NCBI GenBank assembly: GCA_003222135.1
Contig: QHUM01000047.1
Location: forward strand, 272 to 64,271
DNA from: Gemmatimonadota bacterium
Lineage (GTDB): Bacteria > Gemmatimonadota > Gemmatimonadetes > Gemmatimonadales > GWC2-71-9
Reading direction: 5' to 3'
Length of the DNA stretch: 64,000 nt
This document shows positions 1-64,000 of this stretch, in pieces. Position 1 is the first letter of the stretch; every line of letters begins with the position of its first letter. The notes under the pieces were generated by a model that worked only from the letters and a program-made list of their open reading frames with translations, did not search any database and was not told where the DNA came from. The translations under genes were made by a program, and so were the position numbers.

Positions 1-1294
1 GACGCACCTGTGCCGTCGAGGTGACCCCCTGGTTCGTGTAATGGAATCGTATCCAGTCGACATCGTGCGGATTTTCGATCGTCAAGGTGTCGCGAAAGGT
101 CGGGGCCGGGAGCGTGCCCCGGAGGTCGGCGGCATTGCACGAGTTGTCATCCTCGTGCGCGTCCGCGGGCAACTCGCTCTGGTACCCCGCGATGACACCG
201 AGGCCATAGCGTCCGGGTGTCCCGTACAGCGCGATGCCGTCCAGTGCACCGGCTGGGAGATTCTTGAATGCGACGACGGTCGAGTCCGCGACCCGTTCGG
301 AGGGCGCGAACCCCGCCCCGTGACACGCGTGGGAGCCCGGGCCGAAGGTCCAGGCGTCGCGGCCGATGACGTACGTCTTGGCCGTACCATTCCAGCCGAG
401 CGAATCGGTGAGGAAGGTACGGAACGTGCCGGCGATTTGGGGAGCGGTGAGGAAGATGGTGAGATCGCGGGTCTTCCCTTGGGTGAAGTGATACCAGTCC
501 ACCCCGGTGGTCTGCCCGCGCTTCAGCGTCTCGAACGCGAGGGCCGGGTTGAAGAACAGGAGCGAGTCGAGCAGCGTGTTCGTGGTGGGGAACGGTCGGG
601 CGGCGTCCAGGTCGATCGCGCTGGGAATCGTGTCGTTGGGCTCGTAGATGTCGCGCTCGAGCACGCGCGTCGTGTCGCCGTGCAGGAAGCCGAATACCCC
701 GAGGCCACCGGAGATCCCCAAGTAGAACAGCGAATCGGTGGTCGCGGGCGGCGGCACCCAGAAGCGGGTGCGCGCGGTACCGGACTTGAACGCGGTATCC
801 GAAAACGGCACGCGGATCAGCTGCGCGCCCGCCAGGGACGCCGAGAAGATCGAGTCCGCGCCGACACCCCAGATCGTGAGCTTCTCGCCATACTTGACGG
901 TCTTGGGGCGGACGCTGTCGATCTCGAGCGGGGCGGACACGCGCAATGTGTCGTCTCCCGTGGCGCTGGCTTTGTCGAAATTCGCCGCCGCCGCCCGGAT
1001 CACCGCCGGCCCCGAGTTCACGCCGACGATGTGCCCGGCGTTGTCCACCGTGGCGACGGAGGGATTACTGCTCGACCAGACGAAGCTGACGTTGGGAATC
1101 CGCTGCGAGTCCCCCGGTGCGATCATCTGCCACGCCGTCGCCTTCGCCGTCGTGTCCCTTCCACGGATCAAGATCCTGAGCCGTGTCACGCTGACGTGCA
1201 CGGAGGAATCTCGCTCGGTGGGGAAGACGCACGTCGCGAGCGTCGCAGAACTGAACAGCAGTGCCAGCGCGGCGCAGCCGCGGGTGAGTCGCAT
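1..1294 (-). CDS. Secreted lipoprotein with Big_2 Ig-like, IPT/TIG-like and PPC-like segments (3' end runs off window)
   Basis: Manual minus-strand translation from ATG 1294 (not in ORF track): MRLTRGCAALALLFSSATLATC (lipobox-like), FVWSSSNPSVATVDNAG (Big_2 motif), YEPND...DWYHF and HEDDN...DVDWIRF (PPC-like); no stop to the window edge. Confidence 0.8.
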   Translation of the reverse strand, partial: MRLTRGCAALALLFSSATLATCVFPTERDSSVHVSVTRLRILIRGRDTTAKATAWQMIAPGDSQRIPNVSFVWSSSNPSVATVDNAGHIVGVNSGPAVIRAAAANFDKASATGDDTLRVSAPLEIDSVRPKTVKYGEKLTIWGVGADSIFSASLAGAQLIRVPFSDTAFKSGTARTRFWVPPPATTDSLFYLGISGGLGVFGFLHGDTTRVLERDIYEPNDTIPSAIDLDAARPFPTTNTLLDSLLFFNPALAFETLKRGQTTGVDWYHFTQGKTRDLTIFLTAPQIAGTFRTFLTDSLGWNGTAKTYVIGRDAWTFGPGSHACHGAGFAPSERVADSTVVAFKNLPAGALDGIALYGTPGRYGLGVIAGYQSELPADAHEDDNSCNAADLRGTLPAPTFRDTLTIENPHDVDWIRFHYTNQGVTSTAQVR

Positions 1295-1363
1295 GGATCG
1301 AGGCCCGGCGCAGGTGGGCCCCAATCTATAAGGAGCGGTCCGGCCGGGCCACGACGACGCCGA

Positions 1364-2683
1364 TCACAGCCGCCCGCGGCGTTTCAATTCCAGGTATTTG
1401 GCCACCACGGCGTACGCGGCGCGCGCGGGGGGCACGTCGAGCACCAGCACGCCGGCGCGCCGCATGCGACCCAGTGCCTCTTCGCGCGCCCGCAGCAGCT
1501 CTTCGGCCGCGGCCTTGCGAAACGCGTCGCGCGTCGTTTCCGGCCGGAGCGCCGCCACGTCATCGACCTCCGGGTTGCGCAGCGTCACGGCGAGCGGCAG
1601 GTGGCGCGGCCGCAGGCTGGCCACGTTCGCAACCAGGGCATCGGAAGCGAACCGGTCGATCACGTCGGTGAAGAGCACGGTGAGGGCCCGCTTGCGATTG
1701 CGCGCGGCGAGGTAGCGGAACGCGCCCGGGTAGTCGGGCTCGACCAGCGTCGCCTCCACAGCCGCCAGCACGTCGAGCACGCGCTTCAAGCCGAGCCGCC
1801 CGCGTTGCGGTGCGACGAAGTGCTGCACGCCGTTCGCGAATGCCATGACGCCCACGTTGTCGTCGTGCTGCGCCGCGACGTACGCCAGCTCGAGCGCCGC
1901 CTGCACGACGTAATCGAGCCGCGACACGCCGGCGATCTCGGCGGTGAGGAGCCGGCCCGTGTCGAGCACCAGCAGCACCTGCTGGCGCCGCTCGGCCTCG
2001 TATTGTCGCGTGATGACCTTGCGGCGCTTGGCGGTCGCCTTCCAATCGATGTGGCGCAGGTCGTCGCCTGGTACCCATTCGCGCAGCGATTCGAACAGCC
2101 GCCCTTCGCCGAGCTGGCGGATCGGCGTTACGCCCTGCTGGCGCCGCGCCGCCCGGGCGACCGACGCCCGCAGCCGCACGGTGACAAGCGGCGGGTAGAC
2201 CGCGGCATCCCACGGCAGCCCGACGCTGCCCCGGCGCAGCCCGAGACCGAGCGGCCCGATCGTGTCCACCACGAACGCTCCCGCCGCGTGCTCGCGGCCG
2301 CGCCGCACCGGCACAACCGGGAGCGTTTCGCGTGCCTCGCCCCGCGGCCCGACGGCGAGCTCGCGGGGCGGTTGGGTGCCGCCCAAGAGATCGGGCCGCA
2401 CTTCGCGCAGCCGCAATCGCACGCCGCGCCCGGCCGCGTTACGCCAGCGGTAGCTCACTTCACCCGAGCGGCCGACGGAGAAGGCGGGCGGCGCCTCGCG
2501 GCTCACGCTGATCCCATCAGGCCCGAGCGGGCTCGCCCGCCGCGCGTCGAGCCACACCGCGGCGAGCAGCGCCACGTCGGCGAACAGCATCGCATCGAGC
2601 GCCCAGGGCACCCAGAAGCCCAGGAGCCCAAGGGCGGCGAGCGCGGCGCCCGCCCAGAGCGCGCGCCGCGTCAGCAGGGTCAC
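1364..2683 (-). CDS. DUF58 domain protein (vWA-like), N-terminal TM
   Basis: FESLREWVPGDDLRHIDWKATAKR motif and LVLDTGR; GTG start overlaps MoxR stop (GTGA). Confidence 0.9.
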   Translation of the reverse strand: MTLLTRRALWAGAALAALGLLGFWVPWALDAMLFADVALLAAVWLDARRASPLGPDGISVSREAPPAFSVGRSGEVSYRWRNAAGRGVRLRLREVRPDLLGGTQPPRELAVGPRGEARETLPVVPVRRGREHAAGAFVVDTIGPLGLGLRRGSVGLPWDAAVYPPLVTVRLRASVARAARRQQGVTPIRQLGEGRLFESLREWVPGDDLRHIDWKATAKRRKVITRQYEAERRQQVLLVLDTGRLLTAEIAGVSRLDYVVQAALELAYVAAQHDDNVGVMAFANGVQHFVAPQRGRLGLKRVLDVLAAVEATLVEPDYPGAFRYLAARNRKRALTVLFTDVIDRFASDALVANVASLRPRHLPLAVTLRNPEVDDVAALRPETTRDAFRKAAAEELLRAREEALGRMRRAGVLVLDVPPARAAYAVVAKYLELKRRGRL

Positions 2684-3636
2684 GCCGTCGGGACCTCGGT
2701 CTTGTCGAGGATGGCTTTGAGGGCCGCGTCCGCGGTCACGCCTTCGAGCTCGAGCTCGGGCGCCACGCTCACGCGGTGACGCAGCACCGCGGGCGCCAGC
2801 GCCTTCACGTCGTCCGGAATCACATACTCGCGCCCGTCGACGAACGCCGCGGCGCGGGCCGCCTTGAGCAGCGACACCCCGGCGCGCGGGCTCGCGCCCA
2901 GCGTGAGCGACGCCGCGTCGCGCGTGGCGCGCACGATCGCCGTGATATACGCGGTGATCTGCGGCTCGACGCGCATCGTTTCGACGTCGCGGCGCAGCCG
3001 CTCCAGACCGGAGGCGTTCGTGACGGGGCTCACGCCGTAGGTGGCGGGCCGGTCCGCCTCGAAGCCCGCGACGTAGCGAGTGAGGATGCCCTGCTCGTCC
3101 GCCGCGTCGGGGTAATCCACCAGCACTTTCGCCATGAACCGATCGAGCTCCGCCTCGGGGAGCGGGTACGTCCCTTCGAACTCGATCGGATTCTGGGTCG
3201 CGAATACCGTGAACGTCGTGGAGAGGGGGTGGCTCACGCCGTCGACGGTGACGGTGCGCTCCTGCATCGCCTCGAGCAGCGCCGCCTGGGTCTTCGCGGG
3301 CGCGCGGTTGATCTCGTCGGCGAGCACCAGGTCCGCGAAGATCGGGCCGGGGCGGAAAGTGAATTCGTGCGACCCCGTGAGGATCGAGATGCCCGTGATG
3401 TCCGCGGGCATCAGGTCGGGCGTGAACTGGATCCGCTGGAACTTGACGTCGAGCGCGAGTGCCAGGGTCCGCACCAGCAGCGTCTTGGCCGTCCCGGGCA
3501 CGCCTTCGAGCAGCACGTGGCCGCGCGCCAGCAGGCACACCAGCACATCCCGGGTGGCGGCCTGCTGCCCCAGGATCACCTGCTGCAGCGCGCCTAGGAT
3601 GGGGCGCGCGTCGTCGCCGGGCGTAGCTCCTCCCAC
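2680..3636 (-). CDS. moxR: MoxR family AAA+ ATPase
   Basis: LLEGVPGTAKT, RIQFTPDLMPAD, LADEINRA, ATQNPIEFEGTYPLPEAELDRF; GGAGG upstream of GTG 3636. Confidence 0.95.
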   Translation of the reverse strand: MGGATPGDDARPILGALQQVILGQQAATRDVLVCLLARGHVLLEGVPGTAKTLLVRTLALALDVKFQRIQFTPDLMPADITGISILTGSHEFTFRPGPIFADLVLADEINRAPAKTQAALLEAMQERTVTVDGVSHPLSTTFTVFATQNPIEFEGTYPLPEAELDRFMAKVLVDYPDAADEQGILTRYVAGFEADRPATYGVSPVTNASGLERLRRDVETMRVEPQITAYITAIVRATRDAASLTLGASPRAGVSLLKAARAAAFVDGREYVIPDDVKALAPAVLRHRVSVAPELELEGVTADAALKAILDKTEVPTA

Positions 3637-4841
3637 ACGTCCTCCGCGGCTTGGGCGGCTGCGAGCGCCCGCTCGGCGCCGCCGGGTTGGGTGATGATCC
3701 GCTGCAGCCGGCGCACGGCGTCGCGTCCTCGGGCGGTGGGCAGCGCGAGCTCGAGCGCCGCCAGCCAGGAGCGCTGGTCGTCGGGACGCAGCAGTCCCGT
3801 GCGGCCGAGCCGGCGCCGCAACCCCGAGACGGTGAGCGTCACGGCCGTGTCGGTGCCGGCGGCGCCTTCCAGCCCCGCCGCCAGCGCCTCGAGGTGCTCG
3901 AGCGCCGAGCGGCGGCGGGTCGCCACGCCCCGCCGGGCGGGGCCGAACCGCACCGCGGCGACGGCGAGCCCGACCACCAGGACGCCGACGAGCTGCAAGA
4001 TCACCCGGCCGCCCGGCGTGCCCACAAGCCACCCCAGCACCACGCCCATCATCGAGCGACCCCGCCCGAACCCCTGATGGTATTCGTCCCACACCACGCG
4101 TCCCCGGCGGGCCGGCACCAGGAGCGGAGTAACGAAGTACGGGACATCGCTCGCGCGCCAGAGGCGGTTGCGGAAGTATCCCGGGTCGGCGACGAGCGTC
4201 ACGCTCCCGCCGCCGCGATAGGCGAGCCGCAGCACCGCCGGCCGCCCGTCGGTGAGACGCAGCAGGGTGTCTTCCGCGGTCGGGGACAGCGTGGCGCATT
4301 CATTTTCCTCGATCGGTCCGCCCCGCACCCGCAGGCGCGACTCGTCCGCCACGTCGTCGCGCCACGGCTTGAGAAAGTCGGTCACCGGGGGGAGGGAGAG
4401 CGTGGGCACGGGTGAGACAACCGGAAAGCTGTCGCGCAGCAGGAACACTTCCTCGTTCTTGGTGCGCCAACCCACGCAGCCCGTGATGCCACCGCCCGAC
4501 CCGGCGGCCACCACACGGCCGCCCGCCCGCACGAACTCCACCACCTGAGCGAGCTCGGCGGCATACAGGCTGCGCGGTGGCTGGAGCACGACGAGCACCG
4601 CGGGCGGTGTGCCGCGCGGTGCGGTGCGCGCGAAGTCGAACAGCGGCGTGCGCCGCCGCTCCACCGGCACGCGCAACCGCGCGAGCACGTCGTACACCCC
4701 GCGGCTGCCGAGCGGACCCGAGAGCATGCTCGACGTTCGCAAGTCGAATTGCGGCGCCGTGCCCCGGCTCCCCGCCGCGATCGCCACGCCCACCGCCAGG
4801 GCGACGACGAGCGCGAGCCCGAGCTCAAGCCGGCGCGACAT
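3594..4841 (-). CDS. DUF4350 domain membrane protein
   Basis: N-terminal TM, FVRAGGRVV, VVWDEYHQG, second TM then RFG; typical position upstream of MoxR. Confidence 0.8.
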   Translation of the reverse strand: MSRRLELGLALVVALAVGVAIAAGSRGTAPQFDLRTSSMLSGPLGSRGVYDVLARLRVPVERRRTPLFDFARTAPRGTPPAVLVVLQPPRSLYAAELAQVVEFVRAGGRVVAAGSGGGITGCVGWRTKNEEVFLLRDSFPVVSPVPTLSLPPVTDFLKPWRDDVADESRLRVRGGPIEENECATLSPTAEDTLLRLTDGRPAVLRLAYRGGGSVTLVADPGYFRNRLWRASDVPYFVTPLLVPARRGRVVWDEYHQGFGRGRSMMGVVLGWLVGTPGGRVILQLVGVLVVGLAVAAVRFGPARRGVATRRRSALEHLEALAAGLEGAAGTDTAVTLTVSGLRRRLGRTGLLRPDDQRSWLAALELALPTARGRDAVRRLQRIITQPGGAERALAAAQAAEDVWEELRPATTRAPS

Positions 4842-5445
4842 GACGGAACACCGCGTCGGCGGTGGCCCCGAAATCGTGGTACGTAGCGTCGTCGCACGGG
4901 ACGGCCCCGAACACGTGGCGGTACAACCGGGCCACGAGATCGGCGAGCGAGGCGCGGCCCGACTCGTCGAGACGTGCTTCGCGCACGTACTCGGCGGGCG
5001 TCTTGGACGGGTGGAACGTGAGGGCGTGGCGCCGCTCCAGCTCGAGGAGCAGCGCGATGAAACGGTGCGCCAGCGCTTCGGCGTAGCGACCCGCCCGAGC
5101 GAGCTCGTCCGCGCGCTCGCGGTGGGCCCGCGCGTCCTCGAGCCGTAATCCGGTCGCCCCCGCGGCCCGCGCCAGCGTGTGCACCGTCGGGCGGGTGATA
5201 CGCCAGACGACATATCCCATGTGAATCAGCAGCCCTGCCAGCACCGCGATCAGGATCGTGAGCACCACCTTGAACGCCGCCGGGTGAGCCGTCTGCTGGC
5301 GCCCGATCCAGTCCAGCAGCCGCAGCACCTGCTCGCGCATCCAGTCGCCGAGGTCGAAACGTGGCACCCAGGCGTAATCGGGGCGCGCGAAGACCTCGGC
5401 TAGTGCGCGCCGCAGCGAATCGGCGGGCGGCGCGGCTTGAAGCAT
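4825..5445 (-). CDS. DUF4129 domain membrane protein
   Basis: One TM then GRYAEAL...SKTPAEY...LYRHVFG pattern. Confidence 0.8.
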   Translation of the reverse strand: MLQAAPPADSLRRALAEVFARPDYAWVPRFDLGDWMREQVLRLLDWIGRQQTAHPAAFKVVLTILIAVLAGLLIHMGYVVWRITRPTVHTLARAAGATGLRLEDARAHRERADELARAGRYAEALAHRFIALLLELERRHALTFHPSKTPAEYVREARLDESGRASLADLVARLYRHVFGAVPCDDATYHDFGATADAVFRHVAPA

Positions 5446-5462
5446 GGCGGCCGGTGCGCCCG

Positions 5463-6308
5463 TCAGATGATCCCCAGCCGCTGACCCAGGACTTGCAGGT
5501 CGAACGCCTCACGACGCACCCGCAGGTCGTAGTACATCAGGGTGATCACCGCCGCGAGCACCGGGGCCAGGACGAGCGGCGCCACGTATCCCACGGCCGT
5601 GAGCGCGATTCCCAGGGGCGGGACCGACTGCAGGAACACGGCGCCGATGCCGCGAAAAACGAGGGAGGGAATGAAATTGGTCAGCAGCACCGCAACGAAG
5701 AACAACCCGGCCACCTTCAGCTTGAAGCTGCGGGTGAGCTCCCACGAGCGGCCGAAGGCGTCGAACGAGCTGCGCAGCTCCTCCAACACGACGACCGGCG
5801 TCGTGACCCCGTAGCCGCATAGCACGAAGAACAGGAACCAGGTGCCCGCGGCGACCAACGCGATCGCCGCCAGGACGCCGGCCCCCTTGAGGACCGCGAT
5901 CCCGATCCCCACCACAACGCTGCAGCCGAGCACGATCAACATCATCACGATGCCCTTGCCGAACCCCACCGCGGTGAGTGGCCAGATCTTCGACCAGCCG
6001 AGCGACAGCGCGTCGCGCAGGCGCGGCTCGCGGCCGAGATAGGAGTCGGAGATGATCCGGATCGTGCCGGTCGTCAGCACGAGGCTCGCGACGTAGTACA
6101 CGAGCCCGATCGGCAGCAGGTAGAACAGCACGCGGACCGGGTTCTGCTGCAGCTCCGCCAACGCGCGCAGCCCGAAATACACCAGCAGCACGAGCGGCAC
6201 CGACAACGCCGACACCGCGAGCTTGAGAAACAGCCCGAAATGCCGGCGGTAGATCATGAGGGACCCGTCGAGGATCTCCCCGAAGTCCATGGGCCGGAGG
6301 TCTGGCAT
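5463..6308 (-). CDS. Integral membrane protein of the MoxR cluster (GDPD membrane-domain-like)
   Basis: LRPMDFGEILDG start, about 6 TM, AFGRSWEL, LMYYDLRVRREAFDL end. Confidence 0.8.
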   Translation of the reverse strand: MPDLRPMDFGEILDGSLMIYRRHFGLFLKLAVSALSVPLVLLVYFGLRALAELQQNPVRVLFYLLPIGLVYYVASLVLTTGTIRIISDSYLGREPRLRDALSLGWSKIWPLTAVGFGKGIVMMLIVLGCSVVVGIGIAVLKGAGVLAAIALVAAGTWFLFFVLCGYGVTTPVVVLEELRSSFDAFGRSWELTRSFKLKVAGLFFVAVLLTNFIPSLVFRGIGAVFLQSVPPLGIALTAVGYVAPLVLAPVLAAVITLMYYDLRVRREAFDLQVLGQRLGII

Positions 6309-6350
6309 GCGCGACTCGCTCCTGTACCGGGGTCGCGGTAAGATGAGGAC

Positions 6351-8198
6351 GTGAACGCGCCAGCGCGAGACCCGGTTCGCCCGGCGGAGCTGCGCCAGCA
6401 GCTCGACATCGAAACCCCCGAGCACGTCGCGGTGCGCCTGGAGCTGGCCGGCGTGGGCTCCCGGGCGGCCGCGGCGCTGGTGGACACCCTGATCGTGATC
6501 GTGCTCCTGGTGCTGCTGCAATTCGCCGGGGGCGCAACGGGCCTGTGGCATCTGGGCGCCGGACTCGAGGGCTGGGTGTTGGCGTTCGTGATCCTGCTTT
6601 CGTTCCTGACATTCTTCGGCTACTTCGCCGCGTTCGAGGCGTTGAACGGGGGACGGACGCCGGGCAAGCAGGCGCTCGGGATCCGCGTCGTCATGGAAAC
6701 CGGCCATGCCGTGACCCCGACCGGGGCGATCGTGCGCAACGTCGTCCGGCTGCTCGACTGCTACTTCCCGCTGCTGCCGTTCGTGCCGGGCCTCGTGATG
6801 GTGTTCCTGCATCCGCGTAACCAGCGCTTGGGCGACCTGGCGGCGGGGACGATCGTGGTGCGCGACCGCCCGGTCGACTGGGGCCTCGGGCCCCTCCCCC
6901 AACCCGGCGCGGCCGTCCCCGAGCCGGTCGAAACCGGCCCGCCCGAGCTCAGCGACGATGAGTTTCGGCTGCTCGATCAGTTTCTGGCGCGCTCGGGCCA
7001 GCTCGACGTGGCCCTCCAGGTGCGGCTCGCCACGGAGCTGGCGCGCCGGTTTCAGGACCGCATCCCCCGCCGCACGACCGATGCCGACGATTATCTCACC
7101 ACGCTCCACGCCGAGGAGCAGCGCAAGCGCGGCAGCCGCTTCGCGACCCGCGCGCAGACCGGCGCCGCCGGACGAACGACCGTCACCGCGGAGCGGTTCG
7201 TGGCCGGAAAACGAGACGGGTGGGCCGCCTTTCACACCGTCGCCACCCGGGTGGAGCGGGCCGGCGTCGGCGCCCTCGCTCCTGGCGAGATCCCCGCGTT
7301 CGCCGCGCGCTACCGGGAAGTGACTGCCGATCTCGCGCGGGCGCGGACCTATGGCGTCGACCCGCGCGTCATCGAGTATCTGGAGCGCGTGGTGAGCGCG
7401 GGCCACAACGCGCTGTACCGGGCACGGGGACGTCGCCGCGCCCCGCTCGTCCGCTACCTGGTACGTGACTTCCCCGCCGCGGTCGTTCAGTCATGGCGCC
7501 AGGTGCTGGCGGCGTTCCTGCTCTTCATCGTCCCCGCGGTCGTCGGGTACGGCCTGATCCGCGGCCGGCCGGAGCTCGCCGACGAGGTCCTGCCGCCCGT
7601 CATGATCAGCCGCGCCGAGCAGGCGGCGGAGCACCAGGCCCGCGGCATCGGCTACGGCCAGTCGCCGGGGGAGGAGCTGCCCGTCATCGCGTCGGCGATC
7701 ATCAGCAACAACATCGCGGTGGCGTTCTGGGCGTTCGTGGGGGGGATGCTGGCCGGCACCCTGACCGCGCTCGTTCTCGTCGGCAACGGGGTGAGCCTCG
7801 GCATGGGATTCGGATTGTTCGTCAACTACCACGCGGGCGCGTACCTCGCCACGTTCATCGCGGGGCACGGGATCCTCGAGTTGACGGCGATCTTCATCGC
7901 CGGTGGCGCCGGGTTCCGGCTCGCCGGGGCCCTGCTCCTCCCCGGAGACCTGACGCGCGCAGACGCTCTCGTGCTGCAGGGGCGCATCGCAGCCCGGATG
8001 ATCGGCGCGGTCGTCACGCTGCTCGCGCTCGCCGGTACCATCGAAGGGTTGCTCTCGGCGAGCGACGCGCCGGCGGCGTTCAAGTACGTGGTCAGTGCGT
8101 CGACGGCGGCGCTGTTGGCCCTCTACCTCTGGAGCGGGTGGCGCTACCTGCAGGAGTCAGCGGTCGAAGCGGAGCACGCGAGCGGGCGGCCAGCGTAG
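6351..8198 (+). CDS. RDD domain fused to stage II sporulation M (DUF95)-like membrane domain
   Basis: ETPEHV..LAGVGSRAAAALVD, GRTPGK, QRLGDLAAGT (RDD); IISNN, FIAGHGILEL, AGTIEG (SpoIIM-like). Confidence 0.9.
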   Translation: MNAPARDPVRPAELRQQLDIETPEHVAVRLELAGVGSRAAAALVDTLIVIVLLVLLQFAGGATGLWHLGAGLEGWVLAFVILLSFLTFFGYFAAFEALNGGRTPGKQALGIRVVMETGHAVTPTGAIVRNVVRLLDCYFPLLPFVPGLVMVFLHPRNQRLGDLAAGTIVVRDRPVDWGLGPLPQPGAAVPEPVETGPPELSDDEFRLLDQFLARSGQLDVALQVRLATELARRFQDRIPRRTTDADDYLTTLHAEEQRKRGSRFATRAQTGAAGRTTVTAERFVAGKRDGWAAFHTVATRVERAGVGALAPGEIPAFAARYREVTADLARARTYGVDPRVIEYLERVVSAGHNALYRARGRRRAPLVRYLVRDFPAAVVQSWRQVLAAFLLFIVPAVVGYGLIRGRPELADEVLPPVMISRAEQAAEHQARGIGYGQSPGEELPVIASAIISNNIAVAFWAFVGGMLAGTLTALVLVGNGVSLGMGFGLFVNYHAGAYLATFIAGHGILELTAIFIAGGAGFRLAGALLLPGDLTRADALVLQGRIAARMIGAVVTLLALAGTIEGLLSASDAPAAFKYVVSASTAALLALYLWSGWRYLQESAVEAEHASGRPA

Positions 8199-8278
8199 CC
8201 AGCGCGGGCTGGCGAGGTAGACGCGCCGGGGACGCCACCACAAGGCCGCCGGACAGTACCGCGGGCGGTGCAGCCGGC

Positions 8279-8482
8279 TCACGCGTCCAGGGGGGGGGCT
8301 TGCAGGATCTGCCGCATCTTGCGGGCGAGGCTCTCGATCTGCTTCAAGCCGGCAACCGTTTCTTCGTCCAAACGCTCGGCATTGAGAAGCAGCAGCTGGG
8401 TTTCGGCGAGGATCGCCGCCAGGGGGTTCGAGAGGTCGTGCCGCAGCGTCTGCAGCCGGTCGCCGCCCTGGGGGGAGGCCAT
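8279..8482 (-). CDS. Stand-alone HisKA/DHp microprotein (67 aa)
   Basis: LRHDLSNPLAAI H-box plus two helices; ATG overlaps upstream stop (TGATG). Confidence 0.8.
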   Translation of the reverse strand: MASPQGGDRLQTLRHDLSNPLAAILAETQLLLLNAERLDEETVAGLKQIESLARKMRQILQAPPLDA

Positions 8483-8766
8483 CAAAGCAGCGAGCGGTAC
8501 AGGTCGCGCAAGTGATGGTCCCGCAGGTCGCGGACCGACTGCCATAAGTCCGGCTCCGACGTGGCGCAAAAGATCTCGGCGGTGGAGCGCTCTCCCTCGG
8601 TGTCCGCCGCCCCGAACAACATGCGGCCGCGCCAGATCCCGTCCTCGGCGCGGCGTACCAGGAGACGTATGGCGATGAGTTGTCCGTCGAATCGGATGGG
8701 GGGAAGGTCGTGGACGACCGCGTCGGAGGAGTCGGGACTCGAGTATCGTGCCGGTTGTCCGGGCAT
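8482..8766 (-). CDS. Small hypothetical protein (94 aa)
   Basis: Protein-like composition (DGIWRGRMLF, TAEIFC); coupled to the HisKA microprotein. Confidence 0.7.
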   Translation of the reverse strand: MPGQPARYSSPDSSDAVVHDLPPIRFDGQLIAIRLLVRRAEDGIWRGRMLFGAADTEGERSTAEIFCATSEPDLWQSVRDLRDHHLRDLYRSLL

Positions 8767-8792
8767 GCGTCGCCGTAGGGCTGGTTTGAGCA

Positions 8793-8820
8793 AAGATATA
8801 GGCCGGAGATACTTACGCAA
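8793..8820 (-). promoter_or_regulatory. Putative sigma70 promoter TTGCGT-16-TATCTT
   Basis: AT-rich patch about 27 nt upstream of ATG 8766. Confidence 0.45.
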
Positions 8821-8886
8821 TACGGAACTACCGGGGAAAGGCCCGTGAGAGGCCGGGCAAAGGGGAAGGGACCTCTTACCAGCCTC

Positions 8887-9999
8887 TCACAGTCGAAAAG
8901 GTACGGGCGTGAATGTCACCAGGAAGAGGATCAGCGCCGTCCACGCGAGCACGATGCGCGACCGCGGCAGCGGGCGGTGCTCGTCCAGCACCGGCGGGTG
9001 GCCGAGTCGCCCGCGCGACAGCAGCAGCACGAGTCCTCCCCACAGGAGCCAGCCCTTCCAGTAGATGCCGAGGGCGACGATCAGCGCCCAGAACCCGAGC
9101 GCGGTCCTGCGGTGCCAGCGCGGCACGGCCGAGTACAGGATGTGCCCGCCATCCAGTTGGGAGATGGGGAGCAAATTGAGCATCGTGACGAACACGCCGA
9201 GCCAGCCGGCGAATGCCACCGGGTGGAGCACGAGGGCCGGCGCCGAGCCGCGCACCAGGTGGCGCAGCGCGAACGTCAGCAGCGAGTCCCCGAGCACCGC
9301 CTGGCCGTCATCGAGCCCCAGCACCATGCCGGTGAGGGACCCCGGGCCGGCAGGCGGATGACTCAGCGCGAACCCGATCACGAGCGCCGGCAACGCCACC
9401 ACCAGCCCCGCGATCGGCCCCGCCAGGCCCACGTCGAGCAGCTGGCGGCGGTCCGACACGACCGTGCGCAGCCGGATGAACGCGCCCATGGTGCCGATCG
9501 ACCACGGGACGACGGGCGCCGGGATGAAGTACGGCGGCGACACATCGAGCTGATAGCGCAGCGCCGTGAGGTAGTGACCCAGCTCGTGGCACAACAGGAC
9601 GGCGAGCAGCGGCACGGAGAACGAGAGTCCCTGGGCCCAGGCGTGGATGAAGTCGCGAGGGAACGGGTAGGTGCCGAGCAGGAGCGCCAGCGGGTTCGGG
9701 TCGAAGGGGATCGCGCCCAGGAGCACGGCGCCTACGAAGGTCGTCGTGAACAGCGTGGCGGCGAAGAGCAACCCGTGTAAGGCCCAGGCGTCGCGGCGCC
9801 GCCGTCCCACCGGGCGCGTGAGGACGAGGTGCCGTCCGTCAGGCTCGTCGGACCAGTAGTAGCTGCCGGGCCAGTCCCGGAGCCGAGCGGCGAGCGCCGG
9901 AGAGGGGCGGGCGTGCGCCGGATGTACAAGCGCGTCAATCACTTCCCGGTCGGGCAGCGCGGCGGTGCGCCAGGCGAGGAGGAAGCCGCTCAAGTCCAT
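8887..9999 (-). CDS. Site-2 protease (M50) family intramembrane metalloprotease
   Basis: CHELGH and NLLPISQLDGGH motifs, multiple TMs. Confidence 0.95.
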   Translation of the reverse strand: MDLSGFLLAWRTAALPDREVIDALVHPAHARPSPALAARLRDWPGSYYWSDEPDGRHLVLTRPVGRRRRDAWALHGLLFAATLFTTTFVGAVLLGAIPFDPNPLALLLGTYPFPRDFIHAWAQGLSFSVPLLAVLLCHELGHYLTALRYQLDVSPPYFIPAPVVPWSIGTMGAFIRLRTVVSDRRQLLDVGLAGPIAGLVVALPALVIGFALSHPPAGPGSLTGMVLGLDDGQAVLGDSLLTFALRHLVRGSAPALVLHPVAFAGWLGVFVTMLNLLPISQLDGGHILYSAVPRWHRRTALGFWALIVALGIYWKGWLLWGGLVLLLSRGRLGHPPVLDEHRPLPRSRIVLAWTALILFLVTFTPVPFRL

Positions 10000-10007
10000 G
10001 GGCGCAC

Positions 10008-10036
10008 TTGACGGCGGCTCTCCTGCGGCCTAAAAT
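10008..10036 (+). promoter_or_regulatory. sigma70 promoter of rho, TTGACG-17-TAAAAT
   Basis: Near-consensus hexamers with 17-bp spacer, 100 nt upstream of rho. Confidence 0.8.
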
Positions 10037-10136
10037 AGATTCGCACTCCTTCGAACTCCCAAAGAATCCATTCTCAACGCGTCACTCCCCCATCCCCGGG
10101 GTTCGCCCGCCGTAGCGCACACGGAGCACGACACAC

Positions 10137-11390
10137 GTGGATATCGCTGAACTGAAGAAGAAGTCCGTCGCGGAACTGCACGCGATGGCCGAGACCCTGA
10201 ACATCACCAACTACTCGGGGCTCCGCAAGCAGGATCTCATCTTCCGTATCGAGCAGTCGCTCCTCGATTCCGACACGGTGTTGCGCGGCGAGGGAGTGCT
10301 CGAAATCCTCCCCGAGGGGTACGGCTTCCTGCGCAGCCCGGACTGGAATTACCTCTACGGCCCGGACGACATCTACGTCTCGCCCAGTCAGATCAAGCGG
10401 TTCGATCTGCGGACCGGCGACACGATCATGGGCCAGGTGCGTCCGCCCAAAGAGGGGGAGCGCTACCTGGCGCTCCTCAAGGTCGAGACCGTCAACGGCG
10501 AGGAGCCGGAGAAGGCGAAGCACCGGGTCGCGTTCGACAACCTGCGGCCCCGCTATCCCGAAGAGCGGATCCGGCTCGAGCGCAAGGACGGCGACCTGTC
10601 GATGCGGGTCATGGACATTCTGTGCCCCATCGGCAAAGGGCAGCGCGGTCTCATCGTGTCGCCGCCCAAGGCCGGCAAGACCATCCTGATGCAAAAGCTC
10701 GCGAACGCCGTCATCGAAAACCATCCGGAGATCTACCTCATCGTGCTGCTGATCGACGAGCGGCCGGAAGAGGTGACGGACATGGAGGAGAACGTGAAGG
10801 GGGCGGAGGTGATCTCCTCCACGTTCGACGAGCCCGCCGACCGGCACGTCCAGGTGGCGGACATGGTGATCGAGAAGGCGAAGCGCCTGGTGGAGCACGG
10901 GAAGGACGTCATGATCCTGCTCGACTCGATCACGCGCCTCGGGCGCGCCCACAACGTGGTCGTGCCGCACTCGGGCAAGATCCTGTCGGGCGGCGTGGAT
11001 GCGAACGCGCTGCAGAAGCCCAAGCGGTTCTTCGGAGCGGCGCGCAACATCGAGGGGGGCGGCTCGCTCACGATCGTCGCCACGGCACTGATCGACACCG
11101 GCTCGCGCATGGACGAGGTGATTTTCGAGGAGTTCAAGGGCACCGGCAACATGGAGGTCATCCTCGACCGGCGCATCGCCGACCGCCGCGTCTACCCGGC
11201 GATCGAGGTGCAGCGCACTTCGACCCGCAAGGAAGAGCTGCTCCTCACGAAGGAAGAGCTCAACAAAGTCTACCTGCTCCGCAACTTCCTCTCCGACATG
11301 CCGCCCGTGGAGGCGATCGAGTTCCTGCTCGAGCGCATGAAGCGCACCAAGACGAACAACGAGTTCTTCGCGACGATGGCGCAGGGGTGA
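10137..11390 (+). CDS. rho: Transcription termination factor Rho
   Basis: [51 protein letters not shown]. Confidence 0.99.
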
Positions 11391-11824
11391 CGGACGGCGG
11401 GCGGCTGTTGGCCGTCGACTGGGGCGAGCGTCGCATCGGCCTCGCCTTGTCGGACGAGAGTCAGACACTGGCGCAGCCGCTCACGACCCTCACGCGCCGC
11501 GCCGGCAAGCGGTTCCCTATGCGCCGCCTGCTCACGCTGCTCGACGAGCACGCCGTGATCGGCGTGATCGTCGGCCTGCCCCTCGCCCCCGAAGGCACCG
11601 AAGGCGAGCCCGCCCGGCAGGCCCGGGAACTCGCGCGCGAGATCGCACGACGCGCGGCCCGTCCCGTCGAGCTGTGGGACGAGCGCTTCACGACGGCGCG
11701 CGCGCTCCAGGCGGTGCGCGAAATGGGCGGCTCGGCCCGGGGCCGCAAGGAAGACGTGGACGCCCTGGCCGCGACGCTCTTGCTGCAGCACTACTTGGAC
11801 GCGAAGCGGGGATCGGCCACGTGA
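11387..11824 (+). CDS. ruvX: YqgF/RuvX pre-16S rRNA nuclease
   Basis: [36 protein letters not shown]; GTGA overlap with rho. Confidence 0.95.
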
Positions 11825-12888
11825 GAGCCATTGCGGATTGCGGATTGGGGATTGCGGATTCGAAGGGCGTACGTCCAATCCGCAATCCGAAATCCGAGAT
11901 CCGCAATCTATTGGTGGGAACGCTGATCGCCGCCCTGGGATGCGGCTCCCCCGACGGCTCGCGGGTCACCGTCACTATTCCGGCTGGCGCCACCCTCGAC
12001 GCGGCCATCGACTCCCTCGCGGCGAATGGGGTGCTCGATCACCCCGGGCCGTTCCGCCTGTACGCCAAGCTGCGCGGGCTCGCCGGGTCACTCAAGAGCG
12101 GCGTCTACCTGCTGCGGCAGGACGAGTCGTGGAATGACGTCATCGCCACGCTGGAGCGGGGTCGCGGCGTCGAGCAACGCTTCACGGTGCGCGAAGGCCT
12201 ACGGCTCGCCGAGATCGCACAGCTCGCCCAGGCCCAGCTCCGCATCCCGCGGGATTCGTTTCTCGAGGCGGCGGAAGATTCCGCCCTGCTCGCCGGGCTC
12301 GGGCTGCCGCAGGAAGCGAGCAGCGCCGAAGGGTATCTGTTCCCGACGACGTACGTGCTGCCACTGCGCATCGGGGCGCGAGAGCTCGTTCGCGTAATGA
12401 CGCATGAGTTCTCCGCCACGTGGAGCCCGGAATGGCAGGCGCGGCTCGATTCGCTGCGCTTCTCGCGGCACGAGCTCGTCACGCTCGCGTCGATCATCGA
12501 GGCGGAAGTGCGCTACGATCCCGATCGGCCATTCATCTCGGCCGTGTATCAGAATCGGCTGCGGCGAGGGATGCGGCTGGAGGCGGACCCGACGGTGAGC
12601 TACGCCTACGGCCGGCGCCTCAAGCGGGTATGGCACAAGAACCTGGCGGTGCGCTCGTCCTATAACACGTACCTCCACACGGGGCTCCCGCCGGGCCCGA
12701 TCGCGCAACCGGGCCGCGCCAGCCTCGCCGCCGCCCTCTACCCCGCAAACGTCCCGTTCCTCTATTTCGTGGCGCAGAGCGACGGCAAGCACATCTTCTC
12801 GACCACGTACCCCGAGCACCTCGCCGCCATCAAGCGGGTCAAGGAAATGCGGCGCGCAGCGCGCGCGTCGCCGCGGCTGGGTCGCTAG
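11821..12888 (+). CDS. mltG: Endolytic transglycosylase MltG
   Basis: EGYLFPTTY, TLASIIEAE, NRLRRGMRLEADPT, YNTYLHTGLPPGPI; N-terminus includes a heptamer-repeat insert. Confidence 0.95.
   Translation: MRAIADCGLGIADSKGVRPIRNPKSEIRNLLVGTLIAALGCGSPDGSRVTVTIPAGATLDAAIDSLAANGVLDHPGPFRLYAKLRGLAGSLKSGVYLLRQDESWNDVIATLERGRGVEQRFTVREGLRLAEIAQLAQAQLRIPRDSFLEAAEDSALLAGLGLPQEASSAEGYLFPTTYVLPLRIGARELVRVMTHEFSATWSPEWQARLDSLRFSRHELVTLASIIEAEVRYDPDRPFISAVYQNRLRRGMRLEADPTVSYAYGRRLKRVWHKNLAVRSSYNTYLHTGLPPGPIAQPGRASLAAALYPANVPFLYFVAQSDGKHIFSTTYPEHLAAIKRVKEMRRAARASPRLGR
11830..11907. repeat. Heptamer hairpin element (ATTGCGG)4-loop-(AATCCGC)4, copy 1
   Basis: Degenerate tandem heptamers followed by their reverse complement, within the mltG 5' end. 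Confidence 0.95.
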
Positions 12889-13456
12889 CACGCCACACCG
12901 CCGCAGCCACCGCGACGCCGGCGGCGCGGGAGAGCGACCCCGCGTTGGCGGCGGTGATGCCGCCGATACCGATGACCGGGACGTCGGTGGGGCCGAGCCG
13001 CGCCACGGCGGCGAACCCGGCGGGGCCGAGCGGCGGCCCGGCGTCGGACTTGGTGGCCGTGGCGAAGCACGGCCCGACGCTCCAGTAGTCCGCCGGCACG
13101 GCCCGCGCCCGCTCGGCCTCGGCCGCCGACCCGACCGAGATGCCGAGCAGGAAGCCGGGCGGCACGTGGGGGCGGAGCCGGTCGAGCGGCGGATCTTCCT
13201 GGCCCAGGTGGGTTCCGGCCGCGCCGGCGGCGAGGGCGACGTCCACCCGGTCGTTCACGATCACGGGTACGCTCAGGGCGCCGACCAGCGCCCAGGCGAG
13301 GGCGAGCATGTCACGCGGCGCCGCGTCCTTCAGACGCACCTGGATCATCGTCGCGCCACCCGCCACCGCCTGGCGGCACGCCGTGACCGGATCGCGCCCC
13401 TTGAGAAGCGCCGCATCCGTGATCACCATCAAGCGCACCTGATCGACCAGAGCCAT
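12839..13456 (-). CDS. thiE: Thiamine-phosphate synthase
   Basis: LMVITD, IQVRLK, NDRVD, HLGQED, TATK, GIGGI; AGGA 8 nt upstream of ATG 13456. Confidence 0.92.
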   Translation of the reverse strand: MALVDQVRLMVITDAALLKGRDPVTACRQAVAGGATMIQVRLKDAAPRDMLALAWALVGALSVPVIVNDRVDVALAAGAAGTHLGQEDPPLDRLRPHVPPGFLLGISVGSAAEAERARAVPADYWSVGPCFATATKSDAGPPLGPAGFAAVARLGPTDVPVIGIGGITAANAGSLSRAAGVAVAAAVWRASDPAAATRALRAAFP

Positions 13457-13823
13457 GACCAAGATCCTGCGTGGACTGCGCGGCGCCACCACCGCGACGG
13501 CGAACACCCGCGAGGCGATCCTCGAGGCGGCCGACGAGCTGCTGCGGGCGCTGCGGGACGCGAACGGCTTCGAGCCGGAGGACGTGGAGAGCGCGATCTT
13601 CACATCGTCGCCGGACTTGACCGCCGAGTATCCGGCGCGCGCCGCACGCCGGCTCGGCTGGCTCGACGTCCCCCTGCTCGGCGCCGCCGAGGTCGCGGTG
13701 TCGGACGGGCTGCCGCGCTGCATCCGCGTGCTGCTGCACTTCTACACCACGAAGCCGCAGCGCCAGCTGAAACATATGTACCTGCGGGAGGCGGCGAAGC
13801 TGAGGCCCGACCGCGGGACATGA
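13455..13823 (+). CDS. aroH: Chorismate mutase, AroH class
   Basis: RGLRGATT, FTSSPDL, YPARAAR, LPRCIRVL, YLREAAKLRPD. Confidence 0.95.
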   Translation: MTKILRGLRGATTATANTREAILEAADELLRALRDANGFEPEDVESAIFTSSPDLTAEYPARAARRLGWLDVPLLGAAEVAVSDGLPRCIRVLLHFYTTKPQRQLKHMYLREAAKLRPDRGT

Positions 13824-15031
13824 CGAGCGGTCAGGGGCGATCCACGACGGTCGAGGGCGATCCGAGCCGGCGCGTGCGCACGGTCGTGGTGTCCGCCAGG
13901 GGCGGCGCGCGCTGGCAGGCGGGCCACCCCTGGATCTACCGGACCGACCTGTACGACGAGCCGCGCGACGAGCCGGGCATCGTCGCGGTCACCGATCGCC
14001 GCGGCCGGCACCTGGGGCAGGCCCTCTATTCACCGCGGTCCGAGATTCGCCTGCGGCTGCTCACGCGCGGCCGCGAGGCGATCGACGCGGCGTGGTGGGG
14101 CGAGCGCATCGCCGCCGCCGCCGGCCGGCGCTCCGGGCTCGCGGCCACGGCGTACCGTGTGGTGCACGCCGAAGCAGACGGCTTGCCGTCCCTGGTGGTG
14201 GATCGGTACGGCCCGTACGTCGTCGCGCAGCTGCTGTCGGCGGGGATCGAGCAGCGACGGGACGACGTCGTCGCGGGGATCCGAGCCGCGCTCGCCCCCG
14301 CCGGCATTCTGCTCCGCAACGACGTCGCGATCCGGCGGCACGAGGGGCTGCCGCTCGAGGTGGTGCCGGCATTCGGCAGCGTGCCCGAAACGGTGGAGGT
14401 CGAGGAGTACGGTGTGCGCTACCTCGCCGCGCCGCATGCGGGTCAGAAGACGGGGGCATTCCTCGACCAGCGTGAGAACCGCGGCCTCGTCGCCGCGCAC
14501 GCCGGGTCCGGCCCGGCGCTCGACCTGTTCACCTATCACGGCTCGTTCGCGCTGCACCTGGCGCGCCGCGCCGCGGCGGTGACCGCGGTCGATTCGAGCG
14601 GGGAGGCGCTGGCCCGGGGAGCGCAGAACGCGGCGCTCAACGGCCTCACCAACATCACCTGGCAGGAGGCGAACGTGTTCGATCTGCTGCGCGAGCTGGA
14701 ACGGCGGCACGAGAGCTTCGACACGATCGTCCTCGACCCTCCGGCGTTCGCGAAGACGAAGCAGAGCATCACCCGCGCGCTCGCCGGTTACAAGGAGATC
14801 AATCTTCGCGCCATGCGTCTGCTCGCATCCGGTGGCGTGCTGTTCACCTGCTCGTGCTCCTACCACGTCGGCCGGGCGGTGTTCGGGGACATGCTGGTGG
14901 ATGCCGCGCACGACGCCGGCCGGCGGCTCGAGCTGCTCGCGCTCACCGGCGCCGGCCGGGATCACCCGGAGCTCCTCAACGTCCCGGAGACCGGGTATCT
15001 CAAGGGCGCTCTGCTCCGAGCCGTTGACTAA
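13820..15031 (+). CDS. rlmI: RlmI/RlmK-type class I SAM-dependent rRNA methyltransferase
   Basis: GHPWIY, EADGLPSLVVDRY, GQKTGAFLDQRENR, LDPPAF, TCSCS, YLK. Confidence 0.9.
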   Translation: MTSGQGRSTTVEGDPSRRVRTVVVSARGGARWQAGHPWIYRTDLYDEPRDEPGIVAVTDRRGRHLGQALYSPRSEIRLRLLTRGREAIDAAWWGERIAAAAGRRSGLAATAYRVVHAEADGLPSLVVDRYGPYVVAQLLSAGIEQRRDDVVAGIRAALAPAGILLRNDVAIRRHEGLPLEVVPAFGSVPETVEVEEYGVRYLAAPHAGQKTGAFLDQRENRGLVAAHAGSGPALDLFTYHGSFALHLARRAAAVTAVDSSGEALARGAQNAALNGLTNITWQEANVFDLLRELERRHESFDTIVLDPPAFAKTKQSITRALAGYKEINLRAMRLLASGGVLFTCSCSYHVGRAVFGDMLVDAAHDAGRRLELLALTGAGRDHPELLNVPETGYLKGALLRAVD

Positions 15032-15059
15032 ACAGGCCTCACTTACAAGCTTGCATCCC

Positions 15060-15938
15060 ATGCCGCTTTCCCGGCCCGAGGGGCGCCCCGCGACCGCCCT
15101 CGTCCGCCGAGTCTTCATCGGCCTCCTGGTCGCCAACCTGGCGATTGTGGCGGCCAAATCGTTCGTGGGCCTCCGCTCCGGGTCGCTTGCCATCCTCGGC
15201 AGCGCCCTGGACTCGTCCGTGGACGTCCTGAACAACCTCCTCGCCCTGATCGTCGTGCGGGTAGCGGCGAAGGAGCCCGACGAGGACCACCCGTACGGCC
15301 ACAGCAAGTTCGAGACGCTCGGCGCCCTCGCCATCGTGGGATTCCTCTCGATCACCTGCTTCGAGCTGATCCGCGGCGCGGTGAACGAGCTGCTGCAGGG
15401 CGCCCACCCGGTCGCCGTTACCGATGCGCAACTCGCGGTGCTCGTGCTCACCCTGGGCGTCAACGGCGCGATTGCCTGGTACGAGAACCGGCGCGGCCGG
15501 GAGCTGAAGAGCGAGCTGCTCGTCGCCGACGCCGCCCACACGCGCACCGACGCGCTCATCACCGTGGGCGTCCTGGCCGGCGTGCTGTTCGCCCGCCAGG
15601 GCTGGTCGTGGGTCGACCCGGCCGTCGCGATCGTGGTGGCGCTGTTGATCGTGCTCGTGGCCTACCGCATTCTCGGACGCACGGTTCCCGTGCTCGTGGA
15701 CCAGCGCGCGCTGCCGACCGGCGAGATCAGGCAGACCGCGGAAACCGTGCCCGGGGTGAAGAGCGCCTACGGCATCCGCTCGCGCGGGCCCTCGGACCTG
15801 CGCTACGCCGAAGTGACGATCGCCGTCGACCCCAAGGCGGACGTCGCCGCGGCGCACGCGATCGCGGACCAGGTGGAGGAACGCCTTAAACGGGACCTGC
15901 AGCTCCACGAAGTAACGGTCCACATCGAGCCATGCTGA
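15060..15938 (+). CDS. Cation diffusion facilitator (FieF-like) transporter
   Basis: PDEDHPYGHSKFE, ADAAHTRTD, AHAIAD, VHIEP. Confidence 0.93.
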   Translation: MPLSRPEGRPATALVRRVFIGLLVANLAIVAAKSFVGLRSGSLAILGSALDSSVDVLNNLLALIVVRVAAKEPDEDHPYGHSKFETLGALAIVGFLSITCFELIRGAVNELLQGAHPVAVTDAQLAVLVLTLGVNGAIAWYENRRGRELKSELLVADAAHTRTDALITVGVLAGVLFARQGWSWVDPAVAIVVALLIVLVAYRILGRTVPVLVDQRALPTGEIRQTAETVPGVKSAYGIRSRGPSDLRYAEVTIAVDPKADVAAAHAIADQVEERLKRDLQLHEVTVHIEPC

Positions 15939-16789
15939 ACGCCCTCAACGACGACCATCGCTCGCACATCGCGCGCCGGCCGCCCCGCTCGCTCAAGCAG
16001 GAGTACCAGGAGTTTCTGCTGCAGCGGATCGAGGAGTACAAGAACACGCTGTCCCGAGAAGAGCTGCTGGAGATCGGCGACGAGGCGGTGCGCGAGCTGG
16101 AAGAGAACTCGGCCGGCCAATACCTCCTCACCGAGGTGCTGCTGCTCGAGCACGTCGACCGGATCATCGCGCGGCGGCTGCGACTGCCGGCGTTCGCGCG
16201 CTGGCGGATGAAGCACCGTGCCTTGCGCGCGGCGCAACGCGAGCCCACCCACTGGGGCCTCGAGCCCGACGGCCAGCTGGTGAGTTGTGCGCGCCGGCTC
16301 GAGCCGGGGGACCTCGCACTCGTCATGGGCGCCGCCGCGCTGCCCGCCGCGTTGTTTCTCGCAGCGCACGACGCCGAGGTGTTCCTGCTCGATCAGGATC
16401 TGGGAGCGATCGAAGCCGCGGAGGGCCGCGCCGTCAGCGAGCAGCTCGCCGGCCGCTTCCAGGCCCTCGTGATCCACTGGGGCAGCTGGCTGCCCGACGT
16501 CGCGCCGAGCCTCGTCGTCCTCGACCCGACCGCCCTGGTCCCGGCGCGGCCCCGGGACCGCAACGCGGTGATCGCGGACTTGCAGGCGCGCACGCGCCCG
16601 GGCGGCGTGCACATCGTCCTCGCGACGGCGCCTGCGGCGCGTGAGGTGATCCCGCTCGCCCCGGAAGCGCTGCAAGCACTGTACGGCGATTGGCACGTCA
16701 CGCGCCGGCGCCGCACCAAAGCGAGCGCGGGGTTCACGGCCACCAAGCCGCAGCGTCAAGCGGACACGGCCGCGAACGTGTCGGAGTAA
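15932..16789 (+). CDS. Hypothetical protein: helical N-domain plus degenerate SAM-methyltransferase-like fold
   Basis: Acidic helical N-terminus; LVMGAAA, FLLDQD, RTRPGGVH resemble methyltransferase motifs. Confidence 0.7.
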   Translation: MLNALNDDHRSHIARRPPRSLKQEYQEFLLQRIEEYKNTLSREELLEIGDEAVRELEENSAGQYLLTEVLLLEHVDRIIARRLRLPAFARWRMKHRALRAAQREPTHWGLEPDGQLVSCARRLEPGDLALVMGAAALPAALFLAAHDAEVFLLDQDLGAIEAAEGRAVSEQLAGRFQALVIHWGSWLPDVAPSLVVLDPTALVPARPRDRNAVIADLQARTRPGGVHIVLATAPAAREVIPLAPEALQALYGDWHVTRRRRTKASAGFTATKPQRQADTAANVSE

Positions 16790-16852
16790 CCACTCCGCCG
16801 AAGCCCGCTCCGTCAACCCGTTGCCGGATACGGCGTTGCCAGACGAGGCGTG

Positions 16853-16867
16853 TGGCAAACGTTTTGC
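16853..16867 (+). promoter_or_regulatory. sigma54 -24/-12 promoter TGGCAAACGTTTTGC
   Basis: GG-N10-GC with TGGCA and TTGC consensus, 40 nt upstream of ATG 16907. Confidence 0.65.
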
Positions 16868-16906
16868 CCGGGAACGCAGTATCCGACAACCGGGAACGCC
16901 TCTTCA

Positions 16907-17071
16907 ATGACCAGTCTCCCTTTAGTCCTGGACGACGAGCCGATCGGTATCATCCTGCGCGTCGGCCGGCAGATGCTCCGCCCGGCTAAGATCTGGGCGT
17001 ACTGCTGGTTCACCGACGAGGGTGAGGCGGACGACCACACGCACCGCCACTTGCCCGAGCATATCGACTGA
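16907..17071 (+). CDS. Small protein (54 aa) with His-rich tail
   Basis: Flanked by a sigma54-type promoter and a terminator; MTSLPLVLDDEPIGIILRVG...HTHRHLPEH. Confidence 0.55.
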   Translation: MTSLPLVLDDEPIGIILRVGRQMLRPAKIWAYCWFTDEGEADDHTHRHLPEHID

Positions 17072-17074
17072 AGA

Positions 17075-17110
17075 CGACGGGGCCGGCCGAGCGCCGGCCC
17101 TGTCGCGTTT
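17075..17110 (+). terminator. GC-rich hairpin terminator
   Basis: 13-bp stem CGACGGGGCCGGC/GCCGGCCCTGTCG followed by CGTTT. Confidence 0.6.
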
Positions 17111-17185
17111 CACTCATGCGCATACCGCGCGGTGCGGCAAGCACTTAGGGTTGCCGGGCGCAGCGCGCGGGTTAATCTTCACCGC

Positions 17186-20140
17186 ATGACCCGCCTCGTG
17201 ATCAACGGCCGGAGCATCACGGCTCAGCCCGACCAGACGATCCTCGAGGCCGCCCGGGCTGCCGGAATCGACGACATCCCCACCTTGTGCTGGTATCCCA
17301 AACTCCCGGTCGTGGGAAACTGCCGCATCTGCCTGGTCTCGGTCGAAGGCCAGCCGAAGCTCCTGCCGGCGTGCGCGACGCAGGTGGCGGACGGCATGGT
17401 GGTGCAAGCCGAGTCCCACGCCGCCGTCGAAAACCGGCGCGGGGTACTGCGGCTGCTGCTGGAGCGCTACCCGGGGGACCATCTGATCAACGGCGGTCGC
17501 GCCCGGCCCCGCAACGAGTTCGAGCGGTACGTGGTGCGCTACGGCGTCGTGCCGACGCCCCCGGGAGGGCGCGACCTGCCGCTGCGCCACGGCGACGAGC
17601 GCCCGGGCGACTCGATGATTCGCCACGACATGAGCACCTGCGTGCTGTGCACGCGCTGCGTGCGCGCGTGTGAGGACATCCAGGTCGTGGGAGTCCTGGA
17701 CGTGGGCCAGCGGGGCGAGCACACCGAGATCATCGTCGGCGCCGACGGCGACCCCGACAAGGCGGGATGCACGTGGTGCGGCGAGTGCGTCCGCGTCTGC
17801 CCCACCGGCGCGATCTTCGAGGTGATGCCGCAGCAGCGCTTCGCCCCGGAGCGCATCCGCCATCCGGACCGCGTCGTCCGATCGGTGTGCCCGTACTGCG
17901 GGGTCGGGTGTCAGGTGGACCTGCACGTAGCCGACAACACGGTCCTGCGCGTCACCTCGCCCGACATCGAGCTCGATACTCCGAATCAGGGCTCGACGTG
18001 CGTGAAGGGCCGGTTCGGCTATGACTTCCCGCAGCACCGCGACCGGCTCACCAAGCCGCTGATCCGGAAGGGGTGGGTGAAGGAGGGCGGTCGCTGGACG
18101 TGGCGCGGGCCGACGGGCCGGGAGCGCCGCGGCGGGCCGTGGCAGACGATCGAAGGTGAGGGCCAGAATGCGAAGCCGGCGGGCCCGCCGCGCTCGGTCG
18201 GCAAATCGCTGCGCGAGCTATCGCTGCTCGAGCGGCTCGACCTGGACATCCGCGACCGCGGGGCCACGCCGGCGTCCTGGTACGAGCCGTTCCGCGAGGC
18301 GAGCTGGGACGAGGCACTCGAGCTCACCACGCAGGAGCTGTTGCGTATCAAAGGCGCGCGCGGCGGCGACGCGCTCGCCTGCTTCTCCTCGGCCAAGTGC
18401 TCGAATGAAGAGAACTACGTCCTCATGCGGCTGTTCCGCGGAGCGCTCGGCACCAACAACATCGACCACTGCACGCGGTTGTGCCATTCGACCTCGGTCG
18501 CGGCGATGCAGCGAGCGCTCAACACGTCGGCGGCCTCCGGCTCGATGCGTGAGGTCGAGCACGCCGCGGATGTCATCTTCATCGCCGGCGCCAACACGAC
18601 CGAATCGCACCCCGTGTTCGGCGCGGCGATCAAGCGCGCGCAGCAGCGCGGTGCCACGCTCGTCGTGGCCGATCCCCGCCGCACCGAGCTGGCCGGGCGG
18701 GCCGACGTCCATCTCCAGATGCAGCCCGGCACGGACGTGGCGCTGTTCACCGCGATGCTCAATCACATCGTCGCGCGCGGGTTCGAAGACAAGCCGTTCA
18801 TCGCGGCGCGCACGACCGGGTTCGACGCGGTGCGGCAGTCCGTGCGGGCCCTGACGCCGGAGGTCGCGGCGAAGATCACGGGCGTCCCGGCGGAGCTGAT
18901 CAGGCGCGCGGCGGAGATCTACGCGAAGGGCCCCAAGACGAGCACCCTGTGGGCGATGGGACTCACGCAGCACGCCAACGGCACCGATCTGGTCGCGTCG
19001 CTGCTCAACCTCATGCTCGCCTGCGGCATGATCGGCCGCTGGGGTGCGGCGATGATGCCGGTGCGCGGCCAGAACAACGTCCAAGGCGCCTCCGACGTGG
19101 GGGCGATCCCGTTCGTCTACACCGACTACCGGTCGGTCAAAGACCCGAAGATCCGGGCGGAGTACGCCCACGTCTGGGGCGTCCCCGCGGAGTCCCTCTC
19201 GCTCAAGGAGGGGCTCATGGTCACGGAGATCGTGAAGCACGAGAGCGGGGTCCGCGGCATGTACATCATGGGCGAGAACCCGATCATCTCCGATCCCGAC
19301 ATCGCCCACGCCGAGCACTGGTTCCGCGAGCTGGAATTCCTCGCGGTGCACGACTTGTTCCTCACGGAGACGGCCCGTTACGCGGATGTCGTCCTGCCGG
19401 GCTCGAGCTTCGCCGAGAAGACCGGGACCTTCGTGAACACCGAGCGCCGGATCCAGCTTGCGCGCGAGGCGGCGACTCCGCCGGGCGACGCGCGCTACGA
19501 CTTGCAGATCCTGATCGAGCTGTCGAACCGGCTCGGCCTCAAGACCGCCCACACGACGGCGCAGGACGTGATGCGGGAGATCGTGCGCGTGACCCCGAGC
19601 TGGGCGGGCGTCACCTACGAGCGACTCGACGGCGCCGGCCTGCAGTATCCCGTGCCGACCGCCGCCCATCCGGGCACCGCCTTCCTGTTCGACCAGCGGT
19701 TCCCCACGACGGACGGCAAGGCGATCTTCGTGCCCGTCGAGTATGGGCCGCCCGTCGAGCTTCCGGATGACGCGTACCCGTTCGTGATGAACACGGGCCG
19801 CCAGCTGTATCACTGGCACACCGGGACCATGACCCGTCGCGCGACCGGGCTCGACCAGCGTGAGCCGACGGCCATCATGGAGATCAACCCGGCGGACGCC
19901 GCCGCACTCGGCATCGAAGAAGGGGACCTGGCGCGCGTGACTTCCCGGCGCAACTCACTCGTCATCTCCTGCCGGATTTCCGACCGGGTGGCGCGCGGGC
20001 AGGTGTTCGTGCCGTTCCATTTCCGCGAGGCTGCCGCGAACCTGCTCACCAACCCGGTGCTCGATCCCTACGCGAAGATGGCCGAGCTGAAGTGCTGCGC
20101 GGTGCGCATCGAGCCGGCCGCCGTTCCCGCCGTCCGGTAG
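17186..20140 (+). CDS. fdhF: FdhF-like formate dehydrogenase alpha subunit (Mo/W-bisPGD, N-terminal Fe-S domains)
   Basis: 2Fe-2S motif, two CxxCxxCxxxC, CPYCGVGC, NNIDHCTRLCH, RGQNNVQG, EKTGTFVNTERR; possible leaderless promoter TTGCCG-16-TAATCT. Confidence 0.9.
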   Translation: MTRLVINGRSITAQPDQTILEAARAAGIDDIPTLCWYPKLPVVGNCRICLVSVEGQPKLLPACATQVADGMVVQAESHAAVENRRGVLRLLLERYPGDHLINGGRARPRNEFERYVVRYGVVPTPPGGRDLPLRHGDERPGDSMIRHDMSTCVLCTRCVRACEDIQVVGVLDVGQRGEHTEIIVGADGDPDKAGCTWCGECVRVCPTGAIFEVMPQQRFAPERIRHPDRVVRSVCPYCGVGCQVDLHVADNTVLRVTSPDIELDTPNQGSTCVKGRFGYDFPQHRDRLTKPLIRKGWVKEGGRWTWRGPTGRERRGGPWQTIEGEGQNAKPAGPPRSVGKSLRELSLLERLDLDIRDRGATPASWYEPFREASWDEALELTTQELLRIKGARGGDALACFSSAKCSNEENYVLMRLFRGALGTNNIDHCTRLCHSTSVAAMQRALNTSAASGSMREVEHAADVIFIAGANTTESHPVFGAAIKRAQQRGATLVVADPRRTELAGRADVHLQMQPGTDVALFTAMLNHIVARGFEDKPFIAARTTGFDAVRQSVRALTPEVAAKITGVPAELIRRAAEIYAKGPKTSTLWAMGLTQHANGTDLVASLLNLMLACGMIGRWGAAMMPVRGQNNVQGASDVGAIPFVYTDYRSVKDPKIRAEYAHVWGVPAESLSLKEGLMVTEIVKHESGVRGMYIMGENPIISDPDIAHAEHWFRELEFLAVHDLFLTETARYADVVLPGSSFAEKTGTFVNTERRIQLAREAATPPGDARYDLQILIELSNRLGLKTAHTTAQDVMREIVRVTPSWAGVTYERLDGAGLQYPVPTAAHPGTAFLFDQRFPTTDGKAIFVPVEYGPPVELPDDAYPFVMNTGRQLYHWHTGTMTRRATGLDQREPTAIMEINPADAAALGIEEGDLARVTSRRNSLVISCRISDRVARGQVFVPFHFREAAANLLTNPVLDPYAKMAELKCCAVRIEPAAVPAVR

Positions 20141-20151
20141 AATTCCGCCCC

Positions 20152-20943
20152 ATGGATCTCGGCCTTGCCGGCCGCGTCGCCCTGGTGTGTGGCAGCACCA
20201 AGGGGCTGGGCCGCGCCGTGGCGAAGGCGCTGGCGCAGGAGGGCGCGCGCGTCGTCGTGAACGGCCGCCACCAGGAATCGGTCGAGCGGGCCGCCGTCGA
20301 GCTCCGCGCCGAGACCGGGCAGGATGTGACCGCCGGGCCGGGCGACGTCGGCGTCCCGGCGCAGGCCGAGGGGCTCGTCGCACGAGTGCACCGTGAGCTG
20401 GGCCGGCTGGACGTGCTGTTCTGCAATGCGGGCGGTCCACCGGCCGCACCGTTCAGCCAGCTGAGCGGAGAGGCGTTTCACCGCGCCGTGGAGCTGAACC
20501 TGCTCTCCGCCGTGCACCTGGCCCGCGCCGCCGTGCCGATCATGCGGCAGCTCCAGTGGGGCCGGGTGATCTGCCTCGCCTCCGTCGCCGCCAAACAGCC
20601 GCTCCCCGGACTCATCCTCTCCACCACCGCGCGCGCCGGCGTCCTGGGCTTCGCGAAGGCGCTGGCGGACGAGGTGGCGCCGGAAGGGATCACGGTCAAC
20701 GTGATCTGTCCGGGGTTCATCGCCACCGAGCGCATCACCGAGCTGACCGAAACCCGCGCCAAGCGGGAGAACCGCGGGTCGCAGGAGGTGATGCGCGACT
20801 TGGTGGCGGCGATTCCGCTGGGCCGCATGGGACGCACCGACGAGCTCGGCGCGGCGGTCGCGTTCCTGGCCTCCGAACGAGCCAGTTATATTACCGGCGC
20901 TGTGCTACAGGTAGATGGCGGGTTTACGCGATCGATCTTCTGA
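20152..20943 (+). CDS. SDR family oxidoreductase
   Basis: CGSTKGLG, CNAGGP, SxxxR variant of the catalytic motif, ASYITG..VDGG. Confidence 0.92.
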   Translation: MDLGLAGRVALVCGSTKGLGRAVAKALAQEGARVVVNGRHQESVERAAVELRAETGQDVTAGPGDVGVPAQAEGLVARVHRELGRLDVLFCNAGGPPAAPFSQLSGEAFHRAVELNLLSAVHLARAAVPIMRQLQWGRVICLASVAAKQPLPGLILSTTARAGVLGFAKALADEVAPEGITVNVICPGFIATERITELTETRAKRENRGSQEVMRDLVAAIPLGRMGRTDELGAAVAFLASERASYITGAVLQVDGGFTRSIF

Positions 20944-20964
20944 CACATCCTGCCGCCCGCTCCC

Positions 20965-21048
20965 GGGGACCCCGGGGCAGCGCCCCGGGGTCAGCCGCCC
21001 CGAGGTGGGTTCGCTCGGCTGACCCCGGGCCGGTGGCCCGGGGTCCCC
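20965..21048. repeat. Long GC-rich inverted repeat (intergenic hairpin)
   Basis: 20965-20976 pairs with 21037-21048; 20984-20997 pairs with 21016-21029. Confidence 0.85.
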
Positions 21049-21061
21049 ATCCTGAGCTCAC

Positions 21062-22090
21062 ATGCAAGCGATCGTCAAGGAGAAGCGCGCCCCGGGTCTG
21101 AAGGTCACGACCGTCGCGAAACCGTCCGCCGGTCCCGGGGAGGTGCTCATCGCCGTGCGGCACGCCGGCGTGTGCGGCACCGACCTGCACATCGCCGACT
21201 GGGACACATGGGCGCAGGGACGCCTCAAACCGCCCCTCGTGATCGGCCACGAGTTCGCGGGTGAGATCGTCGCGGTGGGCGACGGCGTCGCTGAGCTCAA
21301 GGTCGGGCAGCCGGTGACGGCCGAGGGCCACATCGTGTGCGGGTACTGCATGCAGTGCCGCACCGGGAACGGGCACATCTGCCGCAACACGCGGATCATC
21401 GGCGTGGACCTGGACGGGGCGTTCGCCGAGTACATCGCGATGCCCGCCACCAACGTGCTGCCCCTGAACGGCATTCCGACCACCGTCGGGGCCGTGATGG
21501 ACCCGATGGGCAATGCCTTCCACGCGGTGCTGACGGCGGACGTGTCCGGCAGCACCGTGTTCATCGTGGGGTGCGGCCCGATCGGCTGCTTCGCGGTCGG
21601 CATCGCCCGCGCCGCGGGGGCGGCGAAAGTCATCGCGTCCGACGTGAACCCGAAGCGCCTCGAGCTCGCCCGCACGATGGGCGCGCACGTCGTCATCAAC
21701 GCGGCGCGGGACGACGTGGTGCGCACGGTCGTGGAGGAGACGGGCGGCGACGGGGCCGACGTGGTGTGCGAGATGTCGGGCGTCCCCTCCGCCCTGCACC
21801 AAGCATTCGCCGCGGTCCGCCTGGGCGGTCGGGTGCAGCTGCTCGGCATCCCCAAGGGCGACGTGCCCGTCGACTTCGCCACCGAGATCATCTTCAAGGG
21901 GATCACCGTGTACGGCGTCATCGGCCGGAAGATGTACGACACGTGGCAGCAGATGCGGCGCTATCTCACGGCCGGCCTGCTCGACCCGCGCCCGGTCATC
22001 ACGCACCAGTTTCCCCTCGCCAAGGTCGACGAAGCGCTCGCCGCGATCCGCGGGGGCGACGCCGGCAAGATCATCCTGGAGATCGCATGA
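21062..22090 (+). CDS. tdh: L-threonine 3-dehydrogenase
   Basis: CGTDLHI..WD, GHEF, EGHIVCGYC..C, GCGPIG; adjacent to kbl. Confidence 0.95.
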   Translation: MQAIVKEKRAPGLKVTTVAKPSAGPGEVLIAVRHAGVCGTDLHIADWDTWAQGRLKPPLVIGHEFAGEIVAVGDGVAELKVGQPVTAEGHIVCGYCMQCRTGNGHICRNTRIIGVDLDGAFAEYIAMPATNVLPLNGIPTTVGAVMDPMGNAFHAVLTADVSGSTVFIVGCGPIGCFAVGIARAAGAAKVIASDVNPKRLELARTMGAHVVINAARDDVVRTVVEETGGDGADVVCEMSGVPSALHQAFAAVRLGGRVQLLGIPKGDVPVDFATEIIFKGITVYGVIGRKMYDTWQQMRRYLTAGLLDPRPVITHQFPLAKVDEALAAIRGGDAGKIILEIA

Positions 22091-23280
22091 CGCTCGGAAT
22101 GAGGCTGGAGAGCGAGCTGGAGCAGTTCAAGCGCGACGGCGTATACAAGCGCCTCAATTACCTGGAGTCGCCGCAAGCCACCAGAGTCAAGATGCAAGGG
22201 CGCGGTGAGGTCGTGATTCTCTCGTCCAACAACTACCTGGGCCTCTGCAACGCCCCGGAGGTCGTGGCTGCCGGCCACCGGGCGCTCGACGCGTTCGGCG
22301 CGGGCACTGGCTCGGTCCGGTTCATCTGCGGCACATTTACGATCCACCGGGAGCTCGAGGCGGCACTCGCGCAATTCGTCGGATGTGAGTCCTCACTCAC
22401 ATATGTCAGCTGCTGGAACGCGAACGAGGGGCTTTGTCCCACCCTGTTGGGCGAGCGGGACATCGTCATCTCCGACCAGTTGAATCACGCCTCGATCATC
22501 GATTCGATCCGCCTGGCGAAGGCGGTCACCAAGTGCCAGACCGCGGTCTATAAGCACGCCGACATGGGCGACCTCGAGCAGACCTTAAAACGGGCACGGG
22601 ACGCACCGCTCAAGTTGATCTTCACCGACGGCGTGTTCTCAATGGAGGGCGATATCGCCCGGCTCCCCGACATCGTCGCGCTGGCGCGGCAATACGGCGC
22701 CGTGGTCGCCGTAGACGACTCCCACGCGACCGGCGTGCTCGGCAAGACCGGCCGCGGCACCGCCGAGCACTACGGCATGCTCGGAGAAGTGGACATCATC
22801 ACCTCGACGCTCGGCAAGGCGCTTGGCGGAGCCGCCGGCGGCTTCACGGCGGGCCCGGCGGCGCTCGCCGATTATCTGACGCAGCGCTCCCGCCCACAGC
22901 TGTTCAGCAATGCGCTCCCCCCCACGGTCGCCGGAAGCGCCCTCGGGGCGGTGCGCCACGTCGAGCGGCACCCGGAGCTGGTGAGCCGGCTGCACGAGAA
23001 CGCGAGCTACTTCCGTGGACGGTTGATCGCCCTCGGGTTCAAGCCCCTGCCGGGCGAGACCCCCATCATCCCCGTGATCCTGGGGGAGACCGCCCAGGCC
23101 ATTCAGATGAGCGAGCTGCTGCTCGATCAGGGGGTGTTTGTCACGGGGTTCGGCCATCCGGTGGTCCCGCAAGGCCATGCCCGAGTCCGCTGCCAGCTGT
23201 CGGCCGCCCACACCCGGGAGGACCTCGATTTCGCGCTGCAGGCCTTTAAGCGAGTCGGTACCCGGTTGGGCTTGATCTGA
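22087..23280 (+). CDS. kbl: Glycine C-acetyltransferase (2-amino-3-ketobutyrate CoA ligase)
   Basis: SNNYLGL, SVRFICGT, LNHASIID, DDSHA, TLGKALGG. Confidence 0.95.
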   Translation: MTLGMRLESELEQFKRDGVYKRLNYLESPQATRVKMQGRGEVVILSSNNYLGLCNAPEVVAAGHRALDAFGAGTGSVRFICGTFTIHRELEAALAQFVGCESSLTYVSCWNANEGLCPTLLGERDIVISDQLNHASIIDSIRLAKAVTKCQTAVYKHADMGDLEQTLKRARDAPLKLIFTDGVFSMEGDIARLPDIVALARQYGAVVAVDDSHATGVLGKTGRGTAEHYGMLGEVDIITSTLGKALGGAAGGFTAGPAALADYLTQRSRPQLFSNALPPTVAGSALGAVRHVERHPELVSRLHENASYFRGRLIALGFKPLPGETPIIPVILGETAQAIQMSELLLDQGVFVTGFGHPVVPQGHARVRCQLSAAHTREDLDFALQAFKRVGTRLGLI

Positions 23281-23440
23281 CGGTCGGTTTTCGGTGTTTG
23301 TTCGGTGCAAAGTGACTATGGTACCGTCCTGGACCTCAAGTACTTTCAAGGTTTCGAGGCTTAAAGCGAAGGGGTATCGCGTTTTCCGACCGAAACCCCT
23401 ATTTTGGGGGTCGCTTTTTCCGACCACCGAGGAGTCGTCC

Positions 23441-24685
23441 ATGCGGGCAGTCACTGTGATCGGGGTGTTGTTGGCAGCCGGGGCCGGGACCCTGAGGGCC
23501 CAGCATGCCCACCAGCTCGAGATCGGCGGCTTCGGCAGCTACAGCCGCTACGACAAGCAGTTCCAGCTCGACAACCAGTTCGGCGGTGGCGGCCGGCTCG
23601 CATTCTATTTCAACGATTACCTCGGCCTCGAGGTCGACGGCAACGTCGCCTACCCCTTCCCGAAATCCGGCGGGGCACACACGCAGGTACGCACCGGCAG
23701 CGCTAGCCTCGTCATCAACGGGGGGGGCGCGCACAACGTCCTGTATGTGCTGGGCGGCTTCTCGTACATCGATATGGGCGTGAATCCACCGTACAACTTT
23801 CATCTACTCGCAGGGCACGGCGGACTGGGCGACCGGATCTTCCTCACCGACCGGCTGGCGCTGCGGCTCGAAGCGCGTGCGTACTATGCCCCGAGTAGCT
23901 GTTGTTTGTCCTCGACGTGGGTGGGGCACGTGATCGGCTCCGCGGGACTCTCGTTCTTCATCGGGGGCGGCGGCCCGCACGAAGAGCTCCCGCCCCCGAT
24001 TCCCAAAGAGAAGCGCGACTCGATCATCGCGGCTGGGGGCAAGCCGCCGGAAGCCCCGCGACCAACGCGCGGTGGGCCGACGTACGAGCAACGGAGCAGC
24101 GACTGGAATCACAAGTGGTACTGGGGCGCGCAGGGCGGTCTGTTCGTGTTCAAGACCAACTACGACAGCTACGCCTTTGAGCCGACGTTCGGCGGCCATT
24201 GGCTGGTGACCGGCAAGCGCACGGCGCTGTACCTCGCGTATGAGCAATCGTTCTTCCTTTCGGACCGGCACACGACGATGGTCGAGCCCGACGGGACGAT
24301 CGAGCCGGGAAACGTCGCGTTCCACGACATGCGCCGCATCATGATCGGGGTACTCGCTTTTCCAGCGCAAAAGCGAGTCGAGCCGTTCGGCGGCGGCGGG
24401 TTCGCCATCATGCAGCTGCTGAACCCCCAGGTGACGTGCTCGAGCTGCCAGACGCTGTCGCAGTTCTCCCAGCTGCAGGACGAAGCCGACGCAGCGGCGA
24501 GCAAGGCGTTCTTCTGGTGGATGGGGGGGGTCGACATCAAGCAGGGGCGGCTCGCGCTGTACGGCCACTACATTCTGACGTCGTCGGCCCGGGGCTTCCT
24601 GATCCAAGGCACGACCCACACGTTCCAGGGTGGCATCCGCTACAGCTTGGGCAGCGCCAAGGAAGGGGTCACCGAAGGGCACTGA
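23441..24685 (+). CDS. Outer-membrane protein with two tandem OmpA-like beta-barrel domains
   Basis: Signal peptide, two blocks of alternating aromatic/Gly strands (ending AGLSFF and GGIRY) joined by a Pro-rich linker; GAGGAG RBS. Confidence 0.75.
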   Translation: MRAVTVIGVLLAAGAGTLRAQHAHQLEIGGFGSYSRYDKQFQLDNQFGGGGRLAFYFNDYLGLEVDGNVAYPFPKSGGAHTQVRTGSASLVINGGGAHNVLYVLGGFSYIDMGVNPPYNFHLLAGHGGLGDRIFLTDRLALRLEARAYYAPSSCCLSSTWVGHVIGSAGLSFFIGGGGPHEELPPPIPKEKRDSIIAAGGKPPEAPRPTRGGPTYEQRSSDWNHKWYWGAQGGLFVFKTNYDSYAFEPTFGGHWLVTGKRTALYLAYEQSFFLSDRHTTMVEPDGTIEPGNVAFHDMRRIMIGVLAFPAQKRVEPFGGGGFAIMQLLNPQVTCSSCQTLSQFSQLQDEADAAASKAFFWWMGGVDIKQGRLALYGHYILTSSARGFLIQGTTHTFQGGIRYSLGSAKEGVTEGH

Positions 24686-25781
24686 GTAGCCGGAGGAAGT
24701 TCTCTCCCAGGATCTTCGCGACGTCGCCGTCCGCGTAGCCGCGCGCCCGTAAGGCCGCGACCAGCAAGGGCAGCGACGTCGCGTCTTTCATGGGAGCGGG
24801 CAGGACGCTGATGCCGTCGAAGTCGCTTCCCAGCCCCACGTGGTCGATGCCCATCACCTGGACCGCGTGGTCGATGTGGTCCACCAGCCGATCGAGCCCG
24901 GGCACGCCGAGGCTCTCCGCCTTGTCACCCACGAACTTGTCGACCTCGAACGCGGACTCCCCCGGGCGCCCCCGGTAACGCGCATGGATCGCGTCGGTCT
25001 CGGGCCGCAGACGGCGCCGCAACTCCTCGTACTGCTCCCGGAAGTGGTCGTCGAGAAACACCGGATAGAAGTTGATGCCCACGACGCCGCCGTTCTTGGC
25101 AATGGCGCGCAGCTGAGCGTCCGACAGGTTCCGCGGGTGACGGGCAATCGCCCGGCAGGACGAATGCGAGGCGATCACGGGCCGCGAGGTCGTTGCCAGC
25201 ACGTCCCAGAAGGTCGAGTCCGAGACATGCGACACGTCCACCAGCATTCCCAGCTCGTTCATGTGCCGCACGACGCGCTTGCCGAGATCGGTGAGGCCCC
25301 CGTGGCGTCGCTCGTCGGTGGCCGAGCCGGCCCAATCGTTGCCGTTGTTCCACGTGAGCGTCATGTAGCGCACGCCCCGGCGATACAACGAGTCGAGGTG
25401 TGCGAGCGAGTTCTCGATGGCGTGGCCGCCCTCCACGCCCATCAGCACGGCGATGTGACCCCGCGCCACGGCCCCCCGCACTTCGTCCGCGTCCGTCGCC
25501 AGCTCGGCGCCGGGTTGCGTATCCACCAGCACCTGCACCGCATCGATCAACGCCAGGGCCCGTCGGAACGCGGTGCCCGGCCCGTAACGCGCGTCGACCC
25601 AGATCGAGAAGAACGCGGCCGAGAGGCCGCCTTCCTGCATCCGCGGGAGGTCGACGTGGCCGTCCGGCAACCGCGCCGAGATGTCGGCCTTCATGTCGAG
25701 CATGCGCTGCGCCGTGTCGATGTGGCCGTCGAGGATGATCGGGTGCTGGAGCACGAGCAGCAGTCCTAGCGGGAGACCCAT
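24669..25781 (-). CDS. Membrane dipeptidase (peptidase M19)
   Basis: DGHID, GVEGG, YMTLTW, VDVSH, ASHS, GSDFDG. Confidence 0.93.
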   Translation of the reverse strand: MGLPLGLLLVLQHPIILDGHIDTAQRMLDMKADISARLPDGHVDLPRMQEGGLSAAFFSIWVDARYGPGTAFRRALALIDAVQVLVDTQPGAELATDADEVRGAVARGHIAVLMGVEGGHAIENSLAHLDSLYRRGVRYMTLTWNNGNDWAGSATDERRHGGLTDLGKRVVRHMNELGMLVDVSHVSDSTFWDVLATTSRPVIASHSSCRAIARHPRNLSDAQLRAIAKNGGVVGINFYPVFLDDHFREQYEELRRRLRPETDAIHARYRGRPGESAFEVDKFVGDKAESLGVPGLDRLVDHIDHAVQVMGIDHVGLGSDFDGISVLPAPMKDATSLPLLVAALRARGYADGDVAKILGENFLRLLSALR

Positions 25782-26350
25782 GGCGAGCCCTCGATCAGGA
25801 ACCGCAGCGGCCAGTCGGTGGCCCGCGAGATACCGATGCGCGGTGTCGCGATGATGGTGCGTAGCTGTCGTGAAGGGTTTCTTACGACACGCAGCACGCC
25901 CCGCTGGAGCGACACCCCATCGAGCCGGCCGGTCACGCCCAGCGCCGCGCACAGCTTCGCCGGCCCCGAGCACAGCTCGCTGTCCGGCACGCCGCCCCGC
26001 CGCCGACGCATCGTCGCGAGTCCCGCCACGGGCTCGAGCGCGCGGATCAGCACGGCGGCGGGAAACCCCATCGCTTCCGTCACCGCGTTCAGGCACCAGT
26101 GCATCCCGTAGGTGAAGTAGACGTACGCGGTGCCGGGCGGCCCGAACAGACTCGCGTTGCGGCGGGTGCGACGCGCCCGGTAGCCGTGGCAAGCCGGGTC
26201 GTCAGGGCCCACGTACGCCTCAGTCTCAACGATACGGCCGGCCACGCGGTGGCCTCGGACCCGGCTCACGAGAACGTGGCCCAAAAGCCTACGCGCGACC
26301 TCAGATGTGGGTCGCGCGTAGAACGCCGCCGGGAGCGCCGCACCCGTCAC
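25766..26350 (-). CDS. mpg: 3-methyladenine DNA glycosylase (MPG/AAG)
   Basis: GRIVETEAY, YVYFTYGMHWCLN, AVLIRALEP, GPAKLC, RIGI. Confidence 0.95.
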   Translation of the reverse strand: MTGAALPAAFYARPTSEVARRLLGHVLVSRVRGHRVAGRIVETEAYVGPDDPACHGYRARRTRRNASLFGPPGTAYVYFTYGMHWCLNAVTEAMGFPAAVLIRALEPVAGLATMRRRRGGVPDSELCSGPAKLCAALGVTGRLDGVSLQRGVLRVVRNPSRQLRTIIATPRIGISRATDWPLRFLIEGSPWVSR

Positions 26351-28236
26351 GCGCCGCCGGTGAGTCCGCGTTTCACCTTCGACCAGAATGACTCGCCCTC
26401 GACTTCGGGCTCGGCGGCACGCGGTTCCGGGGGAGGGGGAGCCGACGGGGACGACTCGGGCGGCCGCGGGGCCGCCCGGAACGCGGGCGCCTGCTGGTCG
26501 GTACCGCGCTCGTCAGCAGCCGGGCGTTCGCGTCCACCCCGGCCCCGACCACCTCTGCGACCGCGACCACCGCGCTCACCGCGCTCCCCTCCCCGATCAC
26601 CCCGATTTGCATCGTCGCCTCGCGGACCGCCCCCCGCGCCCCCCCCACCGCCACCACCGCCACCACCGCCACCACGCCGACCGCGCCCACCCTGCCCTCC
26701 GCCGCGGCCGCCGCGCTCACGGCGATTCTCCTCCGTCGGCGCCCTGGGCGGCTCGGCTTCCGAGGCGGGGGGCTCGAGGGCGGGGGTGGGGGTGGGGGTG
26801 GGGGTGCGCGTCGGCACCAGTTCGACGCGCGGCTTGAAGTTCGGGTCCATCTCCACGACGCCGATCTGCTGGATCTCCGGGGGCGGCGCGCGGTGTGCCC
26901 CGCGGGAGCCGCGCCGGAACCGGGCGCCGCGCGATGGCACCCCTCCTCCCGCGGGCGGCTGCGCCGGTCGCATCGACGGTGGCGCCGACGACGCCGGCAT
27001 TGGCGGGTCGTTCGCCTCGTCTATGTCGGCCGCGCCGATTGGCTCGGGGGCCGGCACGCCGCGTGTCTCCTCCCGCAACTTCACGGCGTAGGCTCCGTCG
27101 TCCTCCTTGGAGAGATCGATGATCTCGGCCTCTTGCGCCTGCTGCAGCAGCTTGGGGAAGCGCTCCGGGTCGAGCGGCTCGGCCTCCGCGCCTTTGAGCT
27201 CGACCATGGTGTCACGCAGCTGCTCCGCGCTGACGGGCTTTTCGCCGCCCCCGAGCCGTGAGAGGGCCTGCTTCAGGAGGCCGTACGCCTCGCCGAGGGA
27301 GAACCCTCCGCCTTCCGCCCGCTCGCCGCGCTCGCCGCCGGCACCACGGCGGCCGCGGCCTTCCTCCGATCGCCGGCGCGACCCACCCCGGTGCGACCGC
27401 TCGTCGCCATCGCGCGCCAGCTCGACGCCGGGAAAGGCCGGCTGCGCCGCAGCGCCGGGGACGCCTGCGCCGAGCGCGATCTCGTACTGCCCGTTGTCCA
27501 GCTTGGTGAGGTGGATGAGACCCTTGTGGGCCGCCTCCACCACGAACTTCGAGAAGCGCGAGAACCCTGCATCCTTCTCGTCGAACGTGGGGTCGATCTC
27601 CTGCATGACCTGCTTCAGGCGGTCGGAGCGCATGACGTCGTTGTGCGCCGTCATCTGCTTCACCGCCTCGACCACGAGCTCCCAGGGATCGCGGCGCACG
27701 TAGGTGACGTCGCTCTCCTTGGTGAATCCCGCGAGCTCGTTGTACGAGTAGTACTCGTCGCAGTTCTGAATCAACAAGTCGCTCGACGACTCGCGGATCC
27801 CCACCCCGATCACGTATTTGCCGTATTCCTTGAGCTTGAGCACCAAGGCCGAGAAGTCCGAGTCCCCGGACAGGAGGATGAACGTCCCGATCTCGGGGCG
27901 GGTGAAGACGAGCTCCAGCGCGTCGATCGCCAGCCGGATGTCGGTCGCGTTCTTCTTGTTCGAGCCGTAGGCCGGCGCGAAGATGAGGTCGATCGAGGAT
28001 TCCGCCAGCGGAACGACGTACTGCTGATAGCGCCGCCAATCGGCGTAGGCGCGCTGCACGGCCACTTTCCCGCGGATGATGTCGGACTGGAGAAGCCGCT
28101 TGAGCTCCGTCTGCAGGTCCGAGCGGATCGCCATCGTCACATTGTCGAAGTCGATCAGCAGGGCCGCGTTGGGCGCGTGGGCGGGGGGTTCGTGGTGAAC
28201 CGGTCGTGGTAAATGGGCTTGCGGCTGCGGTGTCAT
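26347..28236 (-). CDS. NYN (LabA/DUF88) RNase domain + OST-HTH/LOTUS domains + RGG-rich disordered tail
   Basis: [27 protein letters not shown]; [17 protein letters not shown] (LOTUS); RGG/PT repeats. Confidence 0.9.
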
Positions 28237-28589
28237 GTGGTTGCACTCAGTTCCAGGCCGATGACCTGCGTGAGCTCCCGTCGCTTCACCTTGCCGCTGC
28301 CGGTCAGCGGGAAGGCGTCGAAGAGGCGCACCAGGTCCGGCACTTTGTAGGATCCCTCCGTGGGCACGACGCAGGCGCGGATCAGCTCTCCCAACGTTGC
28401 GTTGGGGATGCCGACGACGCAGACGTCGCCCACGGCAGGGTGCGTCCGGAGGAGGTCCTCCAGCTCGCGTGGATAGTACTTGAGCTCGTGTGTGCTCAAC
28501 GAGGTGGCACTCTCGGTGGGGTGCGTCTTCGCGTGCTCGGCGAAGAGCGCCGCCAGATGATCTGTCGCCACGTCTACGACTTCCCCCAC
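28233..28589 (-). pseudogene. Internally deleted acyl-CoA ligase (AMP-binding) remnant, still in frame
   Basis: Short ANL-like N-terminus joined to [21 protein letters not shown], then [13 protein letters not shown]; about 400 aa core absent. Confidence 0.7.
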
Positions 28590-28656
28590 AACGTTCAGAG
28601 TCTTTGAAAATAAACAACTTGCACACGAAGGGCCACTGGCCCGCGACTATCCAGGG

Positions 28657-28702
28657 TTGACAGCGCCGGTCGCTTGTATCACTGTATCGTAACAATGGTA
28701 CA
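28657..28702 (+). promoter_or_regulatory. TTGACA -35 plus YtrA-type operator palindrome TGTATCACTGT-N6-ACAATGGTACA
   Basis: Perfect -35 at 28657; 11-6-11 imperfect inverted repeat 28675-28702 just upstream of the GntR gene. Confidence 0.75.
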
Positions 28703-28713
28703 CATGCAACGCC

Positions 28714-29094
28714 GTGTTCGAACAGCTCGATCCCCGTAGTCCCAACCCGCTGTACGCTCAAATCGCGAACCGCTTGCGGGTCGCGATCGCGGCGGGCGAG
28801 CTCCGCCCTGGCGCGGCGCTCCCCTCGGTACGGCACCTCGCCGGAGAGCTGCGCGTGAACCCGGCAACCGTGGTTCAGGCCTATCGCGACCTGGAGAGCG
28901 AAGGGTTCGTCGAGATGCGCCAGGGCGCAGGGACGTTCGTGCGCGAGGTCCCGCCCGAAGGCCGGGCGCGCGAGCGCGCCCGGCAGGCCACTACGCTGGT
29001 GCGCCAGATGCTGGGCGAAGCGGGACGACTCGGCGTGTCCCTGGCCGAGCTGCAAGCGGCGATCGCGGAAGAGATCGGAGTGGGAACGGCATGA
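28714..29094 (+). CDS. GntR family (YtrA subfamily) regulator
   Basis: PLYAQI, LPSVRHLA..L.VNPATV..AYRDLE..G; short C-domain; precedes an ABC ATPase. Confidence 0.95.
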   Translation: MFEQLDPRSPNPLYAQIANRLRVAIAAGELRPGAALPSVRHLAGELRVNPATVVQAYRDLESEGFVEMRQGAGTFVREVPPEGRARERARQATTLVRQMLGEAGRLGVSLAELQAAIAEEIGVGTA

Positions 29095-29987
29095 CCAACG
29101 CCATCGAAATTCGACAGCTGCACTATCGCGCGGGCAGGGCATTCGAGCTCAAACAGCTGGACCTGAACGTCCCGTCCGGGGCCATCTATGGATTCCTTGG
29201 CCCCAACGGCTCCGGCAAGACGACCACGATCCGGCTCGTGCTGGGGCTGCTGCGACCCCTCGCCGGCCGCATCACCGTGCTGGGCGACCAGATCCCCGAC
29301 GCCGCGCCGCGCGTGCTGGCCCGCGTGGGGTACGTGCCGGAGCACCCGCACCTGGACCCCACGCTCACGGTCCGAGAGACGCTGCGCTTTCAGGCAGCGT
29401 TCTACCCGAGCTGGGACTGGCCTTGTGCACAACGGCTGCGACGCGAGTTCGAGTTGGATGAGGGGGCGACGTTCGGCCGATTGTCGAAAGGGCAAAAGGG
29501 GAAACTGATGTCCCTGCTCGCGCTGGCGCAGCGACCGGACCTGCTGGTGTTGGACGAGCCGACCGACGGACTCGACCCGGTGGTGCGACGGGACGTGCTG
29601 TCGGCGCTGCTCGATTACGTCTCACAGCGGCAGGCGACTGTCTTCATCTCCAGTCACCTGGTCCACGAGCTCGAGCGCATCTGCGACTGGATCGGCGTCA
29701 TGGACAATGGCCGCCTCATCACCGAGGTGCCGATGCAGCGCTTCAAGAACGGCATCAAGCGGCTGCGCGTCGCGGGCGCTCCCCCGACGGCCGCCGGTGC
29801 GCCGTTCATGATCCTCGCGCGCGAGCAGGCCAACGGCGGGGCGGAAACCTGGGTGGTGCGCGATTGGGAGCCGGAAATGGCGGCGTATTTCGCGACGATC
29901 GGCGCCGCCCTGAACGACGTGATCGACCTGGATCTCGAGGAAGGGTTCGTGGAGCTGCTGCGCACCTTCCGAGGTCCGCCCAGTTAA
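29091..29987 (+). CDS. ABC transporter ATP-binding protein (YtrB-like)
   Basis: GPNGSGKT, LSKGQ, LLVLDEP, SSH. Confidence 0.95.
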   Translation: MTNAIEIRQLHYRAGRAFELKQLDLNVPSGAIYGFLGPNGSGKTTTIRLVLGLLRPLAGRITVLGDQIPDAAPRVLARVGYVPEHPHLDPTLTVRETLRFQAAFYPSWDWPCAQRLRREFELDEGATFGRLSKGQKGKLMSLLALAQRPDLLVLDEPTDGLDPVVRRDVLSALLDYVSQRQATVFISSHLVHELERICDWIGVMDNGRLITEVPMQRFKNGIKRLRVAGAPPTAAGAPFMILAREQANGGAETWVVRDWEPEMAAYFATIGAALNDVIDLDLEEGFVELLRTFRGPPS

Positions 29988-29997
29988 GGAGGACGCC

Positions 29998-30654
29998 ATG
30001 TTCCACGTCGTGCTGTACAGTCAATGGAAGTGGTCCCGGCTGATCATCGCGCTCGGCAGCGTAGCGGCGTTCGCGCTGCCGCTCGTGTCCGTACAGGGCG
30101 CGGCGCGCCCCGACACGAGTCCGTTGCAGGCGGCCGAGCTGCTGCAGTCCGTGCAGTCCTGGGGGACGCTCTACCCCGTGCTCGCCGCCGCACTCGGACT
30201 GCTCGTCGCGATCGCCACCTGGGCTCCCGACCATCGCGGGCGCCACGTGCACGCGCTGTCGCTCCCGCTGCCGCGCTGGCGCTATGTCCTGCTGCGGTTC
30301 GGTGGCGGGGCGACGCTGCTCGCCGCACCCGTCATCGCCGTGGCGGCGAGTGCGCTGCTCGCCACCTGGAGCGCCACGATCCCCGCGGGGCTGCAGGGAT
30401 ACCCCGTAGCGCTCGCCATCCGCTTCGCCCTCGCCGTTCTCGTCGCGTACGCCGTGTTCTTCGCGGTCTCGGCCGGCACGGCACGCACCGCCGGGATCAT
30501 CCTCGGGCTCATCGGAGGCGTCATTCTCGTGCAGATCGTCGCCGGGGTCGCGAATATCGATCTCGATCTGTTCGGCAAGGTGCAGGTCGCGGTCCTCAAT
30601 TGGCCCGGGCCGCTCGCGATTTTCACCGGGCGCTGGATGCTGATCGATGTGTAG
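29998..30654 (+). CDS. ABC permease-like membrane protein
   Basis: About 6 TM, LSLPLPRWRY motif; AAGGAGG RBS. Confidence 0.8.
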   Translation: MFHVVLYSQWKWSRLIIALGSVAAFALPLVSVQGAARPDTSPLQAAELLQSVQSWGTLYPVLAAALGLLVAIATWAPDHRGRHVHALSLPLPRWRYVLLRFGGGATLLAAPVIAVAASALLATWSATIPAGLQGYPVALAIRFALAVLVAYAVFFAVSAGTARTAGIILGLIGGVILVQIVAGVANIDLDLFGKVQVAVLNWPGPLAIFTGRWMLIDV

Positions 30655-31828
30655 CCCGCTGGTGAAAAACGATCGAGTACGGTGCCGTCATTCCCACGCT
30701 AAAGCGTGGGCTCGGCAAGGCACTGTGCTGAAGCACACAACGTGTCTGTGCCTCCTCACGGTAATGATGGCCATGACACCCGGCAGACTGGCGAGCCAGA
30801 GCGTCGAGCGGCTCCAGGTCCGCGCGGATAGTCTCCTGCGCGAGTGGCGCCGCGCGAACGCCCTGGCGGACATGGTCGACAGCCTCAACCACGCGCGGGC
30901 GGGGGGCACGGACACGATCAGCGTGGGCGCGCTGCGGATCGTCACGATCCCGTCCCCTGCGCGGTTGCGGGAAGCCGCGGCCCGCGCCTGGCCGGTGATC
31001 GACAGCCTGTACGGCAGCGAGGCCCGGCAGCTCGAGCAGCGCCCCTATCTCATCGCGCCGTACGACCCCGACACCACGAGCCCGAAGCCGACGCTGCGCG
31101 GTGCGACCCAAGTGCCCTGGGACAAAGACGTCGCGTCGCTCGCCATGATGCTGCTGATGAACGTGCCGATCGGCCGGCCCGACTCAGCGTTGCAGAACTG
31201 GCTGGGAGGGCCGGTGGCGCCGATCGTTCATCCGGTGCAAGCGCGCGCCGCGGTCTACGTGCAGCTCGTGACGGCTCCCTCCCAGCCGGCTCGCAACTGC
31301 TTCCTCGGCGTGATGAACGACTGCCGCACCGCGCTCACGCTCGGCCAGTCGCCCGACCCGGTGGACCAGTGGCACCCAAGCGCCGCCGAGCGCCGCGCCT
31401 TGGTCTCGAGGTCATTCGCGGAGTATTTCAGCTATTCCGATCACGGCGCGCGCAAGCCGGCGCTGCAGTCGTGCCGGGCCGGCAGCGATTCGGCCTGTAC
31501 CGAGCTACTGCGATCGCTGCCCGCGGGAGTGCTGCCACGCCCGCTGACCTACGACGCCCGCGCGGCACTGGTGCACGTCGCGTTGCGGCTCGGTGGCCGG
31601 GAGGCATATCACCGCCTGGTCGCGACACCGGGCACCCCGATCGCCGACCGCCTCGCCGCCGCGGCGGGCGTGAGCGTCGATAGCGTCGTCGCGCTGTGGC
31701 GGTCGGAAATCCTCACCGCCCGCCCGGCGCCCGTCACCGTACCGCCTTGGGGGCCGTGGGCCGCGCTCGGGTGGACGGCCGTCTTCGCGGTTTGCGCCCT
31801 GCGGAGCTCGCGATGGCGCGTGAGCTGA
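30647..31828 (+). CDS. Cys-containing exported protein with C-terminal TM (start uncertain)
   Basis: Signal-like segment, two C-x7-C motifs, C-terminal TM followed by RSSRWR. Confidence 0.7.
   Translation: MCSPLVKNDRVRCRHSHAKAWARQGTVLKHTTCLCLLTVMMAMTPGRLASQSVERLQVRADSLLREWRRANALADMVDSLNHARAGGTDTISVGALRIVTIPSPARLREAAARAWPVIDSLYGSEARQLEQRPYLIAPYDPDTTSPKPTLRGATQVPWDKDVASLAMMLLMNVPIGRPDSALQNWLGGPVAPIVHPVQARAAVYVQLVTAPSQPARNCFLGVMNDCRTALTLGQSPDPVDQWHPSAAERRALVSRSFAEYFSYSDHGARKPALQSCRAGSDSACTELLRSLPAGVLPRPLTYDARAALVHVALRLGGREAYHRLVATPGTPIADRLAAAAGVSVDSVVALWRSEILTARPAPVTVPPWGPWAALGWTAVFAVCALRSSRWRVS
30693..30710. repeat. REP-like palindrome CCCACGCTAAAGCGTGGG
   Basis: 8-bp arms around AA, inside a lower-GC patch. 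Confidence 0.6.
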
Positions 31829-32994
31829 GGTGGTGGCTGGCGGCCGTGCTGCTCGCGTGCGGCGCCGTGGCAGTGGCGTACCTGCCACCGCGCGGTGCGG
31901 CGCGTCAGGCCGGGTTGGGCGACGCGCCGATCCGACAGACTCCGGCACGCCTGCGTGCACAGGCGCTCGCCGCCCAGTGGCGTGTGGCAAACCTGGCGCT
32001 GCGGCTCCCAGAGTATCGCAAGCGACTCCAGCCCGAATTGCTGCGACGGCGCGAGAGAGACGAGCCTGGTCCGGCGCTGCTAATCGAGTCATCCGAGTCG
32101 CTCGCACCGCTCGTCCGCGAACGGGTGAGACCCGTTCTGGATGAGGTCTCGCGCCAGTTGGGGCTCGGCGTGACGAAGGTGTCGGTGGGTCTGGTCGTCG
32201 ACCCGCGGCGCTACGTTTCTGCCAAAGCCGCCGCAACGCCGAGCCAGGACTTTGCGTCTCCGGCCTACCTGTTTCCCGATTCGAGCGATCGGACGACGTG
32301 CGTGGCTCTGATTCCGGCCTGGGAGTGGACCCGCACGCTCGCAGGCATGGTCCCGGCGCGAATCGAAGACTGGATCCGGACCGGCCTCGGGCCGTGCGCT
32401 TTCTACGCGGTCTACGGAGCGCCAGGCAAGGAAGTGCGGCACTGGTTGGCCAAGCGCGGCTACGACCTGGCCCGCGTCCCCTTCTGGGACCGAGAGCGGC
32501 CCGAGCGACCTCAAGACTCTTTCGTGATGTACCAGAACGGGACACGCTGGTGGTGGAGGAGCGTTTATCAGTTTCCGGTCACGGCCATCGGCTGCATGGC
32601 CGGACGAACAACAAGCTGCCGGGCCGCCGTGCTCTCCGGTGCCGCGGAATGGACCGGAGACTCCCTGCCCCGATTTCTCGAGAGCGATCCCCGAGCGTGG
32701 TGGCGGGGGCAACGCCTCCTTTACAGCGATCGCTACCTGGCGGACGTGGTACGGGAGGTGGGCCACGATCGCTTCCTGCGGTTCTGGAATTCGCCCGACC
32801 CGGTCGACACCGCCCTCGCCGCCGCGCTCAAGATGCCGGTCGGCGAGTGGACCGAGCGCTGGCAACGCCGCTTCGTGCCGCGCCTCCCGCTCGGGCCGGC
32901 GGCACCGCTCAGCGCCACGGTGCTCGGCCTGCTGCTGGGCGGGGCAGCCGTGGTCGTGGTGGCGTTGGGCGCGACCCGCCGTCAGGTCGGATGA
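31813..32994 (+). CDS. Cys-containing membrane-anchored protein
   Basis: N- and C-terminal TMs, C-x7-C motif, overlaps the upstream gene. Confidence 0.75.
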   Translation: MARELRWWLAAVLLACGAVAVAYLPPRGAARQAGLGDAPIRQTPARLRAQALAAQWRVANLALRLPEYRKRLQPELLRRRERDEPGPALLIESSESLAPLVRERVRPVLDEVSRQLGLGVTKVSVGLVVDPRRYVSAKAAATPSQDFASPAYLFPDSSDRTTCVALIPAWEWTRTLAGMVPARIEDWIRTGLGPCAFYAVYGAPGKEVRHWLAKRGYDLARVPFWDRERPERPQDSFVMYQNGTRWWWRSVYQFPVTAIGCMAGRTTSCRAAVLSGAAEWTGDSLPRFLESDPRAWWRGQRLLYSDRYLADVVREVGHDRFLRFWNSPDPVDTALAAALKMPVGEWTERWQRRFVPRLPLGPAAPLSATVLGLLLGGAAVVVVALGATRRQVG

Positions 32995-33443
32995 ACCTGC
33001 GCCTGGCCGCAGCCGTCGCGTGCGCGCTCGGGTTGCTCATGCCGACGCCCGCTCGCGGCCAGGGGGACCGGTGGGAGCGTCAGGTGCGCGGGCAGCTCAC
33101 GCGGGCCACAGCCACACTCGGTGCGAAGGGAGCCGTACGGTCCCTCGCTGCACATGTCGGCTCGCTCGACACCGACGAGTCGGAGTCGCTCACACTCACG
33201 CTCCAGGCCGGGGTCTCCTACGTCGTCGTGGGCACGTGCGACGAGGATTGCGAGCGGCTCGGTCTCGTACTGTCCGACCTCTCGAGCCACGACCTGGCAG
33301 CCGACCGTGCGAGCGAAAACGCGCCGGTGATCCGGGTGACGCCCCGCCAGACGGCGCCGTACCGCGTGAAGGTCGTGATGGAGCGGTGCCGCATGCATCC
33401 GTGTCGCTTCGGCGTCGCCCTGATCACTCTCCCAGCACCTTGA
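32991..33443 (+). CDS. Secreted small beta-sandwich (PPC-like) protein
   Basis: Signal peptide, GTCDEDC and C..PC motifs; ATGA overlap. Confidence 0.7.
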   Translation: MNLRLAAAVACALGLLMPTPARGQGDRWERQVRGQLTRATATLGAKGAVRSLAAHVGSLDTDESESLTLTLQAGVSYVVVGTCDEDCERLGLVLSDLSSHDLAADRASENAPVIRVTPRQTAPYRVKVVMERCRMHPCRFGVALITLPAP

Positions 33444-33843
33444 TGATCACCCGCTTCTTGCGCTGGCCGTCCCACTCGCCGTAGAACACGCGCTGCCAGG
33501 GACCGAGATCGACCTTTCCCGCCGTGATGGGCACGATCACTTCGTGACCGATCGTCAGGCTCCGGAGGTGGGCCGCCGCGTTGTCCTCGCCGGTCTCGTT
33601 GTGCCGATAGCGACCCGGGTCCCATGGCGCGATCGTCTCCTCGAGCCACTTCAGGATGTCCGCCCACAGGCCTGATTCCTGGTCGTTCACGAACACCGAG
33701 GCGGTAATATGCATGGCGCTCACCAGGACGAGCCCTTCCTGGACGCCGCTCGCGCGCACCTGTTCGGCCACCTCATCGGTGACGTCGATGATCTCCTGGC
33801 GCTGCTTGGTATTGAACCAGAGGTAGTGCGTGTGGGACTTCAT
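33424..33843 (-). CDS. yjbQ: YjbQ/UPF0047 family protein
   Basis: HITAS, YRHN..EDNAAAH, LGPWQRVFYGEWDG. Confidence 0.95.
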   Translation of the reverse strand: MKSHTHYLWFNTKQRQEIIDVTDEVAEQVRASGVQEGLVLVSAMHITASVFVNDQESGLWADILKWLEETIAPWDPGRYRHNETGEDNAAAHLRSLTIGHEVIVPITAGKVDLGPWQRVFYGEWDGQRKKRVIIKVLGE

Positions 33844-33865
33844 CTGAACCCCCGAGCGTGTCGAA

Positions 33866-33894
33866 TTGTCACACGGGTGCCGAACACCTAGATT
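33866..33894 (+). promoter_or_regulatory. Putative sigma70 promoter TTGTCA-17-TAGATT (near-leaderless kinase mRNA)
   Basis: Hexamers 12 nt upstream of ATG 33907. Confidence 0.5.
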
Positions 33895-33906
33895 GCCCCG
33901 TCAAAT

Positions 33907-35100
33907 ATGGCGCTCCCGTTCCGCCAACGGATCTTCCTCGTTCTTGTAGCGCTCACCGCCGTGCCGACCGCGCTCGCGGTGGTAGGGTGGGCGCTCGCGG
34001 TGCGCACGGTAGGCCCGTCGGCGGGCGCGCGCGTCGGGTGGGAAGAGGTCGCGGCCTCGGCGCGCGACATGGTCGACCGGATCGACACGACGCGGCTCGC
34101 GCCGCGCGAGCGGGCGGCAGTGCGGCGGCTGCTGGAGCAGGTGTCGACCGAAGTGACGCTGTCACGCCGCGCCGAGACGTACCTGCGCTACTACGCCGGC
34201 GCGTTCGCGGGCGTGGTGGTGGTGCTGGGGGCGGTGGTCGTATTCGCGGGCGTGCGGCTCGCCGGACATCTGTCGCGGCAGTTGTCGCGGCCGATCGACG
34301 AGCTGGTCGGCTGGACGCGACTGATTCGCCGCCGCATGCCCCTCCCGGCGGGTCCGCCCACTCATGGGGCCCCCGAGTTTGAGGCACTGCGCCAGGCGTT
34401 GCGCGAGCTGGCGACGGCGCTCGACCAGGCGCGCGAGCAGGAGCTCGAGGCCGAACGGCTGCGCGCGTTCCGCGAAGTCGCGCGGCGCGTGGCGCACGAA
34501 ATCAAGAATCCACTGACGGCGATGCGGATCGCGGTCGATCAGCTGCGCCGCTCGAGTGCGCAGGCAGCGGGACCGACGGCGGTGGCGGTGGACGTGCTCT
34601 CCGCCGAAACCGACCGGCTCGACCGCCTGGCGAAGGAGTTCGCCGAGTTCGGCCGGTTGCCCGAGGGGCCGAAGAGCGAAGTGGATCTCGTGGACTTGCT
34701 CGTCGATCTGAGCAAGAGCGCCGTGCCGCCCGAGGTCGCGGTGACCGTCCGCGCCAACGGCGCCCCGCGTACGATGCTCGGCCAGTACGACCCGCTGCGG
34801 CGCGCCTTCGCGAACCTGCTCCGCAACGCAGCCGAGGCGATGGGGGGCCGCGGCTCGATCGACGTCGCCGTGGCGAACGACGGCCGGGGCCTGCTCGTGA
34901 CGATCGCCGACCACGGGTGCGGCATCCCGGAGGAGCTGCGGCCGCGGGTGTTCGAGCCGTACTTCACGACCAAGCAGGACGGCACCGGCCTTGGTCTCGC
35001 GCTGGTGCGGCAGACGATCGAGGCCCACCAGGGCACGATCCACGTGTCGGAGACGCCGGGCGGCGGCGCCACGTTCTCCATCGTCCTGGCGACCGCATGA
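33907..35100 (+). CDS. Membrane sensor histidine kinase (NtrY-like)
   Basis: 2 TM, HAMP, ARRVAHEIKNPLT, NLLRNA, DHGCG, GTGLGL. Confidence 0.93.
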   Translation: MALPFRQRIFLVLVALTAVPTALAVVGWALAVRTVGPSAGARVGWEEVAASARDMVDRIDTTRLAPRERAAVRRLLEQVSTEVTLSRRAETYLRYYAGAFAGVVVVLGAVVVFAGVRLAGHLSRQLSRPIDELVGWTRLIRRRMPLPAGPPTHGAPEFEALRQALRELATALDQAREQELEAERLRAFREVARRVAHEIKNPLTAMRIAVDQLRRSSAQAAGPTAVAVDVLSAETDRLDRLAKEFAEFGRLPEGPKSEVDLVDLLVDLSKSAVPPEVAVTVRANGAPRTMLGQYDPLRRAFANLLRNAAEAMGGRGSIDVAVANDGRGLLVTIADHGCGIPEELRPRVFEPYFTTKQDGTGLGLALVRQTIEAHQGTIHVSETPGGGATFSIVLATA

Positions 35101-36476
35101 GCCCGCGCATCCTGCTGGTGGACGACGAGACCAACATCCGCAAAATGGTGGGCGCGCTGCTGCAGTCGGAGGGCTTCGAGACCGCCGAGGCCGCGAACGG
35201 GACCGCGGCGATCGCGGCAGTCGAGCGGGAGACGCCCGACGCGGTGCTGCTCGACCTGATGATGCCGGGCGGTCCCGACGGCCTCGCGACGCTGGAGCAG
35301 CTCAAACGCAGCGCCCCGGATCTGCCCGTGGTGATGATGAGCGGTAAGGCGAACCTCACCGACGCGGTGCGCGCCACCAAGCTGGGCGCGTTCCAGTTCC
35401 TCGAGAAGCCGCTCACCCCCGAGGGCGTGCTCACGACCCTGCGGGCCGCGCTCGAGCTGTCGCGCACGCTCGCCGAGAACCGGCGCCTGCACGAAGCGTT
35501 GGGTCATGCCGATCCCCTCGTGGGCGTGAGCGCCGCCATGGACGAGCTGCGCGCCCTGATCGCTCGCGTCGCCCCCACCGAGGCACGGGTGCTGATCACC
35601 GGCGAGTCGGGGACCGGCAAGGAGCTCGTGGCTTCAGCCATCCACCGCCAGAGCGCGCGTGCGGCGCAGCGGTTCGTGTGTGTGAACAGCGCCGCCATCC
35701 CGAAGGATCTCGTGGAATCCGAGATGTTCGGGCACGAACGCGGCGCCTTCACGGGCGCCACCGAGCGACGCGTGGGCCGCTTCGAGCTGGCGGACGGTGG
35801 CACGCTCTTCTTGGACGAGGTCGGCGACCTGAGCCTCGAGGCCCAGGCGAAGCTGCTGCGCGTGCTCGAGACCGGCGTGATCGAGCGGCTCGGTGGCGAG
35901 CGACCGGTCACGGTGGATGTCCGCGTGATCGCGGCGACCAACAAGGACCTGACCAAAGCGGCCCAGCAGGGGCTGTTCCGCGAGGACCTCTTGTTTCGGC
36001 TCAACGTGCTGCCCCTGCACATTCTCCCGCTGCGGGAGCGGGCGGAGGACGTCCCGCCGCTGGTACAGCATTTCGCAGCGCGCCAATCCGGCCGTCTGGG
36101 ACGGCCGGTGCGCCTCGACGCCGGCGCCGTGCAGCTGCTCACGGCGTACGCCTGGCCGGGGAACGTGCGCGAACTGGCGAACCTGGTCGAGCGTCTCGCG
36201 ATCCTGGCGACGGGCGCGTCAATCACCGCGGACGATGTGGCGCGCGTCGTGCCGCAGGACGGCGCGGCGCGGCCCAGCGCGGGGACGGACGACTGGACCG
36301 ACGTGGCGCTCGCCGGGGCGCTCGACAACTTCGAGCGCACCTTGATCGCCCGCGCTTTGTCTGCCGCGCGCGGCAACGTCGCCGAAGCCGCCCGCCGGCT
36401 CGCCACCGATCGCGCCAACCTGTACCGGCGGATGCGACGGCTCGGGCTCGAGCCTCCCCGCAACGTGGCGGGATGA
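35097..36476 (+). CDS. sigma54-dependent response regulator (NtrX/NtrC-like)
   Basis: REC domain, [27 protein letters not shown], Fis HTH. Confidence 0.95.
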
Positions 36477-36521
36477 CACGCTTCCGAGCCTCGCGGCGCG
36501 CCGCCGAGCACGGCCGGAAGG

Positions 36522-36537
36522 CGGCACGGCCCATGCA
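36522..36537 (+). promoter_or_regulatory. sigma54 -24/-12 promoter CGGCACGGCCCATGCA
   Basis: GG-N10-GC with GGCACG and TGCA, 35 nt upstream of ATG 36572. Confidence 0.6.
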
Positions 36538-36571
36538 CCTGCCGTCGGCGCCCCCAACCGAGGCCCCGCCC

Positions 36572-38317
36572 ATGCGCGCGACCGTCCTGACTCTGGTCTG
36601 CCTCCTCGCCCCGGCAGTCGCCCGCGCCCAGGACACGGCCATCGTCATCAACCCCGAGAGCGTGAGCGTCGCGCCGCAACCGGGCGAGCTGCCGCGCCTC
36701 GTGGCGGAGGAGGCGATCCGTTTCTACAACGCCCCGACCACGACCCGTCTGGTGGGCCGCTCGCGGCTGCCTCGGGGCAACGAGTGGCGCGGCGACGTGG
36801 CCGTGCGCAACGGCACAGTCTCGGTGGGCGGCCGCATCCAGGGCACCCTGCTCGTGATCAACGGGGACGCGAGCGTCGACTCGGGTGCCGTGATCTCGGG
36901 AGACCTGATCGTGATCGGCGGGACCGCGACGCAGACGCCGGGCGCCGCGGTGGGAGGCGAGATGCGCGTGTACCGCGCCCCGCTCGGATATCGCACGCAG
37001 GGCGAGGAGATCGCCCTGGCGCGGGTGAACCCGCGCCGCTGGCTCCGCAATGTGGGCGTGGAAAAGTCGTGGGGCACCGCCGACTCACGCTCGTCGCTCA
37101 CACTCGCCACGGGCGGCACCTTCAACCGGGTCGAGGGCTTGCCGGTCGTGTTCGGTCCGATGTTCGACTGGAAGCTCCAGCAGAACGTGCGGTTCCGGCT
37201 CGACGCGCTGGGAGTGTTCCGCACGGCAGGGGACCTGACGGACCGGCGCAGCGACTTGGGCTATCTGTTGGGCACGGAGCTGCGCGCGGGCGAAGTCCCT
37301 GCCTACGGCGCCGAGGTGCGGGCCTATGACGCGGTCGTGCCGGTCGAGGACTGGGGACTGCATAACGCGGAGATCGGCTGGTCGGCGTTCCTGTTCCAGC
37401 GCGACTATCGCGACTACTACCTGAGCAAGGGACTCGCGGGCCGCGTGTTCGTGCAGCCGACGCGGCTGCTTCACCTCGCCCTCGACGTGCGGCATGAGTG
37501 GCAGACGAGCGTGGCGGCGCGCGACCCGTGGACCTTGTTCCGCCACGATCAGCCGTGGCGCCCCAACCCGCCGATCGACGCGGGACACTACACCACGGTG
37601 AGCGGCACGGTCACCCTGGACACGCGCAACGATCGTACCGACCCGACGGCGGGGTGGTTCGTGTCGGCCCAGCTCGAGAGCTCGCACAGCAAAGACGTGA
37701 GCCCCCAGACGGGCGTGCCGACGACCGTGCGCCGCCCCATCCCCACGGACGGCTCGTACCGGTTTACCCGGGCGTTCTTCGATTTGCGCCGCTACACCCG
37801 CGTCAGCCCCTCCGGGCGCGTGAATCTCCGCCTGCTGGCCGGCGGCTGGCTGGGCGGCGACCCCCTGCCGCTGCAGCGCCGGCTCTCGATCGGCGGACCC
37901 GATCCGCTGGCGGGGTACGGCTTCCGTGGCAGTGCGTGCAACCGCGACATCACCGACGCGGCGTTCAGGGGCACCCTCCTCGCCGCGTGCGACCGGGTGC
38001 TCCTGGTACAGGCCGAGTACCGGGGCCACATCTCGCTCCACTGGGCGTACAACTCCTCGCGCCCGGAGGACGAGCAGTCCAAATCGCTGTTCGCCTTGCG
38101 CGGCCCCGATCTCGTCGTGCTGGGCGACGCCGGCCAGGCGTGGCTCGTCGGCACCGGGCCGGGCCGGGTGCCGAGCGACCGGCTGCCGACGATCGGGAGC
38201 TGGCTCGGAAATCTGGGACTGGGCGTCGACTGGGGCGGGTTCGGCCTGTACGTGGCGAAGGCGGTGACGGCGGGCGAGCCTTTGCGATTCACGCTGCGAC
38301 TCGACCATCGCTTCTGA
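36572..38317 (+). CDS. Outer-membrane protein: bactofilin-like beta-helix + Omp85/BamA-TamA-like barrel
   Basis: Signal peptide; GDVAV.NG.V.V.G.I.G...G..V...I.GD repeats; LDTRND, LAGYGF, C-terminal F. Confidence 0.75.
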   Translation: MRATVLTLVCLLAPAVARAQDTAIVINPESVSVAPQPGELPRLVAEEAIRFYNAPTTTRLVGRSRLPRGNEWRGDVAVRNGTVSVGGRIQGTLLVINGDASVDSGAVISGDLIVIGGTATQTPGAAVGGEMRVYRAPLGYRTQGEEIALARVNPRRWLRNVGVEKSWGTADSRSSLTLATGGTFNRVEGLPVVFGPMFDWKLQQNVRFRLDALGVFRTAGDLTDRRSDLGYLLGTELRAGEVPAYGAEVRAYDAVVPVEDWGLHNAEIGWSAFLFQRDYRDYYLSKGLAGRVFVQPTRLLHLALDVRHEWQTSVAARDPWTLFRHDQPWRPNPPIDAGHYTTVSGTVTLDTRNDRTDPTAGWFVSAQLESSHSKDVSPQTGVPTTVRRPIPTDGSYRFTRAFFDLRRYTRVSPSGRVNLRLLAGGWLGGDPLPLQRRLSIGGPDPLAGYGFRGSACNRDITDAAFRGTLLAACDRVLLVQAEYRGHISLHWAYNSSRPEDEQSKSLFALRGPDLVVLGDAGQAWLVGTGPGRVPSDRLPTIGSWLGNLGLGVDWGGFGLYVAKAVTAGEPLRFTLRLDHRF

Positions 38318-38318
38318 G

Positions 38319-38948
38319 GTGAGGGCGGGGCTCCGTCTCCTCGCCCTGCTCGCGTGCGCGGCGGCCGCCCCCTCCCCCCCGGCCGGCGCGCAACAGCCCT
38401 CGCTGACGGTGCTCGTGCAGAGCGGCGTGCCTCGTGTCCAGGCCACCGCGCTGCTCGCCGACGGCAAGTTCGTCGGCCTGATGCGGTCGGGATTTCCGCT
38501 GCGGCTGCATTATCGCCTCGAGCTGTGGCGCGCGCGCTCGGGCTGGTTCGATCAGTTCGTGAGCGACTGGCCGTGGGACGCGGTGGCGAACCACGATCCC
38601 ATCGCCGATGATTTCGTGTTGATCCGCACCGAAAACGGCGCGGTGACGCGCTACGCCACCGGCGACAGTCTCGAGCGGGCGCTCGAGATCCCGTACCGCG
38701 TCCGACTCGCGCCGAAGGGGTCGGGCAAGTTCTACTTCCTCTGTCGCCTCGACGTCACGACGCTCAATGACACCGATCTGGAAGAGCTGACGCGCTGGCT
38801 CAAAGGCGACGTGAGTCCGGCGGTCTCGGGCGAAGGGAACGTGGGCGGCGCACTGGTGCGCGGCCTGCAGCGGATTCTGGTGCGGATTGCCGGACTACCA
38901 CGCCTCACCCTCGAGGCCCGGTCGGAGACGTTTACCAGCGGCCCGTAG
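38319..38948 (+). CDS. DUF4390-like exported protein
   Basis: Signal peptide, SGFPLRLHYRLELWR.R.GWFD pattern. Confidence 0.65.
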   Translation: MRAGLRLLALLACAAAAPSPPAGAQQPSLTVLVQSGVPRVQATALLADGKFVGLMRSGFPLRLHYRLELWRARSGWFDQFVSDWPWDAVANHDPIADDFVLIRTENGAVTRYATGDSLERALEIPYRVRLAPKGSGKFYFLCRLDVTTLNDTDLEELTRWLKGDVSPAVSGEGNVGGALVRGLQRILVRIAGLPRLTLEARSETFTSGP

Positions 38949-38972
38949 GGGCACGGCGTGCCGTGCCCTTAC
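38945..38972. repeat. GTAG-type REP palindrome GTAGGGGCACGGCGTGCCGTGCCCTTAC
   Basis: Near-perfect inverted repeat starting GTAG; contains both convergent stop codons. Confidence 0.8.
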
Positions 38973-39517
38973 AGCGCCTCCAGGGTTGCGAGCACGTCGC
39001 CGCCGTAGAACAGCCGGATGTACTTCGACTGGATCGACGTGAGCCGGCGTACCGCCCATGCCAGGTGCACGAAGTGCGGCTCGAACGGGGGCCGCATCGG
39101 GTGCATCCCCGCCTCCTCGGGCAGCAGGTTGCCCTTCCGGGTGTTACAGCTACTGCATGCCGTCAATACGTTCGTCCAGGCGTTCGTGCCCCCCCGCGAC
39201 AGGGGCACCAGGTGGTCCCGGGTCAGGCACTCCCTGTGCCGCAGCTCCTGCTGGCTGCGCCCGCAGAACTGGCAGCGGTAGTTGTCGCGGGCGAAGAGGA
39301 AGGTATTGGTGACCTGGCGGCGGAAGCGACGTGGGACGTGGACGAATTTCACGAGGCGGATGACGGCCGGCCGGGGGAATTGCAGGCGCTCGCTGCGCAC
39401 GACGGAGCCGTCGGCCTCGACGATCTCCGCCTTCCGGTCGATCACGAGGCGCAAGGCACGCCGTACGGGCACCATGGTCAGGGGCTCGAACGAGGCGTTC
39501 AGCGCAAGGCAGCGCAC
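38969..39517 (-). CDS. HNH endonuclease (McrA-like HNH_5)
   Basis: RDNYRCQFCG, TRDHLVP.SRGG, N..TAC..CN.RK. Confidence 0.93.
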   Translation of the reverse strand: MRCLALNASFEPLTMVPVRRALRLVIDRKAEIVEADGSVVRSERLQFPRPAVIRLVKFVHVPRRFRRQVTNTFLFARDNYRCQFCGRSQQELRHRECLTRDHLVPLSRGGTNAWTNVLTACSSCNTRKGNLLPEEAGMHPMRPPFEPHFVHLAWAVRRLTSIQSKYIRLFYGGDVLATLEAL

Positions 39518-39615
39518 AGCATTTTCTCCAGGCGAAAAAGCGGCCGTCTCGCCGTGGAACGAGCGGGACGGCCTCGTATGCTACACAACCGCCTAACGCG
39601 CGGCAAGAGCTAGGG

Positions 39616-41049
39616 TTATGTCCCCGCGCCCGCACCGAACAGCTTGCGCAGCTCCTCCAGCTGATCCTCCACGGACTTACGGGACGACCCGCCGGGGGTC
39701 GCGCGCCCCTCGACGCTGTCTTCCCAGGTGCCGAGTTGTGCCAGCGCCGCGCCCAACGCCGGGTGGATCCCCCCGGCGACGACCTGCGGCACGCGATCGA
39801 GCGGCACGCCGGCACGCTCGGCCTCTCGGACCAGTTTCCCCACGAGGGCGTGGCTCTCCCGGAACGGCACTCCCGCCTCGACCAGGAGATCGGCCAGGTC
39901 GGTGGCGCGGAGCGACGCATCGAGCGCCGCGCGCATGCGCTCCGGGTCGATGCCGAGCGACGCGAGCGCGCCCGTGACGGCGGGCAACACCACGGCCAGG
40001 GTGTCGAAGGCGTCGAACAGCAACGCCTTGTCCTCCTGCAGATCCTTCGAGTAACCCGCGGGAATGCCCTTGAGCGTCGTGAGCAGCGCCACCAAGTCGC
40101 CGAGCAGACGGCCCGATTTGGCGCGGGCGAGCTCGAACACATCGGGGTTGCGCTTCTGGGGCATCAGGCTCGACCCGGTGCTGAAGTCGTCAGCGAGCCG
40201 GACGAACCCGTACTCCGAGCTCGCGTACTGAATCAGCTCCGCGCTGAGGCGCGAGAGGTGCGTGCCCACCAGCGCGATGTGGAACAGCACCTCGGCCACG
40301 AAGTCGCGGTCGCCCGTGGCGTCCAGTGCGTTGGCGGACACGGCGCGGAATCCGAGGGCTTCCTTGAGCAGCACGCGGTCGACGACGAAGCCCGATCCCG
40401 CGATCGCCCCCGAGCCGAGCGGCAGCTCGGCCACGCGGCGTCGCGCGTCGGCGAGCCGCTGGCGGTCGCGCACCAGCGGCCAGGCGTGGGCGACGAGGAC
40501 GTACGCCCAGCGCACCGGTTGCGCCCGCTGGCCGTGCGTGTAGCCGGGGAGGATCGCGTCGATGCCCTCGCGAGCACGCCCGACGAGGGTGCGACCGAGC
40601 GCCGCCAGGTCGGCGTCGAGCTGGTCGATCGCGCCGAGCGTCCAGAGACGGAGGTCGGTCGCGACCTGATCGTTGCGAGAGCGGCCGGTGTGGAGCTTCC
40701 CCGCTACGGCGCCGACTTCGTCATACAGGAGCCGCTCGACCAACGTGTGGACGTCCTCGTCGGGGGCCCCGACCGCGGCGCCGTCCGCCAGGCGCTCGGC
40801 CACGCGATCGAGCCCGTCCAACAACTGGGACTCTTCGGCCGGGTTCAGCACCCCGACCCGCCCCAACGCGTGCACCCATGCCTTGCTGGCGGTCACGTCC
40901 TGCGGCCACAAGCGGTGATCCACCGGCAAACTGCGGTTCAAGGCGTCGAGCGCCTCGCTCGGTCCCAGGCTAAAGCGCCCCCCCCACATCTGGTGGGGCG
41001 CTGGAGGAGTGGCAGGCGGGGGGCTGCTCTCGGTCGGGTGGCGGGCCAT
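39616..41049 (-). CDS. argH: Argininosuccinate lyase
   Basis: WGGRF, HTGRSRNDQ, PGYTH, TGSSLMPQKRNPD, YSKDLQEDK. Confidence 0.97.
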   Translation of the reverse strand: MARHPTESSPPPATPPAPHQMWGGRFSLGPSEALDALNRSLPVDHRLWPQDVTASKAWVHALGRVGVLNPAEESQLLDGLDRVAERLADGAAVGAPDEDVHTLVERLLYDEVGAVAGKLHTGRSRNDQVATDLRLWTLGAIDQLDADLAALGRTLVGRAREGIDAILPGYTHGQRAQPVRWAYVLVAHAWPLVRDRQRLADARRRVAELPLGSGAIAGSGFVVDRVLLKEALGFRAVSANALDATGDRDFVAEVLFHIALVGTHLSRLSAELIQYASSEYGFVRLADDFSTGSSLMPQKRNPDVFELARAKSGRLLGDLVALLTTLKGIPAGYSKDLQEDKALLFDAFDTLAVVLPAVTGALASLGIDPERMRAALDASLRATDLADLLVEAGVPFRESHALVGKLVREAERAGVPLDRVPQVVAGGIHPALGAALAQLGTWEDSVEGRATPGGSSRKSVEDQLEELRKLFGAGAGT

Positions 41050-42281
41050 CAGTCGGCCGCCGCGACGGCGTCCTGCTCCCGGCGCACCGCATCCAGGCCG
41101 GCCCCGATCTTGATCGCGAGACCGTACAGGTGGATGAAGCCCTCGGCATCCTTCTGGTTGTAGACGTTGTCCTTCCCGAAGGTGGCATAGGACGGCTGAT
41201 ACAGCGCGTGCGGACTCTCCCGGCCGGCCACCGTAACGCTCCCCTTGTACAGCTTGAGCCCCACGGTTCCGGTCACGCGCTGCTGGGTGCTCGTGATCAG
41301 CGCATCGAGGGCCTCGCGCTCGGGGGTCCACCAGCGACCGTCGTACACCACGTCGGCATAGCGGAGGGCCACTTCGTCCTTGAGCCGCAGGGTGCGCCGG
41401 TCGAGCACCAGCTGCTCGAGCTCCCGGTGCGCGGCGTGGAGCAGCGTCCCGCCGGGCGTCTCGTAGACGCCACGGGACTTCATTCCCACGAGCCGATCCT
41501 CCACCACGTCCGCGCGGCCCACGCCGTGCTCCGCGGCGACATCGTTCAAGGTCTCGAGCAGCTCCACGGGACCGAGCGGCACGTGGTCCACCGAAACCGG
41601 CGTCCCTTCCTCGAAGCCGATCTGCACCACGACGGGCTCCGCGGGGGCGTCGAGCGGGCTCTTGGTCATGACGAAGATGTGTTCCGGTGCTTCGTGGGCG
41701 GGGTCTTCGAGGATGCCCCCTTCGTGGGAGCAATGCCACAGGTTCCGGTCGGTCGAGTACGGCTTCTCGAGCGTCGCCTGGACCGGAATGCCTTTCGCCT
41801 TGACGTAGGCGATCAGGTCCTCGCGACCCTGGAAGGTCCATTCGCGCCACGGGGCGATCACCTGCAGCTCCGGCGCGAGGGCGGCGTAGGTCAACTCGAA
41901 GCGGACCTGGTCGTTGCCCTTGCCGGTGCAGCCGTGGGCGACGGCCTGGGCGCCGATCCGCTGCGCCAGGGCGACCTGGTGAGCCGCGGTCACCGGCCGC
42001 GCCATGGCAGTGCCCAAGAGGTAGGTGCGCGCGTACACTGCCCCGGCACGGAGCGTGCGGAAGACGAAGTCCCGCACGAACTCCTCGCGGAGGTCCTCGA
42101 TCACGCAGTCCATCGCGCCGGAGCGCTTCGCCTTTTCGACCAGCCCCGCGAGCTCCCCCGCCCCCTGTCCCACGTCGGCGGCGAAGCACACCACCCGGGC
42201 GCGATGCTGCTCGCGCAGCCAGGGTACGATCGCGGACGTGTCGAGCCCGCCCGAATACGCCAGCACCACCAACGGCCCCAT
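41049..42281 (-). CDS. argG: Argininosuccinate synthase
   Basis: LAYSGGLDTS, HGCTGKGNDQVRFE, KSRGVYETPGG. Confidence 0.98.
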   Translation of the reverse strand: MGPLVVLAYSGGLDTSAIVPWLREQHRARVVCFAADVGQGAGELAGLVEKAKRSGAMDCVIEDLREEFVRDFVFRTLRAGAVYARTYLLGTAMARPVTAAHQVALAQRIGAQAVAHGCTGKGNDQVRFELTYAALAPELQVIAPWREWTFQGREDLIAYVKAKGIPVQATLEKPYSTDRNLWHCSHEGGILEDPAHEAPEHIFVMTKSPLDAPAEPVVVQIGFEEGTPVSVDHVPLGPVELLETLNDVAAEHGVGRADVVEDRLVGMKSRGVYETPGGTLLHAAHRELEQLVLDRRTLRLKDEVALRYADVVYDGRWWTPEREALDALITSTQQRVTGTVGLKLYKGSVTVAGRESPHALYQPSYATFGKDNVYNQKDAEGFIHLYGLAIKIGAGLDAVRREQDAVAAAD

Positions 42282-42295
42282 GTCGCGCTCCTCGT

Positions 42296-42346
42296 GTGTT
42301 TATGCAGTCGGATGCATAAACATACACGTCGTGGAGCGGCTGTCAA
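42296..42346 (-). promoter_or_regulatory. argG promoter (TTGACA-16-TATGTT) overlapped by ARG boxes
   Basis: Minus strand TGTATGTTTATGCA and TGCATAAACACAC resemble the ArgR consensus TGMAT-W4-ATKCA; GAGGAG RBS follows. Confidence 0.8.
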
Positions 42347-42398
42347 CGACCCCCGAGCCTAGCGCCCGCGCCCTGGCGCGCCGATCTTTTTGGTCCCG

Positions 42399-42986
42399 AT
42401 GAACCGGCGAGAATTGCTCCGTGTGCTTGGCGCCAGCGCGCTCCTGCCGGCGCTGCCGGGCCGTTCCGCCGAGCGCCTCGGCGCGGCTGGCCGGCGCATC
42501 CACGCGCAAGCCCGGAGTCGCGGGCTCCAGGTGCTCGATCCGCATCAAAGCGAGACGGTCGCCACGATCGCCGAGCTGATCATCCCCACGACCGACACGC
42601 CCGGCGCCCGGGCGGCCCAGGTGCACCGCTTCATCGATCTGCTGCTCGCCGAATGGGCGCCGGACGACGACCGGAAGCAGTTTCTCGACGGACTGGCCGA
42701 CGTGGACGCGCGTGCGCGCACCGCCTACGGCACGGATTTCATCAGCGCAACCGCGGCGCAACGCGAGGCGATCCTGACTGCGCTCGACGCCGACCTCCGG
42801 ACGCGGCAGGAGGCGAAACAGGATACCTGGAAGCTGTTCTTCCAGCGGATGAAGTTCCTCACGGTGTACGGCTACTGCACCTCCGAAGTCGGCGCCACGG
42901 CCGAGCTGCACTACGAGGTGATCCCGGGCTCCTACGACGGGTGCACGGACTTGAGGCGGATGAGCGCCGGCCCCGGGGATTTCTGA
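42399..42986 (+). CDS. Gluconate 2-dehydrogenase subunit-3 family (Tat chaperone subunit of GMC #1)
   Basis: MNRRELL Tat motif, IIPTTDTPGA, GYCTSEVG. Confidence 0.88.
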   Translation: MNRRELLRVLGASALLPALPGRSAERLGAAGRRIHAQARSRGLQVLDPHQSETVATIAELIIPTTDTPGARAAQVHRFIDLLLAEWAPDDDRKQFLDGLADVDARARTAYGTDFISATAAQREAILTALDADLRTRQEAKQDTWKLFFQRMKFLTVYGYCTSEVGATAELHYEVIPGSYDGCTDLRRMSAGPGDF

Positions 42987-44671
42987 TGGCGGCGCCCAGC
43001 TTCGACGCCATCGTCGTCGGCTCCGGGATCTCGGGCGGGTGGGCCGCGAAGGAGCTGTGCGAGCGCGGGCTCAAGACGCTCGTGCTCGAGGCCGGCCGGC
43101 CGATCGATCCCGCCCGGGACTACGTCGAGCACGTGCCGCCGTGGGCGATGAAGTTCCGCGGCTTCGGCGACCGCAAGGCGCTCGAGCGCGATCAGTTCAT
43201 CCAGCGCCACTGCTACGCCTGCAACGAGTACAGCGGCAAGTTCTTCGTGAACGACCGGGAGAACCCGTACAGCTTCGATCCCGACAAGCCGTTCCACTGG
43301 ATCCGTGGGCGCCAGGTCGGCGGCCGGTCCCTCATGTGGGGGCGGCAGGTGTACCGCTGGAGCGATCTCGACTTCGAGGCGAATGCGCGCGACGGCTTCG
43401 GCGTGGATTGGCCGATCCGCTACGCCGACATCGCGCCGTGGTACGACCACGTCGAGGAGTTCATCGGGATCTCGGGCGAGGCGCTCGGTCTCCCCCAGCT
43501 CCCCGACGGCAAGTTCCTCCCGCCGATGGCGCTGAACTGCGCCGAGCAGGTCGTGCGCGAGGGCGTCGCGAAGCGCTTCGCCCCGGAGCGGGTCGTGACG
43601 ATCGGCCGCGTCGCCATCCTCACGGCGCCGCACGGCGGGCGCGCGGCGTGCCACTACTGCGGGCCGTGCGAGCGCGGCTGCATCACGCACTCGTACTTCA
43701 ACAGCATCGGCGTGACGCTCCCGGCGGCGCGCGCCACGGGCCGGCTCACGCTGCGCCCCTACAGCGTGGTCGAGAGCGTCTTGTACGACGAGCGGCGCGA
43801 CCGGGCCACCGGTGTGCGCGTCATCGACGCGCAGACCCACCAGGCGCTCGAGTTCCACGCGCGCGTCGTCTTCCTGTGCGCCTCGACGCTCGAGTCGACC
43901 CGCATCCTCCTCAACTCGAAGACCCGCCGCTTCCCCGCCGGGCTCGCGAACGCGAGCGGTGCGCTCGGCAAGAACCTCATGGACCACATCATGGGCGGCG
44001 GGGCGGCGGGGATGATCCCGGGCATGGAAGACCGCGGCGTCCACGGGCACCGGCCCAACGGGATCTATGTGCCCCGATTCCGCAACGTGAAGACGCCGCA
44101 CCCCGACCTGCTGCGCGGGTACGGGTTTCAGGGCGGCGCCGATCGCGCGGGGTGGGGCCGCATGGCGTCGCAGCCCGGGTTCGGCGTCGAGCTCAAACGC
44201 GGCCTGCACACAGCCGGGCCCTGGCACTTCTCGTTCTACGGCTTCGGGGAATGCCTGCCCCGCCCGACCAACTTCGTGGAGATCGACTCGGAGAAGGTCG
44301 ACGCCTGGGGGGTTCCGGCGCTGCGGATCCACTGCGCGTGGAGCGACAACGAGCGCAAGCTGCTGCACGACATGTCGGTCACCGGGGCGGAGATGCTGGA
44401 GGCCGCGGGGGCGCGCGACATCCACTCCTTCACGGACGACAATCCACCGGGTCTCACGATCCACGAAATGGGCACCGCGCGGATGGGGCGCGACCCGAAG
44501 ACGTCGGTCCTGAACGCCCACAACCAGTGCCACGACGTGAAAAACGTGTTCGTCACCGACGGCGCCTGCATGGCGTCGACGGCATGTCAAAATCCGTCCA
44601 TCACGTACATGGCGCTCACGGCGCGGGCGGCGGCATACGCAGTGGAAGCGATGAAACGGAACGAACTGTAA
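42986..44671 (+). CDS. GMC oxidoreductase #1 (glycoside 3-dehydrogenase LacA-like)
   Basis: GSGISGG, GGRSLMWGRQ, CHYCGPCERGC, IHEMGTARMG, QNPS. Confidence 0.93.
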   Translation: MAAPSFDAIVVGSGISGGWAAKELCERGLKTLVLEAGRPIDPARDYVEHVPPWAMKFRGFGDRKALERDQFIQRHCYACNEYSGKFFVNDRENPYSFDPDKPFHWIRGRQVGGRSLMWGRQVYRWSDLDFEANARDGFGVDWPIRYADIAPWYDHVEEFIGISGEALGLPQLPDGKFLPPMALNCAEQVVREGVAKRFAPERVVTIGRVAILTAPHGGRAACHYCGPCERGCITHSYFNSIGVTLPAARATGRLTLRPYSVVESVLYDERRDRATGVRVIDAQTHQALEFHARVVFLCASTLESTRILLNSKTRRFPAGLANASGALGKNLMDHIMGGGAAGMIPGMEDRGVHGHRPNGIYVPRFRNVKTPHPDLLRGYGFQGGADRAGWGRMASQPGFGVELKRGLHTAGPWHFSFYGFGECLPRPTNFVEIDSEKVDAWGVPALRIHCAWSDNERKLLHDMSVTGAEMLEAAGARDIHSFTDDNPPGLTIHEMGTARMGRDPKTSVLNAHNQCHDVKNVFVTDGACMASTACQNPSITYMALTARAAAYAVEAMKRNEL

Positions 44672-44703
44672 GGCCCCAGAGATCAGGGGTCAGGGACCAG
44701 GGA
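44672..44703. repeat. Heptamer repeat remnant (CAGGGGT/CAGGGAC type)
   Basis: cagagat-caggggt-cagggac-caggg immediately after the GMC stop. Confidence 0.6.
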
Positions 44704-44714
44704 GGAAAGCAACG

Positions 44715-45562
44715 ATGACCAGTCGACGCGACTTCACGAAAACGCTCGGTGCCGCGGCCATGGGGTTTGCCGTTCGCCCCCTGGCCACGAGTCCCCAGCC
44801 CCTCGCCCTTACGCGCAAACTCGACCGCGTCGGGCTCCAGCTGTACACGGTGCGGCACGAGATGGAGAAGGATGTCGCAGCGACGATCGCCAAGGTGGCC
44901 GCCGCCGGCTATCAGGAAGTCGAGTTCGCGGGCTACTTCGGGAAGTCCCCGGCCGACGTGAAGGCCCTGCTCGATCACCACGGCCTGACGGCGCCGTCGG
45001 CGCACATCCCATCGCTCGCGCCCGACCAGTGGCGCGCGTCGCTCGACGCGGCGAAGGCGATCGGCCACCAATACGTCGTGGTGCCGTGGATTCCCGCGGA
45101 GGCGCGCAAGACCCTGGATGGCTTCAAGCGGGTCGCCCAGGACTTCAACCGCGCGGCGGCCCAAGCCCACGACGCGGGCTTGCAGTTCGCCTACCACAAC
45201 CACGACTTCGAATTCGTGCCCACGGAGGGCCGCCTGCCCTACGACGTCCTGCTCGAGACGACCGACCCCAAGCTCGTCCAGTTCGAGATGGACCTCTACT
45301 GGATCACCAAGGGCGGCCAGGATCCCCTCACCTACTTCGCGCGCTGGCCCGGCCGGATCCCGCTGGTGCACGTCAAGGACTCAGGGGGGCCGCCCGACCA
45401 TAAGATGATGGACGTCGGCGCGGGAACGATCGACTGGAAGAAGATCTTCGCGCGGGAAGACCAGGCCGGGATCCGCCACGCCTTCGTCGAGCACGATCAG
45501 CCGACCGACGCATTCGCCTCGATCAAGGCGAGCTGCGACTACCTGAAGCGGCTGGAGTTCTG

Positions 45563-45563
<1 letters not shown>
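44715..45563 (+). CDS. Tat-exported sugar phosphate isomerase/epimerase TIM-barrel
   Basis: SRRDF Tat motif, GLQLYTVR, YHNHDFEF, EMDLYW, HVKD, VEHD. Confidence 0.9.
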
Positions 45564-46423
<860 letters not shown>

Positions 46424-46438
46424 AAGGGAGGCACCGGC

Positions 46439-48133
46439 ATGACGCTGGTCCGGCAAGCGAAGCAGTACGACGTGTGCATCATCGGCTCCGGCGCCGGCGG
46501 CGGCATGGCCGCCCATGCGCTCACCCAGGCGGGCGCCGACGTGATCGTGCTCGAGGCGGGCGTCCCGTGGGACAACGCCAAGGACTCGGCGATGCTGACG
46601 TGGCCGTACGAGTCGCCGCGGCGCGGCAAGTCCACCAAGGAGCGGCCGTTCGGCGAGTTCGACGCGTGCATCGGGGGCTGGGAGATCGACGGTGAGCCGT
46701 ACACCCGGGCGGCCGGCACCGAGTTCAACTGGTGGCGGGCCCGCATGGTGGGGGGCCGCACCAATCACTGGGGCCGCATCTCGCTGCGCTTCGGGCCGTA
46801 CGACTTCAAGCGCAAGAGCCGGGACGGGCTGGGCGACGACTGGCCGATCTCCTACGAGGACGTCGCGCCTTACTATGACAAGATCGACCGGCTGATCGGG
46901 GTGTTCGGCAGCAAGGAGAACCTCCCGAACGAGCCCAACGGAGTGTTCCAGCCGCCACCGATGCCTCGCTGCCACGAGCTCCTGGTCAAGCAGGCCGCCG
47001 ACAAGCTCCACGTCACCTGCATTCCCGCGCGGCTCTCGATCCTCACGCGGCCCTTGAACGGCCGGGCCGCGTGTCACTACTGCGGCCAATGCAACCGCGG
47101 CTGCCGTGTGAACGCGAACTTCACCTCCACCAACGTACTGATCGCCCCGGCGCTCGCCACGGGCAAGCTCACCCTCGTGACCAATGCGATGGCGCGCGAG
47201 GTGACGGTGGACAAGAACGGCCGCGCCTCGGGCGTGGCGTACGTCGACAAGACGACCGGAACGGACCAGCACGTGCGCGCCAAGGTCGTGGTGCTGGCCG
47301 CCAGCGCCTTCGAGTCCGCGCGGCTGCTGTTCAACTCCCGGTCGGCACGCTTCCCCAACGGTCTCGCGAACGCGAGCGGCACGGTCGGCAAGTACATCAC
47401 CGACACGACCGGGACGGACGTCGGAGGATTCATTCCCAAAATGATGGACCACGTGCCGCACAACCACGACGGCGTGGGCGGCATGCACCTCTACATGCCG
47501 TGGTGGCTGGAGGACGCGAAGCTCGATTTCCCGCGCGGCTACCACATCGAGGTGTGGGGCGGGACCCACCAACCCGGCTACGGGTTCATGGGCGGGATCC
47601 ACCGCTATCCTCCCGGTGGCGGCTACGGCAGGCAGCTCAAGGACGACTACCGCCGCTATTACGGCGCCACGATCGGCTTCTCGGGCCGCGGCGAGATGAT
47701 CCCGAACGACGACACCTACTGCGAGCTCGACCCGCGCCTGGTGGACCGGTGGGGCATCCCGGTGCTGCGCTTCCACTGGAAGTGGTCGGACCACGAGTAC
47801 AAGCAGGTGAAGCACATGCAGGAGACGTTCCGCGCGCTCATCGCGGAGATGGGCGGCGAGGTGTTCTCCCCCATGCCCACGGCGGAGCGGGGCTACGGCA
47901 TCGCGGCGGGCGGCACCATCATCCACGAGCTCGGCGGCCTGCGCATGGGCGACGACCCGAAGACCTCGGTGCTCAACCGCTGGTGCCAGGCGCACGACTG
48001 CAAGAACCTGTTCGTGACCGACGGCGGGCCGTTCGTATCGCAGGCGGACAAGAACCCGACCTGGACGATTCTCGCCATATCCCTGCGGACGAGCGAGCAT
48101 ATCACGGACCTGATGAAACGGGGAGAGTTGTGA
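46439..48133 (+). CDS. GMC oxidoreductase #2
   Basis: GSGAGGG, GGRTNHWGR, CHYCGQCNRGC, IIHELGG, KNPT. Confidence 0.93.
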   Translation: MTLVRQAKQYDVCIIGSGAGGGMAAHALTQAGADVIVLEAGVPWDNAKDSAMLTWPYESPRRGKSTKERPFGEFDACIGGWEIDGEPYTRAAGTEFNWWRARMVGGRTNHWGRISLRFGPYDFKRKSRDGLGDDWPISYEDVAPYYDKIDRLIGVFGSKENLPNEPNGVFQPPPMPRCHELLVKQAADKLHVTCIPARLSILTRPLNGRAACHYCGQCNRGCRVNANFTSTNVLIAPALATGKLTLVTNAMAREVTVDKNGRASGVAYVDKTTGTDQHVRAKVVVLAASAFESARLLFNSRSARFPNGLANASGTVGKYITDTTGTDVGGFIPKMMDHVPHNHDGVGGMHLYMPWWLEDAKLDFPRGYHIEVWGGTHQPGYGFMGGIHRYPPGGGYGRQLKDDYRRYYGATIGFSGRGEMIPNDDTYCELDPRLVDRWGIPVLRFHWKWSDHEYKQVKHMQETFRALIAEMGGEVFSPMPTAERGYGIAAGGTIIHELGGLRMGDDPKTSVLNRWCQAHDCKNLFVTDGGPFVSQADKNPTWTILAISLRTSEHITDLMKRGEL

Positions 48134-48136
48134 ACG

Positions 48137-48222
48137 ATTGCGGATTGCGGATTGCCGATTGCGGATTGGCAATGCCGAGCTCGACACGTCAAATCCGCAA
48201 TCCGAAATCCGCAATCCGAAAT
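48137..48222. repeat. Heptamer hairpin element, copy 2
   Basis: (ATTGCGG)4...(AATCCG[C/A])4 between GMC #2 and its small subunit. Confidence 0.95.
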
Positions 48223-48232
48223 GGGGGAAGGA

Positions 48233-48823
48233 ATGGATAGACGCTCGGCAGTCACCCTGCTCGCCGTGGCTCCGGTCACCGCGGCGTTCCGCTGGGCTCC
48301 GGAGTCGGTGCGCGAAGCGGCGGCGCTGGCGCGCCAGGCGCTCGAGCACGGCGCGCCGTACGCGCCGAAGAGCTTCACCGCCCACGAATGGGACACGGTG
48401 CGCCTGCTGGTCGATCTCATCATTCCCAAGGACGAGCGCTCGGGGAGCGCCACCGATGCCGGCGTCCCGGAGTTCATGGACTTCATGCTCGGGGACGATC
48501 CCGAGCTGCAGACGCCGATTCGCGGCGGTCTGGCCTGGCTCGATCACGAGTGCGACGACCGCTACGGCAAGACGTTCGTCACCTGCACCGACGCCGAGCG
48601 GACCGCGCTGCTCGACGACGTCGCGTGGCCCAAGAAGGCGAAGCGCGAGCACGCGGCGGGCGTCGCCTTCTTCAACAGCTTCCGCGATCTCACGGCTGCG
48701 GGGTTCTTCTCGAGCAAACTGGGCGTGCAAGACCTGCGCTACATCGGCAACACGTTCCTCGCCGAGTGGAAAGGCTGCCCGCCCGAAGCGCTCGCGAAAC
48801 TCGGGGTGTCCTACGGGGCATGA
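48233..48823 (+). CDS. Gluconate 2-dehydrogenase subunit-3 family #2
   Basis: MDRRSAV Tat-like, IIPKDERSGSA, GFFSSKLG..DL.YIGN. Confidence 0.88.
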   Translation: MDRRSAVTLLAVAPVTAAFRWAPESVREAAALARQALEHGAPYAPKSFTAHEWDTVRLLVDLIIPKDERSGSATDAGVPEFMDFMLGDDPELQTPIRGGLAWLDHECDDRYGKTFVTCTDAERTALLDDVAWPKKAKREHAAGVAFFNSFRDLTAAGFFSSKLGVQDLRYIGNTFLAEWKGCPPEALAKLGVSYGA

Positions 48824-48869
48824 GGCCGGGGAAGGGGAAAAGGCCGGGGAAGGGGGAAGGGCAGACGTA

Positions 48870-50111
48870 ATGACAGCTCGTCGACTCGGCGTCGGGTTCA
48901 TCGGGAGCGGCTTCAACGCGCGGTTCCACCTGCACGCTTTCCAGGCGGTGCGCGACGCGGACGTGCGCGGGGTGTGGAGCCCGACGCGGCAGCGCGCCGA
49001 GGAGACGGCCGCCCTGGCGCGCCAGCTCGACCTCGGGTCTACGAACGCCTACCGCTCCATCGCCGAGATGGTGGCGGACCCGGAGATCGACGCCGTGTGG
49101 CTGTGCGGCCGGAACGACGCGCGCATCGAGAACGTGGAAGAGATCACCGATGCGGTGGTGCGCGGCAAAGCAGAGCTCAAGGGGATCGCGTGCGAGAAAC
49201 CGCTGGCGCGCAACCTCGCCGAGGCACAGCGCGTCGCCGAGCTCGTGACGCAGGCCGGGATTGCCCACGGCTACCTCGAGAACCAGGCGTTCGCCCCGGC
49301 CGTCGCGCACGGACGGGCCATCATCTGGAGCCGCGGCGCGGCGCTGACCGGCCGCCCCTACCTCGCCCGTGCCGCCGAGGAGCACAGCGGGCCCCACATG
49401 CCGTGGTTCTGGCAGGGACAGCTGCAGGGCGGCGGCGTGCTGAACGACATGATGTGCCATTCGGCGCTGGTGGTGCGTCACCTGCTGACCAAGCCGGGGG
49501 CGCCGCTCTCGACGGTGCGCCCGGTGCACGTGACCGGGCACATCGCGAGCCTGAAGTGGAGTCTCCCCGAGTACGCGAAGCGGCTGCAGCAGCGGATGGG
49601 CCAAGAGGTGGACTATACCAAGCGCCCGTCGGAGGACTTCGCCAGCCTCATGATCGAGTTCGAGACGGACGACGGCGCGACCGTGCTGGGAGAGGCGACG
49701 ACGTCGTGGAGCTTCGTGGGCGCGGGGCTGCGCCTCTCGGCCGAGCTGCTCGGTCCCGAATACTCGATGTCGTGGAACACGCTGGACAGCCCGCTCAAGC
49801 TCTTCTTCAGCCGCGAGGTGAAGGGCAAGGCCGGTGAGGACCTGGTCGAGAAGCAGAACGCCGAGATCGGCTTGATGCCCGTGGTGGCGAGCGAGCCGGC
49901 CGCCTACGGCTACGAAGCCGAGGACCGGCATTTCGTGAGAGTGTTCCTGGGCTGCGCGCAGCCCGAGCTGACGTTCGACGACGGCGTCGAGGTGGTGAAG
50001 CTGCTGATGACGGCCTACATGAGCGCCGAGCAGGGGAAGACGCTGGCCTTTCCCCCGGACGGCTTGGAGCAATTCGTGCCGGCGGTGGCGAGGGGGACAT
50101 GGAAACCATGA
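48870..50111 (+). CDS. Gfo/Idh/MocA oxidoreductase
   Basis: FIGSG, ACEKPL, GGGVLNDMMCH. Confidence 0.9.
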   Translation: MTARRLGVGFIGSGFNARFHLHAFQAVRDADVRGVWSPTRQRAEETAALARQLDLGSTNAYRSIAEMVADPEIDAVWLCGRNDARIENVEEITDAVVRGKAELKGIACEKPLARNLAEAQRVAELVTQAGIAHGYLENQAFAPAVAHGRAIIWSRGAALTGRPYLARAAEEHSGPHMPWFWQGQLQGGGVLNDMMCHSALVVRHLLTKPGAPLSTVRPVHVTGHIASLKWSLPEYAKRLQQRMGQEVDYTKRPSEDFASLMIEFETDDGATVLGEATTSWSFVGAGLRLSAELLGPEYSMSWNTLDSPLKLFFSREVKGKAGEDLVEKQNAEIGLMPVVASEPAAYGYEAEDRHFVRVFLGCAQPELTFDDGVEVVKLLMTAYMSAEQGKTLAFPPDGLEQFVPAVARGTWKP

Positions 50112-50935
50112 ACCAATTGCGGATTGTGGATTGCGGATTGCGGATTGGAAAAGCGGCCGTCAAATCCGCAATCCGAAATCCGCAATCCGCAATCGCGTCA
50201 GTGGCGCTCCTGGCGCTGGTGTGCGGTCCCGCGCGCTCGCCCGCCCAGCAATGGCCCGTCCACTCCCTCGACCGCCCCCGTCCCCCGGTCATCGACCCGG
50301 GCCCCGAGCGACCCCCGGTGCCGCCGCCCTCCGACGCGATCGTGCTGTTCGACGGCCGGGATCTCGGGGCGTGGCAGTCGCAAGACAGCACCCCCGCGAA
50401 ATGGGTCGTGCGGAACGGGTACGTCGAGGTCGCGCCCCACACCGGCGTGATCATGACGAAGCGCGGCTTCGGTGACTTCCAGCTGCACGTCGAGTGGGCC
50501 GCGCCCACGCCGCCCAAAGGCGAGAGTCAGGAGCGCGGCAACAGCGGCGTCTTCCTGATGGGCCACTACGAGATTCAGGTGCTGGACACCTACCACAACG
50601 ACACCTACGCCGATGGTCAGGCCGCGGCGGTGTACGGGCAGACGCCCCCGCTCGTCAACGCGTGCCGTCCCCCCGGCCAATGGCAGGCGTACGACATCGT
50701 GTTTCACCGGCCGCACTTCGCGGCCGACGGCTCGGTGCGGGACTCCGCCCGCGTCACCGTATTCCACAACGGGGTCCTCGCGCAGGACAACACGGTCATC
50801 ACGGGCTGGACGGTGCACGGGAGCCGGGCCCATTACCAGCCGCACCCGGACAAACTGCCGCTCGTGCTGCAGGATCACGGCAATCCGGTCCGCTATCGCG
50901 ACATCTGGGTGCGCGAGCTCGGCGGCTCGCCTTAG
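50108..50935 (+). CDS. DUF1080 (3-keto-disaccharide hydrolase/lyase) #1
   Basis: LFDGRDL, FGDFQLHVEW, GNSGV, YEIQVLD, LQDHG..VRYRDIW. Confidence 0.92.
   Translation: MNQLRIVDCGLRIGKAAVKSAIRNPQSAIASVALLALVCGPARSPAQQWPVHSLDRPRPPVIDPGPERPPVPPPSDAIVLFDGRDLGAWQSQDSTPAKWVVRNGYVEVAPHTGVIMTKRGFGDFQLHVEWAAPTPPKGESQERGNSGVFLMGHYEIQVLDTYHNDTYADGQAAAVYGQTPPLVNACRPPGQWQAYDIVFHRPHFAADGSVRDSARVTVFHNGVLAQDNTVITGWTVHGSRAHYQPHPDKLPLVLQDHGNPVRYRDIWVRELGGSP
50116..50193. repeat. Heptamer hairpin element, copy 3
   Basis: Translated as LRIVDCGLRI...SAIRNPQSAI before the signal h-region. Confidence 0.95.
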
Positions 50936-50949
50936 CACGACGCCAACCC

Positions 50950-52551
50950 ATGATCACGCTCTCGACCCTGCTCCTGGTCCTGGCCGCGGACTCCGCGATT
51001 TCCGTCATCCCCCGCCCGGTGCATGTCACACCCGGACCGGGGGCGTTCGTCGTGACTGGCACGACGGTGATCGTCACCGACCGCGCCACGCGCCCGCTGG
51101 GCGAGCTGCTGGGCGATTACCTCTTCCCCGCCACCGGCCTGCGGCTCGCCGTCCGCGCGGCGGCGCCGGCCGGCGCGCGCGTGATCACGCTCCGGCTCGA
51201 CCCGGCGCTGACGGGCCTCGGCGCGGAGGGGTACCGGCTGGACGTCACACCGGGTCGCATCACGATCCGCGCGCCGCAGCCGGCAGGGGCGTTCTACGCG
51301 GTCCAGACCCTGCGCCAGCTGCTCCCGGCGGCCATCTTCCGCCAGGCGCGGGTGCCGACCGCCGTCTGGACGATTCCCGCCGTATCCATCGAGGACTTCC
51401 CGCGGTTCCGGTGGAGGGGCATACACCTGGACGTGGCGCGCCACTTCATGCCGAAGGAGTTCGTGAAGAAGCTCGTCGATCTCGCCGCGCTCCATAAGCT
51501 CAACCGGGTGCACCTGCACCTGACCGACGACCAGGGCTGGCGGATTGAGATCCGCCAGTACCCACGGCTCACCCAGGTAGGCGCGTGGCGGCGTCAGACG
51601 ATCATCGGGCACTCCGACCGTGACTCGACCAAGTGGCGCTTCGACGGCCAGCCGCATGGCGGCTTTTACACCCAGGACGACATCGCGGAGCTGGTCGCGT
51701 ATGCGCAGGCCCGGTTCGTCACGCTCGTGCCGGAGATCGAGATGCCGGGCCATTCCCAGGCGGCAATCGCCTCGTATCCCGAGCTGGGCAACAAGCCCGA
51801 CACACTTCCCGTCTGGACGGCCTGGGGTGTGGACGAAAACATCCTCAACCCGTCAGACGCGACGATCCGGTTCGAGCAAAACGTCCTCACCGAAGTGATG
51901 GCCCTGTTCCCCGGGCGCTGGATCCACATCGGCGGCGACGAAGCGCCCAAGACCCAATGGAAGGCGAGCCCGCTCGCGCAGGCCAGGATCCGCGAGCTCG
52001 GTCTCAAAGACGAGGACGAGTTGCAGAGCTACTTCACGCGCCGCATGGATGAGTTCCTCACGGCGCACGGTCGCTCGCTCGTGGGCTGGGACGAGATCCT
52101 CGAGGGCGGTCTCGCGCCCAACGCGGTCGTCATGTCGTGGCGCGGGATAGACGGCGGCATCGCGGCCGCGCGCGCCGGGCACGACGTGGTGATGACACCC
52201 GGGTCGCATACCTACTTCGACTACTATCAGTCCGCCGACACGACTACCGAGCCACTGGCGATCGGGGGGTTTCTGCCGCTCGACACGGTGTACGCCTACG
52301 AGCCGGTCCCGGCGGCCCTGACGCCGGACGAAGCGCGCCACGTGCTGGGCGCGCAGGGCCAGCTGTGGACCGAATACATCCCCGACCCGAAACGGGCGGA
52401 GTACATGGCGTTCCCGCGGGCGTGCGCGCTCGCGGAGGTGCTGTGGACGCCGCGCGAGGCAAAGAGCTACCCGGACTTCCTGGCACGGCTCGCCACGCAT
52501 CTCGCGCGGCTCGCCGTGCTGGACGTGAATTACCACCCGCTCAAGAACTAG
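50950..52551 (+). CDS. GH20 beta-N-acetylhexosaminidase
   Basis: HLDVARHF, HLTDDQGWR, PEIEMPGH, HIGGDE, LWTE. Confidence 0.95.
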   Translation: MITLSTLLLVLAADSAISVIPRPVHVTPGPGAFVVTGTTVIVTDRATRPLGELLGDYLFPATGLRLAVRAAAPAGARVITLRLDPALTGLGAEGYRLDVTPGRITIRAPQPAGAFYAVQTLRQLLPAAIFRQARVPTAVWTIPAVSIEDFPRFRWRGIHLDVARHFMPKEFVKKLVDLAALHKLNRVHLHLTDDQGWRIEIRQYPRLTQVGAWRRQTIIGHSDRDSTKWRFDGQPHGGFYTQDDIAELVAYAQARFVTLVPEIEMPGHSQAAIASYPELGNKPDTLPVWTAWGVDENILNPSDATIRFEQNVLTEVMALFPGRWIHIGGDEAPKTQWKASPLAQARIRELGLKDEDELQSYFTRRMDEFLTAHGRSLVGWDEILEGGLAPNAVVMSWRGIDGGIAAARAGHDVVMTPGSHTYFDYYQSADTTTEPLAIGGFLPLDTVYAYEPVPAALTPDEARHVLGAQGQLWTEYIPDPKRAEYMAFPRACALAEVLWTPREAKSYPDFLARLATHLARLAVLDVNYHPLKN

Positions 52552-52579
52552 AGCCCTCGACACCAGGGAGAAGGCTTCC

Positions 52580-53773
52580 GTGCACTCGCGTCTCGCCAAG
52601 CCATTGCTCGCCGTGCTGCTCATCGCCCCGGTCGTGGCGCCGGGTCCGGGCCGCGCCGCCCGGGCCGCCCGGGCCGCCCTCGACAACGGGCTCGCACGTA
52701 CGCCCCCGATGGGGTGGAACAGCTGGAACCATTTCGGCTGCAACGTGAGCGAGCAGCTGATCAAGGAGGCGGCGGACGCGATCGTGGCCAGCGGCATGCG
52801 CGACGCCGGCTACCGCTACGTGGTGATCGACGACTGCTGGGAGGTGGCGCGCGACGCCGCCGGTGCCTTGGTCGCCGACTCGGCCCGCTTCCCGCACGGC
52901 ATCAAGGCGCTGGCGGATTACGTCCACGCCAAAGGACTGGGGTTCGGGATCTACACCGACGCGGGGACCAACACGTGTCAGCGCCGGCCCGGGACCTACG
53001 GTCACGAGGAGCAGGATGCGCGCACGTTCGCCGCCTGGGGCGTGGACTACGTCAAGGAGGACTGGTGTCACGCGGAGGGGCTCGACGCGCCCACGCAGTA
53101 CGCCAAGTTCCGCGACGCCCTCGCCAAAGCGGGCCGGCCGATCGTCTTCAGCATCTGCGAATGGGGGTCGAATGAGCCATGGGCGTGGGCGCCCCAGATC
53201 GGCAACCTGTGGCGGACCACCGGCGACATCCGGGACAAGTGGTCGTCCATGCTCTCCCTGCTCGATCTCTCGTCGCAGCACGCCAGCGTCGCGCGGCCGG
53301 GCGCGTGGAACGACCCCGACATGCTCGAGGTGGGGAACGGCGGCATGACGGACGGCGAGTACCGCGCCCACTTCAGCCTGTGGGCCATCATGGCCGCGCC
53401 GCTCATGGCCGGGAACGACGTGCGGGCCATGTCCCCCGCCACGCGCGACATCCTGACGAACGCCGAGGTGATCAGCGTGGATCAGGACTCGCTCGGGGTG
53501 CAGGGGATGCTCGTGCGGGAAGGACCGCCCGAGCTCCAGGCGTGGGCGAAGCCGCTGAAGGACGGCGCGCGCGCGGTGGCGCTGCTCAACCGGGGGGACA
53601 CGGCGGCCAAGATCACCGCGCGCTTCGACCGGCTCGGGCTGCACACCGATTCCGCGACCGTGCGAGACCTGTGGGCGCGGGCCGATCGAGGTGCGTTCAA
53701 GCGCGAGTACGCCGCGACGGTGGCGGCACACGGCGTGGCCATGCTGCGCGTCACGCCGATCCGAGCGAAGTAG
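52580..53773 (+). CDS. GH27 alpha-galactosidase
   Basis: TPPMGWNSWN, IDDCW, DYVKEDWC, WNDPDMLEVG; signal peptide. Confidence 0.95.
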   Translation: MHSRLAKPLLAVLLIAPVVAPGPGRAARAARAALDNGLARTPPMGWNSWNHFGCNVSEQLIKEAADAIVASGMRDAGYRYVVIDDCWEVARDAAGALVADSARFPHGIKALADYVHAKGLGFGIYTDAGTNTCQRRPGTYGHEEQDARTFAAWGVDYVKEDWCHAEGLDAPTQYAKFRDALAKAGRPIVFSICEWGSNEPWAWAPQIGNLWRTTGDIRDKWSSMLSLLDLSSQHASVARPGAWNDPDMLEVGNGGMTDGEYRAHFSLWAIMAAPLMAGNDVRAMSPATRDILTNAEVISVDQDSLGVQGMLVREGPPELQAWAKPLKDGARAVALLNRGDTAAKITARFDRLGLHTDSATVRDLWARADRGAFKREYAATVAAHGVAMLRVTPIRAK

Positions 53774-53800
53774 TCCCGCGGGACCCTGGGAGACCGTCGC

Positions 53801-55636
53801 ATGACGACGCTGCACTGGATCGATTACGCCATCATGCTGCTGTACTTCGCGTTCGTGCTCGGCATCGGAGCGATGCTGCGGCGCTACGTGCACACGAGCG
53901 AGGACTTCTTCCTCTCGGGCCGCTCGATCCCCGCCTGGGTGACCGGTCTCGCGTTCATCTCGGCGAACCTGGGCGCACAGGAAGTGATCGGGATGGGTGC
54001 CTCGGGCGCCAAGTACGGGATCGCGACGAGTCACTTTTACTGGGTGGGCGCGATCCCGGCCATGGTGTTCGTGGGGCTCTTCATGATGCCGTTCTACTAC
54101 GGCTCGCGCGCCCGGTCCGTCCCCGAATATCTGAAGCTGCGGTTCGACGAGAAGACGCGGGCGGTGAACGCCGTCTCGTTCGCCGTCATGACGGTGTTCT
54201 CGTCCGGCATCTCGCTGTATGCGATGGGGAAGCTGCTCAATCTGCTGCTGGGATGGAGCTTCGACGCCAGCATCCTCGTCGCGGGGGGCATCGTGCTCGG
54301 CTACATCTTCCTCGGCGGCCTGACGAGCGCCATCTACAACGAGGTGCTGCAGTTCTTCCTCATCGTGTTCGGCTTCGCCCCGCTCGTGTTCCTCGGGCTG
54401 CGGGACGTGGGCGGGTGGGCGGGGCTCTCCGCGCGGCTTGCCGGCGTCGCCACCAGCAACGGCTACGCGGCGGGCGCCTACACGCGGAGCTGGGCGTTCA
54501 TGGGAAGCGCGTCCGCGAACCCCGTCGGCGTCGAGTGGTTCGGCCTCGTCATGGGCCTCGGGTTCGTGCTGTCGTTCGGGTACTGGTGCACGGACTTCCT
54601 CGTCGTGCAACGCGCCATGGCGGCGAACTCGATGACGGCGGCGCGGCGCACGCCGCTCATCGCCGCGCTCCCCAAGATGCTGTTTCCCTTCCTCGTGATT
54701 CTTCCCGGCATGCTCGCTCTGGTCGTGAGCTCCACCGCCGTGCGGTCGACGAGCGTCCCGGCGCCGGGTGCGCCCGCGGTGGCCAGTGCCGCCGCCGCGG
54801 CGACGGTCGCTCCGGCGAATCCGGTCCCGGAGCGCCGGGAGGGGATCGTGCCGCCCAAGCTCGACCCGCGCACCGGCGAGCCGCTGCGCGACGCCCGCGG
54901 CCGCGTGGTGCTCGACTACGATCTCGCCACGCCGATGATGCTGATGCACTTCTTCCCGGCGGGCCTGCTCGGGCTGGGGCTCACGGCGCTGCTGGCGTCG
55001 TTCATGTCGGGGATGGCCGGGAACGTGACGGCCTTCAATACCGTGTGGACCTACGACCTGTACCAGAGCTATATCCGGCGGGGGGCGCCGGACTCGCACT
55101 ACCTCGCGATGGGCCGGTTCGCGACGGTGTTCGGGGTGGCCATCTCTATCGTGGCGGCGTACGTGGCGGCGTCGTTCAACAACATCATGGACTTCCTGCA
55201 GCTCGTGTTCGCGTTCGTGAACGCGCCGCTGTTCGCCACGTTCGCGCTGGGGATGTTCTGGCCGCGGGCCACCGGCCACGGGGCCTTCACCGGCCTCGTC
55301 TCCGGCATCCTCGCCGCGGCCGTGCACCACGGGATGTCGCTCCCCGCCGGCGCGCACGTCGGCGTCAAGGGCGGGTATTTCGGCGTGGTGACGACGTACC
55401 CGAGCGAGCTGGCCCAAACGTTCTGGACCGCGATCGCGGCGTGGGTCACGTGCTTCGTCGTGACCATCGTCGTCAGCCTGCTGACGCGACCCCGGCCGGC
55501 GGAGCAACTGCACGGCCTGGTGTACGGGCTGACGCCCAAACCCACCGACGACGTGAAGCGGTGGTACGAGCGCCCCGGCCCACTGGCCGTGATCGTGTTG
55601 ACCCTGACGGTCGCTTTGAACCTGATCTTTTTTTAG
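53801..55636 (+). CDS. Sodium:solute symporter (sugar)
   Basis: DFFLSGR, SANLGA, YWCTDFLVVQR, many TMs. Confidence 0.93.
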   Translation: MTTLHWIDYAIMLLYFAFVLGIGAMLRRYVHTSEDFFLSGRSIPAWVTGLAFISANLGAQEVIGMGASGAKYGIATSHFYWVGAIPAMVFVGLFMMPFYYGSRARSVPEYLKLRFDEKTRAVNAVSFAVMTVFSSGISLYAMGKLLNLLLGWSFDASILVAGGIVLGYIFLGGLTSAIYNEVLQFFLIVFGFAPLVFLGLRDVGGWAGLSARLAGVATSNGYAAGAYTRSWAFMGSASANPVGVEWFGLVMGLGFVLSFGYWCTDFLVVQRAMAANSMTAARRTPLIAALPKMLFPFLVILPGMLALVVSSTAVRSTSVPAPGAPAVASAAAAATVAPANPVPERREGIVPPKLDPRTGEPLRDARGRVVLDYDLATPMMLMHFFPAGLLGLGLTALLASFMSGMAGNVTAFNTVWTYDLYQSYIRRGAPDSHYLAMGRFATVFGVAISIVAAYVAASFNNIMDFLQLVFAFVNAPLFATFALGMFWPRATGHGAFTGLVSGILAAAVHHGMSLPAGAHVGVKGGYFGVVTTYPSELAQTFWTAIAAWVTCFVVTIVVSLLTRPRPAEQLHGLVYGLTPKPTDDVKRWYERPGPLAVIVLTLTVALNLIFF

Positions 55637-55653
55637 GGCGGAAGGGGCGCGGC

Positions 55654-55860
55654 GTGGGAATCGACCTGCGGATGCCGCTGGGCGCGTTGTTCGGCGTGCT
55701 GGGCCTGCTGCTCACTCTGTACGGCGCCGCGACGCGCGGCCAGCCGGGCACTGAGCCGACGGGCGTACCGGTCAACCTGATCTGGGGCGTCGTCCTCCTC
55801 GCGTTCGGGCTGTGGATGCTGTTGCTTGCCCGCCGCGCGCGACAGGCGTCCAAGATGTAG
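55654..55860 (+). CDS. Small two-TM SSS partner protein
   Basis: DLRMPLGALF...NLIWG..L.FG pattern directly downstream of the SSS gene. Confidence 0.75.
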   Translation: MGIDLRMPLGALFGVLGLLLTLYGAATRGQPGTEPTGVPVNLIWGVVLLAFGLWMLLLARRARQASKM

Positions 55861-55897
55861 CTTGCTCGATGGGGATCACTTCGGAGGAGAATACCAC

Positions 55898-56476
55898 ATG
55901 AAGCTTCTCACACTCGCGCTGGCCGTGCCGCTCCTAGCCGCCGCCGCCCCAAGAGCGGGCGCGCAGGAGGCGCCCAAGGGCCCGGAGCCGCTCCAGGTCG
56001 GAGTGGCCGCACCCGACTTCGCGCTCCCGGGCGCGACGCGCTACGGCGTGCTCAGGAATCCGATCCACTTGAGCGATTTCAAGGGGAAGACGGTCGTCCT
56101 CGCCTTCTTCTATAAGGCGCGAACCAAAGGCTGAACGATCCAAATGCATGCGTACCGTGATCAGTACGCACAGTTGTTTCACGACGGCCGCAACGTGGTG
56201 CTCATCGCCATCAGCGTGGATCCCGCCGACACGCTCGCCGCGTGGGCTCGGGACGACGAGTTCCAGTATCTGTTCGCGAGCGATACCGGGGGCGTCATCG
56301 GCAAGACGTACGGCGCCACCAATCCGAAGTACGGGCTCGACAACCGCACCCTGTTCGTGGTCGGCCCCGACGGGAAGATCGCGTATCGGGCGACGCCGTT
56401 CCGGGAGATCGACCCGACGGCGTACAAGGAGCTGGGCGCGGCGATCGACCGGGTGGCGCCTAAGCCGGCGGAATAG
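55898..56476 (+). CDS. Exported peroxiredoxin (Bcp/PrxQ-like) with in-frame UGA (probable selenocysteine) at codon 79
   Basis: Two ORF-track pieces are in the same frame; FFYKARTKG-TGA-TIQM aligns with FYPxxxTxGCTxE; APDF, ISVD, RTLFVVGPDGKI; GGAGGA RBS; signal peptide. Confidence 0.85.
56149..56170 (+). promoter_or_regulatory. Putative bacterial SECIS hairpin
   Basis: TGCGTAC-cgtgatca-GTACGCA 7-bp stem starting 15 nt after the UGA, with G in the loop. Confidence 0.65.
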
Positions 56477-56971
56477 TCAGTCCCCGAGCAGCCGCCGCAG
56501 CACCGCGGCGATGTCCTGCTCGGCGCCGGCGCCGGTGTACACGACTTTGCCGGCGCGATCGAGCACGACGATGTAAGAGGTCGTGGGCGCCTGATACGCC
56601 CGCACCGCCGCTCCGTTCGCATCGTACAGCACGGGGAACGGCAGCGGGGCCGCTGCGAGGTGGCGCTTGATCGACGCCGGGGTCTCGTTCACGCCGACGC
56701 CGACGGCGAGGAACGTCACGTTAGCGCCGTACTTGGCATGCGCCGCCTTGAGCGACGGCTCGAGCGCCTTGCACAGCGGGCACCACGTAGCCCAGAACTC
56801 GAGCAGCACGGGCTGCTTCCCCACGTACTGCCCCAGGTCCACCACCTTGCCATCGAGATCGGCGAGCGTCACGGCGGGCCCCGTGGTTCCGAGGGGTAGC
56901 CCCACGTCCTGCCCGGCCAGCGCCACCGGGAGGGCGAGGAGACAGCCAGTCGCCAGAGCCAGCAATCGCAT
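56477..56971 (-). CDS. TlpA family thiol:disulfide oxidoreductase
   Basis: Signal peptide, FWATWCPLC, APT (cis-Pro), LDRAGKV. Confidence 0.92.
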   Translation of the reverse strand: MRLLALATGCLLALPVALAGQDVGLPLGTTGPAVTLADLDGKVVDLGQYVGKQPVLLEFWATWCPLCKALEPSLKAAHAKYGANVTFLAVGVGVNETPASIKRHLAAAPLPFPVLYDANGAAVRAYQAPTTSYIVVLDRAGKVVYTGAGAEQDIAAVLRRLLGD

Positions 56972-56973
56972 CG

Positions 56974-57696
56974 TCACAAGACCGTGCCCATTTGAATGAA
57001 GTAGTACTCCGCCATCGCGAGCAGCGCCACGCCCGCGACCTTCTTGATCCACAACGTCCAGGCGCCGGTCCGGGGGAGCGACGCTAAGGAGCCCGAGAAT
57101 ACCCCGACGACCACCAGCAGTGCTGTCATCCCGAGCGAGAAGACGAAGAGATAGATGAAGCCCAGCGTCGCACTCCGCGTCGTAGCCACCCACGTGAGCA
57201 CCGCCGCGAAGGCCGGGGCCCCGCACGGCGCCGCGACGATGCCGGACGTGGCGCCGAGCAGAAACACGCCCCCGTACGATCCCCCCGTGAGGCGTCCGGC
57301 CCACTGCAGCAGACGTTGCGGCGCGGACACGGGAAACACGTCCAGCATGGCAAGGCCGAAAACGAGCAGCAGGTTCCCGATCGCGAAGCGCGCCCACGGG
57401 CTCGCGCTCACGGTGCCGAACAGCGACCCGGTGAGGCCGGCGATGAGGCCGAGGATCGCGTAAAACAGCGCCAGCCCCGATACGTAGGCGAACGTCAGTC
57501 GGGCCGCTCGAGCGCGGGAGGTGCTCCCGGCCCCCGTGCCCGCGAGGATACCCGCCGTGATCGGGATCATGGGGTAGATGCACGGCGTGAGGCTCGTGAC
57601 GAGGCCCGCGCCGAACAGCGTGACGAGGGCGAGGAGCGGGCTCTTCGCCAGCGCCTCGCCCAGGTCCACCACGACGAACAACAGGCCGAGGGTCAA
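56974..57696 (-). CDS. CcdA/DsbD-beta membrane electron transporter
   Basis: SLTPCIYPMIP and AAPCGAP, about 6-7 TM. Confidence 0.92.
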   Translation of the reverse strand: MTLGLLFVVVDLGEALAKSPLLALVTLFGAGLVTSLTPCIYPMIPITAGILAGTGAGSTSRARAARLTFAYVSGLALFYAILGLIAGLTGSLFGTVSASPWARFAIGNLLLVFGLAMLDVFPVSAPQRLLQWAGRLTGGSYGGVFLLGATSGIVAAPCGAPAFAAVLTWVATTRSATLGFIYLFVFSLGMTALLVVVGVFSGSLASLPRTGAWTLWIKKVAGVALLAMAEYYFIQMGTVL

Positions 57697-57702
57697 CGTC
57701 CG

Positions 57703-59052
57703 CTACAAGCTCCACCCCGACCGATAACGTGGATGGATGAACTCGTCCGGGATACTCACGTTCGTCACCTGGCCGTTCTCCGGGTTGATCTCCAGCGCCC
57801 GGCCCAGCCGTACCGCGAGACACCCGAGCAGTACCATCGACGACAGCCCTCCCGCGTGGCCATCGAACGTCGAGCCCGCGGGCGGCCCGCCCTTGCACGC
57901 CGCGATCCACTCGGCGTAGACGCCGGGCGAGTGCGGGTACTTCGGCTGCTGCGCGGGTGGCGGTGGATCGCCGCTCGCGACGCCCTGCTTCGCGGACGTG
58001 AGCAGCTTGGCGTCGTCCCCGTACGTCCCCGCGGTCAGCTTGCCGTCGCTTCCGATCCAGAGCTGCCCACCGCCCTTGTCGAACGGCCACGCCAGCTCGT
58101 CGGCCACTTCGACCGGTCGCGGCGGATAGAGACTGCCGTCGCGCCAGACCACTTTCACCTCGGGGCGCTTGCCCTTCGCGGCGAACGTGTAGCTGATGCG
58201 CGAGCCGGCCGGCGCGGTCTCCTTGAAGAGCGGTGTCGACTCGGCCTCGATGCGCGTGGGGTAGCCGAGATCGAGGGTCCAGTAGGCGGCGTCCATGATG
58301 TGGCACGCCATGTCACCCAGCGCTCCCGTACCGAAGTCCCAGAAACCGCGCCACTTGAACGGCGCGTACGCCGGATGATACGGCCGCTCCGACGCGGGCC
58401 CGAGCCACAGGTTCCAGTCGAGCGTAGCGGGAGCGTAGTACTCCTCGAGCGGCCGGTCGAGCGCCTGCGGCCAGATCGGCCGATTGGTCCAGAAGTGCAC
58501 CTCGCGCACCGACCCGATGGCGCCTGCTTCGACCAACTCGCGGATCTGGCGCGTGCCGTCGCGCGCGTGCCCCTGGTTCCCCATCTGGGTCATGATCTTG
58601 GGATGACTGCGCGCGTAGTCGGCCAGCGCGCGCACTTCGCCCATGGTCCGGGCGAGCGGCTTTTGGATGTAGGTGTGCTTGCCCGCCTTCAGGGCGAGCA
58701 TTCCGGCGGCGGCGTGCGAGTGGTCGGGCGTCGACACCGTCACGGCGTCGATGTTCTTCGACTCCTTGTCGAACATCTCGCGGTAATCCTTGTATCGCTT
58801 CGCCTTGATATAGGTCTGGAACGCGTCTTCGGCGCTCTTCCAATCCACGTCGCACAGGGCGTAGATGTTCTCCCCCTCCATGCCGCGCACGTCGTTGCGG
58901 CCCATGCCCCCCACGCCGATGCAGGCGACGTTGAGCTTGTCGCTGGGCGCGCGGTAGCCACGACCCAGCACGTGCCGGGGCACGATGGTGAAGGCCACGC
59001 CGGCGCCCACGTCGCCGACGAATTTCCGTCTCGAGATGCGTTTGCGTGACAT
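57703..59052 (-). CDS. Tat-exported Gfo/Idh/MocA oxidoreductase
   Basis: SRRKF, IGVGGMG, STPDHSH, QKPL, WRGFWDFGTGALGDMACH. Confidence 0.93.
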   Translation of the reverse strand: MSRKRISRRKFVGDVGAGVAFTIVPRHVLGRGYRAPSDKLNVACIGVGGMGRNDVRGMEGENIYALCDVDWKSAEDAFQTYIKAKRYKDYREMFDKESKNIDAVTVSTPDHSHAAAGMLALKAGKHTYIQKPLARTMGEVRALADYARSHPKIMTQMGNQGHARDGTRQIRELVEAGAIGSVREVHFWTNRPIWPQALDRPLEEYYAPATLDWNLWLGPASERPYHPAYAPFKWRGFWDFGTGALGDMACHIMDAAYWTLDLGYPTRIEAESTPLFKETAPAGSRISYTFAAKGKRPEVKVVWRDGSLYPPRPVEVADELAWPFDKGGGQLWIGSDGKLTAGTYGDDAKLLTSAKQGVASGDPPPPAQQPKYPHSPGVYAEWIAACKGGPPAGSTFDGHAGGLSSMVLLGCLAVRLGRALEINPENGQVTNVSIPDEFIHPRYRSGWSL

Positions 59053-59065
59053 GATGCGACCCTCC

Positions 59066-60301
59066 TCAGTCGGCCGCCACGGGCGCGGGCGCGCGCGCGC
59101 CCCCCGGGCGAAACATGGCTGCGAATAGGACCAGAACGACCGCGGCGAACCCAGCCGGCAGCACCCAGAAGCTGGGCCAACGCCCGAGGGTCAAGCTGGC
59201 CGCGCCGCCCAAGAACCGGTTGTACACGTTGCCCGCCACCTGCGCGCCGATGAGCATGCCGACGCCATAGGTGACCAGCACCAGGAATCCCTGCGCCTGG
59301 CCGCGAATCGCGGGTGTCGATTTCTTGTCCACGTAGATCTGACCGGTGACGAAAAAGAAGTCGTAGCACACGCCGTGCAGCAGGATCGCGATGATGATGA
59401 GCGAGAGGACCGCGGAGGGCGCCGCCACCGCAAACAGGGCGTAGCGCACGACCCAGGCGGCCATGCCCACCATCAGCATCCGCTTCACCCCGAGCCGCAC
59501 GAAAAAGACCGGCATGAGCAACATGAAGATCACCTCGGACATCTGCCCGAGCGACTGGGTCGCCGCGATTTTGGTGATGCCCGCATCGCCCAGGAAGATC
59601 TGGGTGAAGTTGTAATAGGCCGCCAGCGGGATGCACAGCAGGAGCGAGGCGGCAATGAAGACGTAGAACGCGCGGTCGCCGAGCTGCGCCAGTGCGTCGA
59701 GACCGAGGATGCTGCGCAGCGAGACCCGCTGCCCGGCTCCGGGCGGTGGTGTGTGGGGCAGTAGGAAGCTGAAGAGCCCCAATAGCACGCTCGCCGTGGC
59801 GGTCGTGTAAATCGGCAGAGCCGTGGGCTCCGGGACAACGCCGATCAGCGGTCCCAGCACGAAGCTGATGAACAGTCCCGCTACGATCCAGCCGGCCGTT
59901 CCGAACACTCGGATCAGAGGAAATTGCTTCTCCTGTGACTGGATGTGGTGGAACGCCAGGCTGTTCGCGAGGCCGAGGGTCGGCATGTAGCACAGGTTGT
60001 AGAGCAGCAGGAGCAGGATGAACACGACGGGCGCGCCCGCGGCCCCCGGCACGGCGAACATGATCACGCCGCCCAGCAGGTGGAGCACGCCGAGCACCTT
60101 CTCGGTCGCGAAGTAGCGGTCCGCGATCAGCCCGAGGAAGAACGGCGCCACGATGGCCGCGATCGGGTTCACCGTATAGGGCCAGTGTGTCAGCGTCTCC
60201 ATGCCATGATGGGTCATGTACACTGCGATCGTCGTGTACCACGCACCCCAGATGAAGAACTGCAGAAACATCATCGCCGACAGCCTGGCGCGGACGCTCA
60301 C
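59066..60301 (-). CDS. MFS nucleoside:H+ symporter (NupG-like) family transporter
   Basis: MMFLQFFIWGAW, ADRYF, IRVFGTAGW, HGVCYDFFFV; GTGA overlap. Confidence 0.9.
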   Translation of the reverse strand: MSVRARLSAMMFLQFFIWGAWYTTIAVYMTHHGMETLTHWPYTVNPIAAIVAPFFLGLIADRYFATEKVLGVLHLLGGVIMFAVPGAAGAPVVFILLLLLYNLCYMPTLGLANSLAFHHIQSQEKQFPLIRVFGTAGWIVAGLFISFVLGPLIGVVPEPTALPIYTTATASVLLGLFSFLLPHTPPPGAGQRVSLRSILGLDALAQLGDRAFYVFIAASLLLCIPLAAYYNFTQIFLGDAGITKIAATQSLGQMSEVIFMLLMPVFFVRLGVKRMLMVGMAAWVVRYALFAVAAPSAVLSLIIIAILLHGVCYDFFFVTGQIYVDKKSTPAIRGQAQGFLVLVTYGVGMLIGAQVAGNVYNRFLGGAASLTLGRWPSFWVLPAGFAAVVLVLFAAMFRPGGARAPAPVAAD

Positions 60302-61044
60302 GGCAGCACCCGGATCTTGATATTGCGGAACGTCACGGGGTACTCGTGCTCCTGCAAGCCGATGTAGCCCTCGGCGTTGCGGCCGTAACGCGGGTGCGGG
60401 GCGAACTTGCTCGCCTTCACTTTGGCCTCCCAATCCGGGCTGCCCAGCTCGTACTGGACCACCTTCACGCCGTTGAGCCAGTGCTCGACGTGATTGCCGT
60501 TCACCACGAGGCGCACCTGGTTCCACTGGCCGGGGCCCTTCACGACTCCGGCGGGCGACGGATACAGACCGTAGTCGGCGCCGGCCGCCGTCAGGCGGGA
60601 CTGGCCGTCGGGATGCCCGACGTCGTCGAGCACCTGCATCTCCGGCTCGCTCCAGTAGATGGCGTTGTCGTCCGGATCTTCGCTCGCGCGGTAGAAGATC
60701 CCGCTGTTGCCGTTCTTGGCGATGTTCCACTCGAGCGACAGCTCGAAGTTCTTGAACTTCTCCTTCGTGATGATGTCGGCCGCCGGCTTGACGCGCTTCA
60801 GCGTCCCGTCCACCACCTGCCACCCCGATGGCATCGAATCCATCTTCCATCCGCGCCACCCTGCCGTGGTCTTACCGTCGAACAACAGGCGCCAGCCCGC
60901 GGCGCGCTCGTCCGCAGTAAGCGTGTTGAGCGGCGCGGCGCCGCCGGCCGAACCGGCCTGCTGGGCACCGGCCGCGCCCGGCGCCGCCAACCACGCGCCT
61001 GCCAGACACGCCCCGAGCAGGCTCATTGCCTTCAGGTGGTTCAC
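60298..61044 (-). CDS. DUF1080 (3-keto-disaccharide hydrolase/lyase) #2
   Basis: GWRLLFDG, NSGIFY, EMQVLD, HWLNG, LQEH, FRNIKI; signal peptide. Confidence 0.92.
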   Translation of the reverse strand: MNHLKAMSLLGACLAGAWLAAPGAAGAQQAGSAGGAAPLNTLTADERAAGWRLLFDGKTTAGWRGWKMDSMPSGWQVVDGTLKRVKPAADIITKEKFKNFELSLEWNIAKNGNSGIFYRASEDPDDNAIYWSEPEMQVLDDVGHPDGQSRLTAAGADYGLYPSPAGVVKGPGQWNQVRLVVNGNHVEHWLNGVKVVQYELGSPDWEAKVKASKFAPHPRYGRNAEGYIGLQEHEYPVTFRNIKIRVLP

Positions 61045-61157
61045 GTGCTCCTCCTCTCGTCAGGTTTCGGGGGAATCGGGCGTCAATGCTACGATACGCC
61101 CGGGGTTCGGGGAAGGTTGGGCGCAAAGCCCGTGCCTCGAGGGGTCAGCGATGAGGA

Positions 61158-61616
61158 TCACTCGGGCAGACCCGCGAGCTGCTTGAGGCGGCTCTGCACG
61201 GCCCTTCTGGCGCGCTCGCTCCTGGTGATGACGAGGATGGCGTCGTCCCCCGCGATGGTCCCGATGATTTCCTCCCACCCTGCCCCGTCGATGGCGAGGC
61301 CGAGCGATTGGGCGCCCCCCGCCGGCGTCTTGACCACGAGCAACGGCCCCACCCCCTCCATGGCTACGAGCATCGCCGGCAGGACCTGATCGAGGTGATG
61401 CCGGATGCCGGGGCCGCTTTCCGGGGGCGGGGCGTAGTGCGAGCCCCCATCGGGGGCGGCCACCTTGGCGAGGCCCAAGTCGCGAATGTCGCGCGACAAC
61501 GTCGCCTGCGTGACGGCGAACCCTTCCCCCTTGAGGAGCTCGCGCAGCTGTTCCTGGCTCGCGACGCGTCCGGTGCGGACGATCTTGAGAATCGCGGCGT
61601 GCCGCTGCGTTTTCAT
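61158..61616 (-). CDS. argR: Arginine repressor
   Basis: SQEQL, VTQATLSRDI, GTIAGDD; possible leaderless -10 TAGATT overlapping the upstream stop. Confidence 0.96.
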   Translation of the reverse strand: MKTQRHAAILKIVRTGRVASQEQLRELLKGEGFAVTQATLSRDIRDLGLAKVAAPDGGSHYAPPPESGPGIRHHLDQVLPAMLVAMEGVGPLLVVKTPAGGAQSLGLAIDGAGWEEIIGTIAGDDAILVITRSERARRAVQSRLKQLAGLPE

Positions 61617-61627
61617 GGGGCCTGAAT

Positions 61628-62827
61628 CTAGCCGTGGACTACCCGGCCGGCGACGACGGTCAGGAGGGCGGTCGAGGGCGGTCGAGGGCGGTCGAGCAAC
61701 AGGGCGGTCAACGGAAACACCGCCAAATCCGCGGCTTTGCCCACTGCCAGCGCCCCGATCTCACCATCGAGTCCCAGCGTGCGGGCGCCGTCCAGCGTGA
61801 GCGTCCGCAGGGCCTCCTCGCCGGCGAGCCCCGCGGCCGCCGCTTCCGACCAGAGATCGACATCGCCGCTCGAGACGACCGAATCGGTCCCGAGCCCCAC
61901 GGTCAGGCCGGCCGCGCGGAACGCAGCGAGCGGGGCCGTGCCGTGCCCGTGCGCGCGGTTGGAGCGGGGGCAGAGCGCGATGGCCGCCCCCGCCTGCCGC
62001 AGCAGCTCGACGTCCCGCTGGCTCACTTGCACGCAGTGAATGCAGAGACACGCCGTTCCACGTTGTACGACGCCAAGTTGCACGAGGTGTTGGACGGGGG
62101 ACCGGCCGCGAGCCGCCACCGGAATGCCACGGGCGCGCAACGCCTCCGCGAATGGGCCGGCTCCGTCCGCGACCAGCTGGGTCTCCTCCCGCGACTCGGC
62201 GAGGTGCACGGCGAGCGGCAGGCGTTCGCGGCGGGCGAACTCCGCCACCGCCCGATACAGCGGCTCGCTCACCGTATACGGCGCGTGCGGGGACACACCC
62301 AGACGGGCTCGGCCGGTAGCGAGTGGGCGCAGCCGCCGCACGGCAGCCGCGAGCTCGCTCAGGCTGGCGCCGCACTTTGTGGGGTCCGGTCCGAACACTT
62401 CCTGATAGTAGATGCCGCGCGCCCCGAGGCGCGCCAGTGCCTCGAGGGGGGCGCCGGTACTGCCCGTGTCCGCGACGCACGTGACGCCCGCCGCCCAACA
62501 GTCGCGCACCCCCTGCTCGGCCGAGCGGGAGAACTCTGCTGGCGTGCTCGCGTCCTTCAGGACGCGAATCGCGCGAATCCACGGCGCGAATTCCCGCTCG
62601 GCGTTCTTGCCGGCGAGGAGGGTCAGCTCGAGGTGGGTGTGACAGTTCACCAGGCCGGGGACGAGGACGGCGTCGGCGAACTCGAGGGCCTGCGCCTCGG
62701 GCGGCGTAGGCACCTGGGCATTCGGGCCGATGGCGGCGATGCTGCCGCCCGCGTCAACGAGAACGGCGCCGTCCTCGATGGGCGGCGCCGTGACCGGATG
62801 AACCGAGCGGGCGCGGATGCGCAACAT
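61628..62827 (-). CDS. Metal-dependent amidohydrolase (MTA/SAH or aminofutalosine deaminase-like)
   Basis: NCHTHLE, PHAPY, HLAES, LGTDS. Confidence 0.88.
   Translation of the reverse strand: MLRIRARSVHPVTAPPIEDGAVLVDAGGSIAAIGPNAQVPTPPEAQALEFADAVLVPGLVNCHTHLELTLLAGKNAEREFAPWIRAIRVLKDASTPAEFSRSAEQGVRDCWAAGVTCVADTGSTGAPLEALARLGARGIYYQEVFGPDPTKCGASLSELAAAVRRLRPLATGRARLGVSPHAPYTVSEPLYRAVAEFARRERLPLAVHLAESREETQLVADGAGPFAEALRARGIPVAARGRSPVQHLVQLGVVQRGTACLCIHCVQVSQRDVELLRQAGAAIALCPRSNRAHGHGTAPLAAFRAAGLTVGLGTDSVVSSGDVDLWSEAAAAGLAGEEALRTLTLDGARTLGLDGEIGALAVGKAADLAVFPLTALLLDRPRPPSTALLTVVAGRVVHG
61664..61709. repeat. Decamer repeat (GAGGGCGGTC)n inside the amidohydrolase 3' end
   Basis: Three tandem copies plus one offset copy. 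Confidence 0.75.
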
Positions 62828-62911
62828 CAGGGGTCAGGGATCAGGGATCAGGGGTTAGGGAGCCGGCGCCGCTGCGGACGCCTGGCCCCTGACACCCGAC
62901 CTCTGATCCCT
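62828..62911. repeat. Heptamer hairpin element (CAGGGAT/CAGGGGT family)
   Basis: caggggt-cagggat-cagggat-caggggt...ccctgac-accc-gacctctgatccct fills the intergenic space. Confidence 0.85.
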
Positions 62912-62916
62912 CGCCG

Positions 62917-64000
62917 TTATGGCGACACTCCGATGCCGAACGGCGCGTGTACGGGACACGACTGCGTCGGCTCGGTGCCGGGATAGAACCAGTCCCAGTG
63001 ACGCACATCCTGCGGGCAGAACGGCGTCGCCAGGTAGCCGTTCGACCAGTCCACTTCCCGCGTGACGAGCGAGTCGGGCCGCTCCCAGTCGGGCGGCTGC
63101 GGTCGCCGGTCGTACACGTCACGCATGAACGCCGTCCAGGCGGGCGCCACGATCCGACCGCCGCCGGCGTTGTGCTCGAGGATGCGTTGCTGAATGTCGT
63201 AGCCCACCCAGATCCCGGCTACGAGCTCCGGGGTGTACCCGATGAACCACGCATCGGTGTAGTCGTCCGTGGTCCCGGTCTTGCCGGCGGCGGGGAGCGT
63301 GAATCCCGCCTTCCACACCGCGGTGAACGCGGTGCCGCGACGGATGACATCCTTCATCATGTCCACCATCAGCCAGGCATGCTCGGGGTCCATCACATCC
63401 TCGCGGCGCGGCTCCGCCTTCCAGAGGATGTTCCCCTGGCGGTCCTCGACCCGGAGGATGCCGATCGGCTCGGACCGGGTACCGAGCGTGGCGAACGCGG
63501 TGTAGGCCGCGATCATCTCCATCGGCTTCACGCCCTTGGCCCCGATGTGGATCGAGGGGTAGGGGGGGAGCGGGGTGGTGATCCCGTAGCGGCGCGCCTC
63601 GCCGATCACGGTCTGCTCGCCCAGCGCCATCCCGAGCTTGATGGTCGCGAGGTTGCGGGACAGGTACAGCCCTTCGCGCATCGGGATCAGCCCCAGCGTC
63701 GTGTCGTCGTCATCCTTGGGCTGCCACAGCGACGAGTCGAGCTGGATGACCGGCGGGTTGAGCGGCGAATCGTCCAGGATCTCGGTGACCGGGTGGCCGG
63801 CGCGGACCGCCGCCGAGTACACGAACGGCTTGAATGTCGAGCCGGGCTGGCGGATCGCCTGCGTGGCGCGGTTGTACTTCGAGTCGTCGAAGTCACGCCC
63901 GCCGATCATGGCGCGGATATAGCCGGTGTTCGCCTCGAGGGCGACGAGCGCGCCCTGGAGGTAGGGGGTGTAGAGCCCGTGGTCTTCCCCGGACGCCTTG
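62917..64000 (-). CDS. Class A penicillin-binding protein (PBP1A), C-terminal part
   Basis: RQPGSTFKP (SxxK), SRN, GKTGT. Confidence 0.93.
   Translation of the reverse strand, partial: KASGEDHGLYTPYLQGALVALEANTGYIRAMIGGRDFDDSKYNRATQAIRQPGSTFKPFVYSAAVRAGHPVTEILDDSPLNPPVIQLDSSLWQPKDDDDTTLGLIPMREGLYLSRNLATIKLGMALGEQTVIGEARRYGITTPLPPYPSIHIGAKGVKPMEMIAAYTAFATLGTRSEPIGILRVEDRQGNILWKAEPRREDVMDPEHAWLMVDMMKDVIRRGTAFTAVWKAGFTLPAAGKTGTTDDYTDAWFIGYTPELVAGIWVGYDIQQRILEHNAGGGRIVAPAWTAFMRDVYDRRPQPPDWERPDSLVTREVDWSNGYLATPFCPQDVRHWDWFYPGTEPTQSCPVHAPFGIGVSP

Follow-up and report, generated by a model that had tools for sequence, protein, structure and literature searches.

Peroxiredoxins in which selenocysteine (Sec) replaces the peroxidatic Cys (the TxxU type; PF00578 / COG1225 Bcp) have been known since 2001/2005. 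The prototype of this family is PrxU from Eubacterium acidaminophilum, described by Sohling et al. in 2001. One census of the family counted 43 genes in the Sargasso Sea, another 91 proteins from 78 organisms. A study on Caulobacter crescentus (PMC3322552) terms the Pro of the PxxxTxxC motif absolutely conserved in peroxiredoxins, and describes a cell-envelope peroxide-reduction pathway, PprX-TlpA-ScsB, shown biochemically in that organism. In that paper, and in the summary entries of NCBIfam, the CcdA-ResA, CcdA-CcmG and TlpA relays appear as reductants for the maturation of cytochrome c and cytochrome oxidase.

In this work, we describe a gene, prx, identified in a window of 64,000 nucleotides from the genome of a Gemmatimonadota bacterium, and its relatives within the order Gemmatimonadales. 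The best explanation of the data, to which we assign a probability of roughly 0.6, is that prx encodes a periplasmic one-Sec peroxiredoxin of soil Gemmatimonadales, recycled by the products of the adjacent tlpA and ccdA genes. The TxxU class of Sec-peroxiredoxins was already known, and the tested linkage to TlpA-CcdA is what is added here. A literature search returned no exported or periplasmic Sec-peroxiredoxin and no selenoprotein peroxiredoxin from Gemmatimonadota; supplementary tables (Table S1 of PMC3322552, selenoproteome censuses) may list some.

Results

The prx gene and its in-frame TGA

The prx gene lies on the forward strand at 55898-56476, from an ATG at 55898 to a TAG at 56474-56476, and is preceded by a Shine-Dalgarno-like GGAGGAG (55883-55889, same strand), read directly from the sequence 8 nt upstream of the ATG. 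It comprises 192 codons plus the stop, provided that its sole in-frame TGA, codon 79 at 56132-56134, is read as Sec (U79). Under translation table 11 the gene is split, one ORF ending at 56134 and the next one starting at 56144, and public records contain C-terminal pieces of 110-111 aa, named 'redoxin domain-containing protein' by NCBI. A previous sequence-only reading of this DNA had proposed that the two halves form one gene in one frame, that the TGA occupies the position of the peroxidatic Cys and that standard annotation would report fragments, and all of this was borne out.

In alignments with solved peroxiredoxins, the U of the segment FFYKARTKG-U-TIQ takes the place of the peroxidatic Cys. 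Among 115 distinct Gemmatimonadales loci, the corresponding codon is TGA in 108 and TGC or TGT, both for Cys, in the other 7, counts which overstate the number of independent events, since related loci share kinship. The alternation is confined to this column, and Cys is found at the same position in 97 full-length database relatives. Orthologues containing exactly one TGA were detected in 48 of the 61 genomes of the order, with identities from 48 to 99% spanning both sides of the TGA. Substitution is codon-like in the same frame on either side, second positions being nearly fixed and third positions variable, and the invariant R150 is located downstream: conservation does not collapse past the TGA, a collapse which the earlier reading had named as fatal to its proposal.

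The contigs that bridge positions 56132-56134 come from one DNA run and from three runs of RNA libraries, and no letter other than those of TGA is reported in them. The RNA-library contigs (X18-X20), which span approximately 56070-56800 with 90-97% likeness, derive most likely from relatives; their covering prx is no proof of transcription, and the missing upstream cover carries no meaning.

The Sec machinery, which had been indicated as a check, is complete in the genome. A tRNA-Sec (79.8 bits, anticodon tca, called tRNA-SeC by ARAGORN) is found on another contig, the same program detecting no tRNA within the window, and selA (551.3 bits), selB (310.7 bits) and selD (405.1 bits) all score above their curated cut-offs; selD contains an in-frame TGA of its own, followed by a hairpin. 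The selA gene was found in 44 of the 48 genomes having a TGA-form orthologue of prx, and was not found in three Cys-form genomes (G049, G057 and G059) which are 98-100% complete. On this comparative evidence, the TGA at 56132-56134 is almost certainly a real Sec codon.

The hairpin downstream of the TGA

A hairpin is located at 56149-56170 on the forward strand, with a 7-bp stem (56149-56155 paired to 56164-56170) and an 8-nt loop (56156-56163). The stem is as previously proposed, but the spacing is 14 nt from the last TGA base rather than the 15 nt originally given. The 20-nt core of the hairpin, GCGTACCGTGATCAGTACGC (56150-56169, forward strand; +19 to +38), is invariant in all 107 Sec forms, except for one T>C at +30. 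It includes the synonymous codons CGT and GAT, both rare in this region, where 4 of the 84 Arg codons are CGT, 15 of the 65 Asp codons are GAT and GC3 is 0.91. The closing pair, +18/+39, varies while remaining paired in 106 of the 107 sequences (C-G in 63, U-A in 31, G-C in 10, A-U in 2, one mispair); in 10,000 shuffles, the paired sequences were on average 66 and at most 78. Over the whole stem register, 748 of 749 cells are paired, as compared to at most 415 of 749 when the 3' partner is slid. None of the 6 Cys forms folded at the same place has the hairpin.

The folding energy of the hairpin is no better than that of shuffled sequences (z 0.14 and z -0.76 in two tests), and an Rfam scan of 55800-56600 returned only chance-level matches, with E above 1 and no fitting family. 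The energy being unremarkable, the significance of the hairpin derives from comparison only; judged by the comparison of its relatives, it is a SECIS under selection as RNA.

The predicted product

Residues 1-22 of the product (55898-55963, forward strand) are a probable Sec-type signal peptide, recognized by eye in the sequence, with a hydrophobic core and A-G-A before Q23 at the putative cleavage site. The hydrophobic extension at the N-terminus spans about 30 residues and is lacking in solved cytoplasmic relatives, which align from residue 25-32 on; in the structural model, residues 1-30 have low pLDDT and the fold begins near residue 32. Hydrophobic N-termini ending in AxA-Q recur among the orthologues. 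The earlier reading, which had assigned a signal peptide to the product, is well supported as to a signal-like extension, and export of the prx product appears probable.

As expected for the 1-Sec enzyme initially proposed, there is no Cys in the 192-residue product. Similarly, 105 of the 107 Sec forms are free of Cys from the fold onwards, where the 97 database Cys forms contain exactly one. The product matches the Pfam AhpC-TSA family (PF00578) with 98.2 bits (cut-off 26, 4.4e-28) and, weakly, SCO1/SenC with 26.9 bits. Its model (pLDDT 89.6) retrieves peroxiredoxins as top Foldseek matches, the best being Bcp4 and 1-Cys AhpE, with TMt 0.83-0.86. Position 79, either Cys or Sec, and R150 are invariant across 39 aligned sequences, while Thr occupies position 76 in all but a few, which have Ser there; in 2ywn, the residues aligned with U79 and R150 are the peroxidatic Cys and the Arg.

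The position of the PxxxTxxC Pro is occupied by Tyr72. Across the 107 Sec forms, this residue is Tyr in 52, Phe in 45, Ile in 3, Val in 2, Ser in 1 and Pro in 3, with a stop codon in 1, whereas Pro is kept in all 7 Cys loci and in 96 of the 97 database Cys forms, the remaining one having Tyr. The 206 rows of the tree divide into 102 Cys/Pro, 100 Sec/non-Pro, 3 Sec/Pro and 1 Cys/non-Pro, an association which rests on about three well-supported independent transitions. An independent-pairs test of Sec against Pro loss found 3 pairs on well-supported branches, with a median p of 0.25, and is underpowered. The Pro being replaced in Sec forms, the peroxidase chemistry may differ; sequence and fold indicate that the product is likely to be a peroxidase.

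The tlpA-ccdA neighbourhood

Two genes on the reverse strand follow prx. The first one, tlpA (56477-56971), is convergent with prx and encodes a TlpA-like thioredoxin-fold protein of 164 aa, with a Redoxin domain, a WCPLC motif and a hydrophobic N-terminus, predicted to be exported. The second, ccdA (56974-57696), encodes a CcdA protein of 240 aa, consisting of DsbD_TM only (159.3 bits), with Cys residues in TPC and APC. The coordinates confirm the arrangement previously noted, with 0 nt between the convergent stop codons of prx (at 56476) and tlpA; a gap of 2 nt separates the ccdA stop from the tlpA start.

A tlpA(-ccdA) neighbour adjoins prx in 72 of 101 evaluable Sec loci, in convergent orientation in 70 and co-directional in 2; ccdA-tlpA-prx are found on one strand at L131 and L132. 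Each of the three families of the order shows the linkage, and across them the trio persists while the identity of TlpA drops to about 48% and the genes outside it vary by clade. No extra conserved member of the module was found beyond ccdA or upstream of prx, these flanks being clade-specific. WCxxC is kept in all 68 neighbouring TlpA sequences read.

When the search is centred on tlpA, 41 of 52 evaluable genomes, a count collated by hand, have its orthologue next to an AhpC/TSA-family gene, the product of which mostly shows a signal-like N-terminus: in 28 it is convergent with the Sec form and in 13 co-directional with a TGA-less paralogue. In the remaining 11 genomes tlpA-ccdA have no AhpC/TSA-family neighbour. 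In 10 relatives having both genes, tlpA lies beside the TGA-less paralogue and the Sec gene elsewhere, and several tlpA-linked paralogues are devoid of any catalytic Cys. The 29 evaluable Sec loci without tlpA-ccdA neighbours were searched for a redox partner, and none was found among the adjacent genes, which code for a PALP enzyme, a GHMP kinase, GH15, ABC-F, glycerate-kinase-like and sensor kinase proteins.

Three AhpC/TSA genes were found by query in the genome, and only the Sec form has a signal-like N-terminus. CcdA (159 bits) is the only strong DsbD_TM match, the next one scoring 65 bits; a second DsbD_TM gene (C32) is located among arginine-metabolism genes, in no redox context. CcmE is present on another contig. 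The genome is 92% complete, and a search for ResB, which would mark System II of cytochrome c maturation, did not find it. Other DsbE-like thioredoxins number at least 4 in the genome, and 4 of them score above the prx-linked TlpA. Since CcdA is the sole strong DsbD-family gene in a genome with CcmE, a dedicated pathway is unlikely and the relay is probably shared.

The sequence-only reading is supported in part. The putative recycling of prx by CcdA and TlpA, which it put forward, draws its support from a gene neighbourhood conserved in two independent configurations; the convergent orientation, the 29 unlinked loci of 101, the 10 relatives in which tlpA accompanies the paralogue and the unlikelihood of a dedicated pathway weigh against it. 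We consider TlpA-CcdA a somewhat favoured candidate for the physiological reductant of the enzyme. The Sec codon, the SECIS, the family membership and the conserved neighbourhood are established by comparison of sequences.

Discussion

We infer export, peroxidase activity and each step of electron transfer as follows. SelB and tRNA-Sec would decode UGA-79 as Sec, guided by the hairpin 14 nt downstream with its 7-bp stem, and the pre-protein would be exported via the Sec translocon, its signal peptide of about 22 residues being cut off. The selenolate of U79, together with T76 and R150, would then reduce H2O2 or organic hydroperoxides and be converted to selenenic acid. Because a resolving Cys is absent, the oxidised enzyme would most likely be attacked by TlpA, the first Cys of WCPLC forming a selenenylsulfide and the second one resolving it. 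CcdA may in turn re-reduce TlpA, with electrons drawn from cytoplasmic thioredoxin across the membrane, probably acting as a shared hub and not as a private supplier. The complete picture, a periplasmic, selenium-dependent peroxide defence of Gemmatimonadales, based on a Cys-free selenoperoxidase whose site has been rebuilt around Se by Pro-to-aromatic replacement, and which is recycled by TlpA and fed by CcdA, is more tentative, and we would place it slightly short of even odds.

Some of the observations might be accounted for otherwise. The product could be a real exported selenoprotein, found next to TlpA-CcdA by inherited gene order and not physiologically reduced by them: ccdA-tlpA would serve Ccm cytochrome c maturation, copper-centre assembly or the TGA-less Prx paralogue, and the Sec enzyme would be recycled by a different periplasmic thioredoxin or a small thiol. 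The convergence of prx and tlpA, which do not form one operon, would fit, as would the 29 of 101 Sec loci having housekeeping genes in place of the pair, the 10 relatives in which tlpA is co-directional with the paralogue and the Sec gene stands alone, the 4 other DsbE-like genes outscoring TlpA, and the single strong DsbD_TM protein (159 vs 65 bits) of a CcmE-containing genome. Inherited order is, however, harder to reconcile with a trio kept in three families, down to about 48% TlpA identity, while its outer flanks change, with the same-strand ccdA-tlpA-prx of L131 and L132, and with the linkage of TlpA to AhpC/TSA-family genes in 41 of 52 genomes, in two orientations; we regard this explanation as rather unlikely. 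Alternatively, the exported Sec protein might be an oxidoreductase other than a peroxidase, diverged after Pro loss, which might act with TlpA, for instance, in the reduction of thiol/selenol-disulfides or in the handling of a metal or selenium. This would agree with the change of Pro to Tyr, Phe, Ile, Val or Ser in 103 of 107 Sec forms (plus one stop codon), with its retention in the Cys counterparts (7 of 7 loci, 96 of 97 database forms), with the weak SCO1/SenC match (26.9 bits) and with the complete loss of the catalytic Cys in several tlpA-linked paralogues. It is made improbable by the peroxiredoxin site itself, Thr/Ser, Sec/Cys and Arg being retained in all 39 aligned sequences, by true peroxiredoxins being the best matches in both sequence and fold, and by the three Sec/Pro forms and the one Cys/Tyr form, which indicate that a single family can switch between these two states.

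Two further alternatives concern the TGA. If it were a genuine stop codon, or had arisen by nonsense mutation, prx would be a pseudogene or two small genes, as the two ORFs of table 11, the 110-aa C-terminal piece stored as a protein in databases and the additional in-frame stop of one relative (L081) could suggest. This is hardly credible for a TGA found in 108 of 115 loci, with codon-like substitution running on in frame on both sides, the invariant catalytic Arg downstream of it, a covarying SECIS and Sec machinery in the genome. Reading of UGA as Trp, Cys or Gly, through a changed code or near-cognate suppression, is very improbable as well: TGA serves as the stop codon of both tlpA and ccdA in this window, the alternation of TGA with Cys is seen in the U79 column only, no hairpin occurs outside the TGA forms and the occurrence of selA tracks these forms. 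Five database entries do show L, W or R at position 79, but presumably these come from gene calls made with other codes.

The prx gene would be an abundant, order-wide antioxidant gene of soil bacteria. As it is recorded as a fragment and missed by NCBIfam, the inventories of both selenoproteins and peroxidases of Gemmatimonadota are wrong. If the relay is real, the idea derived from the PprX-TlpA-ScsB pathway of Caulobacter is extended to a selenium enzyme and to a minimal transporter, CcdA, and soil bacteria that are for the most part aerobic would have a selenoenzyme in their oxidising cell envelope. The complete picture, if correct, would represent the first selenoenzyme relay of a cell envelope, and nature would have tested in it which requirements Sec has and Cys lacks. 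The near-perfect association of Sec with Pro loss provides a testable hint on how a peroxiredoxin site may be tuned for selenium, and the 20-nt SECIS core, frozen across the order with a single covarying pair, offers a clean model of SelB recognition for the phylum.

Comparison with known systems

With the Sec-peroxiredoxin family, prx shares the T-x-x-U motif with Sec in place of the peroxidatic Cys, the AhpC/TSA fold, a UGA followed by a downstream hairpin and widespread Cys homologues. Its score against the PrxU model (NCBIfam NF040737), 58.5 bits, is under the cut-off of 270, and the scores against all other NCBIfam models are likewise below threshold. Compared to known members, prx is distinguished by a signal-peptide-like N-terminus, by the total lack of Cys and by the conserved tlpA-ccdA neighbourhood; moreover, 97 of the 107 Sec forms analyzed here have Tyr or Phe in place of the Pro of PxxxTxxU, described as highly conserved in known Sec-peroxiredoxins.

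The closest solved structures are those of Mycobacterium tuberculosis AhpE (1xxu, 1xvw, 4x0x) and of archaeal Bcp4/Prx-like proteins (3hjp, 2ywn, 4g2e), with E values from 5.5e-15 to 1e-9, TMt 0.82-0.86 and 28-31% identity. AhpE, like prx, has a single catalytic chalcogen residue, as stated in its PDB title. These structures differ from prx in having no signal peptide, Cys instead of Sec and the Pro retained.

As in the CcdA-ResA, CcdA-CcmG and TlpA relays, a CcdA protein of the DsbD_TM type is coupled here to an exported CxxC protein with a thioredoxin fold. The TlpA protein falls under the NCBIfam cut-offs for ResA (63.6 vs 170 bits), DsbE (31.8 vs 123) and TlpA (32.4 vs 230), and, unlike in the cytochrome-maturation relays, its conserved neighbour is a peroxiredoxin and not a ccm or res gene.

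The prx product can be likened to PprX by the predicted features of its pathway. PprX relies on a catalytic Cys and has both the canonical Pro and a resolving Cys, all three of which are missing from the prx product, and ScsB carries an extra N-terminal domain, whereas the transporter found here is a minimal CcdA of 240 aa, reduced to DsbD_TM. A predicted exported CxxC donor linked to a peroxiredoxin, as in the PprX pathway, is found here by genomic linkage alone. In its outline, as predicted from gene order, the Gemmatimonadales system would combine the same three components as PprX-TlpA-ScsB, namely an exported peroxiredoxin of the BCP/PrxQ type, a periplasmic TlpA-like donor and a transporter of the DsbD superfamily.

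A peroxiredoxin gene interrupted by a conserved TGA

Comparative sequence analysis indicates, with a probability that we put at about 0.95, that UGA-79 in the peroxiredoxin gene prx (55898-56476, + strand) is a conserved selenocysteine (Sec) codon, and prx a selenoprotein gene. The gene opens with an ATG at 55898, preceded by GGAGGAG at a distance of 8 nt, closes with a TAG at 56474-56476, and comprises 192 codons when its single TGA (56132-56134, codon 79) is read as Sec; under translation table 11 the frame is split, one ORF ending at 56134 and the next beginning at 56144. The full product, here called the Sec form, is recognized by Pfam AhpC-TSA with 98.2 bits (cut-off 26), and also by Redoxin. 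Alignment by phmmer to peroxiredoxins of solved structure places residue 79 at the peroxidatic Cys and matches R150 to the catalytic Arg. The sequence-only reading had described the locus correctly: an in-frame TGA at the peroxidatic position, a product with no Cys at all, and a stop codon lying against that of tlpA. A short hydrophobic reading frame (about 55640-55860, + strand), possibly a small membrane protein, lies between a sodium:solute symporter gene (53801-55636) and prx.

The TGA was followed in 61 genomes of the order Gemmatimonadales, belonging to three families. In 48 of them an orthologue, 48-99% identical and covered on both sides of the stop, contains exactly one TGA; a stop-free orthologue is found in three (G011, G049 and G057). 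The 120 loci fetched reduce to 115 distinct ones, in which TGA (108 loci, one of them, L033 of genome G019, from an unpublished genome) and the Cys codons TGC or TGT (7 loci, the Cys forms) alternate in a single column. The frame continues past the TGA, and substitutions before and after it fit a single reading frame, third positions being free and second positions nearly fixed. Among database proteins, 97 full-length relatives carry Cys at this site, while Sec forms appear only as C-terminal fragments of 110-112 aa (16 entries), some of them under the NCBI name "redoxin domain-containing protein".

A few sequences depart from this picture. Five full-length database relatives (P0002, P0006, P0008, P0069 and P0108) have Leu, Trp or Arg at the Sec position, probably because the gene caller translated TGA under another code, or else as sequence variants. 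L081, on a public Gemmatimonadales MAG contig, is interrupted by a further in-frame stop, seven codons before the TGA at the Tyr72 equivalent, and may be broken, as a pseudogene or through an assembly error. L129, a 2.4-kb contig titled Candidatus Rokuibacteriota, holds a gene of 92% identity, with tlpA and ccdA close by, and is most likely mis-binned Gemmatimonadales. As to a misread letter in the window itself, one independent run of soil DNA and three runs of RNA libraries (from two studies) yielded contigs that span the TGA, with no differing base reported at 56132-56134; the RNA-library contigs over prx are 90-97% alike and are not proof of transcription of this strain.

The machinery for selenocysteine

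The genome from which the window comes (3.38 Mb, 79 contigs, 92% complete) encodes all the components searched for: a tRNA-Sec (79.8 bits, cut-off 47, anticodon tca), selA (551.3 bits), selB (310.7 bits) and selD (405.1 bits). The last has an in-frame TGA of its own, followed by a strong hairpin, so that the Sec machinery would itself depend on Sec. This selD (L018) lies on contig C37, at about 42415-43338 of the minus strand; its hairpin reaches -27 kcal/mol over 60 nt, and its TGA coincides with the known catalytic Cys/Sec site. Across the survey, a search for selA succeeded in 44 of the 48 genomes that have the TGA form, and the other four are MAGs 85-92% complete; no selA was detected in the Cys-form genomes G049, G057 and G059, all of them 98-100% complete.

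The SECIS hairpin

The 7-bp stem that had been noticed downstream of the TGA exists, 56149-56155 pairing with 56164-56170 on the + strand, its distance from the TGA being 14 nt and not 15. Its folding energy is unremarkable with respect to shuffled sequences (z 0.14 and z -0.76), and no Rfam family matches the region. Comparison is far more informative. Counting from the T of the TGA, the core GCGTACCGTGATCAGTACGC (+19 to +38) is invariant, save for one T>C at +30, in the 107 Sec forms compared, L129, whose contig begins inside the gene, being set aside. The core spans six third-codon positions, while third positions outside it (+18, +39, +45, +51 and others) vary freely; its frozen codons include CGT and GAT, which in five local genes (GC3 0.91) serve for only 4 of 84 Arg and 15 of 65 Asp. 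The closing pair, +18/+39, joins two third-codon positions and is C-G in 63 rows, U-A in 31, G-C in 10 and A-U in 2, with a single mispair; 10,000 shuffles gave a mean of 66 paired rows and a maximum of 78. In register, 748 of 749 cells are paired; with the 3' arm shifted by 1-3 nt, no more than 415 are. At this site the six Cys forms inspected have different synonymous codons and no hairpin. This comparative pattern is the signature expected of a SECIS element, and it is the comparison, not the energy, that is decisive. In a soil DNA run, the summed depth of the contigs rises about five- to tenfold exactly above the TGA and hairpin region (56117-56163; 241.7 versus about 26 nearby), as expected if many soil relatives share the frozen 20-nt core.

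Class and probable export of the product

An AlphaFold model of the Sec form, built with 39 orthologues, has a mean pLDDT of 89.6; confidence is low for residues 1-30, and the fold begins at about residue 32. The top Foldseek matches are Bcp4 of Sulfolobus and the M. tuberculosis 1-Cys enzyme AhpE (TMt 0.83-0.86, 28-31% identity), in agreement with the sequence search against solved structures. With the NCBIfam PrxU model the score is 58.5 bits, where 270 would be required, and every other NCBIfam model likewise falls short of its cut-off. The comparison shows that the enzyme has the AhpC/TSA fold and, at the peroxiredoxin site, the expected Thr, Sec and Arg; it is predicted to act, in all likelihood, as a peroxidase. 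Export by way of a Sec-type, signal-peptide-like N-terminus is very likely: a short charged start and a hydrophobic run lead to A-G-A before Q23, with neither lipobox nor twin-arginine motif, and similar N-termini ending in AxA-Q recur among orthologues. No Cys occurs from 45 residues before the motif through the end in 105 of 107 Sec forms, and database Cys forms have exactly one in 97 of 97 cases; by sequence, the family is a one-chalcogen enzyme.

The Pro of the PxxxTxxC/U motif is described as "absolutely" or "highly" conserved in peroxiredoxins (PMC3322552; a review). In the Sec form this defining residue is replaced by Tyr72 (56111-56113). Of the 107 Sec forms compared, 97 have an aromatic residue at this position (Y 52 and F 45; the others are I 3, V 2, S 1, P 3 and stop 1), while Pro is retained by all 7 Cys loci and by 96 of the 97 Cys forms from the database. 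A FastTree phylogeny of 206 rows, from which L033, L081, L129, too-short rows and rows with a stop were left out, implies at least 10 Sec/Cys and at least 9 Pro/non-Pro changes. The association between Sec and loss of Pro is striking, but statistically unproven, because only three independent pairs fall on well-supported branches.

Association with tlpA and ccdA

Stop against stop with prx lies tlpA (56477-56971, - strand), encoding a TlpA-like Redoxin/thioredoxin-fold protein of 164 aa with the motif WCPLC, and 2 nt ahead of it ccdA (56974-57696, - strand; DsbD_TM, 240 aa, 159.3 bits). A convergent tlpA, usually followed by ccdA, is found just downstream of the Sec gene in 70 of the 108 Sec loci, and ccdA-tlpA-prx are on one strand in two more (L131 and L132); both genes are missing from 29 loci, with at least 1300 nt of flank each and unrelated housekeeping neighbours, and seven have too little flank to judge. 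Each of the three families has loci of the convergent kind, with TlpA identity as low as about 48%, and the flanks of the trio differ by clade: GFO oxidoreductase, nucleoside symporter, SSF or GH20 in one, methyladenine glycosylase, DUF72 and exonuclease-helicase in another. In the window, a GFO/IDH/MocA oxidoreductase gene (57703-59052, - strand) with a twin-arginine-like N-terminus (SRRKFV) lies upstream of ccdA, which it adjoins only in closer relatives.

The reverse survey, in which the window's TlpA was searched against the same 61 genomes and coordinates were collated by hand, found a clear orthologue in 56. It is convergent with the Sec gene in 28 genomes; in 13 it directly precedes, in the same orientation, a second, TGA-less AhpC/TSA-family gene, often as ccdA-tlpA-prx; in 11 no such gene adjoins it, and in four it is at a contig end, leaving 52 evaluable. 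The TGA-less paralogues (among them L163-L166, L158, L156 and L050, in G010, G021, G012, G017, G027, G007 and G059) share 30-40% identity with the Sec form wherever tblastn gives an alignment. Signal-like N-termini are seen in most of the six tlpA-linked ones read. The canonical PxxxTxxC is intact in three of the six; the other three (L163, L158 and L156) no longer have the catalytic Cys, and may be inactive or serve another purpose. TlpA is thus tied to an AhpC/TSA-family gene, with a signal-like N-terminus where read, in 41 of 52 genomes, in two peroxiredoxin lineages and two orientations, the best available evidence that it may serve as a peroxiredoxin reductase in Gemmatimonadales.

The recycling of the Sec form by CcdA through TlpA, as originally proposed, is consistent with this linkage, seen at 72 Sec loci and from the tlpA side, but the idea of a pathway private to Sec is weakened by 10 genomes that possess both the Sec gene and the paralogue, since tlpA there lies beside the paralogue and apart from the Sec gene, which stands alone. 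Three AhpC/TSA genes were detected in the window's genome, and of these only the Sec form has a signal-like N-terminus. CcdA very probably feeds several clients, since it is the only strong DsbD-family gene there (159 bits; a second, in unrelated context, scores 65 bits) and the genome also encodes CcmE and at least four other DsbE-like thioredoxins. We consider it moderately probable, on genomic context, that TlpA-CcdA reduces the Sec form, as a shared and not a dedicated route.

Proposed mechanism and relation to known systems

Modelled on PprX-TlpA-ScsB and on established 1-Cys peroxiredoxin chemistry, the pathway would begin with export of the pre-protein through the Sec translocon and cleavage near A22/Q23. 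The selenolate would reduce peroxide, becoming selenenic acid; as the Sec form has no resolving Cys, the N-terminal Cys of the TlpA WCPLC motif is proposed to attack the oxidised Sec, giving a selenenylsulfide that the second Cys would resolve. CcdA would then re-reduce TlpA with electrons from cytoplasmic thioredoxin.

In the literature searched we found no described exported Sec-peroxiredoxin, and none from Gemmatimonadota or linked to TlpA-CcdA, although supplementary tables could list such genes. Sec-peroxiredoxins with a TxxU motif form an established family, from the prototype PrxU (2001) to reviews of 2022 and 2026, with 43 genes reported in the Sargasso Sea set and 91 proteins from 78 organisms in a 2016 census. 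A periplasmic peroxiredoxin that receives electrons from a DsbD-family transporter by way of TlpA is known as well, from the biochemically demonstrated PprX-TlpA-ScsB pathway of Caulobacter (PMC3322552). Compared with these systems, a Sec-peroxiredoxin beside tlpA-ccdA is not a new mechanism, but a solid case that merits correction of the annotation.
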